A stretch of DNA of 58,339 nucleotides, filler included, from Circinaria calcarea (lineage: Eukaryota), in NCBI GenBank assembly GCA_051942165.1. It is 4 parts of 4 records of this genome, joined end to end, with 100 filler letters (N's around TTAATTAATTAA, not from the genome) between each part and the next. Parts side by side here need not be neighbours in the genome. Positions count along the whole stretch, not along the records: positions 43,860 to 58,339 come from JAVECS010000425.1; 3 more parts are not named here. One strand, 5' to 3'. Positions 1 through 58,339 of this stretch are shown piece by piece. A program made the position numbers and the translations under genes. The notes under the pieces are model-generated. The model saw only the letters and a list, made by a program, of their open reading frames with translations. It made no database searches and had not been told where the DNA came from. Within the stretch, counting starts at the first letter, position 1, and each line of letters opens with the position of its first letter.

Positions 1-1642
1 GTTTTCAGAAAGAGTATTGCTTCTTAGCGGCTTGCATTGGTCATCTGTGTTCGATACTTGGTTGATCGACATCACGAGTTGAGGCAACTGTAGAAAGGCG
101 CCGAAGCCGACATTACCGACGCCATTAAGAAAGGAAACACCAATCAGAATCTCTGGTTGGAGAGTCGCAGTTAGTTTGAGTTCGACGTTCGGAATCGAGG
201 CCTGGAAAGGGAGCATTTTGAGCGATGTATCCTGGAAACCCGTAACGGTGGACTGCGTGATATTACCAACAACTGCTCTAATCGTAGAGTTATCTGGAAC
301 ATTAACCTCGAATCCATACTTGAAGTCTAGCTGAGTGCCCAAGTCCACTCCCAGGATGAGTCTGGGATTGAAATAAGGTCCGATGATGGCGATGTCGGGT
401 ATTGAATATGGCTGCAAGGGGATTTGCGCTAGGTCCACAGTATATGATACCCCAATCTGTGGCTGCCACGTGGACTCCAATGCAATATGTGCAAACAGTC
501 CGTTTGTGACTACTTCAACGTAGCCGTGTTCGATGAACTGTACAATATTTTGAGTATCGTTAGTGCTGGTACTGCCTACGGTAAAGGACCCGGAACGAAG
601 CTCAATTGTACCGGCAGTTGTACAATTCGTACATTTGACATTCAGCCATGGCGGCAGTACCTGACCTTCGATGTCGGCGAGAAGCGAGGAATTCGAAGGG
701 AGTATAGGATAATCGATAAGCTGTCCGCTGACATCTTTGATGGCGCTATTGGCTATAGGGGTCGTTGAGGATGTAGGGAACGGGAAATTGATACTTGTAA
801 GAGATGGAGTTCCAATCGTAGTTGAAGGAGCAGATACACTTGGTAACATTGCAAAGGAACCCGATACTGCTGCATCGAATGCTACTCTTATCTCCAACGA
901 ACGATCGAGTTTGCCTTTCTGATGCTGCATAACGTGGCGTGAACGCTGTCTATATCCCTTCCGTGTGCGATCAAAACTCACTTGCATGGAGTGAAAGGTA
1001 TCTTTCCATGGGACCGGTCGAGCAAAGAGTGTAACTACTCCATCTTCATCGGAGAAGGAACATTGAGAGACGCTATATCCATTAGCCCGGTAACAGATAA
1101 AGGAGATGTTTCCAAGCATACACCCATGGTATTCGGCTATCCTCGTTATTACAGCCAAAATGGGAGGTAACAACCACAAGGTCTGAATGAGCCGCAAATG
1201 CGTTACGCGCTGTTTCCATATGATTCTTGGACACAAAGGTGAGCTGGATTGATCCAGGCTTGCAACGAATCTCATCCACCAGATGCTCGATATCTTCTAG
1301 CAACAGACTCGGTAATTTCGATTTGAACGAAACGGTGGCGGTAAACGGAGGTATGGTCGTCTCCGCGTCATTAGCTAATCCGCAACAGTTAGCTAGGACT
1401 ATTGTTGCTCAACTTGTGGGGCGATGCATACTATCTATGTAATGCATGGAAATGTCATGATTGAGAAAGATGTCAGGACTTCTCTTTCCGATACCAGTGT
1501 CTTGAGAAGCTGCAGATAGTTGGCGTTCCTTGATTCCGCCCTTCCTGGCCAGAGAAACTTGAGCATTTTGGGCCTCAGTTGCACCAGATGAGGATATGTT
1601 TATGAGAAAGTAGGCAAATACTATATAAAAGGTGAAAGTCAT
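1..1642 (-). CDS. Secreted/cell-surface protein, DUF7029 + DUF7223-like (spliced; 3' end runs off the window)
   Basis: Signal-peptide-like start MTFTFYIVFAYFLINISSSG at 1642. Hand-spliced exons give ...LLEDIEHLVDEIRCKPGSIQLTF...VVVTSHFGCNNEDSRIPW and a long frame open to base 1 with KCTNCTTAGTIEL...IPLQPYSIPDIAIIGPYFNP...GFEVNVPDNS, which resemble these fungal domains. Confidence 0.7.
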
Positions 1643-2832
1643 AGCTTATATAACGCTACAATTGAATAAGGATATAGAAAGAAGGCCTTGAACGTCTAGT
1701 ATCGAAGAAAAGAGAAAATACCTGAAGCTAAGAGCATTATATTTGGGGATCGCAGCCATGCTGCGGATGGATCGATCACGCCGCTGGAGGGCGTCGAGAG
1801 CGATCATAACCTGCAGGTAAGCATTCGAACATGGGTAAGTCGGAAGGGAGATTAGAAATGTCCCGGAGAATGTGAGCTCGAGGACTTCATCCGTGAACTA
1901 CCAAATCACCCTGCCTCTTGTGCAACGCCATGCGGTAAACTTCCCGGATCCATACTACTCGAACCTCCTCAAACACTCTGCCTCAAGCCCCCGGTTTCCG
2001 ATGTCTTACCGTGATACCCGCGGCCATAGCCGTATTACTCGACCAGATAGATGCCTGGTGAGATGGGGTCCAACTTCCACATGAGGTGGTTCTGTGGAGG
2101 CGGTACATCCCAGTTGTAACGAATCCTTCGCGGCATGGCTTCGGGATACCGAGAGCCCGGGTTTCTCCCGGTAGAATATGGATCCTTAAACGTAGCCTCT
2201 AATGTTCCCTCCTATATCTCAGCTCGCCAATCTTCAACCCGTCAACCTCTTTCCCCAAAAGATCACAAAAACGCTCTCGAGAGCACGGAATACCGGATTT
2301 GAGGGTTACGAATGCATATATGTGCATACCGCCGGTCGACTACCGAGAAGCCGGCAGGACTAGAGGAGCAAATGATCCCCGTGTATACGGGTATTCGTTT
2401 ACTCAACATTCACTTTGTTCACATCCTTGAAAACATTCCAATCCGTTTACAATTTGGAATAGTGGATAAATGTATATGGTCGTGTAATACTGTAACTCTC
2501 TAAGCAATATCGGTTTTCCACCTAGGAATAATCACATGTTTCCCCATTTCTGATTCGTTGTAGTCTCCCAGGATAAAAATTCCTTGTCCGCGCCCACTGT
2601 ATCTCGGGCAGCGCCCATCCATCGTGAATTGGCATATCTCATACAGCAGGACATTGGGAAATCGCCAATGGGATGAAAACCACCACCAACGCCACGCTCG
2701 AAAGAACAGGAATCCAAAAAGACCAGTATACCTCGCCACTACCACCACCCATAAAACCCAAGGTCCCATCGGTAGCGTAACGGAGTATTATGTAACATAC
2801 AAATCGACCGAAGTTTCAGAGACGGTTTCCAA

Positions 2833-5800
2833 TCACGCGGATCTCAGTATGGGCCCTTCTTCCTCCTTGAAGCTCTTCAATTCTGCCAGCTGTTCGCTAA
2901 GCGCTTGCAGGATTTCGCCCATCGGAGCAGCTTGCTCCAAGATACTTTTCCCTGCAACGAAGGGCCGGACAAGGTTCCGAATAACGAGGGTGGTTATACA
3001 TGCCTAGGATGACGTTAGAAGAGTGCCTGAGCGGGACCTGAAAGCAGGAGGGCCTTACCTCTATACGCGATATCTGGTGCTCCAGAAATTGAACAATGAA
3101 TCTATCCGTAACTTCGCCGCCCCGATTCTTCAGTTTCTCCAACATGACATTGTCCGGCGGTCTCACACTGAGGGAGCCAGTAACCTCCAAGGTACTACAG
3201 AGCATTTCCAACCTCAAGCTGACATGCCACAAGGCCCATACGTTCTGCGCTTCCATTGTAAGCTGACTGTTCGGTTGCAAAGTGGCTGGTTTGTTAGAAG
3301 CTGCCGTGAGTTCGGCATTGGCGCGCTGTTGCTGAACATCGAGACGGCCTGCAAGCGCATGAGGATACATAAGGTAAATATTCTCCGGGTTCTCCAATCC
3401 CTTGAGCTTTCGTTCTCCTAAATCTTTGACCTCAAACCCTTGACTGCTTAGGGACCTCAGCTCCTGTCGAATAGACTGACTAACAGCTTCATCAATGGCG
3501 GTCTCCTCCGATCCGACGGAGCTAGCTCGGTCACTTTCGGCGTACGTCTCCAAAGTTCGATGGATTTCCGCAATGAAGTCCGACGAAACGGTAATCTGTC
3601 CTCCATCTGCTTCAGCAGAGATACGTGCCGTACGGTTAACCATCGGCCCGAAGTAATCCATCCGTCTGGTCACTGGATCCGGTTCGCACACTGGCTGACC
3701 CCAATGTATCCCCATACGCACTGACAATCCTCGGAAGATCACCTGATCGTCTGCGTCTAGGACTTCCCGGCCTTGGGGGCTTTCTAGTATCTCGCTTGGC
3801 CAAGGTGCATCCATTAGATGGCTCTGGACAGAAAAGCACCACAGTAGGGCAGATGTAGCCGTGGGAAATGATACTATGAAAGCATCACCTTCAGTCTTCA
3901 CCTCATAACCACCAATAATCCTCAGTTGCCTCCGCATTACCTTGTTGTGCTCCTTGATCGCCGATCTCATAGCAACAGGATAATTTTCCCACAGTAACGT
4001 CGAGCTTTTGATGTCTGTGAAGACTATTGCAAGCTCGCCCGTAGGGGCATCAACCTCCCGATCCAATCTAGCTAGGGTGGAATCGTCTGGGACATCTCGA
4101 CGATTTTTGAGGCGTTTTGCAGGGAAGATTTGATCGTCTTGCATTTGTGAAGGACCCATGGAGAGAGATTGACCTCTGTAACGAACGCGCTCTCTTCTCT
4201 TCAGATCACTCACCCTGATCATCATCACCATGATCTTCCCGCTGGCGCCAAACGCCATGGCCAGGTCTCGCAGCTTTTGTGCAGCGCGCATAAGATCTCC
4301 TCTCTCTGATCTAGCAACGTCCACAACAACGTCAGGGGTCACATAATCCCAAAGCTCTCTAGATGCAATCAAGATCATCTCGTCCAATTCACTTAATGTG
4401 ATTTGAATCACGGAAGGTGCTGCCATGACCGCCGGCATCATCTGTGTATATCCAAAGGCCCGAGATACTTCGAGGACGTCATTGAGTTTGCCATGCCTAG
4501 AAACGTAGCCACCAGCTTCACGAATGCGTTCACGCTCCTCTGGGTCGGCCGGGTCATGTTTCCGAGTTAAGATTTTATAGCCACCATTCGAGTGCATTAG
4601 CATGGCCTGTGCATCGCCTACATTAGCAACGAACAACTCCATATTGTCAAGATACAGGACCGTAGCAACTCCGCCGGAGTGGAGATCTTCGGCACTCAAC
4701 GGTTTTGCAGTCGTAGAACCCCTGTGCGTTTGGGGATGACGATGCTCCCTCTCATCTATCGGTTGACTTGCTAGAGTTGCCAGCTCTTTGTTTAATATCA
4801 GGAATGCCCTTCTCAGCGCATCTTTCGGGGTTTCTTTCGGTCCCTTAATCCTATTAAGCTCCTCGACGAAATAGTAATTGAAATTTTCATGAAGGAATTT
4901 GGCAATCTTAGAGCCGCCAGTCGATAATGCTTGACCATCAAACATGCCCAGTAGCGTTTCCGTATCGTGTCCACGAAATTTGGGAATCACCAAGTCAATA
5001 GTTGAGAGGTGCTCGTGTTTCCCTAGGCTATCTGCCATACCATAGGCCAGTGTTCCTGCTAGCGAGCCTGACGTCCGTACCCTGCGATCCTCCATTTCAT
5101 CAGGTACAGAGGCTATCGTAAAGGTGACATCCATGAGACCAAGCACCCGTAGACGGTGCAATGAATTGAAGTTCGTAAGATCTTGAATACCATCCCTATT
5201 CGCGTTAACGTTGTTCGAGAGGTTCTTCTTAATCTCCAGGCGTTTGTTGCCGGAGAAGTTGAGGTACTTCAGATTTGGATTCCAGTTCCAATTCCAATCA
5301 TAAGGCCAATTCGAAACATTGTACTTCAGCGAATTACTTCCCACATCAAGAATAGCAAGTTTGTGAACCTTACCAAGCTCCGCTGGAAGGACTTGGAATT
5401 TGTTACCATTGATATGCAGCACCTTAAGTGCGCTATTCTCGACGAGGTCGTCCGACGGCAAAGATGTCAGTTCGTTCCCGGAAAGATACAACTCACCCAG
5501 GTGCGGCCACCGTCGAAGTGATCGCGGAGGAATATCATAAAGCTCGTTATATGACAAGTTTAAAACACGAAGTTCCGGTAAGAGAGTAATTTCGTCGAAC
5601 ACCTCATCGCTGAGCCTGTTGTCAGCTAGGTAAAGATGCCGTAGTGACGATGCGAACGTTGACGAAAGACGCGACGCTAGGTTCGAGTCTTTGCGAATAA
5701 AGGGATTGGTGCTGCCTTCTGTAGGCGTCCTTGCTATTACTGAAGCTTTTCGACCACCAATGCCGTATACGGACACGATAGATCCTTTCCGCGTGGATCC

Positions 5801-8800
5801 TGCAGGAGAGTTTCCAACACTTAGTAAGCCCCCTGAGGCTTGACTGGGCTTTCGGTGACCAACCCCTTCAAGCTTTCCTAATTCTTCGGACGCGGGGCTT
5901 GACGGCTGATTGGGCGCAGTGCCTAGATTCAGGGTGGATTCGTTTGGCGGCGAATCGGGATTCGGTGGCTGCCATGTTGACGGAGGTTTTGGAAAACTTT
6001 CAAGCACATTCGACGACACATTGAGTGTATCTAGACGGAGGCAACACCAAATCTCCGCTGGAAGTTTCGTGAGATTGCATTCACGAACATCGAGAAACCG
6101 AAGTTCCTGAAGGTTCCCGATAGTTGACGGCAGACTGCTTAACGGATTCTTGGCGATGCTCAAATACTCGAGCTTTCGAAATTTGCCGATTTGAGAGGAC
6201 AGACTTGAGAAGTGGTTCTTATCGAGATTGAGCTTTGTCAGGTTTGGTATCTTCTCGAACAGGCTATCATCCAGCTGGTTGACTTTTGCAGAAGCTAGAT
6301 TTAGGGACGTCAGAGCGGGCATAGGGAACAACAAATCAAATCGGGTGATCGGATTGTGGTCAACGTGAAGTATGCGGCATTTAGCGAAGCTCCCTTCGAA
6401 CCGTGAGATCCTATTATGTCCAACCATCAACTGCTCAAGTCGAGGTAATTGCGAAATTATATCGATGCTCGTAATTCCGTTGAATCGGATATCAATCTCT
6501 TTAAGGTTTACCAAGCCCTTGAAGGAGTCTGGAAAGGAGCCGTGCAACATGTTGTTTGTCGCCCATAATCTCTCAAGAGTCGCGAGCTGCCCAAGCCTGG
6601 GCAACGTTTCTATCGAATTGAAACTGATATCAAGATCAATCAAGGCCTTCAGGTCGCATAAGAAGTCCGGAAATGTTGTAAGGTAATTGGAAGAGAGGTT
6701 GAGACTTCTCAGTGACTGGTACTGACCGAAGTATGGAGGAAGGTAGGTTAACTTATTGTTTGACATCTTGATACTAGTAAGGCTTTGTAACTTATCGAGC
6801 TCCGCATGTTCAAGTTGCTCCAAGCGATTGTTAGAAATGTCAAGCACTGTCAGTTTTGTTGCCAAACTGAAACTCGGCGGAAGTTGCCATGCTTCATTGC
6901 CGGTATATCTGATCTCTCGTAGATTGATGCAGCTCTGGATGAAGTCCTTCGGCACGTCAAGAGAAAGGTTACGGGAAAGATTAATGGCCCAGATCTCAGC
7001 GGCTTTTTTATACAGTATTATGGGGATCGTTACAAGACTCCTGCCCGATAGGTCAACATGGCTGAACTTCTGCACCTTGATTAACCCAGGATCCTTTTCG
7101 AGGCTATAATACCCAGTAAGCTTAGTGGGTACGAATGTGAATCTGACAAGATAGCTGTTGTCCTCCCGGCCAATTTCCTCGAGACGGTCGATTTCCTGGT
7201 ATCCAGCTTGTTCAAGGAGCCTCTTCTGGATTGCTATTGGCCGTTCGCTAGGCGCCAGTTGTCGCTGCAGGTCATGCTTCTTCATTATAATGTGGTAATT
7301 AGTAAGCTCGTCTTGGAGAAAGGATTTCTTGCCGAGCATCTGGAGTATCTCGGACACGGTAGTGTTCACGCTTGTTGATAACGTGGCAAAGGTTGAGTCG
7401 GTCCGGAACACGCGCACGCAATGTGGGGGTCCAGGATCTTCACATTTTGGAAGCACGCCGTTTTCGTCTATTTCGCCAAGTCTTCCCATATTCTCGTCGC
7501 CAACCTTCTTGACGGCCCAAGAATCTGGCGCATCCCACGCCCCTGGTCCTGTGGGTACGTTCAATTCCCAGGGCTCTTTCCGAGTATCTTCTTCGGATTG
7601 CGGTCCGTTGGCAACACCACCAGCGGGGGGAGTAGGCGGAGGCTGTTGGCTGATGATCCCCTCCATATGAGTGAGATCGGTGTCCAGGTTCCAATACGTG
7701 TCACTTCCAGTGGAGCCATTTCGACCTTTGTCTGCATCTCTCCCACTTGAGTTGTCGTAGCTAAAGCCTCGCCTGGTTGGGGTAGGAAATTTCCCATGAC
7801 TATGGAGTATTCTTACTTTGCTCTCCTTTCGGGCTGACGCTAAATCCGGCTGGATTGTATCCGAAGGCCTAAGAGTCGATCCACTATCGAAAGTGGCTGT
7901 GCTCCCGTCCCGAGCTCTCTTAGGTGGCAGAGGATCTAGCTTCAGAATTTTACCATCTCTATTTGATGGATCCTGCAACGATCTTGTTGAACCGGGAAGG
8001 TTCTTGAGAGAATCCATAGGCGATTTATCACCCTTGTGTCTCCGTATCTTACTAAGGAGGGAGCGTTTCCCTGTGGAGCCTCCATCTGCGGGGGAACGCT
8101 GCGCTGACAACCCTTCACGACCTGATCCCGTACTGAAGCTCGGTGTAGGACTCGTTGCACGAATATTGAGCATTGCACGAGAGTTCATTGGTGAACTTGA
8201 GGAGGAAATATAATCCTTCAGGTAGTGTGAACCAGCTGGGGACTCGTCTCTACTTGTTGCCGGTCGAGGTGGATAACCATGGTTTCCATCCTTCGGAGAG
8301 TTTCTGGAGCCTTCTTCTTTGCTTCTGGTATGTCGATGAGCAGAGAAGTGGAATCGATGGGTATGACCAGCACTCGCCGGCGATTGAGTCTCTTGTTCGA
8401 AGCGCTGCCTATCAGAACCTGCAGGTACCTGCCTGACGGGTGCATCTCCATATTGCGGGATGTCCTGTGTTGCTTGTTTGTTAGCGTTGGAATTATGGGC
8501 AATGTTGCAGGAGCTGCAGTCATGTAAAGGCTTCGAAACGTAAGATTCAATCGCACCCAAGAAAACGAGCCACATGTAGTGAAGGCTATTACCCTAGCCA
8601 AGACAGATCGCATATTTTCTACCAATTAACAATATACCCAAGGTCACGACCGCCTAGCATAACAGATATGCACCTGCCAGCCTTCCTTGTATGAGATGCA
8701 ACACTTGAGCTTAGTGTTTTCAGAGAGACGCTATGTCTGAACCCCGTTGTTTGCGTGTCTTAGGCACACTCCATCTCATGTGTAAAAGATCTCTCATGCA

Positions 8801-10004
8801 AGCTGAGAGGGACTTTCGCGATGACCGCGGCAAACATGCCATGATTGTGTAGTACATGAATAAACCACACAAACTTACCTTGAAGTCCTGAAATACCCAT
8901 GGGACAATGTCACTGGACGGTGGCTGAGGGGTTCTTGGCCGCGAGTTGGTTGGGGATACTGGACGCCCGTCTAGCTGATTGCTCTGGATCGAGTTGTTTC
9001 GAGCTCTTTGTGAGTGGCTCGAATGTTCTCGGGGTCCAAGTGGTGGTATGCTGACTTCAGAGCCTTTTCGAGAAGCTCTCCCGCCAAGACGATTAACATC
9101 TTCGCCAAAGAAGGTTGCAAGCTTCCTGTTGTATGAACCCTTGCCACAGCTCGCCTTCGAACCAGACTCTTGACTGCCGATAGTCGTCGCACTAGCCACC
9201 GAGGGTCGGCGCTCGTTGTGTTGCCAGGGAGCGTCTGCTGAGTCGCTGACACCAGTCCGTGCTGTAGCAGGAAGATATGAGGGCGAAGCTTGGAGGTTGT
9301 CGTTGGAATCATCAAAAAAGCTCCTCGACGGTGGTAGAAGGGCGGTCAAAGGCATCGCGGAGTGTTCATTCGCCCATGGTGCAACCTGACTGAGGGGCGC
9401 GGACGGTGGATCTCGTGATATTGAAGGCACATTTCCAGCTGAGCCGTCCCTCCTATAATCTAGATATGTACCAGCCATTCCTCGATCTTTGGGTGGAACT
9501 TTAGGGGCCTCCGAGAACGAGGATTTTGTGTGCAGATGGGCGTGGGGAGATGTGGGCGAGTCCTCGTCGATTCTGTAGTGCCATGCAAACATGCGTTAGC
9601 TAAGACCACATTCCCAGCCGATCTAAGACAGATCCTAAAGACTCAAACTCCAGAGGCTCGGGATCACCAGGCACACCGCAGAATAGCAGCCGGTTCCGCG
9701 GCGGCGGCTATCGAGAGCTCCGGAGAAAGCGAATACAGTCGGCCAGTATCAACGTTCTCTCCCACTCATTACGCTTGCCATCGGGGCAAGGGTTGACGAC
9801 CTGCGTTGTAAGGCGGCCCTGGCCGGAAGCTCCACATGCAGCATTCACCTTCTGATGAAAGCTTGTCACTCACAGGTGTTTCTTCTTACTCCAAGTCTGC
9901 AATGGACCCCGGTGGCTGCTTCGCCCTTCCGTACTTTTCAGATGCCAATTGCCATCAGTCGGAGTCTCCGGTACATGTCTCGCCGAGACATCCCGCCTCG
10001 TCAT
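2833..10004 (-). CDS. CYR1: Adenylate cyclase (Ras-association, LRR, PP2C-like and class III cyclase domains), multi-exon
   Basis: The 1892-aa ORF has LRRs, a PP2C-like region (VANVGDAQA, VSRAFG) and cyclase motifs (IVFTDIKSST, YEVKTEGDAF, MDYFGPMVNRTAR). Inferred exon 1 starts at ATG 10004 and ends at a GTGAGT donor that is phase-compatible with the CTACAG acceptor near 9573. A last intron at about 3004-3058 leads to TGA at 2833-2835. Confidence 0.97.
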
Positions 10005-11419
10005 GGTTCCTTAAGTAGAAGAGTCGAATCAACTGGAGCTCTCTGTCGAGAAGGCGGCGGCCGTCAGAGTGCAATGTTCGCAAGGCGACGCTAGCCAAGG
10101 AGCGCGCCGCTGTGGCATGGGTGCTCACGATAGATAAGGTTCGAAAGGTGTCACCGTGAGGGTTCAAGAGAACAGCGAAGAGAGGTAGTTGGCGATGATG
10201 GGAAATAGCAAGTTCGGGAGCGGTTCTGCTCGACCTACTTACCTTTAGGTAGTTCTGTCCTCAGGCCGATTGTGCATGAACGCCTCTTCTAAAACCACTC
10301 CCATATAACCGCGGAACAAAGCAGCGGGACTATTGGCGGAGAGGATTAAGGTAGGTGGGGCACGGATCTACCGTAGTAGCTCGGGCTTTAGCGATGGATC
10401 GGGCTTGACACTAAGAGGAGCTAATCAGCTCTCAGGGCCCTCCATATTGAAGACTGATGGCTCCCCACGCAAAGAAGACAGCTCTCTCTGTGAGCACGGA
10501 CTTTGCGGCGAGTATGCCAGAGGTGTGATGGAGGTTGACCCGGTTCATCTCTCGACCGTCCGAGCTTGCTCTCTCTGGATGGCTCTTTGGGTATCTCGAA
10601 AGATACCTATCATCCTTAGTCAACCTACTCGGTCATGATGGAAGGCCTCCAGCTGCAATGTACCACCAGCAAGCTACAACAGTCAAGTAGCATGACACGT
10701 TGATCTAATACCTCACAGGCCCTTCAGCACCAAACTCTCTAGTTAGGCCACGACTGTTCCCCTTAAACAGATCCATTCTGTCGACTCTCTCCTCGCTTGC
10801 GGCCCAGCCTGAATCGACTGCCTGCTTTACGATTCTCTCGCAAGCGTCCTTTGCCTTTACAGTACTTCTTCGAGCTGCTTTACCCTCGAGGACTCCAGAG
10901 ATCGTGGCCAGGACAGGGGCCGTGGGCTCTTTGCTGAGATTTAAGCCCTCTGTCTACCTGGAAGCGTCTGGTGACCCTCATACCCAGAAAGATTCCCGTA
11001 GCAATGCCGCCTATAACGCGGAAACACATGATTGAATCCTGTACTCCCCTAGCTACAGCCGCCAAAACAGAAGCAAAGACTCCCCCTCAGGATGCCTTGG
11101 GCCACAAAATGATATGCGTGGAAATCATGCTCATCAAACGTGCTACCATACTAGAGCACACGTCCGAAGATTGGGCTCGAGATGGCGAAGAAAGTTGGAA
11201 GTCGGAAGTCGGAAGTTAAACGCTTCGACATTTAGGAAGGGAATAGCGTTTGCCACCTTGGCTCTTGATGTGTGGAACGATGAACAGGTAGCTGGGATGG
11301 TAGCACAATTAAGCCATCGGGACTGATCAGGGTTGTAGCAAATGTTCGCATTACAACAAGTTCCAGCAGAAATCAATTATAGACTCTTGCAGCCAATCTG
11401 AGGTCAAGGCGACACTCTA

Positions 11420-12973
11420 TCAATTTCCATTGCTGTTTATACTGAGTTGTTCTATTGTAGCAGCAGCCCCGGAACCAAGACTGACTTTTTCACTTTGTCC
11501 TCCCTCCACATGCCCATCGGGTTGAGCTACAACTTCCTGAGGGGCCCCCGGATGCCTTGTTCCTTTATTCTTCACCTTCTTCTCCTTTGGTGGCGGCGGA
11601 GGGTAAGCCTGCTTATCTATATTCTGCCATTCATTCGAGGATTGGTAAGCCTCTTGTATGGGAGCTAGTAGTGCGTTCAGTGCGTTAATGGCGCCAGATT
11701 TGAGGAGCTGAGGAGTTAACTGGATGCAGTCGGTCAATGCAATCCATACCCATAGCTGTGCATACATACCTTGTCAGCCTTGTAATCCGTCTTTAATGAC
11801 TCTACATCTTCATAGATCAATGGTCCTCCTTCACTTTCGCTCCTGTCCACTACAAATCGCCCCTTATTCTCGCTAGACTTCAGAGCGCTAACCGGTAGCA
11901 ACACGTATTCCACAAACCCAATCACGCCGTTGCCCTCTACTACCTTAGCAATAGCGTAAGCCTTCTTGAGCTTTTTGGTCACAACCTCGGGAGTGTCCAG
12001 CAGATCGATCTTCGAGTCGGGATCAGACGATGACATCTTGACTTCGACCGACCCTGATTTCTTGTCCCCAGCGCCTGGACCGTCTCCTTCCTGGTCGGCT
12101 TTATCTTGCTTGGGTGGCGCTGCGAGACCAGGAACCATTGGGTTCATCAAATGTGCCCGTTCCTTATACCCAATCTTAGGTAACTTTTCCGCAGCTAGCG
12201 TGAAGATTTTCCTTTGATCAACTCCACCGAACTGCACGTCAACTCCCAAGTGTTCCTCGTCTAACGCCTGCATGAGCGGGTAAACCAGACCACTCAACGG
12301 AGCATTTTTGACCTGCTTTACCACCTCCGCTCCAGCCTTCTTAGCGTCGTGTTCCGTAACCTCCGACAGTAGCCTGAACAAGTCCATGACATACTTTGGT
12401 GATAGCTGGTAGGTGCTCCCCAAGACAAACTCTAGGCGTTCTATCGGAACATTGAGGGATCTAAGAGCTGCAGTGACGACAAACTTATAGTATTTGGCCC
12501 GATATGCCATGAGCTCCCAAGGGGCCTTCTGGTTGTCGAGGAATCCATGTAAGTCTGCAAGGAGAATCTTGACTTTGCAACCAGCACGTAGGAACTGTGC
12601 GAGCTTCAACAAAGGTACGAAGTAGCCGCAATGTGGCCGCCCAGTAGTTGCAGTACCTACGGCATTGATTATAAGTAAGTTGGATTTCTGCCATTGATGA
12701 CACATCGTTACCCCAGTAAATTGAAAGCGGCCTTTTTTGCTTGACCACCACATCTTCAATGATTTCAGGCTTCAGTGTCTCTTGGAGGTTAGTGTAGATA
12801 AGGGCAAGCCTCTCATCGTCGCTCAAACCCCCCGTTTGGACTGTTTGGGCAGAGACGTTGGTCTGAGCATGGCTCTCTCGTTTTGCAATTTCCTTTTTCA
12901 ATTCGGCAAGCTGCGACTCTAACGCTGAGCTTTGAGCTCGTAGCTCATCAATTTGGCTGGGGCCATGGGCCAT
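11420..12973 (-). CDS. TYS1: Cytosolic tyrosyl-tRNA synthetase (2 introns)
   Basis: IYWG/TATTGRPHCGY (HIGH-like), ADLHGFLDN, YPLMQALDEEHL, QFGGVDQRKIF and KMSSS motifs, spread across three ORF-track frames joined by GT-AG introns. Confidence 0.96.
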
Positions 12974-13274
12974 GATTAAAACGCAAAGATTGTGTGAGAC
13001 ACGAAGAAATTCAAGATAATTTATCGAGAACACATACACTGTTGACCCTCGTTTTCTGCTTACTTACCTGAGTCAGACGCGGAAAAGGCGACAGCCGCAT
13101 AGCGTAATATGACTGAAGTATCTTCCGCCAAATATAATTTTGTAGATATGGGTGTAGGGCTGAGTCTCTTGGGCAAAATATACCTACGCTATGGTAATGA
13201 CCTCAAACCTTCGGGCAGCAGTCTCATTTGTATGCCGTCTTATTGATCAGCACAACGTGTAACACAAGCCCATC

Positions 13275-14115
13275 ATGGTGTCGAGACTGATAATGCGAAA
13301 GGTAGAGTTCGAACAGTCAAGGTATTTGGAAGAATGCTGAGAATCGCTAGCATGTCGTCCTCCCAGCGACCGCTGGTATCTTTGCGGCCGGCACTCTCCT
13401 CATCCCTAGAACCATCCTTCACGCGGAAGCACCTTTGGATCCTATGGTATGAATTACTCGTATGCTGGCTTTATCAGATTTTCTAATTGGGCTCTAGATA
13501 AGTCGCAAACCCATCTACGACGACCTTCCCCCTTTTCCGCGCGTACCCAAGACCACCCCATCAGATTCCAACGCCTCTCCCGATCCCACTCCAACTTCTC
13601 CGTCTCCGACAGACCGCCTAGCTCTACAGGTTCGCCGTGCCCGCCTCTCCCTTTATTCCCTTTCCGCCTCTGCCGAAACTCGTATAAACGACATCATGAC
13701 GCGCTTCCTCTCTCTCGAATCGTCTTTCACTTCTACTATTGCCTCCCTCGCGCCCGATCCCACCACAAACGAGCACTTGATGCCTGGAGCGCTTTACGTT
13801 CTTGTCTCCGCCATGGCGGGTTCCATTATCAGTCGCAACAGGAATATATTACTAAGGGCCAGTGTGCCGGTAGCCGTGGGAATAGGAGCTGGATGGGTGG
13901 TGCTGCCGCATACGATGCGGAATGTGGGTGACTTAGTGTGGAAGTACGAGGAAAAGGTTCCCGTAGTGGCAGCGAACCATATGCGATTTAAAGGGGCCGT
14001 GGTGGAAAGCTGGAGGCAGGCGGAGGTGCATGGGAAGTTGGCAAGGGCGTGGGCAGACGAGAGGGTTAGGGTTGCAAGGGAAGCTTTACAGGAATGGATT
14101 AGGAAAGGAAGGTGA
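13275..14115 (+). CDS. MICOS complex subunit Mic26/Mic27 (apolipoprotein O family)
   Basis: Spliced product MVSRLIMRK|HVVLPATAGIFAAGTLL...AEAP...|ISRKPIYDD...PTDRLA...LMPGALYVLVSAMAGSIISRNRNILLRASVP...LPHTMRNVGDLVWKYEE, typical of fungal ApoO/Mic26. Confidence 0.88.
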
Positions 14116-14529
14116 ACGCGATAAGGGCTGGATGATGGTAACAGACGGAGGGCCGTGATGGGGGTTTCTCTATCGGCTTCGTATCCATACGTCCTTCGGA
14201 GGAAACCCATCGAAGTCGTCTCCTACCAGTTGTAAGGGTGAAAAAGAGACGATTGGAATCCAACATCTACGGATGAATTAGGGGGGTTCAATATACCCGA
14301 GAGTCTGAACTATACACTTCGCAGGCTCCGCAGGCTCTTTTAGTCAGTCCAGCTAACCCAAGTGAGCCATTAGCACCTATGGTCAATCACCAATATCACT
14401 TTGATGGCAGATGTAGCAGATAAATTCGCGTCCAACGATCGATTCTTAGCAGTTTAGCGCCTCAGACACTGTGGTTGCTTATTGGCTTTCGAAACCGTCC
14501 TCTGCTAAACAGCTCTCTGTGATTCACAA

Positions 14530-14629
14530 NNNNNNNNNNNNNNNNNNNNNNNNNNNNNNNNNNNNNNNNNNNNTTAATTAATTAANNNNNNNNNNNNNNN
14601 NNNNNNNNNNNNNNNNNNNNNNNNNNNNN
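14530..14629. other. Assembly spacer (N44-TTAATTAATTAA-N44)
   Basis: 100-bp N run with a six-frame stop linker, identical to the two other spacers. Confidence 0.97.
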
Positions 14630-17194
<2,565 letters not shown>

Positions 17195-17966
17195 GATGAT
17201 GCTGGGCTATCTTGGGTTATCTGGCAAAGACGCAACGACGATGGTATGTTGAAACAACTAAGAGTTTAACGAGATGACTGTAAGATGTACAGGCTTCGAC
17301 GACCAGAAGCTGTGGTGAACGCTCGATGAACGGCGGTGATGTTTGGAAGTCGGAGAGCTGGAAGGTGAGAGTGAGAGCTCTTACGGGCTACATTTTTCTA
17401 AATGCATGACGCTCTAAGCGAATCTTACACTAGCGTCAACCTTGTATCGACCACAGCTTCACAGAAGGTGGTAGAAGCCGCTGGTCCGATTTGAAATCCT
17501 TTTCGCCCTCAAAAGTGTCAAAGCGTGCAAAGGTGTCCTCTTTCACTTCCAGCCTCTGTCTGACGATAACTTGGACGATGACGTGGATGACGATGGCAGT
17601 TCCAGCTTTATGGTTACCTACTTGGTCATCTATCTAGAACACATCCACGCCTGCCTCCGCTAGTTTCAAGGGAATCCCGTAGTCTTGAATAGCCGACAGA
17701 AGGTGTCGAGCAGGCGAGTACTGATGTATACTTCACGGACCGTAATATAGCCACCGTTTAGGTGACATGGTATTTAGTAGCATCCCGTGGTGCCTTCATT
17801 TGGACATAAGAATGTGGCCTGAGAACGATGTTTGTGTTTCCCTTAACTATAGCAAAAACCAAAGTGTCAAACCAAAGTGTCAAAAGAACAGTCTCATCTG
17901 CAAGCCTCATAAGCTGGAAATCTCTCCCTGTAAGTCATTCTTCCTACCCTCAGACCTCACTCGAAA

Positions 17967-18476
17967 ATGGAGAACAACACCAATCGACCTCTACCCCTAT
18001 TGGCTTATAGCCTCGAGGATGAGGCGTTTTTACTCGATAAGTTTCGGAATCATCCGCATCATAAGAAATTCATTGCAGCCAAGATTGACGAATTTATCAA
18101 CTCGCCGGTCAAGCCCATGTTCATGTGTGGATACAGATAATATGTTGAGGCAATACGCCAGACAGGTACTCCTTTCAACACGATGGCGACTGCTATTCTC
18201 CGACAGTATCAACACTTCGAGATCAGCTATCTACCGTACTCGGCCATACTTCCGTCCGCGGACTCATCTCATTTTGTAGCCGGCTTGATCAAATTTGGCT
18301 TGGCAGAAGGCGATATCGTGCTCCATGACTCGCATGAAGGTCGGTACGAGCGTAAGCCGGTACAAGTAGAACTGGAGTTGGATACTAGGGAGAAGAGAAT
18401 GATCGATGCGGAAGCACACATCTGGCTATTGGCTTATAAAGGCTTGGTCCAGGTCATCAAGGACAATGCACGATAA
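17967..18476 (+). pseudogene. AIG2-like/gamma-glutamylcyclotransferase-fold gene with an in-frame stop
   Basis: One frame: MENNTNRPLP...PVKPMFMCGYR*YVEA...MATAILRQYQHFEISYLPYSAILPS...VAGLIKFGL...HEGRYERKPVQVEL...EAHIW. The pattern resembles GGCT/AIG2, with TAA at 18138-18140. Confidence 0.55.
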
Positions 18477-18949
18477 GGGGCCTCCCAAGGTTCCAGACAG
18501 CTTAACGATGGACAGGAAAGACCACTACAGCCAGTAACTAACATTAGAGAAATTCTCCTCCAAACTCCTGTACATGCATGACCTGCCTTGTATGCTCTAC
18601 CATTCCGCGATTGCAAAATAGTATTTTCTTGGATGAATGTTACTGCTTGTGAGTCGTTCACACTTTAGGCTGGTTTCACTCAGGCACAAATCAGCAGCGT
18701 GCGCAAATCCAAGCTGCTGCTTTATAAGGATACGATGAACATCTCGATAATTTGATGGAGGTAGTCCAGGAATGTTGGTCTTACGGTGAGAAAGATTTTG
18801 CCTTGTGCAGCTTACTTCTCACATTGCTGAGTTTGCGAGCTCCTTGTTCCGAGCTCCCTGTACCTTTTGCTGGCCGGCTTAAGGGGTTAAGATTCAGTTC
18901 CAACAGAGTTAATTGTTAATGAGTGAGCCTTATGGATTAACCACCTCTG

Positions 18950-20450
18950 GGGAATACTCTACAGCTTGAACCAGTCTATTGCAATAACCTCTTGCAGTCA
19001 TGATACAGCACTACTGGTTACCCGGTTCGACATGGATTCTATTGATCATGACACCTTTCGCCCGGCATTCGTTTAAATTCGTTAACCCTTGAGCTGTTCG
19101 CAGATCATGTTGCCAACACTAGGCAGATTTAGACTGACGTTTGCAAAATCACCGCCCGATCCAACGATAGGAAGGTCCTCGATTTTGAGATATATACGGC
19201 AGATAAGCTTTGATGGTAAAGTATGGTTGTCGCCCCCTATAGTGGTAGAGAATACCTTGGGCTGACTCTGTAGCTTCTGCTCTCCAATGAAAAATTCTAG
19301 CGGCGTGGGTCATGGTTCAGTCATAAGAAGTTCGTTTCACTACCTATCTACGTGTAAATATGACTTGTCGTTGATGGAGTCCAAGATTGAATTTAGGTCA
19401 TTCAGCAGGCTCGTGTTGAAATCAAATCTACTAAAAGCTTCCAGGCTTTTTGAATCTTCCGGCTTTCGATTCTTCCCGGCGGACTTCGCAAAAGGACTTG
19501 GCGATATCTACTCTTTGCCAATTTTGCAAGTCCAATTTCTTTACGAGACCCTGTTATTATCTTCGCGTCCATATTTTAAACGTGCCACATGGGGTATAAC
19601 GAAGCCTGACATGATCTATGGTTGGAGAACTACTGGATCACTGTGAGGAAACTTGGAATATTCCAATGCCATGTACCTTGACGAGAAGCGACACCTGTCT
19701 AGAACCGTTCTTGCCTTCCTGTAGGGCCGAACGTGGTCAATCGTCGATACTCAATCTCTCGCTAATTGCGGCGACCTTCAAGGAATCTGTAAGGGAGAGT
19801 GTAGCTGTCCTGCTATGCAAGCCTTACTCTTGAAGCCCTGGATCGGTTAGAGGGGTAATTCAAGCCATCGTCGAAGGAACGCGTTCAGACAGCCATGCCC
19901 GCAATCTTGAACAACTTATACTGACACCAGTCGCCACGTACCCGGAAACCTGTGAACTTATGGCAGTTTTGTAAATGAGTGGGAAAAGCTTCTGTGAATC
20001 CGAAGATTCCTTTAAAGTCCATAATATGTACACTCTGGGCATCGAGCTCGGTCTACACGCTTTGGAGACCGCCCGAAGGGTGTATTCTCTCGCATACGAT
20101 ACTGGCTAGGAAAAAGAGTTGATAACTCTCTGCATAAACATGATGATCAACCGCGCTTCTGCGTACTTGATGGCTGAGGATTTCGATGCAGTCTCACCAT
20201 CGGTCACATTGGCCATAATCTTTCCAATATCCGAGACGCAGTAAAGGCGCGAGCTTACTACCGTCGAGACCCCGCCTATTTCGGGATGAACGGATCTGAA
20301 GGCGTCTCAAGAATTCTTCTACACTCTTGATATCTACCCGTGGGATATTACCCTCAATGAGAATGTCGCCGTAATAGAAAATCGGTTTCGGTACCAAGAT
20401 TGCCCAGACGATGCTTCCCATCTCCAAGATATTATTCGGTAGCGTTTATA
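18950..20450 (-). pseudogene. Heavily decayed gene, possibly the C-terminal half of a fungal HSPA12-like Hsp70
   Basis: Coding-like frames broken by many TAG/TAA stops. Fragments GYVATGVSISCSRLRAWLSER, VARLKYG and DSINDKSYLHVDR (followed by a GT..AG intron) loosely match this family. Boundaries are approximate. Confidence 0.3.
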
Positions 20451-21192
20451 GCTGGGAGTGGAGGGCTGATCCACGTTTGGTCTTTGGACCCAATGGTTGG
20501 GCCTTGAAAGCTCTTTCTTGGCTTGATGAGACTGAGTTACGTTAGAAGGCAGGTGCCGAGCCGGCAGATGGGGATCTTATAAGCTCCGTTTTGCTTCGTC
20601 ACACTATGGTTGCAAATGATACCTGTATGGATTGAGAGACTAAGAAGGTGATGCCTCGATCAGGCTGGCAACGACAGTACAAGTGTCTTTCTACAAACTA
20701 CATCACACCAATATGACGCCTCTCTTGTCGGTATGTGCTTCATGGTTTTATTTTAACTATACTATTAATTTTACTACCCTTGTAGTACCGTGTAATCTCC
20801 TGCAGCCTTTCTATATATTTTCTAACCCACCCGGCCCAATATGTAGTGTCATGCACCGAGCTTGTCTCCGTCGTAGATCGTTAAGGATTCGCTAAAGGGT
20901 TTATCATGCCTACAGATCTGTATCTCATTTTTGAGTTGGTAGGTTAAAAGGCCTAAGAGACGAAAATCATTCACTTCGAAATTCGGCGCTAAAGGCGGCT
21001 CGGCTCGCTTAAAGTGTTATTCGGAGGTCCAGCGTTTTTAAGATATATTCAACATCAAACTCGCATCTTCCACTGCTGCTGTTGATTACCAATCTCAAAT
21101 CCGTCATTACGGGCTTTCTTTTTCAAGTCAGCACGTCAACGCTGGCTCGGGTAGTTTTTGCATTCCCGTCCATAGTTGGAGAAGTCACCATC

Positions 21193-22720
21193 ATGGAGCC
21201 TGAAGCCATGATGAGATTGTTACGCAGCCTGCAGATTGAAAAGTTGGAGCTAATCATTCAGAACGGCCATGCCGTTCCTGAGACACATTCCATCGTGCCT
21301 CGCAAAATCCCCAAGGTACAAACCAGAGGCCCAGTCCATAACGAGTTACCGAATTTGCCTAGCTAATCGATCATCACAGCTACTGCCTTATCCGAAGACT
21401 TTTACCAAAATCTTCCCTTTTCTCGAACTTCCCGCAGAAATACGTGTCAGAATCTACCGCTTTATGCTACTTGAGGAACATGTCCGGAATTCGGAGCCGA
21501 ATCCAAGATATGAGCTCTCGCCTCTTGAGAGCGAACCATTTTCTGAGCCAAACCCAGATTATGAACTATCCTCTTGGGAGAGCGAACCATTTGCGGGACG
21601 ATTCTTCAACGATATACCACATACCCAGAATATCAGATGCCAGAATAATACCCTTGATACCTTCCATATGCAAACAAATATTCTATTGGTGAATCGGCAA
21701 ATCTATTCAGAGGCTATTAGTATCTTCAGCAAGAACGAGTGGATTCGAATCGAAACAGATCTCAATGAATTATCCACCAATCTCAAAGATAACGGATATG
21801 CCATTGTTTGCGATTCAATCCCCTTTTCCCAATCCGTCTCATACCCAGTTCTGTACCTCTCCCTAGAATTTACCGCTACTTAGGGACCTTTAATTAGCAC
21901 CGATGTATTTATGGTGACCAGAACCGATCTAAAACTGTTGCTGCGCGCAGTAAGTACCATCAGAGATCTGGATGAGGTGGCTCTGGATATCAAACTACTT
22001 GCGACCGCTGCAGTGGCGCCTATTCTAGAAGCTGAAGCACTCTCGCCTTTCTTCCCCATTCGCGGATTTGGAGCAGTAAGGGTGCAAGGGCTATGCCATG
22101 AAAAGAGACTCATTACAGACCTTCCAGCAAGGATGATGCACCAATGGTCGTTCTATTACATCTTAGCCGAAAGCAAATCGTTAATCGCTCGCGGCACCGA
22201 AGCCTATCTGGCATCAGATTGGGCGGGAGCCAGCGAAGTTCTGGAAGCGTTATTAACTCTGTTCTGCGATTTTCAGAGATCATCGCCAGAACTTGCCAGT
22301 GATATGAGTATTGGGCCCAGGCTGAAATTTGCAACTAGACAAATGGCCATATATCTAGGAGGGGCCAAATGTATGCTCGACGATTTCCAAAGTGCAATCA
22401 AGTACACGACATACGCGATGAGTCTGTGTCCAATGCCTTTGGACATAAGGGCTTTGGCGTTGCTCTGGCGCGGGCGGGCTTACCTTCGATCGAGGCGATA
22501 TCAGAAAAGTGCGAGGGACCTTCTTGATGCTTCTTACCTCATGCCTGAAAACCAAGAATTACAGCACAGCCTTACCCACCTCGAGCAGGCCCTAGACAAT
22601 GACCCAAAGAAAGCCCAAGATGCCTTTGTGGCGATGGTTATCACCATTCAGCAGGAGAAAAAGGATGAGAAGAAGGCACAGGAAAAGAGACTTGCTGAGT
22701 TGATAGCAGCACGAGGATGA
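21193..22720 (+). pseudogene. F-box-like (FPFLELPAEIR) + TPR protein with a single in-frame TAG
   Basis: Exon 1 MEPEAMMRLL...KIPK, then a GT..CAG intron. ORFs 21269-21883 and 21911-22720 are in the same frame, separated only by TAG at 21881-21883. The C-terminus has TPR-like ALALLWRGRAYL...ARDLLDASYLMPENQEL. Confidence 0.65.
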
Positions 22721-23448
22721 GTGGAGATTGGTAGAGCAAGTATCAATCAACGGGGCTTGTTTGTAATTGGGACAGCAAGAAATGCTGTGCTGCTGGAACC
22801 CAAACCAGAGGGAAAGTTGTTGCGTGCTTGTTATCACAATGACGAAGCGTCAAGTCATGATCTTCCATATTCATTCTGCAAGTGATGATCATTACAAGAC
22901 CCTTTAGCCAGCTGTTTAACTCTTACGCCTTCGACTCATATGCTGAATTCTCGATAAGCTCGCTTAGGTACAGCCACTTTTCCATCACACGCCCTAAACG
23001 AGAGATCAATCGGATTGCCATTCCTGTCCTAGAACTATCCGTCCTCACTGATCTCTTTTATTTATGGGGTAAATGAATGTTAGAAATGTGCAAGACTAGC
23101 ATTGTCACGTACTGAAGGCGGGCTCCCGCTAAACATATGGCCACTAGGGCTGCGAGGGCCGAGCAGCCTGCCGTCAGGGGTGGCCTGGGGCTAAACCCAT
23201 AACAAGCACAAAGGAGTCGCATTGACATTTAGTATGCATTTTCTCGTGACCCATACATTCTAGAAAGAGGAAGGAAGGAACAAATGTGGGCATAGCCCCC
23301 CAATATAATCGTAATGACAGTAGTGTTTCGCGCGTAAAATATATGTTAGTGAACCCCTATGGACCCTAAGTTGCTCTAAGCGAGCCGTGTGTGCGGCTAA
23401 GACCAAACTCCAGGAAGCTCGAATCGGTCCCAACACCCCACTCCCTTT

Positions 23449-24339
23449 CTAATCGAAGATCTCATGGGAGATTTTCACCGTGCCGGTTTCCTCGCCCCAT
23501 ACTTCTTCGCCCACGATGGTGCCATTCTGATCTTTGGAGAGCCATAGCCGCTCCACTCCATCCTCGCCCATGAACTTGCGGAATGGCTTCTTGCCGGCAA
23601 CGCCAACCTCGCGGGTGAAGAATGCCTCGTCGTCACGGCGGTTTTTGGCGTTGACAAAGGCACCGTTGAAGAGCCTGAACTCGCCTCCGTCGTTGACGCA
23701 GTTCTGAGCGTTGTCGCAGAATGCTCTGGATAAAGTCAGAATTGGTTTTTCGACAGATGTGGATTTTTCTCTTCGATGGTAGTGTTTTCGTCATTTTGAT
23801 GTGAAATGTCAAAACAAGATGGCCGGGATGGGGAAGAGAAGGCTCGTCAATGATAATCACTTACGCTCCAGCATAGTTTCGGAGGACAATGCCAAACTGG
23901 TCGCCGTTGTTCAATCCACTATAAAAGGACCCCAGCTGACCTCCTTCACCTTTATAGTGGAATCACAATCATTAGCTTCCAACTTTGACAAGTGAACGGA
24001 AATTATAGGATACTTACTGCTGTTCTCCGTGCTGTCCACACATCGAAGAGTGGCTCCTGCTCCGCCCTGTGTGACGCTGGCGAAGGGAAACTCGTCGCAA
24101 GAGTTCCCGAACCGACCGTAGCCTGTGTTGGAGCAAGGCGTCCGGTTACATCCCGAGGCGGTACGGCGAGGCCCGCGATTCGCCATATTGCTATCATAAT
24201 TGAATGGCAATGGAGTACCTCTGCAGTTCACACGGAAGCAGGCGTTGTTGCACGGAGCAAGGGAGTTCATGCAGTTCCATTCGAAGTTCACCGCCGTCAC
24301 CACGCTGCTAAGAGCTAAAAGGGAGAAAGAGAGCATCAT
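23449..24339 (-). CDS. Secreted NucA/NucB-type (His-Me finger) deoxyribonuclease, 2 introns
   Basis: Signal peptide and Cys-rich CNNAC...RRTASGC...SCDEFPFASVTQGGAGATLRCVDSTENSS|EGGQL motif. Later exons end at TAG 23449-23451. Confidence 0.85.
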
Positions 24340-24440
24340 TTTTATATATATGGCGGATGAAGGTTCTGGTTGCTAAAGTGGGCTTTCCTGAGAGGACTTC
24401 TTGTTGCTCAAAGATAACCTTCAGTTGGGGACTTCAAGGG

Positions 24441-24450
24441 GTTTATATAC
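24441..24450 (-). promoter_or_regulatory. Putative TATA box of the nuclease gene
   Basis: Minus-strand GTATATAAAC about 100 bp upstream of the ATG. Confidence 0.5.
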
Positions 24451-24454
24451 CTGC

Positions 24455-24767
24455 AAAGCCATAGGAGTAATATGACGATCGTCTTCACAATATCGGCCAT
24501 AAGCTCATATGATCCGTAACACAGCTGCGAGTTCCTTGTATGTATGTGATCCTGCCTGACAGTACGGCAAAGCCATAAGGAGTAATAGACGAATCGGACT
24601 TATAATATCAGCCATAAGCTCTTAGGATCCGTGGCACAGGTGCGAGTTCCTTGTATATAATCCTGTCTGACAGTACGACAAAGCCATAAGAAAGGATCCG
24701 TGGCAGAGCTGCGAGCTCCTTGTACGTAATCCTATCCGACATTATGGTAAAAGCCAGAAAAGTAATA
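24455..24767. repeat. Degenerate tandem repeat, about 110-bp unit, about 2.7 copies
   Basis: Units start AAAGCCA at 24455, 24569, 24680 and about 24750. They share GATCCGT..CA.AG.TGCGAG.TCCTTGTA...ATCCT...GACA.TA. Confidence 0.9.
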
Positions 24768-26133
24768 AACCAATCGCATTTGAAATGTCAGCCAAGAGCC
24801 TATAGGCTCCGCGGAGAAAGCTGCAGAGTTCTTGTTCCGTAGAAGTTTAATCATCATACCCGATAATACGGCAAGTATAGTGTAGAACAGTCTTGGCTTT
24901 AGAATAAGGTTTAATAGAATCAAACGTAAGAAAACCTTAATATTACCAACCCCCTTTTATATAGGGCGAATTTTGTGTGCTGTCCCCGCCAATTAATATT
25001 AAAATTGCTTCATAATCGGCTGATGTATAGATTTTAATTGAAAGCAGTATGAATTTGCATGTCTCAGCGCCATATAGCAAACTCGATAGCAATTGTGCTT
25101 CCTCGGTACAGTTAGCATATAACAATTATTATTCATAGTAGATAGCTAACCGTATATGCAGTTTTAACAAACAGTAAGCCGAAGCTTATGATGTTATGAT
25201 AGTAGAGCAGCGTACGGGTTAGTCTGCTTTGAAATTCGCTGATACAAAATACAGAAGGCGAAAAGACAAAGGCGCCGGAAAGAATCAATAAAACCTGCAT
25301 ATTATTCCTTAGGTTGCACGCGGCACACACGACTGAAACCCTCGGAGGCATTTAATGTTGTCGAGCAATCAAATAAAAGACCCCATCTCCATCATCTATA
25401 AAGGCCTTGGCATCCGCCTAATCGCGTGATGTCAGGTATGGAGTGGCCCGCTGAAGGAATGAACTCTGGCCAGTGCCATACACCATCAAGCGGGGGCTGA
25501 CTAGTAACTTTACATTGCCCCTTCTGCAGAACCCGCAGTCGAATCCTTCCGCTCCATGTGTCCCTGTGATGCAGAAAGCTCCCCGCATACATGTAGCCAT
25601 CAAGTGTTCCTTGCTGGTGGAGAAAAAAAACTTGTTCCTTTTGGCAATAAGCGGTGAGTAATACGGAGGTGTGCGTGCCCGGCTCCTGGTCCCTTGTTTG
25701 CTACCGTGTTGTTTGCGTGATCTGGGACGTCCTTGGAGATGGAGTTCCGATGTAATCAATTGCCTTGGAAAGGTGCTGTGAAATAGCGAGAATGCAACGA
25801 ATTCCTACTGGACCCTGAACCACTTCATGGGCACCCTCTACTAGCAAGTGTGGTAACACACTCCAACATAGGTAACCTTATAGGTCCCCTTATGCCGAGT
25901 CCACAAGGGAGAATAATTGCCACGTAATCATCATTGTTCCTTATATGACGTTAAGTGTCTGGCAAAAGCATAGCACTTGTATAACAAGCAAGTAACAAGT
26001 TTCATACATTGCTCATACCAGTCACAGTTACCTGATTGCTTATACCAGTTACCTTGTTTTCGTGCCTCAACAGACCGGAAACTGACCATCAATTCTTGAT
26101 TCATTCTCACTCTACTCCGTTTCTCCTGCAAGC

Positions 26134-26779
26134 ATGTGTGAGAGTCTCATCCCCCTCTTTTGCATTGCAGAAGTCCCAGCAGAAGTGAGTCCCCGTCCTT
26201 TCCACTATATTAAACAGCTGCTTCGATTGCTCATCTGTCGGCTGACGATCAAACTACAAGACCTTATCAAGCGTCATCCAGACAGCTTACGCTGGCGGTC
26301 CTGACTCGCCGCCTAGCCTTTTCCTTGTCCCCGAACCTGGCCTCCTCACCGACCTTCGTACTGCCCAACCAACACATCCCCCCATCACAAATATCTCCAG
26401 CTATCCCTTTCTCGCTCACTCGGTCCACGACCTAGCCGCCTTCCTCGACTCCAACAATCCAGGATCAGCCATCTCGTCACATCAGTTTCTCATCGCAGAC
26501 CAGCAAACAAATGAAGATAACAGTTTGTTGTTTGTAGATCGCGGGTATGAGCCTGGTACGACGCCCCAGACGGTGCGATTGGACGCTGCACATGCGAATG
26601 CGGTTCCGGTTGCAGTTCAGGTCGCCACAATGGACATGAACGGGGTTCGAGTTCTGGTCGATGAAGATGGCGTTTTCAGAGGAGGTGCTTCTCGTCCAGC
26701 CGCCAGAAAGGGAGGACCGGCGCCAGAAAAACCACTTGGGGGAGAGAATAGGAGTGCCTCGGGAGGAGTTTCGGGGTGA
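26134..26779 (+). CDS. Small hypothetical protein (DUF6924-like), 1 intron
   Basis: MCESLIPLFCIAEVPAE, then a GTGAGT...GCTGAC...AG intron, then TLSSVIQ...FLIADQQTNEDNSLLFVD...VRLDAAHANAVPVAVQVATMD, open to TGA at 26779. Confidence 0.65.
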
Positions 26780-28289
26780 GCGTAGTGATTAAAGGGGGTG
26801 GGGGAATAGGTTTTTGTATGAAATACTAGCATTTAAAATAATTTATAACCGCTCCCCACCCAAGAAAGCTGCAATCCCTCACCATCGCTTCATCTCCATT
26901 TTCTTTTTAAAAAACGGCGCGGGAAAACGAATCTCTCTCGCCTTCTCACCAGGGAAGAAGAAGCCCGAGACAGTTCTTCCATATCGACCGCCTCCTCCCT
27001 TATCCTACTCCAATCCCCCGGCCCCCAAAATCCCATCCTATTCAAACGCAATCTCTAATTAAAAACCCCATGGACCCATTCAATCCATCTCTTCTATCTG
27101 AAATGATCCCAGAACCAGATCTGGGACTGGAATTGGAAAATCTAGAAGTCGAGGACTCAAACTCGTGTGCAGTTCATAGGCGTGGGTGTGGGTGTGGTGG
27201 GTTCAATTCCTCCCCATTCCCCCCATCCCTACAGCCCTCTTCACTTCACATCCATCCGTCCATCCATCCATCCCTCTCCAAAAGAACCTAACCCACTGCG
27301 AAAAGACCATCTCCTTCGAAGTTCGACACGAGGTAGTAGGCAGATGTAATTTAGTATGGATTTTCGTTTCTCGATACACAGATACGTCCCGGGACATAAG
27401 GGAGTCTTACCGGGGGAGGGGGAATGTGCAGGAGGTTGGAATACTGCATAGTAAAATGGCAGGGAATTTCGGGGGGAAGAAAGGAGATCCTACTAACAAA
27501 AGAAACGGGGCGCCGTTAAATCTCGCGGGTCCCTAAAGCTAGAGCTAACACTAGCACTCGAGCTCGAGCTCGGGCTCCGGTGAAAAAGCTGCCCAAAAAA
27601 GCCGTCTCGGCAAACAGCAAACAAAAAACCAAGAGCTCCGAAAGGAAGCTTCAAAGCTTACGGTAAAAAACCCCCATCAAAACCCCCACATAATAAAAAT
27701 ATTATCAATAACAGCCAACCTCCACGTCAAACAATCTGTCTTTAGGAAACGGAAGGTGATAGGCCAAGTCAGCATAGGTACAGAATTAAATAACTTTTAT
27801 TCTAGGATGTACCGTATAGTACCCTCGAATATACTGTATGGTACTGTAGCAATTTCCAAAAAAAAAATTTCCGCGCACCCGAGCTAGATTCTTTTACGTG
27901 GAGGTGGAGGGTTTTTTACCTACTGTAATTTTGGGAGGAAATAATACTAGAGTTGGCCTCCATTATTTCGCCCCCCACGCTCCTGCGAATAATCCGGGTC
28001 CCCGGGCCCGGGGGGGGGGGAGAGTGGTTTCTAGAGAATAGGATATACCGGCGAGCAGACGAGAAGACGAGCAAAGTTCCAACGCGCCCTTTGATTTCTA
28101 CACAGAAACAATGTGGTCTCCGGAAGTTTTACTGGGGGGAATTGATGTTCATGTGCCACCTGGGTCCTGCGATAGATAGATGGAGCTCATTGGGTGTGGT
28201 CAAATCGTGAATACTTGGGAATATACATACACCCTTCACCACCTCTCCTCTCCGCTTTTCCTCTTCCTACACACAATCAAGCACACAAA

Positions 28290-29112
28290 TCAAGCACATC
28301 CTCTCCAAGCCTCACCGATCCCCATCGCCCCGGCAACGACACCCAAAGCCCCTACCTGCGCCTCACTCAGTAGTCCCCCCTCCAAGCTCCAATGCACAGT
28401 CATGGGCGCATACGCCAGGTTCACAACCAGTTCCCGCCACCATTGCCTCTCCTCCGCTGCCCTCACCTCCCTGGCGATCTTCTCTTCTTTCTCTTCCAAC
28501 ACCCCTTCTCCTTGCCGGGAGACTCGCTCCCTCTGCTCCCGCTCCCGCCTCAACGCCCTCACCCTAGCCAACCTCCCTAAATCCAAGCACACGTGTACCA
28601 TCCAAAACCTTGAACTCCACGCATACCATCTCTCTACCCTACCTCCCTGCGCGGACAGAACCCCATGCTCGGCCAAATAGGCCCCGTTTTCCAGGAACTG
28701 ATACGCCGCATTTGCTGCTACCTGCGCCCACGCAATCGCCCTGAGTACACCATCCCTCGGCGGCTGCTTCCACGTCCGAACAGCCCAGGCCCAGATCCCG
28801 CAAAGACCCCAGAGTCGCAGGAAGAGGCGGACGTCGTCGATGAGAGCGGCAAGGGCTTTTATGGAGGTTGTGAAACGGAGGAGACGCGAGTGTGGGGCGG
28901 AGGTGGGAAGGATGGCGGTGAGAATTTTCTGAGTAGGGTCGGCGGGGACGAGGATAGCGTTTTCGCTAATGGAGGCATTTGCGGTTAGTTTTCCCGCTGT
29001 AAGAAGGACGGGGCGGCGAGCTGTGAGGCGGGAGAGCTGGGAGTGGAGGAGGTGGAGGGTGTAGGTTAGCGTAAGGAGGGTTGTGTCGAGGGTGGAGGTT
29101 TGGGCGAGAAGT
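28290..29112 (-). CDS. PEX11C: Peroxin 11C (Pex11 family), last exon; 5' exon lost in the gap
   Basis: Open frame ...LDTTLLTLTYT...IDDVRLFLRLWGL...YQFLENGAYLAEHGVL...WSSRFWMVHVCLDL...VNLAYAPMTVHWSLEGG, preceded by an ACTAAC...AAG acceptor. Confidence 0.85.
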
Positions 29113-29148
29113 CTTTTCGTCGCGCGGGAATTTGTTAGTGGGGAGGGG

Positions 29149-29248
29149 NNNNNNNNNNNNNNNNNNNNNNNNNNNNNNNNNNNNNNNNNNNNTTAATTAA
29201 TTAANNNNNNNNNNNNNNNNNNNNNNNNNNNNNNNNNNNNNNNNNNNN
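29149..29248. other. Assembly spacer
   Basis: N44-TTAATTAATTAA-N44. Confidence 0.97.
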
Positions 29249-31202
29249 TACTAGGACACTGATTCGTACTCAAGTCGGTTCTTCTATCTTACCCATAGAC
29301 GTTCAAGAAATGGCCACAACGACGGTACACCAAGACAGACATAAAGGCCATGCTTTATGGCTGATACCTTCCTTATTTCCATCTTTTTATTCGGTGTCGC
29401 CGACACCCCAGGCCCGAGCGGATAGAGAACCGGCTTCGTTTCTCACAGATTTGCATCTGTAATCCTTTTTAGAATACACTCTACTCTTGCTTACACTTTC
29501 TTTTCACTCCTCTTCACCATAGATGTCTCTGAAACTGGCGAACCCAGCCTGAAACAGAACTGGAAAAGGGCACGTGCTACATGTTGTACACCAGTTCTTC
29601 TCTTCTCTGGCACGCACATACTACCTTGTCCATCTGCAAATGGATGCCCTTTAGCTTCGCACCTTCGGAAGCAAGAGAGAACGAACATAGATGGGCTCAT
29701 GGATCTTTGTACAATGGTTTCTTTTTACAACTGCACAGCACTCTCTTTAGCTAAATAGATAGCTCCAATCAAAAGCGCAACATTACTCTGATTTTTTTTG
29801 GAACAACAGAACTATACTTACTTATATTGAGACGTACAGTAAACTGCGCCCATTTTTGAGCATCTACACTCCTAATATCTCAAGCGCGGTATCCTGCCGA
29901 CTACAAAATCCTAGTGACAGCCCCCTATTCCTTCACTAAGGCTGGAAAATACTGTAAGATGATATAAGAATCTGCTTGGGCCAAGAAAGAAGTTTTTGTT
30001 GGGGCTATTGCCATTGTAAATACAGACCAGTTGAAGTGTCCCCATTAGATGCTGTATATAAGAAGTTCCATCTGGTTGTAATTCCTCGGACTTAATAAAC
30101 TCCCCTTCTGTTGCACAAAAACACACAAATCCAAATCCAAAATCCAGGGGTCCCGTCCATGTTATTCCCACTGCTAACTGGTGGTTTGGGACGAGGAGTT
30201 AAAAAAGTAAACACTACCAAAAGGAGTGGAAGCTTGGGGTCCGGACAAGGAAAAGAATTGAGTTGTACAAATATGAGAGGCCCCCCTAGAGCTGGGTTGT
30301 GTCCCTAATAAAGGTACGGAGATTTCGTCGATCGTGCTTCACTGCAGCCCAGAATTATTTCCTTTTCTCTCGTTCTCGTGCGTTTTTCGTAGGATATTTC
30401 AGAAGGGAGACTAGGTGAAACCTGGATTCTCAAACCACGACAACGGGAAAAAAGGTAATTTCCGACCCCTTCTTTAAGAGGACGTTATCACGATTGCTGT
30501 ATTCTCCGATAAGGAATTGATAAGAACGGGACTTTTATCATTATTGAAATCAGCTTATCTTTTTCGGAATCAGATGAAAAATCCCCTCGAGGCAAGTTAC
30601 TTTCTCACAGTCACATTCATTTCGTCCATTTCGTCCACCATCACCGGAGATTTCCATCATTGTTCCGCATTTTCTCGGTTAGATTCAGACGCAAGACGGC
30701 CAAGCAAATGCAAACATGCATGGAAATCATCATTACACGTTTCGGGTTCGTTGCGCTTCCCCTCCCCAGAAGGGGGCGCTACTTACTACCACGCCCTTGG
30801 AGTGGGTCCAGTCAAAACTGTTTGTTGAGCGCAATATATATCTTGGGGGCATGGATTTGCTATCTGAGTTGTATAAACTATCGAAGCTAGTATACAACGA
30901 AAAAGTGCTTTGAAGAGGTTGTAGTAGAGAGTTATTAAACATAGACGACGTATTACCCCGTAGGTAACACGTGACTCGGTAAGCCCCTATGCCTTCCAAC
31001 AAACTAAAACCTTTGTTTCCAACGGCCTTCTTTGAAATTTTCGCTGCAACTCTCGCAGAAATTTTGCTCGGATCAGACTGGGTCGTGCCCAGTTTTAAGC
31101 ACCTTAATTTCGTTTCTCGTTTTAGGGCAGTATGGTGCAATGCTTAGTACAGACAGGCCTGTACTGACATTATAGTCCAGTCCAGTACCTGCGGCTGCAC
31201 TA

Positions 31203-32517
31203 CTAGTGGCGCTGGTCTGAACCTTGGTCTAAACCTACAACGTAATCGCTGCGGACGTGTATAGTATCAAGAGGTACAGCCTCGGTGCCCAAGGAGGATA
31301 ACGAGCTTTTACCCCCTTCCGCTGTGGTATCGTGCACGATCGGGTTCTTTGCGGTGAGGTTGCTACGCCCATATCGAAGTGGGTGCAGGCTCAAGCCTCC
31401 TGTATAGCGATGCCGTGGAAGGGAGTCCTTTTTGAACAGCGCTTTGTACGATACAAGGCATACGATGATAATGGCTATATAAGACCCGCAAGTTAGATCA
31501 TCGTACTGCTTTAGACCCGAACAATCTGAGTATCAAGGATAACAGACCGGTTGCGTGCTCAATCGGGCCCCATGCGTACAACCAACTATTATCGACTGAA
31601 TCGCCTGAACCGATGGCCAGTATCACTCTAATAATAGCAACGATCATGACAAACAGTGTGAGGGAGAACAAGGTAATAAGTGCCAACTTATAACGATTGC
31701 TAATTTGTACCCCCCATAATATAGTGATTGGAATAGTTAGGACTAGCACGGTCTGTCAGTTTAGGTTAGGTGTGGTTGCTTACATACTTACTTAGAACAT
31801 CTGTAATCACATCACACCCCGTAACAATCCGTAGCGACAGGACTGAATAAGCCTGACCTGCAGGAGTTAGACAGTGCTCTACCGCATCTTAGCAAGGCAA
31901 TGTATAATGAAACGCGAGGAGTTATACTCACCAACTTTCCCAGGAACGGATCTAATAAGGCATGGCCAATTGTAGACTCCAATACATATAGCAAACGCGG
32001 CGACAATCGCGGCCAGGACAGACCACCACAGCCACTTCTGGCCCCTAACATTGTGCCCCAGCTTCCTAAAAAACAGCATCAACGAAAGCTTTACAGCCCA
32101 GACACCACATGTGTGGAGTAAATTGACCGCAATTAGCGAGCGGAGAAATAACGTGAGCTGGTCGGAGAAATCAGGCGGTGGCGGAACCACTCCATTCTGG
32201 ACGTCCAAGAGAGTGTAGTTCGACCGGGCCGCAATCTCCCAGACTATGGCGTTTGCCAGTAACATCAACCATGATGCCAACACCAAAACGTCGTCTTCGA
32301 ATAAGCGGTGGAAGAGACGGAGCCGGACGTAGCCTCTGAAGGTGACAAAGCAGAAGGATACGGCTACACCACCCCACAAAAGGCCCTAGGTTATCGGGAA
32401 TCCTTATTAGTCACTAAGACTCAAAACCGTCGGGATAAGCAACAGGGTCTCCTGGCTCACGATAAACGCCTTCTCACCAACAGCCAGTTTCATCTGAGGA
32501 GGTGCGGGGTTGGACAT
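31203..32517 (-). CDS. Pth11-like (fungal rhodopsin-domain) integral membrane protein, multi-exon
   Basis: FRGYVRLRLFHRLFEDDVLV, WAVKLSLMLFFRKL, DVITDVL|VLTIPITILWGVQI...KLAL, WGPIEHAT|IIIVCLVSYKALF motifs with GT-AG introns. Confidence 0.87.
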
Positions 32518-32905
32518 TGCTGTTTAGCTCGGGCATAAGGCTTTTAAGCCTTTAAAGATGTAAAGGTAAGATTTACTTTAAGAAGTAGATAGAAAGTATA
32601 GATTCTCGAGGATAATTCGCAGGTAAGCAAGTATTAAGTGAAGGAGTGGGTAGTGTGCAATAATCTTCAAAATTTGATGCAAAATGGCTGAATGTGGTCG
32701 TCAGCTGATGACTGCAGCGGTATGGCGTAGAAAAATAATCATCCTTGATTTTGCTTATTAGCTGCGGGTAAAGTCATAATAGGCAGCATCGAAAAATCTG
32801 TCGGATTAAAGGACAGGATGTTCGCAGCATATGCACTTTGCAAATCCCTTCAATTCTATGCAAGCCAACGGCTGAGCAGATAAGCTGGACAGAGTCGCCA
32901 GTAGT

Positions 32906-32975
32906 CTGGACTACCGGACTGGACTGACCGCACTGGACTGATTGGATTGGACTGACTGGATTGGACTATTGACTG
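32906..32975. repeat. Imperfect (GGACT/GGATT)n microsatellite
   Basis: ctggactaccggactggactgaccgcactggactgattggattggactgactggattggactattgactg. Confidence 0.75.
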
Positions 32976-33632
32976 TTAGTGCGAACCAATAGCCTAGAGG
33001 GGAACAATCCACCCTCTGGACTGCCAAGGTAGTAACACTGTTGGAACTACTGGCGGCGCTGAAGCTGGAGCAGCATGAAACTGCTTATCTTCGTAGGTAA
33101 TATCCAGCGCCGCAGCTAAGCTGCTGATGTTGTACGGCATAAATCACGCAACTCTGCCGAACGACCGCTTCGCATTAGTGGTAAAACATTTCCTAGCGTT
33201 ATATGCGAAGGAATGTTTTGAGCAGCATACGTTGGTGGCATGCATATATTAGCTTGAGGAGCGAAAAAGCTTTCAAAGCATTGGACCTCGTTTAATACGT
33301 GACTCTATCAGCTCTATGCGTCCCAACCAAACGGTCATCGTTTACCGGTGCGCTCTTGGATGGAGTATCCAGAAGGTGGCAAAATTCAAATATGGCTCTC
33401 TATATCTGCATTGAAATTTCGCTGAAAGGTGTTTATACTAGATAGAAACTTGATGGATGTCTATGAAATAGGGAAATAGGGGCGGCCAAGCAATAGAGCT
33501 AAATGGCGTACTTCTGATATTTTAAAGTGTTCCCGAAAACTTCTGATTCTCAATAACAGGATTGCTATTAAAATGCAATCAATTTCCCTCGACAGCCTTC
33601 ACATAATTACGTTAGGGTTTCCGGGCCTTCTA

Positions 33633-36407
33633 TCAATTTGGCTGAAGCGACCCCTTTCTCCGTCTAATGCGAAAGGGAGTTACTCCCCGGGGTGGCAATG
33701 TTCTAAGTCCATAAAATCTCATATCTGGATTTGGTCCACATTTGGCCTCTGTCAGTAGCTCGATATCAAAGCCGCTGCATAGCATGGCGAGGGTCAGCAA
33801 GATTTCCTGTTTGGCGAAGTGTCTGCCTGGGCACATCCTTTGACCGCCACCATATGAAATCCATGAGCATGAAACGCCACTGAATGAGCATTTAGGCTCT
33901 TCGGCATCTTTTTTGGTGGCGCAATGCTCGCTGTCTTGGTACCGTTTGAGGGATGGTCCACTACTCGGGTCGTGCGAGTATACTAAAAACCGCTCTGCCC
34001 AAAACTTGTCTAGTGGGTGAAGCGTTTTATGCCCAGTGCTCCAAACCTCCTTATCCATATGTGCCACTTGGCTTGAAATTGCGATCAGACTGTGCCTGGG
34101 AAAATTTCAATTTCCGACAGTGATATTTGTATGTTCTGCATTTCGAACAATCATAGCAGCCATGTAAAGACGAAGAACCTCCGCATAAATCGATTGTAAT
34201 AGTGGTTGATCGCATAGTCTGGCTATATCGAAGTCCAGATGCGATAGAAATGAGTTGGAAACACAACGGGAAAGGTCGCTGCGAACCCTGGAAAGAAGAG
34301 AAGAATCACGAACCACCTCGACTAGCATCCAGAACGCAGCCAGAATGGCGTTGGAGTTTGTTTTGTTGTTAATATTAGCCAGATGTCATACGTTCGAGAA
34401 TCAAGTAAAGAAAGCTCACGCCCAGATCAGCCCAAGGTCAGCGCTAGCGATTGCATCGGCAGTTATTGCTTTCATCTTTAAGCTGTAGTTCTGCCTTACT
34501 CTCATGAGAGTAGTTCCTGGTAAGGATCCTGGGTATTTGCTATGTCCACGAGTCTGTTGGTGTCATGCTGTCTTATATATGTGTGCCATTTTTTCACATT
34601 TTTCAGGCATTTATCTCGTACCCGCCATGCAGCAGGTTTGAAGAGTCTGGGATAGCCCTTTAGTATATATGGCATGTAGCCGTCAAAGTCTCAGAAATTT
34701 TGAGCAAAATCAGGTTTAAGTGATGGGAAGTATGACCCACACATCCCCTCAACGGCGGTAGAAAACATATGGGATTGTAGCAAAGACAGGAGATCGGGTA
34801 TATCAATCCAGTCAGATCCAACTTCTAGATTGCTAACGCGTTTTTTGAGAATATTCCGAAAGGATCTAGCTAGGGATTGTAAATGCTTGCCAGCGAGAAG
34901 TTCCCCGAGTCTCAGGGGGGTCGTCGATTAACTCGGGGGGGGGGTCGTCCGGTATTTAATTTTCGCCCCGGTATATAATGAAAATAAAGCGCATTCGCCT
35001 CTGAGCGGGGCGTAGTTCGCTCTAAACCAGGCGTATTCACTTTATATGAAGACGGAGGCATAAACAGGGGCTTAGCAGGCCTAATATGGCGTATTCTGCA
35101 CGAAATAGCATAAACTACACTAAAATACACTCCGCTTTTACCACGAAAACTGACCTATACCCTTCTACCATAGTGCGCCCCTCCGTGTACATAGCCAAAA
35201 TCTATACCTTCCGTGCTTTTCATACCTTCCGGGCCTTCCGCGCTCAGTATAACGCTACAATCATGCTTCCGTCCTTAATAATGTTGGGCAGCAGAAATGT
35301 ATGGTGGAATTGCTACCTAAGTATGTAACTATCTAAGCTATCTATGCAATGAAGAAAATGCTTTTATGGGGTGTGTAGGGAGTGTTGAGCATGGACCTCC
35401 TATGTAACACATGCTTCGGTAAGCCTTATGACTTCCAAAAAATAAAACGCTGTAATCATGACCTTCCGTGTTCAGTATACCCTTCCGCCAATATACCCTG
35501 TAATTATGCCCTCGAAATGCGCCGTATCATGCTTTCGAAATACGTCGAACCAGCCAATTATCCTTCTATTTCAGCATACCCTTCCGAATTCACGCTATTC
35601 ATGCATTAATTCGGCCCCGGTCTTGACAGAATTACACCTGGCTCAGAGGCGAATGCGCTTTATTTTTATTATATACCGGGGCGAAAATTAAATACCGGAC
35701 GACCCCCCCCTGAGACTCGGGGCGAGAAGTTTTACTGTCGACTTATGTGTGAGGTGATATATGCGATTTTCCGGCTGAATCCTGCTGTTGGCATGAGGCA
35801 TTAGATTAGTTCCAGAATCATCAAGGGTATAGAATTCGAGAACATCCTTGGAAGTGCCAAATGATGTACCAACGCCAATCAGGACTTGGGGTTGGATGAT
35901 AGAAACTGTGACTTTTTCCAAACGAGTTTGAGATGTTGAGTTCCCGAGATAAGATACAGCTCGGTATTGAATAGTCGCAGACGAACAGGAACTGAAGTAC
36001 CAAATCGGCCACTGGCAAAAAGCATATTAGCATCGCCACTGCTTGACTCATTTGCATTTATCTGAAAGTTTAACTTACATAATCGATGCAGCCAGATTTG
36101 CAGGGTCCCAAAGGAACGAGAGTGCGTGTCCCAGCAGCGGAATCCAATAGGGTACGGTTGGTGGCTTTCTGATTTTCTCTTGATTCTTAAGGGCGATTTC
36201 CCACTATAGCAACATGACAAGATAAGTGACCATGAACGGCGATATGATTGCCAGAACACTCGCGAATGCCCGGCTCCAAAGACTCAAACCAAGCCAGAAT
36301 TGGAGTGTAAGCTTAGAATAGCTAAGAGATGGTGGCAATGGGTTAAAAATAGTAGAAGGAAAGAAGCGGCGATCCCGTAAGACCAATGCCATCGTGTTGT
36401 TATCCAT
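33633..36407 (-). pseudogene. Cytochrome P450 (CYP7/prostacyclin-synthase-like fungal group), disrupted by stops, a frameshift and a transposon
   Basis: PPTVPYWIPLLGHA, AEVLRL (ExxR) and YGGGQRMCPGRHFAKQE heme motif. In-frame stops at 36204-36206, 34691-34693 (NF*DFD) and 34107-34109, a frameshift near 35900, and an insertion at 34903-35722. Confidence 0.9.
34903..35722. mobile_element. Non-autonomous Mutator-like (MULE/MITE) element, 820 bp, about 82-bp TIRs, 9-bp TSD
   Basis: TIRs CCCCGAGTCTCAGGGG...TCGTCCGGTATTTAATTTTCGCCCCGG...CTCTGAGC at 34903-35006 and inverted at 35641-35722. TSD CGAGAAGTT at 34894-34902 and 35723-35731. Removal rejoins the P450 frame KSTVKLL|AGKHL. No transposase is encoded. 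Confidence 0.93.
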
Positions 36408-37331
36408 AGTGCTCTATGTTTGCTAAGTTGTGGACAGTGAAGAACAGCTAATACTAGCATACTTACAAATATATAAAGTTTATGGATCAGAAACTTTAGT
36501 GTATGGAGTCTAGACCTCTCCTACCCACTTAGCCAAACAATCGCCCTGAAGCGTAATACGAGGCTAACTAGAAGTTATAATTGTTGGGCAGCAGAATGTA
36601 TGGTGGCATTTCTGCCTGAGTATGTAACTAAGGAATTATCTATGCTACGAAAAAGTGCTTTTATGGTGTGGAAGTGTTAAGCATGGACCTCCTAAGCAAC
36701 ACATGCCTCGGTAAGTCCTATGACTTTCAACAATAATGTGGCTGTCAGTAAAGAATTCAACGCCGCTCTCTTACATAAAATCGCAGAAAACTTTTTATTG
36801 GCTTTTATCCTTGTCTGCTGACTGTACAAATATTTTCCCCCGATTACCATGGCAGTGGTGTGGATGGCTGTTGGTCCATCAAAGCTCAGCTTCGAAAAAG
36901 TGCAATAGGAAAGGTGTGGCACAGTGCAATAATGTAATCATAGGAAGTTATGAAATTTCTAGACCTAGTTTGGCGTAGAGGCGTGTGCACCAAATGTTTT
37001 CATATTGGCAGAGTGATGCTGATTGCCTCCTAGACAGAAACGGGGCAGTGTCATTTTGAAACGTTGCTCTCTATTTTTGTATCCGTCGAAGCCGGTAAGG
37101 CAGGCGTTATGGTGTCCTTTAGAATGTTTCCATGGCTCGATATGCATCTGTAGTTGGTGTGAAGTAACATAGTGGAACAGTCGTCTGGGCTAGAGCATGC
37201 AAGCAATGGGCGGAACAGTTATGGCCCGCACCGAGCCACAGGAGTGCGTCAACATTAGAGTTTCCAGAGTGCGCTAGTACTTCCAATAGCGAGGCTAGTA
37301 ACCCATCCACTATCTCTCTGAATTTACCCAC

Positions 37332-37645
37332 ATGGCTCTATTTTTCTCTTTCCTTGCTTTTCCTCAACGGATTATGGCTCCATACCTCTCGCCTCGCCAC
37401 TGCTACATCCCTTGGCTGTTTAACTGTTTGAGACTGCCACGGCTGCTTCCATTCTTGCTTTCACGTCCCCCTCCTCATCCCTACGCCTTGCCGCTTTGCC
37501 TCTACAAGTGGCATGTGTGGCAATTCTGATTCAATACTCCTTGGATGGTACAGGCCGTATCTTCTGAGCGAGTTATCTTATCGGCAGCGGAATCACATGC
37601 CTGCTTCATTATATAGAGACCGCTTTGTTGCGCTGTTGGAGCTTA
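37332..37645 (+). pseudogene. 5' fragment of a TRI7-like/MBOAT_2 (wax-synthase-domain) acyltransferase
   Basis: Frame ...ILAFTSPSSSLRLAALPL...RIF*ASYLIGSGITCLLHYIETALLRCWS with TGA at 37565-37567. Its last about 80 bp are homologous to 39947-40025. Confidence 0.65.
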
Positions 37646-38319
37646 GCTTATGCTATACTCTACACTATACAGTATACTCTGGTTCATCCAATACACCATG
37701 CCATACACCATGCCCCACTCTAAATATATGCATATGCCATGCCCCATGCTATATCTTATATTAAGCCCCGAGTTATGCTAAATATAATACTTTATACGAC
37801 GCTTGCTGCTTCCGTTTCTATATAATATTATTATATAATTCGTTTTAGGCAATTAGGCGATTACGAATAGTGATTACGAGAAGATTATTTGAGCGAGATA
37901 TTATACGGTTATTCGGCATGCATGTAACCGTGGTGAATACCGTATTGGGTATAATTCAGAGGCAGGGAAAATTTTGCAATACAGGCATAAATTTCACGTA
38001 TTCCCCCATAATGTATTCTAGTTTCTTTAGTAACAGCAATAATGAATACCGATTCGCACTATATATTCAACACAGGGCCTTGCGCACTACCTGTAATTGG
38101 AATACGGGGAAAATACGGCATCGGGCCGGGTGCGGTATCACAGTATCTGGTACCTGCCAATTCACCAGCCCTTTATAGTATTAGGGTGGTATGTGCCAGA
38201 TCCTCCTGACGACAGAGGATAAAACAGTAGGCTGTTTTCCTAGAGATACGTGTTTAGCGTCGTTGATGACTCTAGCTTACGGAGCTACACATTAAATTAA
38301 AACCATATCGTATATTTTC

Positions 38320-39520
38320 CTAGATATTACTTACCGTGACGTTTGATCGACTTGGTGAATTGGTTCTTATAATCGACCAATCGACCTCTCCGTCAAATGC
38401 CTCTTCCAAATATACGTCTTCGCCAGCGGGTTTGGGCGTTTTTAGCTTAGGTATATCAAACATTTTGCCCTCGATTGAGTTTCTCCATTTAGCTGAAGAC
38501 CCAGGAATGGTCTTAGAAGGCGTAGTATGAGGTGAAGATTTAATAGCGGCTTCAAAAATAGTGTCCAAAAATCTATATCTTAACCAATGGTTAGTTATAT
38601 AATGTTTTAAAGACTGTTATCTTTAACTTACATTTCTAGTTTTTCATCCCGAAAAATCGTAGAGTACGTTTTCGACGCAAAAAGGGATCCTTCATCGTCA
38701 AGACGGAGAAACTGATATTGAACACTATCAGTTACAACACCATAAACTGTGCTCACTATCTTATTGGCTCGTTTGCGGTCTTGTTGTACACCTGCCAAAT
38801 ATAGTGCCCCTTGAATAATCCCTTGAGCCATCGTTTCCCGTCTTTTTGCTTCAATAACAATGTGTATCGACTCTAGAGCTTGTTGCTGACCACTAGTGGC
38901 CGAATGGCAATACCCTAGGACGTAGTCTGCCACTCCAGACACAATTTGCTGGTCTCCAAGGCAAAGTGTTGTGATTTGTTGCTCGCCCTTTAAGACGAGA
39001 TTCTTAGCCCCATCGAGGTCCTGTTTCGAGGAGAGACGATCGAATAAAATCAAATCAATAGGTGTCCGCCGCAGAGCTTCCGCGGAGTAAGAGTGCCAAA
39101 ATAATGATCGTGCGAACTGCTCTAAAGCAGTTTCTATTATCTATGGTTACAACGGTATTTCATGTTGCATCAGGAGCCATACCTAGCCAAGCGCACATGT
39201 GAACGCATTCGACGTTCCTATCTAGACAGTCTGCTAATCCCCATCCATGTTCAGGTACATCTTGGTATTTGATTCCTGTGAGGGCTACAGCTTCCTCGAG
39301 CGTTTTCACCGAAGATGCTGCAATCGTCGGAGTCTGCCAGAGGGGTCGAAGTTAGCCTCGAGAGAAAAGAAGTGCCACACATAAAATGGTACCTTTGGTT
39401 CAGGCCCTGCTTTGATCCGTTTTGCCTTACATGTAAAGATTCATATCCCTTAGACGTAGGCCCTCTCTCCAGTATCTCTTCTAGTTCATCTGCATAAACT
39501 ACAACTTTGCGCTTCGACAT
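38320..39520 (-). CDS. PD-(D/E)XK restriction-endonuclease-fold protein (Crinkler/CR-effector-like REase domain); 5' structure uncertain, possibly decayed
   Basis: SGVADYVLGY...LESIHIVIEAKR...QGALYLAGVQ...VYGVVTDSVQYQFLRLD pattern (D...ExK, Q..Y, YG..TD...F). An intron at about 38578-38630 leads to the last exon. Confidence 0.6.
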
Positions 39521-39939
39521 TCTGAGTAGTTGGGAGGTTTAGCAAAATTCTATAAGAGGTGTGTTATGTACGGAAGGCCGGCACCGACAGCTTAAGCCTG
39601 ATGTGGGAAGACCTAAGTGACAGGCATACCATACTGGCCCAAAATCTGCGCCTCCGTATTAGTCAGAAATGGTCCCACTAACATAACATAACTCCGTTGT
39701 GGATATATAATAGAGCTACGTAAAGCTAGACCGAGGCTCCCTCCGGAGCAGGGTATAAATTGGCCGGGAGTGCAGTTATTCCGCGCCTGCCTAACATTCT
39801 CCGAGCATAACAAAATTTAGCTAAACCTCCCAATTGTCGTTCCTCCCCCACCGTCGTACCACCTGAAACGAGCCAGCAGAATTCCTCATACAAAAACAGC
39901 AACATGTTCTTATAGGTACTGAATTCAATCGCTACCGCC

Positions 39940-41218
39940 TACAGTGTCTGGGCGAGTCATTTTGCCGGCAGCGGAATCGCATGCCTGCTCCACAATATGG
40001 AGACCGCTCTATTGAGCCGTTGGAGATTTGAGACCAAATGCACAAGGTTATGTCCGCAAGGCTTGTCGACCAAAGCCACAGCCAGCCGAGGTAATAATAA
40101 CAACAAACAAAACACGATATCTAGTAGAATTTTTTAGGATCAATTGCATTTCAACTATCGAGCTATCTTGTCCTACCATAACATCAAGACCTCAGATAAA
40201 GTGAAGAAAATGCCTCCGTTTTCTGCGAAAAATCCGAAATACATTCCTTCTCGCGGCCAGTTCCTACTGCACAAGGCAGCGATTTTCCTGATATGCTATA
40301 CAATACTCGACCTTGCCACTTCAGGGCCTCCACAGCCGGATGTGAACGCAAAAAACTTTTCTGCTCGCAAGGTTCCTCTTTTCAGCCGTCTGAGCACCGT
40401 CTCGGGTGAAGACCTTATCATCAGACTAGCAACCACGGTTGGGCTATGGGTCAGCCTATACTGCGTGATTCAAGTTGGCACTAGCCTTCATGCCTTTATC
40501 TGCGTTGCTCTCAATATAGATGAGCCAAAAGATTGGCGCCCGTCTTTCGGTTCACTGAAGGAAGCTTATAGTGTGTGTCGCTTCTGGAGGTGAGCCTCCT
40601 CGTTCTTTCTACTCCAAAATCGGTAGTTATATTCTCATATCCTGACACTTGCATTTCTGTCTGGACATCTCCACACACACGCAACTAGTGTGTCTTCAAA
40701 CGGTAACAAAGTATATATCTATATCTATATATTCGAGACTAATACACAATCGGACACACAGCTTCTTCTGGCACCAATTCCAACGTCAGAAACTAACAGG
40801 TCCTGCTGGCTTCCTTGTCTTCGATCTTTTACGACTGCCAAGAGGGTCCTTAAAGGCACGTTATACGCATCTTATGATCGTATTTGCCATCTCGGGCTTG
40901 CAGCACGCCCTTATCGACATGGCCGAGGGCTATAGCTGGCAGTCGTCTGGATCTGTACAGTTTTTCCTTACGCAGGCGGTAGGAATAATGATAGAGGATG
41001 CTGTACAGGCGATATATAGTAGACAGCTTAGCATTGGTTATGGCAAGCAGGTACCGTCCGTTCTTGTCAGATGGGCAAGGTTTATAGGATACATCTGGGT
41101 AGCTGTCTTTCTCGTATGGTCGACTCCTGTGTGGATTTACCCCGCCCTGCGCGTGAATAAAGGGGAGGAGAAGGACATCTTACTGCCGTACAGTTTCATA
41201 GGACTTTTGAAAACCTGA
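39940..41218 (+). pseudogene. TRI7-like/MBOAT_2 acyltransferase, 5'-truncated, with an in-frame TAG
   Basis: VKKMPPFS..NPKYIPSRGQFL, DWRPSFGSLKEAYSVCRFW|FFWHQ, FAISGLQH, FFLTQAVGIMIEDAVQ and WSTPVWIYP motifs. TAG at 40135-40137, and no N-terminus immediately upstream. Confidence 0.82.
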
Positions 41219-41352
41219 AGCCTCAGAAGAAACTCTTAGATAGATTCCAGCTGCTATATAAACATGGTGATGTCGAGCCTCTGACTAATCCCGGCGCCTA
41301 TCAACCCAGCAGAGTACTCCGGTTGGGTTTTCTCCTTCATCCAATCGACCAG

Positions 41353-41831
41353 TTATTCTCTCTTCACTCCTTCCTTTTTCCACCCCCAGCCTCCCAAGGT
41401 CCCCAATCTCACTAGCATAATCGCGCACGGAAATCCATAGTTTATCCAGGCAGTCGCCGGCCACATACCCACATCGCAGAACCGGTTCCACCCCACCGCC
41501 CACGCCGAGCAAATAGGCCTTGACGACTCGGCGCTCCGTCGTGGTTTGCAGAATGGCGACGGTAAACAGCGCGAGCAGGAGAAGGAAATTGCTGAATTGC
41601 AGAGTGAGGGCCCGCACAGCGGGCTCCAAGACGGGTGGAGAGAGTGGCGTGATTGGATCTTGGGAAGAGAGGAAGAGAGCGGGGTCGGTGAGGGCATAGA
41701 CACAGCCTAGGGGGCTGAGAGGGTGGGGAAGGTTAGTGCTGACGGGCGAGGGAGGAGGGGAAGCCGTACTCAGCAACGGGCTCGACGATTGTGAAGATGA
41801 AGCGCGGGAACGGGTGTAACAAGGATACCAT
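41353..41831 (-). pseudogene. DUF7704-like small membrane protein with an internal frameshift
   Basis: MVSLLHPFPRFIFTIVEPV|intron|...ALTLQFSNFLLLLAL...RRVVKAYLLGV. The family-like end (GWNRFCDVGMW..TAWINYG...LVRLGTLGG) continues in another frame, and the expected D-x-G-H helix is missing. Confidence 0.6.
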
Positions 41832-43280
41832 TTTTCTAGGGGCGAGGATGGAAGAGAGAGAGAGAGAGAGAGATGTGGAAGCTAGAAGGAAAAGCGAGAG
41901 GAATAACTGCAGAATGGAGGTGCTCGACCGGCCCCCTTTGAAGGTAGAGAGCCACATGACTGTGCCTCGATGCATGCTAGTAATCAAAGCAGTAAATCTC
42001 TCCCCCATCGGACTAGAAACGTCGAGCAAGACGCACGCAAGGCTGAAGCGAAGCAATTTGTTTGAGCCATATGCCACAATAAACGGGTGGCAACCCAGAT
42101 TGCAGAATCAAGTACATGCATTAGCCATTGTCTCTTTCGAATGAAAGACATTGCTTTCAGAACCTTCCACGGTGGCCATTAAATGCCTAGCTCGTGTAGC
42201 AGAACATCGGTTCGGGGCACGGTTAGCAAATGCAGGTCATTATTTATCACTTTGGCGGAACGAGCCGTGCCATTCCCAGCTCATAGCTCGCACCCGCCTC
42301 GCTAGACCAATCCACGCTTCGTTCCGCCAGCGAGCAACAGCTTAAGGGATAACTACCAACAGCCCTGGCGTGGCGGGTTTAGATCGCATCATCCGTTCTC
42401 CTCTATAAAACACCAAATCAGAATCCCGGTTAAGGCTGAGAGCCCTGTTGACCACGATGAGGAAGCTCTGGAAGGACCAGAGCCCAGAGCCTACTCTATC
42501 CAGACGCAAGTCTATCGTTTCATAAAATATTGAATTCCCAATCTACGACGTGATTTCACGGAACCGGACGAGGCGGAACAGAACGCCTTGCCACGACGGC
42601 GTACCGAGTCTAGGCGCGGGGAACCATGCTAAGTTGGAAAGATGCAATGAGTTTCCTCACCGTGCCACCGGGGAAGGAGATCCTGCCGCCTTGTTACAAA
42701 GGGAAGTTCGAGAATTGATCCAGACCAGACATATTCTTACTCACTGGAAAGGGGTGAGGATGAGGGGGTCTCCTATCCGGCATGTTCAGTATAATCACAA
42801 CCTTCGCATGAGGCTAAGCTAATAACCAAGTGGGTGTCGCTGAGCCGATTGATACCACCAAGATATGGACTGACAATTTGGACATTGCATGGAAGTTCTT
42901 TGCCACGCAGCTGGTGGAAGAATTCCTGGCTCCTTTTCGTGCATATCTAACACACAGAGTATGGGAGATATAATCTTCGCAGATTCATATCCAATTGCTG
43001 ATTCGGAGCTCGCCACCGCTAGTCTCAGACATCCTTCTTTGCTTCACTCGAAATCCGAGCCGGGCAGGATCCAAATTTGTATACGTATCCTAAGAGACGT
43101 TGCAGTGTGGAGGTAGCAGTAATCTTGAGATCCCATGCTAAGAACTCGTCCAAAGTATGCACTGTGGTAATACATTCTATACATTATAACGCCAATCTAT
43201 GCTGTACCGAAGAAATCGTGCTAAATATCCATGTCCCTGATGCTTCGAGAGTGAACCTTAGACGTTGTAGGCTGCCGCGA

Positions 43281-43759
43281 TCAAACGAATTCCCGACTCT
43301 CGCCAATGTCGCAAACATCAAAGGTTCCTTCTTCCGGTATGTCACTCCTCTTCAAGGCCGCTCTGAGTACCTTGGGGGGTTCCAGTACATCCTCTTCGGT
43401 CAAGACCCATGTACCCCAGTGTATCCCCATTGCTTTCTTACATTTGGTATCTTTGAAAATATTCACGCTATCAAAAGGATTCGCATGCATAGGAGACACT
43501 AGCGGCCATATCAGCTTTAGGCTTGGCCTCCCGTCAAGTTCGCAGCGAAGACTCACTTATATATCGCGGATCATATGCTCCGATAGGAATCAGTCCAAGG
43601 TCAAAGGGGCCACGGAGCCTTCCGATGTCGCTAAAGGCTGGACAGTGAGGGTAGTTGTGGTCTGGTCCGTAGTCATCGACACCTTTCGGTAGCTCGGGAA
43701 CGGCCCGATAGCCAGTATCTCCTCCAAACCAAACTTTCTTGCCTCCACTTTCAACGCTC
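43281..43759 (-). CDS. NAPE-hydrolysing phospholipase D (metallo-beta-lactamase fold), 3' part only
   Basis: VWFGGDTGY...[31 protein letters not shown]...[13 protein letters not shown]; truncated by the spacer. Confidence 0.9.
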
Positions 43760-43859
43760 NNNNNNNNNNNNNNNNNNNNNNNNNNNNNNNNNNNNNNNNN
43801 NNNTTAATTAATTAANNNNNNNNNNNNNNNNNNNNNNNNNNNNNNNNNNNNNNNNNNNN
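43760..43859. other. Assembly spacer
   Basis: N44-TTAATTAATTAA-N44. Confidence 0.97.
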
Positions 43860-45599
43860 TTGTAAACTGCACTCTCCCCCACTCACCAACTAAGTCGTAT
43901 ATTCCCTCGAACAAATCCCTTCATTTCCCACCCAGACATTCTAATCTAGAAATTGGGCCAGACAGGAAACCTCCCCTCCCCCAGTTACGACTACAGTGAA
44001 TTACAACATGCTATAAACGTTTTTTGGCAGCGATGAGTTGAATAAAATAATGAGTTGATCCAGCGAGAAGTGAATAGGGGTCCAAGTTTCAAATCAAGAG
44101 AGAGAGGCCTCTAGGGCCGGGTCATTTACATATTCTCTTTAGTCATCGAAACCTCCCCGACCCTCCCCCCCCTTCCAGCAAACCCGTATCTATCACAATT
44201 TCCACCCATGAACTGAACGGTTCCAAACACCCCCCCCCGCGGTGTTCCCTTCACATTTCAGGGGGTTAGGAATCATTAAAAACGGATGGATGGATGGATA
44301 AGCTTCCAAGAGAATTACTGGGACTCCCGGAACCCTTTCTTTTCCTGTGTTTTCATTTTTTCCCCAATGGCTCCGACCACACACACATATCTTCCCCACG
44401 ACACACTCTCTCTCTATCCGCCCCTCCCCCCTTCTGTCCATTCCGGTGTGGAAATAGTTAATCAATTTCGACATTTAAGGGGGGGGGACCATGGGGTTTG
44501 GATCAAAAGGGCACGAACAATGTTCACGGAAACTCGTCAGGTAAAAGGCGCCCGAAACGGAGGAGGTGTGGTTGTGTAAATTTTATTTTTTTACATACTG
44601 TGGCGAAGGGCTCGATGTTTCCAAGGAATTTGGTGGCAGAAGGCAATAGTTCGGTAAATTACCCACCGCACCTAGCGTTAAATACCCAGCACCCCTAGCG
44701 CATCGACGTTCGACGATGATCTCCAGGCGAGTGGAGGGCTTCCGTTTTGAGCATAGCACCGGCCCTACAAAAGCATAAGCTCGGGTTAAACTTCAAACCA
44801 CGAACCGGGGCAACGGTGCTGGTGCTCGAAGTTCGACGATGTGGCAAACCCAACTCTTTCCCCCCTCTCCCTCTCCCTCTCCTTCTCCCTTCTCCCTCTC
44901 ATTCTTCCTTCCCCGTAGCAAAATCCATCCAACACCCATTCCCCCCCCCTCGTCCCGGGGCCCTATTCCCGAGAACCTCCATATTCCACCTCGGACCTCT
45001 TCCCTCCCCACCGTCTCCCTTTCTCCCTTTCTCCCCTGGCATGCACCAGTGAGGATTTTCCTTCAAGATAACCATATCCCTCATAAGTACTGCAATCTGA
45101 GGTAACCTTTGGTGTATTTGGAGTTGGCGAGTTCGACTGCAACCGATGAATTATTTGGGGGCAAATGTATTGAGAAGGAAAGCAAAGGGAAGGGGATGAA
45201 GATGGGGAAGGGAACATGAGAGAAGATTTCTACCCGAAGGGTGTATTTCTAGCGATGAGATCAAAATGGTGACGTGGTCTGGATTTCTGGCTGGAACAAA
45301 CGAACGAACCCCTTGTTCTGTCGATGTTCGCAGATGAAGAGAGAGAAAAAGGTGGGGGGGGGAAATCAAATAGCATCCCCGTTTTCCGGGAATTCCTGTT
45401 TTTGAGCAAGACTTGGACAGCTGGATCTATGGAGTTTATAGTAAGAACCCTATGTCCTCTGGAAACTATCCACTTGTGTGTCCCTTGTAGCAAGAGCAGT
45501 CCAAAAAAAAGGAGCATTAGGCGAATCCCAGTATTTGGTTTGCTCGTTCCAGCATCGCTCGTTCACCCCTTGAAACAGAACCCTCCTCGACATCCCACT

Positions 45600-47060
45600 T
45601 CCCCGAGGCCCATGGCTCTCCAACCTTCATGACCCGCAACACGGTGTAGGTCATCCGGGATTGGCCTCCCTTGGTGCTCAGACTCTCCTTTCCCACCGGG
45701 AAAATCGTTCCCCGGAAACCCTAACAGAATATGTTAGTAGACCGACAATACCAACGCCCTCGACACTTTCCAAACATCTGCACATACCATGTCAGAACGC
45801 TTTACGCTGTCACAGAAGATACGCTACATTGACTTCTGTCAGGGGAGAAGTAGGAATGTAAAGTACGCTCGAATCCGTCTTACCTCAGTGATTATCGACG
45901 GCATAGATAGTATCACAGTGCCACACTACATAGTCTCCGGAGTGTACGGTTGGGACGTGGACCATGATGTTCTTGAGATCGAGATGTGGGTGGAGAGCCT
46001 CACTCAGCTCTAGGGCCTGGCCCATGGCCGCACTCTCGAGTGTAGTTGTAGGTTCAACGTTCAACTCCCAATTATCCGCCTCCAGGAATCCCGGATGAGA
46101 AATCTGCGTTATGAGAGAGAAGAGAGGGTGTAACAAGTAGTAGGCCGTTGCTCGTGCAAAGGGTGGATTGAGAAGTAAAGTACCCTCACCAGGGTCGGTG
46201 TGACTCATGGACAGCCATCCCTGATACATACGGAACATGGAACATGTCCCTGATCCGCTGTAGAGATCACTGACAGCAGAGAGGCGGCAACTTGACTCGA
46301 AAGGATCAAAGTTCTCCCACTCTCCTTGACAGACTGTGTCGTAAACATGACCACCCCCATAACCTTCGGGCTCCCACCGCTCGCAACTACCGCCATCGAC
46401 GTGAGGACCCAAGCCGAACCCAGCGTCTCCTGGTTGGCGGATACGGAGCCGATCGGCATAGCTTACGGGATGATTCGGAGCGATCAACTTGTCCTTGTCC
46501 CTTGCATGCCAGAAAGACATCAGAAACCGTTGAGCTTTGATCAAGTTCGGATGTGCTCGAGCTGACATTTGGGCCTCGAACACGGCCGGATTGTCTGCAG
46601 GGAAAGCCTTGGTAAAGGGATTCCGTCGAACGTAGGCTTGGATGCTTTCTTTCTATTCTAGAGCTTGTTTTCCGGAAACCACGTTTCGTATGATTGCTAC
46701 ACCTCTCTTCCTATGGTCGCTTGCGAATCGGGATAACGGTCTATCAATATCTTCAAACTGGATCTCTGGCACTGCCATACTGCCTAGTGTTCTGATCTCC
46801 TTTGTCTCTTCTGCAAGGACACGAAGCAGTCTGTTCCAGCTATCCTGCAACTTCTTCTTATGTCCGGTGAATAATTGGCGGTTTAGATCTGCGAAGCGAA
46901 GAGGAAGTGGTTCCTGTTTGGTCCCACTCAATGAAATAAAAACAGACAACATGTCGCCCTCTTTCTTAGTCTTGGAAGCTATACTTGCAAGGTAGCGCGC
47001 TTCTTTGTGCCAAACGAAACGGGAGAACGAAGCGGAAACTTCCTTACAATGATTGACAAC
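45600..47060 (-). pseudogene. DUF1479 (Gig2/YbiU-like 2OG-oxygenase fold) pseudogene
   Basis: KKEGDMLSVFISLSG, RGVAIIRNVV, YADRLRIRQPGD...LGPHVDGGSCERWE and GDYVVWHCDT motifs. In-frame stops at 46653-46655 (ALE*KE) and 45885, with more downstream, and apparent loss of the LYWSP motif. Ends are approximate. Confidence 0.85.
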
Positions 47061-47332
47061 AAATACAGACTGAAAGGGAAAGGTTTCATTCTGCTAGGGA
47101 AAGTCGGTCGAGATATAGACTTGGGCCCCGCATTCGAAGCCTTGAAACCATCCTTCGATAGACGAGACCGAGTCTATCGGCGAATCTTTGGCGGGTCAGA
47201 GGTGACTTCAGCAAAACGAGACGTGGGATGAAAAAAAAGCGAGTGATGCATATGTAATCTGCAAACATTAAATAAACCGCTGATAGCTCAATCATAAAGC
47301 CGCTGCCAACAGACGGGCCTTTTAACTGTAGT

Positions 47333-48037
47333 CTAAGGCTTCAGTATCCCCCTCTCCTTGGCTGCTCTTCTTGACCGGACAGTCTCCTTCCTCCTCTCCC
47401 CACCGTCCACCTTGTGTCCTCTCCTTTCTTCCCACATACCTTCCTTGACCTTGATCCTCGCTACCCTCCCATTCGTCCCCTTCACTAGCTCAACGTATGG
47501 ACCTATGATTGTATGGGCACCTTGTACTTTTACCCCCCTGACCGCCTTCACTTCACCCGCTCGAAATTCCTTGTCCAAGGCCTGGGGTGGTAGGTTCACG
47601 ACAACTTTCTTCACGGCCTCGGGACCCAATGATTGAGGGCCGGCGGCATCTTTCTTCACCTCCAATACCCTGACCTCGCCTACCCCATCGACCACATCCT
47701 GTAAATCCCCTCCAATACCATAATCCCCTCTCCTGAACTTCTCCCTCCACCAAAGTAGATATCGCCTACTCCTCGCAGGTTCGACGCCGAGCTCTCGAAG
47801 CTGTGCCGAGCTTAAGGAGAATAGTGAGTCCCAAGATGTGATTTTAGCGGCATGTTGAGAGAGCTGGCGGCCGATTAGTGTGAGAAATGTCTGCGGGTCA
47901 GGTACAAAGGGCGTTGGGGGTGGAATTGAAGCGGATGATACGCGGTGGTGAAGCTGCCGGATTGAGACTCGAGAGTATAGAAGCGAAGGAACGAGGAATG
48001 ACGGTAAGGAGTGTAGCTTTGGAGGGCGAATCGCCAT
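47333..48037 (-). CDS. FYV4: Mitochondrial small ribosomal subunit protein mS41 (IGR domain)
   Basis: PPPTPFVPDPQTFLTLIGRQL...LRELGVEPARSRRYLLWWREKFR...EGMWEERRGHKVDGGERR. Confidence 0.9.
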   Translation of the reverse strand: MAIRPPKLHSLPSFLVPSLLYSRVSIRQLHHRVSSASIPPPTPFVPDPQTFLTLIGRQLSQHAAKITSWDSLFSLSSAQLRELGVEPARSRRYLLWWREKFRRGDYGIGGDLQDVVDGVGEVRVLEVKKDAAGPQSLGPEAVKKVVVNLPPQALDKEFRAGEVKAVRGVKVQGAHTIIGPYVELVKGTNGRVARIKVKEGMWEERRGHKVDGGERRKETVRSRRAAKERGILKP

Positions 48038-48467
48038 GATGGTTGGTAGAGTCACAACAACCACTGTTGAAATATAGAGTTGTGAAAATTACGCGTTATT
48101 TTTCTTTTGCACTCCAGAGCCGGCACTGGATAGGGAACTGATAAAGTTACGCAGTGCTAGCAACCGCAGCCACGGCGAGCACGTATATTTGGTACCCTGT
48201 CGTATCTGGCAGCATGCCAAGGAAGCTGCCAAGATATTCCCTGGATGGTCTAGGGCATGGCCCAAAATCGATGCCCCGGCTTCGGATTTGGCGATTGGTA
48301 ACTATCAATACAGTACCGCAAAAGCAAGGTGTAGATAATCCAATCGCGCGCGAGAGTCACGCTTTGTTGATCCGGCAGAAATCTACAAGTATCGTAAGGG
48401 TCGTGTGGACCTGGACTACATGAACATAGAGAGGCTCTTCCCTTGAATCGTGTAGATCTCTTCCCGT

Positions 48468-49010
48468 TCACATAAACATCTTCGCGATGCTCAGGGCGGT
48501 TTGCATCCCTTCTCCCCCAAAGTCTCCAAATCCACCTCCGCTCCCTCCATACCGGCTTCTCTCAAAGCTTCTGCCGCCTCCAAACCCGCCTCCCGCGCCC
48601 AATCCAGTCAATGCAGTCGGCAAGTGAATCCCAAACTGCTTCAGTATCTTTGCAGCTGCCCCACCGGTAACCAGCGGCATAATGACCAGCATAAAGATCT
48701 TCACAGGATGCTCCCGAGCATAGGAATAAAATTGTTGGAGAAGACGCTTCAATTGGTGGATCATGCGGGAAATATAACCATCGCGAGGACGCCGCTTGTA
48801 ATAGGATGAGGAGGACGTATGGGGACGAGAGAAGAAGCCTCGGCTCGAAGAGGATTCTCCCTGATGCGGACGGCTGATATAGGAACGAGTAGGACTGGAT
48901 TGTTTACGGTGGGAGTGCGAACGCGTGGGACTGGATTGTGTGTGACGAGAGTGAGATTTAGAGTGGTGGTAGCCGCCAACAGAGGAGGAGCCACCGAACC
49001 AGGAAGACAT
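48468..49010 (-). CDS. Hypothetical protein (S/H/R-rich N-terminus, one hydrophobic helix, Gly-rich C-terminus)
   Basis: Intact 180-aa ORF. SSSYYKRRPRDGY...YAREHPVKIFMLVIMPLVTGG resembles a conserved Pezizomycotina family. Confidence 0.75.
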   Translation of the reverse strand: MSSWFGGSSSVGGYHHSKSHSRHTQSSPTRSHSHRKQSSPTRSYISRPHQGESSSSRGFFSRPHTSSSSYYKRRPRDGYISRMIHQLKRLLQQFYSYAREHPVKIFMLVIMPLVTGGAAAKILKQFGIHLPTALTGLGAGGGFGGGRSFERSRYGGSGGGFGDFGGEGMQTALSIAKMFM

Positions 49011-51212
49011 TTTCGGCGGGGGTGGATGAAGCGGTTTTTGGATTTAAAAGGTAGAAATATTCGAGAAGTATACGGATTAGATTCCCAATGGAAGGCAGCC
49101 TCCAGCGTACGGAGCCATATTGCGGAACTCGTAGCACATTGCACAAAAGTGCCAAGAGCGCCACTATGCAAATACATGCATTAATCTAGAGTAGCCCTTT
49201 CGAAACAAAATTAACCACGTTTATAATTTTGCTGCCAACGACAAGGAAAACCGCATCATCTTTTCGATCAGGAGATAGGTGTCCGCTAATATTAAAGCTC
49301 CACCGCCCTTTATCATCTCTGCATCAACTGACAATAGTACTCAGGAAATCCTTACTCGCGCAGTTAAAATCCTCAAACTAACAGCCTCCTGACCTTTAAC
49401 AGCCCCTACCTCCCCTCAAAAGGTCTCCCGCCCCTATCCCATGCCAACCCTACCCTATCCGCTTCCCCCCGATTTTAACCAACCATCCATTCTAAACCTA
49501 TAACCCCCAGCAGTACTAAGGCCCCTACGGATCTCTCCGAAAATATCGGCAAGGAAATTTGGCTTTTCGGCAACGTGCTCCTCAGATAGACGCCCTTTGG
49601 ACGAAATAAGGATCAATAGTGTATAGATAGTACATAGCTTAGTTCGAGTATTGAAGGCGACGCGTGGTGAAGTGGATCTGAGTTGAAAACGAAGAGTGTG
49701 ATACTGGCCATCCAACCATGTTCTCGTGATGCAACGTACTCAAGTGCAAGACCAAGAATGACGCCTTCAGTGAGAGGAAGCGTCTCAAATACAGAGGTTT
49801 GGTAGCCTATTGGGGGACCTCAGCATGGATGGTATATATACGATAGCCTATCATGTTTTTATCGACGTACATCCAAAGCCTATCATGGAAATGAAGCTGA
49901 AGATCCCAAGTATGATATTGGTTGGGCCACATTGCCAACACCGTCTCGTAATCTATTGCCCACGATACCGGTTCCCTACCAAAAGCAGCCATATCTCGTC
50001 AGTAAGTGGGTGGTTGTGCCTGTGTAGTGGGCATCAAACTGCCATCCATAGTCAGATTCCTCATCCCGAATGAAAACATTCCATGCCTGACTACTCTCAT
50101 TCTTCCTTGCCTTCCCCCGAATAACCTCTTTCCAGACATAGATATGATATAGGCCGATCGAATGCAACGAGTCAATCATTATTCAACCATGATCGGCCAG
50201 TTTAGCACCATTGCCATTGATAACGCAGAAAAAGCTGATAAGAGCCTAATCCACTACTAGCGCTCAATTACCGTAGATACGAAAGGCATGCAGAAACCAT
50301 TACTCCTGCAAATATAAGATAGGGCCATTGGACGATAATGGTCTTGGACACTAACATACCATGGGGAACCCCAAGCACTTCCGCGGCTCTCTTCACGGCC
50401 CGTTCGCCATGAGTAATAGCCATCTAGTCGTTCCTTAATCTCGCTCGCTTCGAGGTGTCACTAATGAGGGTTATATGTTTAAGGGTTCGGCGATTGCTCA
50501 ATGTCATAGTGATTGGCGGGAACATCCTTACGAGGCCAACTTTGAACATGCTTTCTTTTTCTGCGAGTGTGTTTCGATTGGCTACCTATCATACTATATG
50601 CAGCTCGGGATACTCGTGTGGTGGGGAAGCGTGGGGACATACAAGGTACCTACGCACAGATAGTCAGCCCAGACAGCTCGGGCTGGAATCCTTCACTAAT
50701 GTACGTATTATACAGGGTTAAATACAAGGATATTTACCTGATTTCTTGACTATGTTTTAATACTTTTTTCGAGTCTTTGCCACAACACCATTTGGAGAAA
50801 AGGATGGTGTTCTCGCGAAAGCTAATGCGATATTTCTGCTGCTAAATGTACTATACCCTGTTAGTAATCAAAGTAGTGGTGTACAAGGACCCATGAATGC
50901 CACGAAGGATTCTAGCCCGTGTTGTCTGTACTCTGTAGTAACAGTTCACGTGCATTAGCTGAAGGTGGGTTCATGTGGGTGCGACTTTGATGTGCGTAAG
51001 GTGATCAGCATCGGTTCTCACACAGCACAGCCTTGGCCATGCGTATCGCGGCACTGCGATCAATGCAGTATCCCCAATGGGAATGAATGAGGGGTTCCTC
51101 CAGGGGATTTCTTATCCACACCACTGAGGGGTATAGGGGGGGCCGACTACTCCTGCGGAGACATAAGAAGCCTTACCACGTAAGTTCCCACGGGGTTCAA
51201 GCTGTCGCAAAG

Positions 51213-52789
51213 ATGACTTTACTTGTGATTATTACCGCCTGCGCACTACCGCTCCTGCTGCTTTATAGGTATATTGTTGCTCCGGCCTTTGTATCTCCGT
51301 TATCAAAGATCCCCAATGCCCACTTCACGGCCCCTATCTTGCCAATATGGATGTGGTGGAAAAGACGAGCAGGCATTCAATTTCGAACCATATCCTCTGT
51401 CCACCAGAAGCATGGACCAGTTGTTAGACTCGGACCGAATGAGATCAGTGTCAACTCTCCTGCCGGACTCCGCACAATATATCTGGGCGGGTTCCAGAAA
51501 GATGAATGGTATCCCAAGACCTTTCTGAACTATGGGACCCCTAATCTGGTCAGCATGCTGGAGAACAAGCCACATTCAGTCCAAAAACGTATGATCTCCA
51601 ATGTCTATTCCAAGTCGTATCTGCAGAGCTCCTTGGACCTGCAGTTGATATCCGAAAAGCTGCTCTTCAACAGATTCCTACCAATAGTGCAGTCGGCAGC
51701 TCTGGATGATACTGCGGTGGATGTATTTAGCTTAACCCAAGGACTCTTCATGGACTTGACGTCTGCCTATCTTTTTGGTTCAGCCAATGGGACCGACTTC
51801 CTTCGTGACGCTCAACATCGGAATCATTGGCTCAAGGTGTATTCAAGGTTCAAATATCAGCTTCCGGAGGAGCGAGCATCTGGAGAGATTGAGATGTGGT
51901 GTCTTTCATTGTGCGAAGCAGCCAAGGCCTTTGATGACTCCAGAAAGTCCCCAGAAGGTATATCGACAAAGCCCGTGGTTTATGGCCGGCTTTCTCAATG
52001 TTTGGACGAATCTAATCTAGGGCCCCAACCAAAGCACCTCGTAATAGCTTCTGAGATGCTGGATCATTTGTTAGCAGGGCACGAGACTTCTGGCATTACT
52101 ATTACATACCTTATGCATGAGATGTCACGCCAACCATCACTGCAATCCAAGCTCCGTGAGGAGCTCCTCACCGTTTCACCACCACTCACATATCCAAAGA
52201 GTTCCTCGGCTCATCTAGATGATAAGACACATGATCCGAATTCCCTTAACTCTGCACGCTCGATCGATGCACTGCCACTTCTCGATGCCATACTCCAGGA
52301 GACTCTTCGTCTTTATGCGCCCGCACCAGGGCCCCTACGGAGGTTAACACCTTTCTCGTCAACGCCAACAACGATAGATGGTTATGACAATATCCCCGGT
52401 GGTGTAAAAGTTAGTTCGTCAGCCTACGCACTACATCGAAACGCAGGAGTATTCCCGGAACCAGAAAGGTGGCTTCCGGAGCGATGGCTGGATGTACAAA
52501 AGGGTAAGAGAGAAGAAATGAAAAGATGGTTCTGGGCTTTTGGCAATGGTGGACGAATGTGTATAGGAAGTAATCTTGCAATGCAACGTAAGAGACGAGC
52601 ATGAACTATAGAATGGGGTCCCATTTGCTAACCAGTGCCCCCAATCATGCAGAGATGAAATTAGCAGCAGCAGCAATCTATGCCAACTACAACTCCTATA
52701 TCGAAAACGACGAAGGTATGGAGCAGATAGATTCTTTTATATCACCACCTAAGAGCAATCGGCTTATTCTGAGGTTCAAACATGTTTGA
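51213..52789 (+). CDS. Cytochrome P450 monooxygenase (apparently intact, 1 intron)
   Basis: N-terminal TM helix, HGPVVRLGPNEIS, AGHETS, ETLRL, PERW and FGNGGRMCIG. Intron GTAAGA (52588)...GCTAAC...CAG, then a final exon to TGA at 52789. Confidence 0.93.
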
Positions 52790-53332
52790 GATTCCACTCA
52801 GGATTGCGCAGTTCAGGCAGGCGCTTCGATAGTCAAACTAAAGTAGAAGCAGAGTATGAAGTTATCACACAAAGACAATTGTCTATGGAAGTTCCAGTCG
52901 GAAAGGTTCATCAGTAGGGTTAAAAGTAGAGCATCGCATTCGACAGCCTAGGTCCAGACATGATACAGTAAATTCGTCACGGAGTAATGTCATTTTAAAG
53001 GATAGTCTCCCATCCTGTATTTCGAGAGATACACTCCATATGCAGCAAGGTCATGAAGACCACTAGCAATCCTGAGCATGGAGACGTTGAGTTGTAGCGG
53101 CGAAAAGTCCTTCAAGTAACTCGCTCCATTCGAAGTTATAAAGTCCTCTTGTTAGTTAGAGTATCATATGTGGAAAACTGTGAATAGAGGACTTTGTAGA
53201 GTTTGAATATGCTGGGAACGAGGGTCTGCCAAAAAGTTGCATCGGCAAAATTACCTTAGCAGGACGCTCGAGATAACGATGATAAACCCCACATGTTTGT
53301 ATATGCAACTTAGATCCCGTAAATACATAAAT

Positions 53333-53505
53333 GGCAAGATGGCCGAGTGGTTATGGCGTGTGGTATGCGCCGATCTCTCCCACTGTTTACAACATGATAA
53401 ATGCTAAAAATTTACAACAGACTCAAGCGCAATGCTTACTTGACACCAGTCAAGGTGAATTCTCATAGGTTAATTCCTGCGTGGGTTCAAATCCCACTCT
53501 TGTCA
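53333..53505 (+). tRNA. tRNA-Leu(CAA): tRNA-Leu(CAA) with a canonical intron (53428-53459) and a second, spliceosomal-like intron (53363-53420)
   Basis: Acceptor stem GGCAAGA/TCTTGTC+A, A box TGGCCGAGTGG, long variable arm AGG-TTAATT-CCT, T arm GTGGG-TTCAAAT-CCCAC, anticodon loop CT-CAA-G, 3' anticodon strand TCTCA. Confidence 0.9.
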
Positions 53506-53510
53506 ACTCC

Positions 53511-53518
53511 TTTTTTTT
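53511..53518 (+). terminator. Pol III oligo-T terminator
   Basis: T8 run 5 nt after the tRNA discriminator base. Confidence 0.8.
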
Positions 53519-53762
53519 GCTTTGTGTTTTTTCCCCCTCCCCCTAATCGTGAGTACAATAGCAGATTTAGCAGATTTAGCATATTTTGCGTTGCTTTGTC
53601 TCTCTCTGACTACATCATTTTGGGACCGGTATTGTCTTTAAAACGAGCCCTTGATTTACCTTTCCGGTAATATGCCACGAAATATCTGGATACGAAATGC
53701 CAAAATAAAACATATTTGGTATATAATGTATCTAAAAGCCTCACGCCAGCCATCAGTCAAAA

Positions 53763-55061
53763 TCACCGCCTCCCCTTCCTCGCTCTGATCGATCCCGATC
53801 CCGATCCCGAACCCCCTGCAGTCATATTGACATTGTACCCCTGTCCATACGATCTCACATCAACCTGCACTCCCTCGTCGTCATCGTCGTCCTCGTCCTC
53901 ATCATCGTACTCGACAGTGGCAATGTCATGCTGCCTGCTTCCGGTAGAATACTCCCGGCGTAGGAGGGAAGGATCGGACGATGAGGCATACGGACGTGCC
54001 ACAGACGATGGTGGCGGGGAGCGCATGTACGGATACTGGACTTCCGCTGGCCCGGACACGTTCCGTCGACATTGGACATATTGGGCTGGGATCTGGGGTA
54101 AAGGAGGCGAGTAGGTTCGGTACTGATGCGGATCCACAGGGTAAGGTTGGGTGGAGGAAGATGACCGGGAACGGGATGTCCAACTGGTCTCAGCGGATTG
54201 TGGTCGGGGTAATGGAGGAGTATGTGTGCGGGAGGTGGATGACGGGAGATGTTGCTCAGGGACAGAGAAGTATCTCTTTTGTTGACTGCGAAATTGCGGT
54301 AGTGCTAGTGGAGGGGTTTGTTGACTTAGGCTGTGAGATGAGGTTGATCGAGAGCCGGGGCGTGACGAGGAACCGGATGGCGGGCTTGGCGCTGGCTCGT
54401 ATCCTATGGGCGCATAGATGGTTTTTCCATCAGGACCAGCAACCACAAACCCTGGTGGCAAATTTGGTCCATGACTTAGTCTATCATCTTCATTATTTTT
54501 AGTGAGAGAAGACCTGCTCTTCCTTCTACCAGCAATAGGGAGCACGGTCTTCCATGAGCTGGGGGACCTGCCACTGCTTTGACGTTTGTCGCTGGTTTTA
54601 GGTCTGGGTACTGGCTTCCTTGCCTTGGCGTCATCCTTCTGCCTTTGTCGTTCCAAGGCATCTAGCTCGGCTTGAGATAGCTTAACGACGGTTTTACCCA
54701 GCAGCTGCGCTCGTCGAATTCTCTCCGACGCCATCTGTACTAGCAATTCTTCCTTATCTCGAAGAGCTACCTGCATCGCCGCTCCATTCCGATCGTCGAT
54801 TTCCACCCTATCGTACGAACCATCAGAGTCATCCGAGTACTCATGACTCCGCCTATCTTTCAAATAAGGGCCAAGATCAGCCCCCGTAAAATTCAAGTCA
54901 TCACTAACAAAGGAGTGGTCCAACCCAACGCCTTGCCCATCGTCGGAATCACTGTCCAACTCTTCAAAACGCCGTTGTTCCTCCCATTGCCGTGTTTGTC
55001 TTTCCCATTCCTTCCTCCTTTTCCCTTGCCAAGCCCCTGATGGTCTTCCCCAAGGGGGCAT
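53763..55061 (-). CDS. Ser/Pro/Arg-rich hypothetical protein directly downstream of YIP3
   Basis: Intact 432-aa ORF with a structured-looking core MQVALRDKEELLVQMASERIRRAQLLGK..VKLSQAELDALER. Confidence 0.8.
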   Translation of the reverse strand: MPPWGRPSGAWQGKRRKEWERQTRQWEEQRRFEELDSDSDDGQGVGLDHSFVSDDLNFTGADLGPYLKDRRSHEYSDDSDGSYDRVEIDDRNGAAMQVALRDKEELLVQMASERIRRAQLLGKTVVKLSQAELDALERQRQKDDAKARKPVPRPKTSDKRQSSGRSPSSWKTVLPIAGRRKSRSSLTKNNEDDRLSHGPNLPPGFVVAGPDGKTIYAPIGYEPAPSPPSGSSSRPGSRSTSSHSLSQQTPPLALPQFRSQQKRYFSVPEQHLPSSTSRTHTPPLPRPQSAETSWTSRSRSSSSTQPYPVDPHQYRTYSPPLPQIPAQYVQCRRNVSGPAEVQYPYMRSPPPSSVARPYASSSDPSLLRREYSTGSRQHDIATVEYDDEDEDDDDDEGVQVDVRSYGQGYNVNMTAGGSGSGSGSIRARKGRR

Positions 55062-55087
55062 ATCATGTGGAGTTCGCGGCCGACCAC

Positions 55088-55618
55088 CTAGACCGCCTCC
55101 TCGGAAAAAGCTGTATCGATAGGCTTATCCATAAACGATGCGTGGCCTAGTATAGTCACGCCTGTCGCGCCGACGAGCCACAGGGCTGTTCCAATAGGCG
55201 AAGCCCATATGAAAAGAGGGACACCGATAACGAAAAGTCCGGTGTATAACTGTGAAGTTGTTGCACGTGCGAAACCCAGCTCAAGATCCCGCCCGTTGAG
55301 TTTTTTTATCCCGAATAGTCCCACAGCGACGAATACGATGTCAAAGAGCAGAGTAAGATTCGTGAGTAGGCTATATACGCCGAGCATGAGGGCCACCACG
55401 ACATAGTTACTTGAAAAGTAGCCTAAATTGTAATTCACCCGGCTCTGAACGTCGCCGAAATTGGAAGGTTTCGAGAGGCGCTTAAAGTCGAGGAATTCGG
55501 AGATGGGCTTCAGATTGGCAAATCTAGTACCGATAGACTGTGAACGGACACTCTCTGAGAATCCGTTGAGGTTAAGTCGGGTAGCCAAGGCATCAAGAGG
55601 GATAGTTATGCGTGACAT
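55088..55618 (-). CDS. YIP3: Prenylated Rab acceptor PRA1/Yip3
   Basis: RFANLKPISEFLDFKRLSKP...SRVNYNLGYFSSNY...ILGHASFMDKPI. Confidence 0.93.
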   Translation of the reverse strand: MSRITIPLDALATRLNLNGFSESVRSQSIGTRFANLKPISEFLDFKRLSKPSNFGDVQSRVNYNLGYFSSNYVVVALMLGVYSLLTNLTLLFDIVFVAVGLFGIKKLNGRDLELGFARATTSQLYTGLFVIGVPLFIWASPIGTALWLVGATGVTILGHASFMDKPIDTAFSEEAV

Positions 55619-56226
55619 GTTTGAACGGATGTCAGCAAAGATGGCAGAATTTTCTGAGCGTATGATAGGATCGTTGAAGGTATGGAGCTTGGGTTTTTGG
55701 GGCCAGCTATGAAATGTTAGATGAGGAGATGTCCTGGTTTCTCAAGTAGCAGCCTGAGAAGGTGGAAGCTGGAGGTGTTCCCAAACACTTACTGAGAGGG
55801 TAGTTCTTCTATATAGAAGTGGTATGAATACGAGATGGATTACACAGCCTGAACAGGCAACCAAATTGTCAGGTTTCGGCACAATCCCAATCGGGATTGG
55901 CGGGCTCAGTGCTTATTGCGCACAAACATTTTCCATGGATCCTCACATGTTTTCTTTGGTGTGAGTAGAGGTGAGCTGCAGGAGCCAGATCTCCTTTATA
56001 CTCACTCCAACCACCCGATGTTGTCGCGGACACAAGACCCATCTTGCACTTGAAAATCCATGTAAACCAACCTGCGGCAAAGACTAGAATGCAATTGGAC
56101 CACGTTCCGACAGCTAGCACCAACTAGTTGGACATCCTCCAAACTACCATCATAGTGTTTAAAAAGTCCCCGGATCGGGCACTTGTGCATTACTCCCTCA
56201 ATCATCAGGCCTGATCCTCAAACACT

Positions 56227-57553
56227 ATGAAAACGTCACTCCTTACCTTTCTGCTCTGCAGTGGCCTGTTCACACTGGTATCATGCTGGAGTAAAGAAGG
56301 TAAAGAAAGGTTTAGCAGAGAAACCTGGTACACTCATGTTGACTTTGACCGCAGACCATGAAATCTTCCGGCTCAGGGATGAGATCTTAGCATACGAGGG
56401 ACCCGATGTCAATTTCTATGGTAATGCTCATTTTAAAGTTTTACTAGCTCAGCTAATTAATGATATCCTAGACTTTGTAGGTGTAAAACCTACAGCATCA
56501 CAAGACGAAATCAATAAGGCCTACAGGAAAAAAGGGAAGATACTTCATCCAGATAAAGTGAAACAGTCCGTTATTGCATCCAAGGCCAAGCCAACAACCA
56601 AGTCGCAGCCAGGCCAGGCCAAGAAGAAACCAGGTGTACACGTTAGCAAAGGCCCCTCGGAACGCGAGATTCGCAATGCAGTCAAGGAGGCTAGTGATCG
56701 ATTTGCGCGACTGGGGCTGATTGCAGGAATTCTCCGGGGGCCCGGTCGTGAAAGATATGACCATTTTCTTCAAAACGGCTTTCCCAAATGGAGAGGGACC
56801 GGCTACTATTACGCTCGCTTTCGTCCCGGCCTTGGCTCGGTTCTCATTGGCTTATTCGTCTTTGGCGGAGGGCTGGCGCATTACGGTGCGTTAATCTTAG
56901 GGTGGAAAAGGCAGAGAGAATTCGTGGACAGGTATATCAGGCAGGCCAGGCGAGCAGCTTGGGGCGATGAAGTTGGGATAAAAGGTGTGCCGGGCATAGA
57001 CGGTACCGGCAGTGTGCCTCCGCCTGCTAGCGCCAGCGGTCAGGAAGACGGCAATATGATGCTCAATCGCAGACAGAAGCGTCTTCAGGAGAGGGAAAGT
57101 AAGAAAGGAAAGGAAAACAAGGGGTACAAGTCTGCACGACGTAGCGGTACCAGCACTCCTCTCGAAACGGGTGGTGGGGACGGCCCCCAAGGGGAGAGGA
57201 AGCGAGTGCAAGCAGAGAACGGGAAGATACTACTCGTTGATTCGGTAGGGAACGTGTTCCTAGAGGAGGAGAACGAGGATGGCGAGAAAGGAGAATATCT
57301 ACTGGATCCCAACGAGATTACCAAACCAACCTTCCGAGACACTGTATTATTTCGGCTACCGATATGGATGTACAAAACGGGGAAGGGCCGTATACTGGGA
57401 TTAAGGGGGTCCCCGCAGGATGAAGACTTGAATTTCGTTGAGGAGGATGGTTCTTCAAGCACGGAGGAAAATGAGGAGACTCTTTCAAAGGCGAAGTCTG
57501 CTGGCAACGGAACAGCTCGAAAACAAGGGAAGAGGAATGGAAAAGTCCGATGA
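56227..57553 (+). CDS. ERJ5: ER-membrane J-domain co-chaperone (Erj5-like), 2 introns
   Basis: Signal peptide MKTSLLTFLLCSGLFTLVSCWSKE|DHEIFRL, J-domain with HPDK, and RERYDHFLQNGFPKWRGTGYYYARFRPGLGSVL followed by a TM helix. Confidence 0.9.
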
Positions 57554-58339
57554 TATTTAAGGCTATCCAGTCAATACTCAATTGCAAATCTACTTCTCAA
57601 CCGCTATGTTAATTGACTTATGTCACATGGCTGGCATGGAATATATGTAGTATTGGTGTGCTGTAGATGAAACGCTTCATGCAACACTACCGTTAAGGTA
57701 GGCTTTGAGTTAATTGATTCGCTCTCTATGGGGGTTTGGAGTAAATCCTCAAAATTCTGTACTCCGTACAGCTCTTCATGGTATGGTTGCATTAAAGCCT
57801 CGATATTCACTCAGGAGCTTATCGTGATTAAGAAGCTCTGAGTTAGAAACCCGGACTGTAATCAACAACAGGACCGTTGTAAACGCGACACAATAATGGC
57901 ATCCCACCAAAAGATATCTCTCACTTCCCATCTGTTCTTGGGGTAACAATCTTGATTATGTACTCCGTAGAGCAGTGCAACGGCACGGTTTTCTTCGATC
58001 GACAGCCTCCCGCATATAATTTGACTGTCCCTACCATTGTATCTTCAGCCTTGCAGTTGATCAAACTGTAACTTTCTCCTTTTTCACTTACTATTCATCG
58101 CCTTCACCCTGTACTTTGTGACTGGCCTGCAGCCCCTGCATTTGGGCTCTATCCTGCAAGACAAACCATTTCCTCCTAGTTCTCGCGAAAACGATAGAAT
58201 TTCTGCTTAATCTCCAACGCCTCCATTCGCGTTTCCGTGTCAAAACCTCATCCGTCACGAATACTCCCAATGGATTCCTCACCCTCCAAGAGCACGATCG
58301 ACATACCTCTCAAGCCACCCACCCCCGAGACCTCTCCTC

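Follow-up and report, generated by a model that had tools for sequence, protein, structure and literature searches.

Introns of eukaryotic nuclear tRNA genes are taught as being of one kind, spliced by proteins and located at position 37/38 in fungi and animals. How would a fungal tRNA be matured if its gene carried, besides such an intron, a second insert with the signals of an mRNA intron? This question is raised by a tRNA-Leu(CAA) gene of Circinaria calcarea, in which 58 nt interrupt the anticodon stem between tRNA positions 30 and 31. According to passages of a 2023 review (PMC10485636), the four-subunit tRNA splicing endonuclease (TSEN) of animals and fungi acts on 37/38 introns only. We examined the insert, the gene around it, the related genes found in public metagenomes and the explanations that compete for it. 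The window, that is, the whole stretch of DNA analysed, is 58,339 nt long and was stitched from four pieces of about 14.5 kb. The spacers between the pieces (14530-14629, 29149-29248 and 43760-43859) each consist of 44 N, TTAATTAATTAA and another 44 N. Their joins cut genes, one of them an AAA ATPase gene that ends near 14581-14630.

Identity of the tRNA gene and state of its exons

The gene occupies 53333-53505 on the plus strand. The Rfam tRNA model matches this interval end to end (model positions 1-71) with 36.3 bits against a gathering score of 29 and has to accommodate 98 nt as an insertion in the anticodon arm; the match was obtained on a small region with lax filters only. A default Rfam run on the whole window with gathering filters returned no match at this locus or elsewhere, and ARAGORN without introns found no tRNA in the whole window. 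The tRNA-Leu(CAA) gene is the sole tRNA in the window.

We excised 53363-53420 (58 nt), 53428-53459 (32 nt) or both in silico and submitted each product to ARAGORN. When both inserts were cut, an intronless tRNA-Leu(caa) was called; when the 58 nt alone were cut, the call was tRNA-Leu(caa) with an intron. The uncut locus was called Ala-tgc with a 92-nt intron and the product lacking the 32 nt alone Val-tac, both of which are nonsense calls. The original prediction, made from the sequence alone, had held that the cloverleaf closes only without the 58 nt and had proposed running a tRNA finder with and without 53363-53420; with ARAGORN, the Leu(caa) call indeed appeared only after this segment was removed. 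It had further expected standard finders to miss such genes, and ARAGORN and default Rfam either missed or miscalled this one.

Once the intervening sequences are removed, ARAGORN and Rfam yield a cloverleaf with a class II variable arm and a CAA anticodon. The parts of the gene are collected in Table 1. They can be read directly and are as first described, with intact A box, B box, acceptor stem and T8 run and a separate intron at 37/38. The two boxes were assigned from the consensus sequences of A and B boxes.

Table 1 Features of the tRNA-Leu(CAA) locus, in positions of the window
Feature	Position	Strand	Basis or remark
TATATG, TATA-like element	53300..53305	+	read from sequence; 28-33 nt upstream of tRNA position 1; putative function
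Exon 1, tRNA positions 1-30 (acceptor 5' strand, D arm, first four anticodon-stem bases)	53333..53362	+	Rfam; ARAGORN after excision
A box TGGCCGAGTGG	53340-53350	+	within exon 1
58-nt spliceosomal-type insert, between tRNA positions 30 and 31	53363..53420	+	
Exon 2, tRNA positions 31-37, ACTCAAG	53421..53427	+	anticodon CAA at 53424-53426
Canonical tRNA intron, 32 nt, position 37/38, internal CTTGAC/GTCAAG hairpin	53428..53459	+	
Exon 3, tRNA positions 38-73 (anticodon-stem 3' strand, long variable arm, T arm, acceptor 3' strand, discriminator A)	53460..53505	+	
B box GGTTCAAATCC	53484-53494	+	within exon 3 T arm
T8 run, expected Pol III terminator	53511..53518	+	after trailer ACTCC, 5 nt past discriminator

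Related genes were sought in metagenomes. A scan with a T-arm/acceptor motif listed at least 110 loci, a set from which closer relatives may be missing, and 0 matches were obtained when the query was the 3' exon, variable arm included. A eukaryote-type leucine 5' start is present in 74 of the at least 110 listed loci. Among these matches, 15 loci carry GGCGTGTGACTCAAG uninterrupted and then an ordinary intron of about 23-43 nt, and the junction of GGCGTGTG with ACTCAAG is contiguous in 15 of the at least 110. An insert at 30/31 is absent from all 15 other tRNA-Leu(CAA) loci among the matches listed, suggesting that the insert of C. calcarea is lineage-specific.

The exons of the interrupted gene closely resemble those of the uninterrupted ones. 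Exons 1 and 2 taken together are identical at 37 of 37 positions to the contiguous 5' exon of L055, a fungal tRNA-Leu(CAA) gene from a metagenome, and differ by one base from L056 and from L106. Differences between the 3' exon and those of the listed loci are restricted to the variable arm, where the stem is still paired (AGG/CCT here, GGGC/GCCC in L055 and AAC/GTT in L056). Judged by their sequence, these are the exons of a working gene, with no decay. The anticodon stem contains a U-U mismatch at 29-41 (53361 and 53463; UGUGA/UCUCA). Since all 15 listed tRNA-Leu(CAA) loci share it, this mismatch is a family trait and not damage.

Two ARAGORN placements were set aside in the course of this comparison. 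The tRNA-Ala(tgc) reading of the uncut locus, obtained with introns allowed, was rejected because an A would occupy position 33; it is also ruled out by the acceptor, the D arm, the long variable arm and the ACTCAAG loop, all of which are those of the 15 fungal tRNA-Leu(CAA) loci. ARAGORN gave the canonical intron 34 nt, which we rejected in favour of 32 nt at 37/38. This placement is fixed by the 15 listed loci, which all resume with TCTCAT after the intron and in which the next base pairs, and covaries, with the far strand of the variable arm. The 37/38 intron of tRNA-Leu(CAA) is conserved in Metazoa according to a passage of PMC12530127. The 32-nt intron at 53428-53459 is an ordinary 37/38 intron of this tRNA, and the 58-nt insert is an additional, different element.

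Signals of the 58-nt insert and of comparable introns

The insert begins with GTATGC (53363-53368) and ends with ACAG, the CAG lying at 53418-53420. A branch-like GCTAAA is found at 53403-53408, with A 53407 located 13 nt from the end of the insert. All three elements are as the original prediction had described them, including the branch motif being one base off CTRAY: GCTAAA agrees with four of the five consensus positions and has A for Y at the last, where introns in the window have GCTAAT, GCTAAC, ACTGAC or ACTAAC. The C at +6 of the 5' splice site was likewise counted against the insert, although the genome uses GTATGC (see below). The excision can be shifted one base to the left (53362-53419) with the product unchanged.

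To estimate how often such signals occur together, we defined a signal set: GT at the start, R at +3 and G at +5, CTRA located 6-34 nt before the end, and YAG as the last three bases. The set is present in 6 of the 115,620 58-mers of the window and is far beyond chance for an unrelated insertion. The length of T runs, on the other hand, proved uninformative. It had been argued that the insert has no T run longer than 3 and that Pol III could read through it. The longest run is indeed 3, but TTTT is absent from 80% of the 58-mers of the window and the argument is therefore without weight; one of the eight comparison introns described below has a T run of at least 4. Neither repeat families or inverted repeats touching 53363-53420 nor further copies of the insert, by which an introner-like or other repeated insertion element would be recognised across a genome, were found in the 58-kb window.

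The insert was compared with mRNA introns of the same genome. Both strands were searched for GT..AG segments of 40-160 nt that contain an in-frame stop and, once removed, fuse two open frames of 60 codons or more. The 1,179 raw candidates were too noisy to be used unfiltered, and requiring G at +5, a length of at most 110 nt and at least 70 codons on each side reduced them to 82. Eight comparison introns were then chosen by eye among the 82 for their classical signals, which makes the comparison partly circular, and two of the eight have Pfam support. They are situated in pieces 1-3 of the window and the tRNA gene in piece 4, all four pieces being assumed to belong to a single genome. Their lengths are 49, 50, 50, 55, 57, 58, 59 and 65 nt; they start with GTAAGT (two), GTATGT, GTATGC (two), GTGAGT, GTGTGA and GTACGG, and all end with CAG or TAG.

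The two introns that start with GTATGC have the branches GCTAAT and GCTAAC. One of them, at 1073-1121 (GTATGC..GCTAAT..TAG), follows an exon that matches DUF7029 of Pfam to its last residue and precedes an exon that matches DUF7223. Since this Pfam-flanked intron starts with GTATGC, the hexamer is a 5' splice site used by the C. calcarea genome. The intron at 15033-15082 interrupts an AAA ATPase domain, which the downstream exon resumes at position 92 of 131 of the Pfam profile. The insert had been said to match the mRNA introns of the window. This holds for its GTATGC start and for its length, which lies within the 49-65 nt span of the comparison introns (n = 8, picked by eye, two Pfam-supported). 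The comparison supports the reading that the insert has the anatomy of the genome's own spliceosomal introns. One structural feature may affect its use. In the predicted fold of the precursor (53355-53371), a 7-bp helix forms between GGCGUGU, with which exon 1 ends, and AUGCGCC in the first bases of the insert. The 5' splice site lies inside this predicted hairpin, which could hide it.

Inserts outside 37/38 are not confined to C. calcarea. Among the matches listed, two of the 74 leucine-type loci, both of them tRNA-Leu(UAG) genes, carry such an extra insert. In L069, a 49-nt GTACGT..TACTAAC..TAG segment is located in the D loop between GGCAAGATGGCCGAG and TGGTCTAAGG. In L080, a 59-nt GTGAGT..CTAAT..CAG segment interrupts the anticodon stem at 28/29, in addition to a canonical intron of 27 nt. 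Because the splice signals of both inserts are textbook ones, it is hard to call them accidents. Removal of the insert from L080 restored the Leu(tag) call by ARAGORN; L069 without its insert received an erroneous Arg(tct) call, and we assign it to Leu(UAG) because it matches L093. Both flanks of L069 can be aligned with those of L093, the exons of the two are identical and L093 has no insert. From their sequences, the two look like a presence/absence pair at what is apparently the same locus in related organisms.

Two further loci were unusual in other ways. A tRNA-Leu(CAG)-type gene, L090, has an unusually long intron of 139 nt at the canonical position. The tRNA-Leu(UAG) locus L033 is identical to L093 in its 3' two-thirds, from TGCGTTTAGG on, and its 5' part was not found within 420 nt upstream; this could be due to a large insertion, a rearrangement or an assembly break.

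A transcribed relative in biocrust

Two public runs share words with the locus, each 0.04 of them. They are a DNA run (X1) and a metatranscriptome (X2), both labelled biocrust metagenome, and no sequencing run of C. calcarea itself was among the public runs matched to the locus. Pieces of both runs were aligned to the locus at 80% likeness. In X1, the neighbouring genes of the relative show 62 differences over 716 nt and 74 over 1,240 nt, and a 315-nt contig covers 53446-53517 and extends beyond this interval at both ends. The gene adjoining the tRNA gene is a 432-codon ORF on the minus strand (53763-55061) with no Pfam match. Its counterpart in the biocrust relative is conserved: 74 differences were counted over 1,240 nt of DNA and 7 over 267 nt of RNA. 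Depth is inflated over a short low-complexity stretch inside this ORF (53873-53913), to which numerous unrelated metagenome contigs align, their loose ends rich in GTC/GAC.

The tRNA gene itself is represented in X2 by a contig of 178 nt and depth 28.9, with 0 differences over 53446-53506. The 30 letters that precede 53446 in this contig were aligned by us and read CAATAG, where C. calcarea has CAACAG, then an unchanged ACTCAAG and the start of the canonical intron with 3 substitutions and 1 missing base. Since a gene free of the insert would read GGCGTGTG before ACTCAAG, the relative carries the insert. The preservation of splice signals in relatives had been named in advance as a check. What the relative offers in this respect is a 3' end of TAG in place of CAG, by which YAG is kept, together with unchanged exons, the readable part of its insert being 6 bases.

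The distribution of the changes also bears on the state of the gene. Five changes are visible in the relative (4 substitutions and 1 single-base deletion), and all of them fall within the 38 intron positions and none within the 53 exon positions. If changes were placed at random, the chance of finding five of five in introns would be about 0.01. Provided that the same organism also gave rise to the X2 pieces that lie downstream of the P450 gene and differ by 12% and 15%, the chance of 53 unchanged exon bases is below 0.004.

In X2, intergenic DNA on either side of the tRNA gene has zero cover. The contig ends 3 nt past the discriminator and begins about 3 nt before tRNA position 1, assuming equal upstream lengths. 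As the flanks are uncovered and the contig hardly extends beyond the tRNA gene, it appears to have originated from RNA. The contig is an unspliced precursor in which both introns are kept, and it indicates that the gene is transcribed. No joint across 53362/53421 was present among the X1 and X2 pieces listed, and X2 leaves 53010-53413 uncovered; neither observation carries weight in one direction or the other, since capture of short RNAs is poor. The sole RNA contig of the locus retains both introns, and neither a spliced junction nor a lariat was seen, which we count against removal by the spliceosome.

Explanations of the insert and their significance

Taken together, the signals, the exons and the related loci make it likely, in our judgment, that the 58 nt are a spliceosomal-type intron in a working tRNA-Leu(CAA) gene. 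Three other explanations were weighed against this one. The locus may be a disabled copy of the gene, which either received an intron-like insertion by chance or holds a real intron sequence that stays in the RNA, while intact copies supply the tRNA. The lack of a spliced product in X2, where the only RNA contig retains the insert, is what such a copy would give, and the off-consensus GCTAAA and the absence of the insert from the 15 other tRNA-Leu(CAA) loci among the matches listed point the same way. However, a disabled copy would hardly be expected to contain a signal set that just 6 of 115,620 58-mers possess, or a 5' exon that is identical throughout its 37 bases to that of the working-type L055. 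Nor would it be expected to have the insert in common with a diverged relative whose 5 visible changes all avoid the 53 exon positions. The depth of the precursor contig, 28.9 in comparison with 3-6 for pieces of neighbouring mRNAs in the same library, argues in the same direction, although depth is a poor measure of expression. We consider a disabled gene unlikely, yet worth keeping in mind.

The remaining two explanations accept a functional gene and differ in how the 58 nt are removed or how the RNA is made. Excision by TSEN or another structure-specific nuclease, followed by ligation, would parallel the ectopic tRNA introns of Cyanidioschyzon merolae and archaea. As described in PMC3728597 and PMC4090602, these introns also lie off 37/38, can be multiple in one gene and are missed by standard finders, so that ectopic and multiple tRNA introns do exist in a eukaryote (PMC3728597); moreover, the 37/38 intron already makes the C. 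calcarea pre-tRNA a client of TSEN. The introns described there, however, form a bulge-helix-bulge that the tRNA endonuclease cuts, whereas here there are GT, a branch-like motif and AG, and no such fold was found: the central helix pairs at 2, 2 and 1 of 4 positions in three cut placements, although this is a weak test, since the canonical intron as a control also reaches 2 of 4. Cleavage would have to occur at 30/31, whereas the fungal-type enzyme is limited to 37/38 introns in the passages of PMC10485636, and the GT..CTAA..AG signals of this insert and the textbook ones of L069 and L080 would be left without explanation. Removal by such a nuclease thus appears very improbable to us. Even less credence is given to the proposal that Pol II reads the locus as part of a longer non-coding transcript, which is spliced co-transcriptionally and from which the tRNA is released later. 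Such a transcript would account for the recruitment of the spliceosome, but it is at odds with the intact A and B boxes and the T8 run right after the gene, and with the X2 contig of the relative, whose 178 nt stop within a few bases of the tRNA ends (equal upstream lengths assumed) and are accompanied by no cover on either flank.

We propose that the tRNA-Leu(CAA) of C. calcarea probably needs both the mRNA-splicing machine and the tRNA-splicing enzyme for its maturation. Pol III, directed by the internal A and B boxes, would transcribe the whole 173-nt body and stop at the T8 run. The spliceosome would then excise the 58 nt by way of GTATGC, a branch A near 53407 and the CAG, and the 32-nt intron would be taken out by TSEN and a ligase. 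TSEN might also act first, since four pairs (27-30/40-43) could form around a bulge of 58 nt. This account is partly supported: the type of the intron is well supported, while the spliceosome as the agent of its removal, transcription by Pol III and whichever order the two steps take are inferred.

Spliceosomal introns in genes for non-coding RNA have precedents. Passages of PMC5855946 cite mRNA-type introns in the U6 snRNA genes of Schizosaccharomyces pombe and other fungi (Tani and Ohshima 1989, 1991; Canzler et al. 2016), as well as introns in U1, U2 and U5 of Rhodotorula and in rRNA genes (Takahashi 1993, 1996; Bhattacharya 2000). Potashkin and Frendewey 1989 on U6 introns is listed in PMC5832005, a passage of which reports 138 spliceosomal introns in fungal U3 snoRNA with a mean branch-to-acceptor distance of 15 nt. 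The U6 introns are the closest parallel to the tRNA insert. Both are short GT-AG introns with a branch site and interrupt fungal genes for small, structured non-coding RNAs of the Pol III type; both are lineage-specific, and their positions vary. The splicing of U6 introns has been demonstrated, whereas the tRNA-Leu(CAA) insert is known from its sequence signals. The tRNA, unlike U6, lies outside the spliceosome, which makes reverse splicing at the active site a less obvious origin of the insert. Also unlike U6, the tRNA-Leu(CAA) RNA additionally needs the protein-only tRNA splicing pathway. The introns of U3, U1, U2, U5 and rRNA genes are of the same type and rest on the same computational evidence, and the branch-to-acceptor distance of 13 nt observed here is close to the U3 mean in the passage of PMC5832005. 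Most of their host genes, however, are transcribed by Pol II or Pol I, unlike a tRNA gene.

The original prediction had stated that spliceosomal introns are known from fungal U6 and rRNA, which agrees with the passage of PMC5855946; tRNA is not among the classes named there (U6, U2, U5, U1 and rRNA). Searches of the full-text literature outside subscription journals and supplements turned up no account of tRNA genes with spliceosomal introns, and the single phrase match (bioRxiv 10.64898/2026.07.09.736142) reads 'non-spliceosomal tRNA introns'. Spliceosomal introns in non-coding RNA genes are thus already known. What would be new is the tRNA as a class of host and the dependence on two splicing systems.

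Beyond this gene, we lean slightly towards a broader proposal. The spliceosome would be an obligatory tRNA-maturation enzyme in this lineage, and doubly interrupted genes would constitute a widespread but unannotated class in fungi, produced by repeated intron gain or loss as in L069 and L093 and helping to explain tRNA genes that seem to be absent from fungal annotations. If spliceosomal removal of the insert is true, the spliceosome would gain a new class of substrates, and this would be the second natural case, after U6, of a Pol III transcript that it handles. Fungal tRNA genes would then be under-counted by standard finders. The tRNA-Leu(CAA) locus offers a small and well-defined substrate for studies of intron gain in structured RNAs. 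For the organism itself, the supply of this tRNA would be coupled to the capacity for mRNA splicing.
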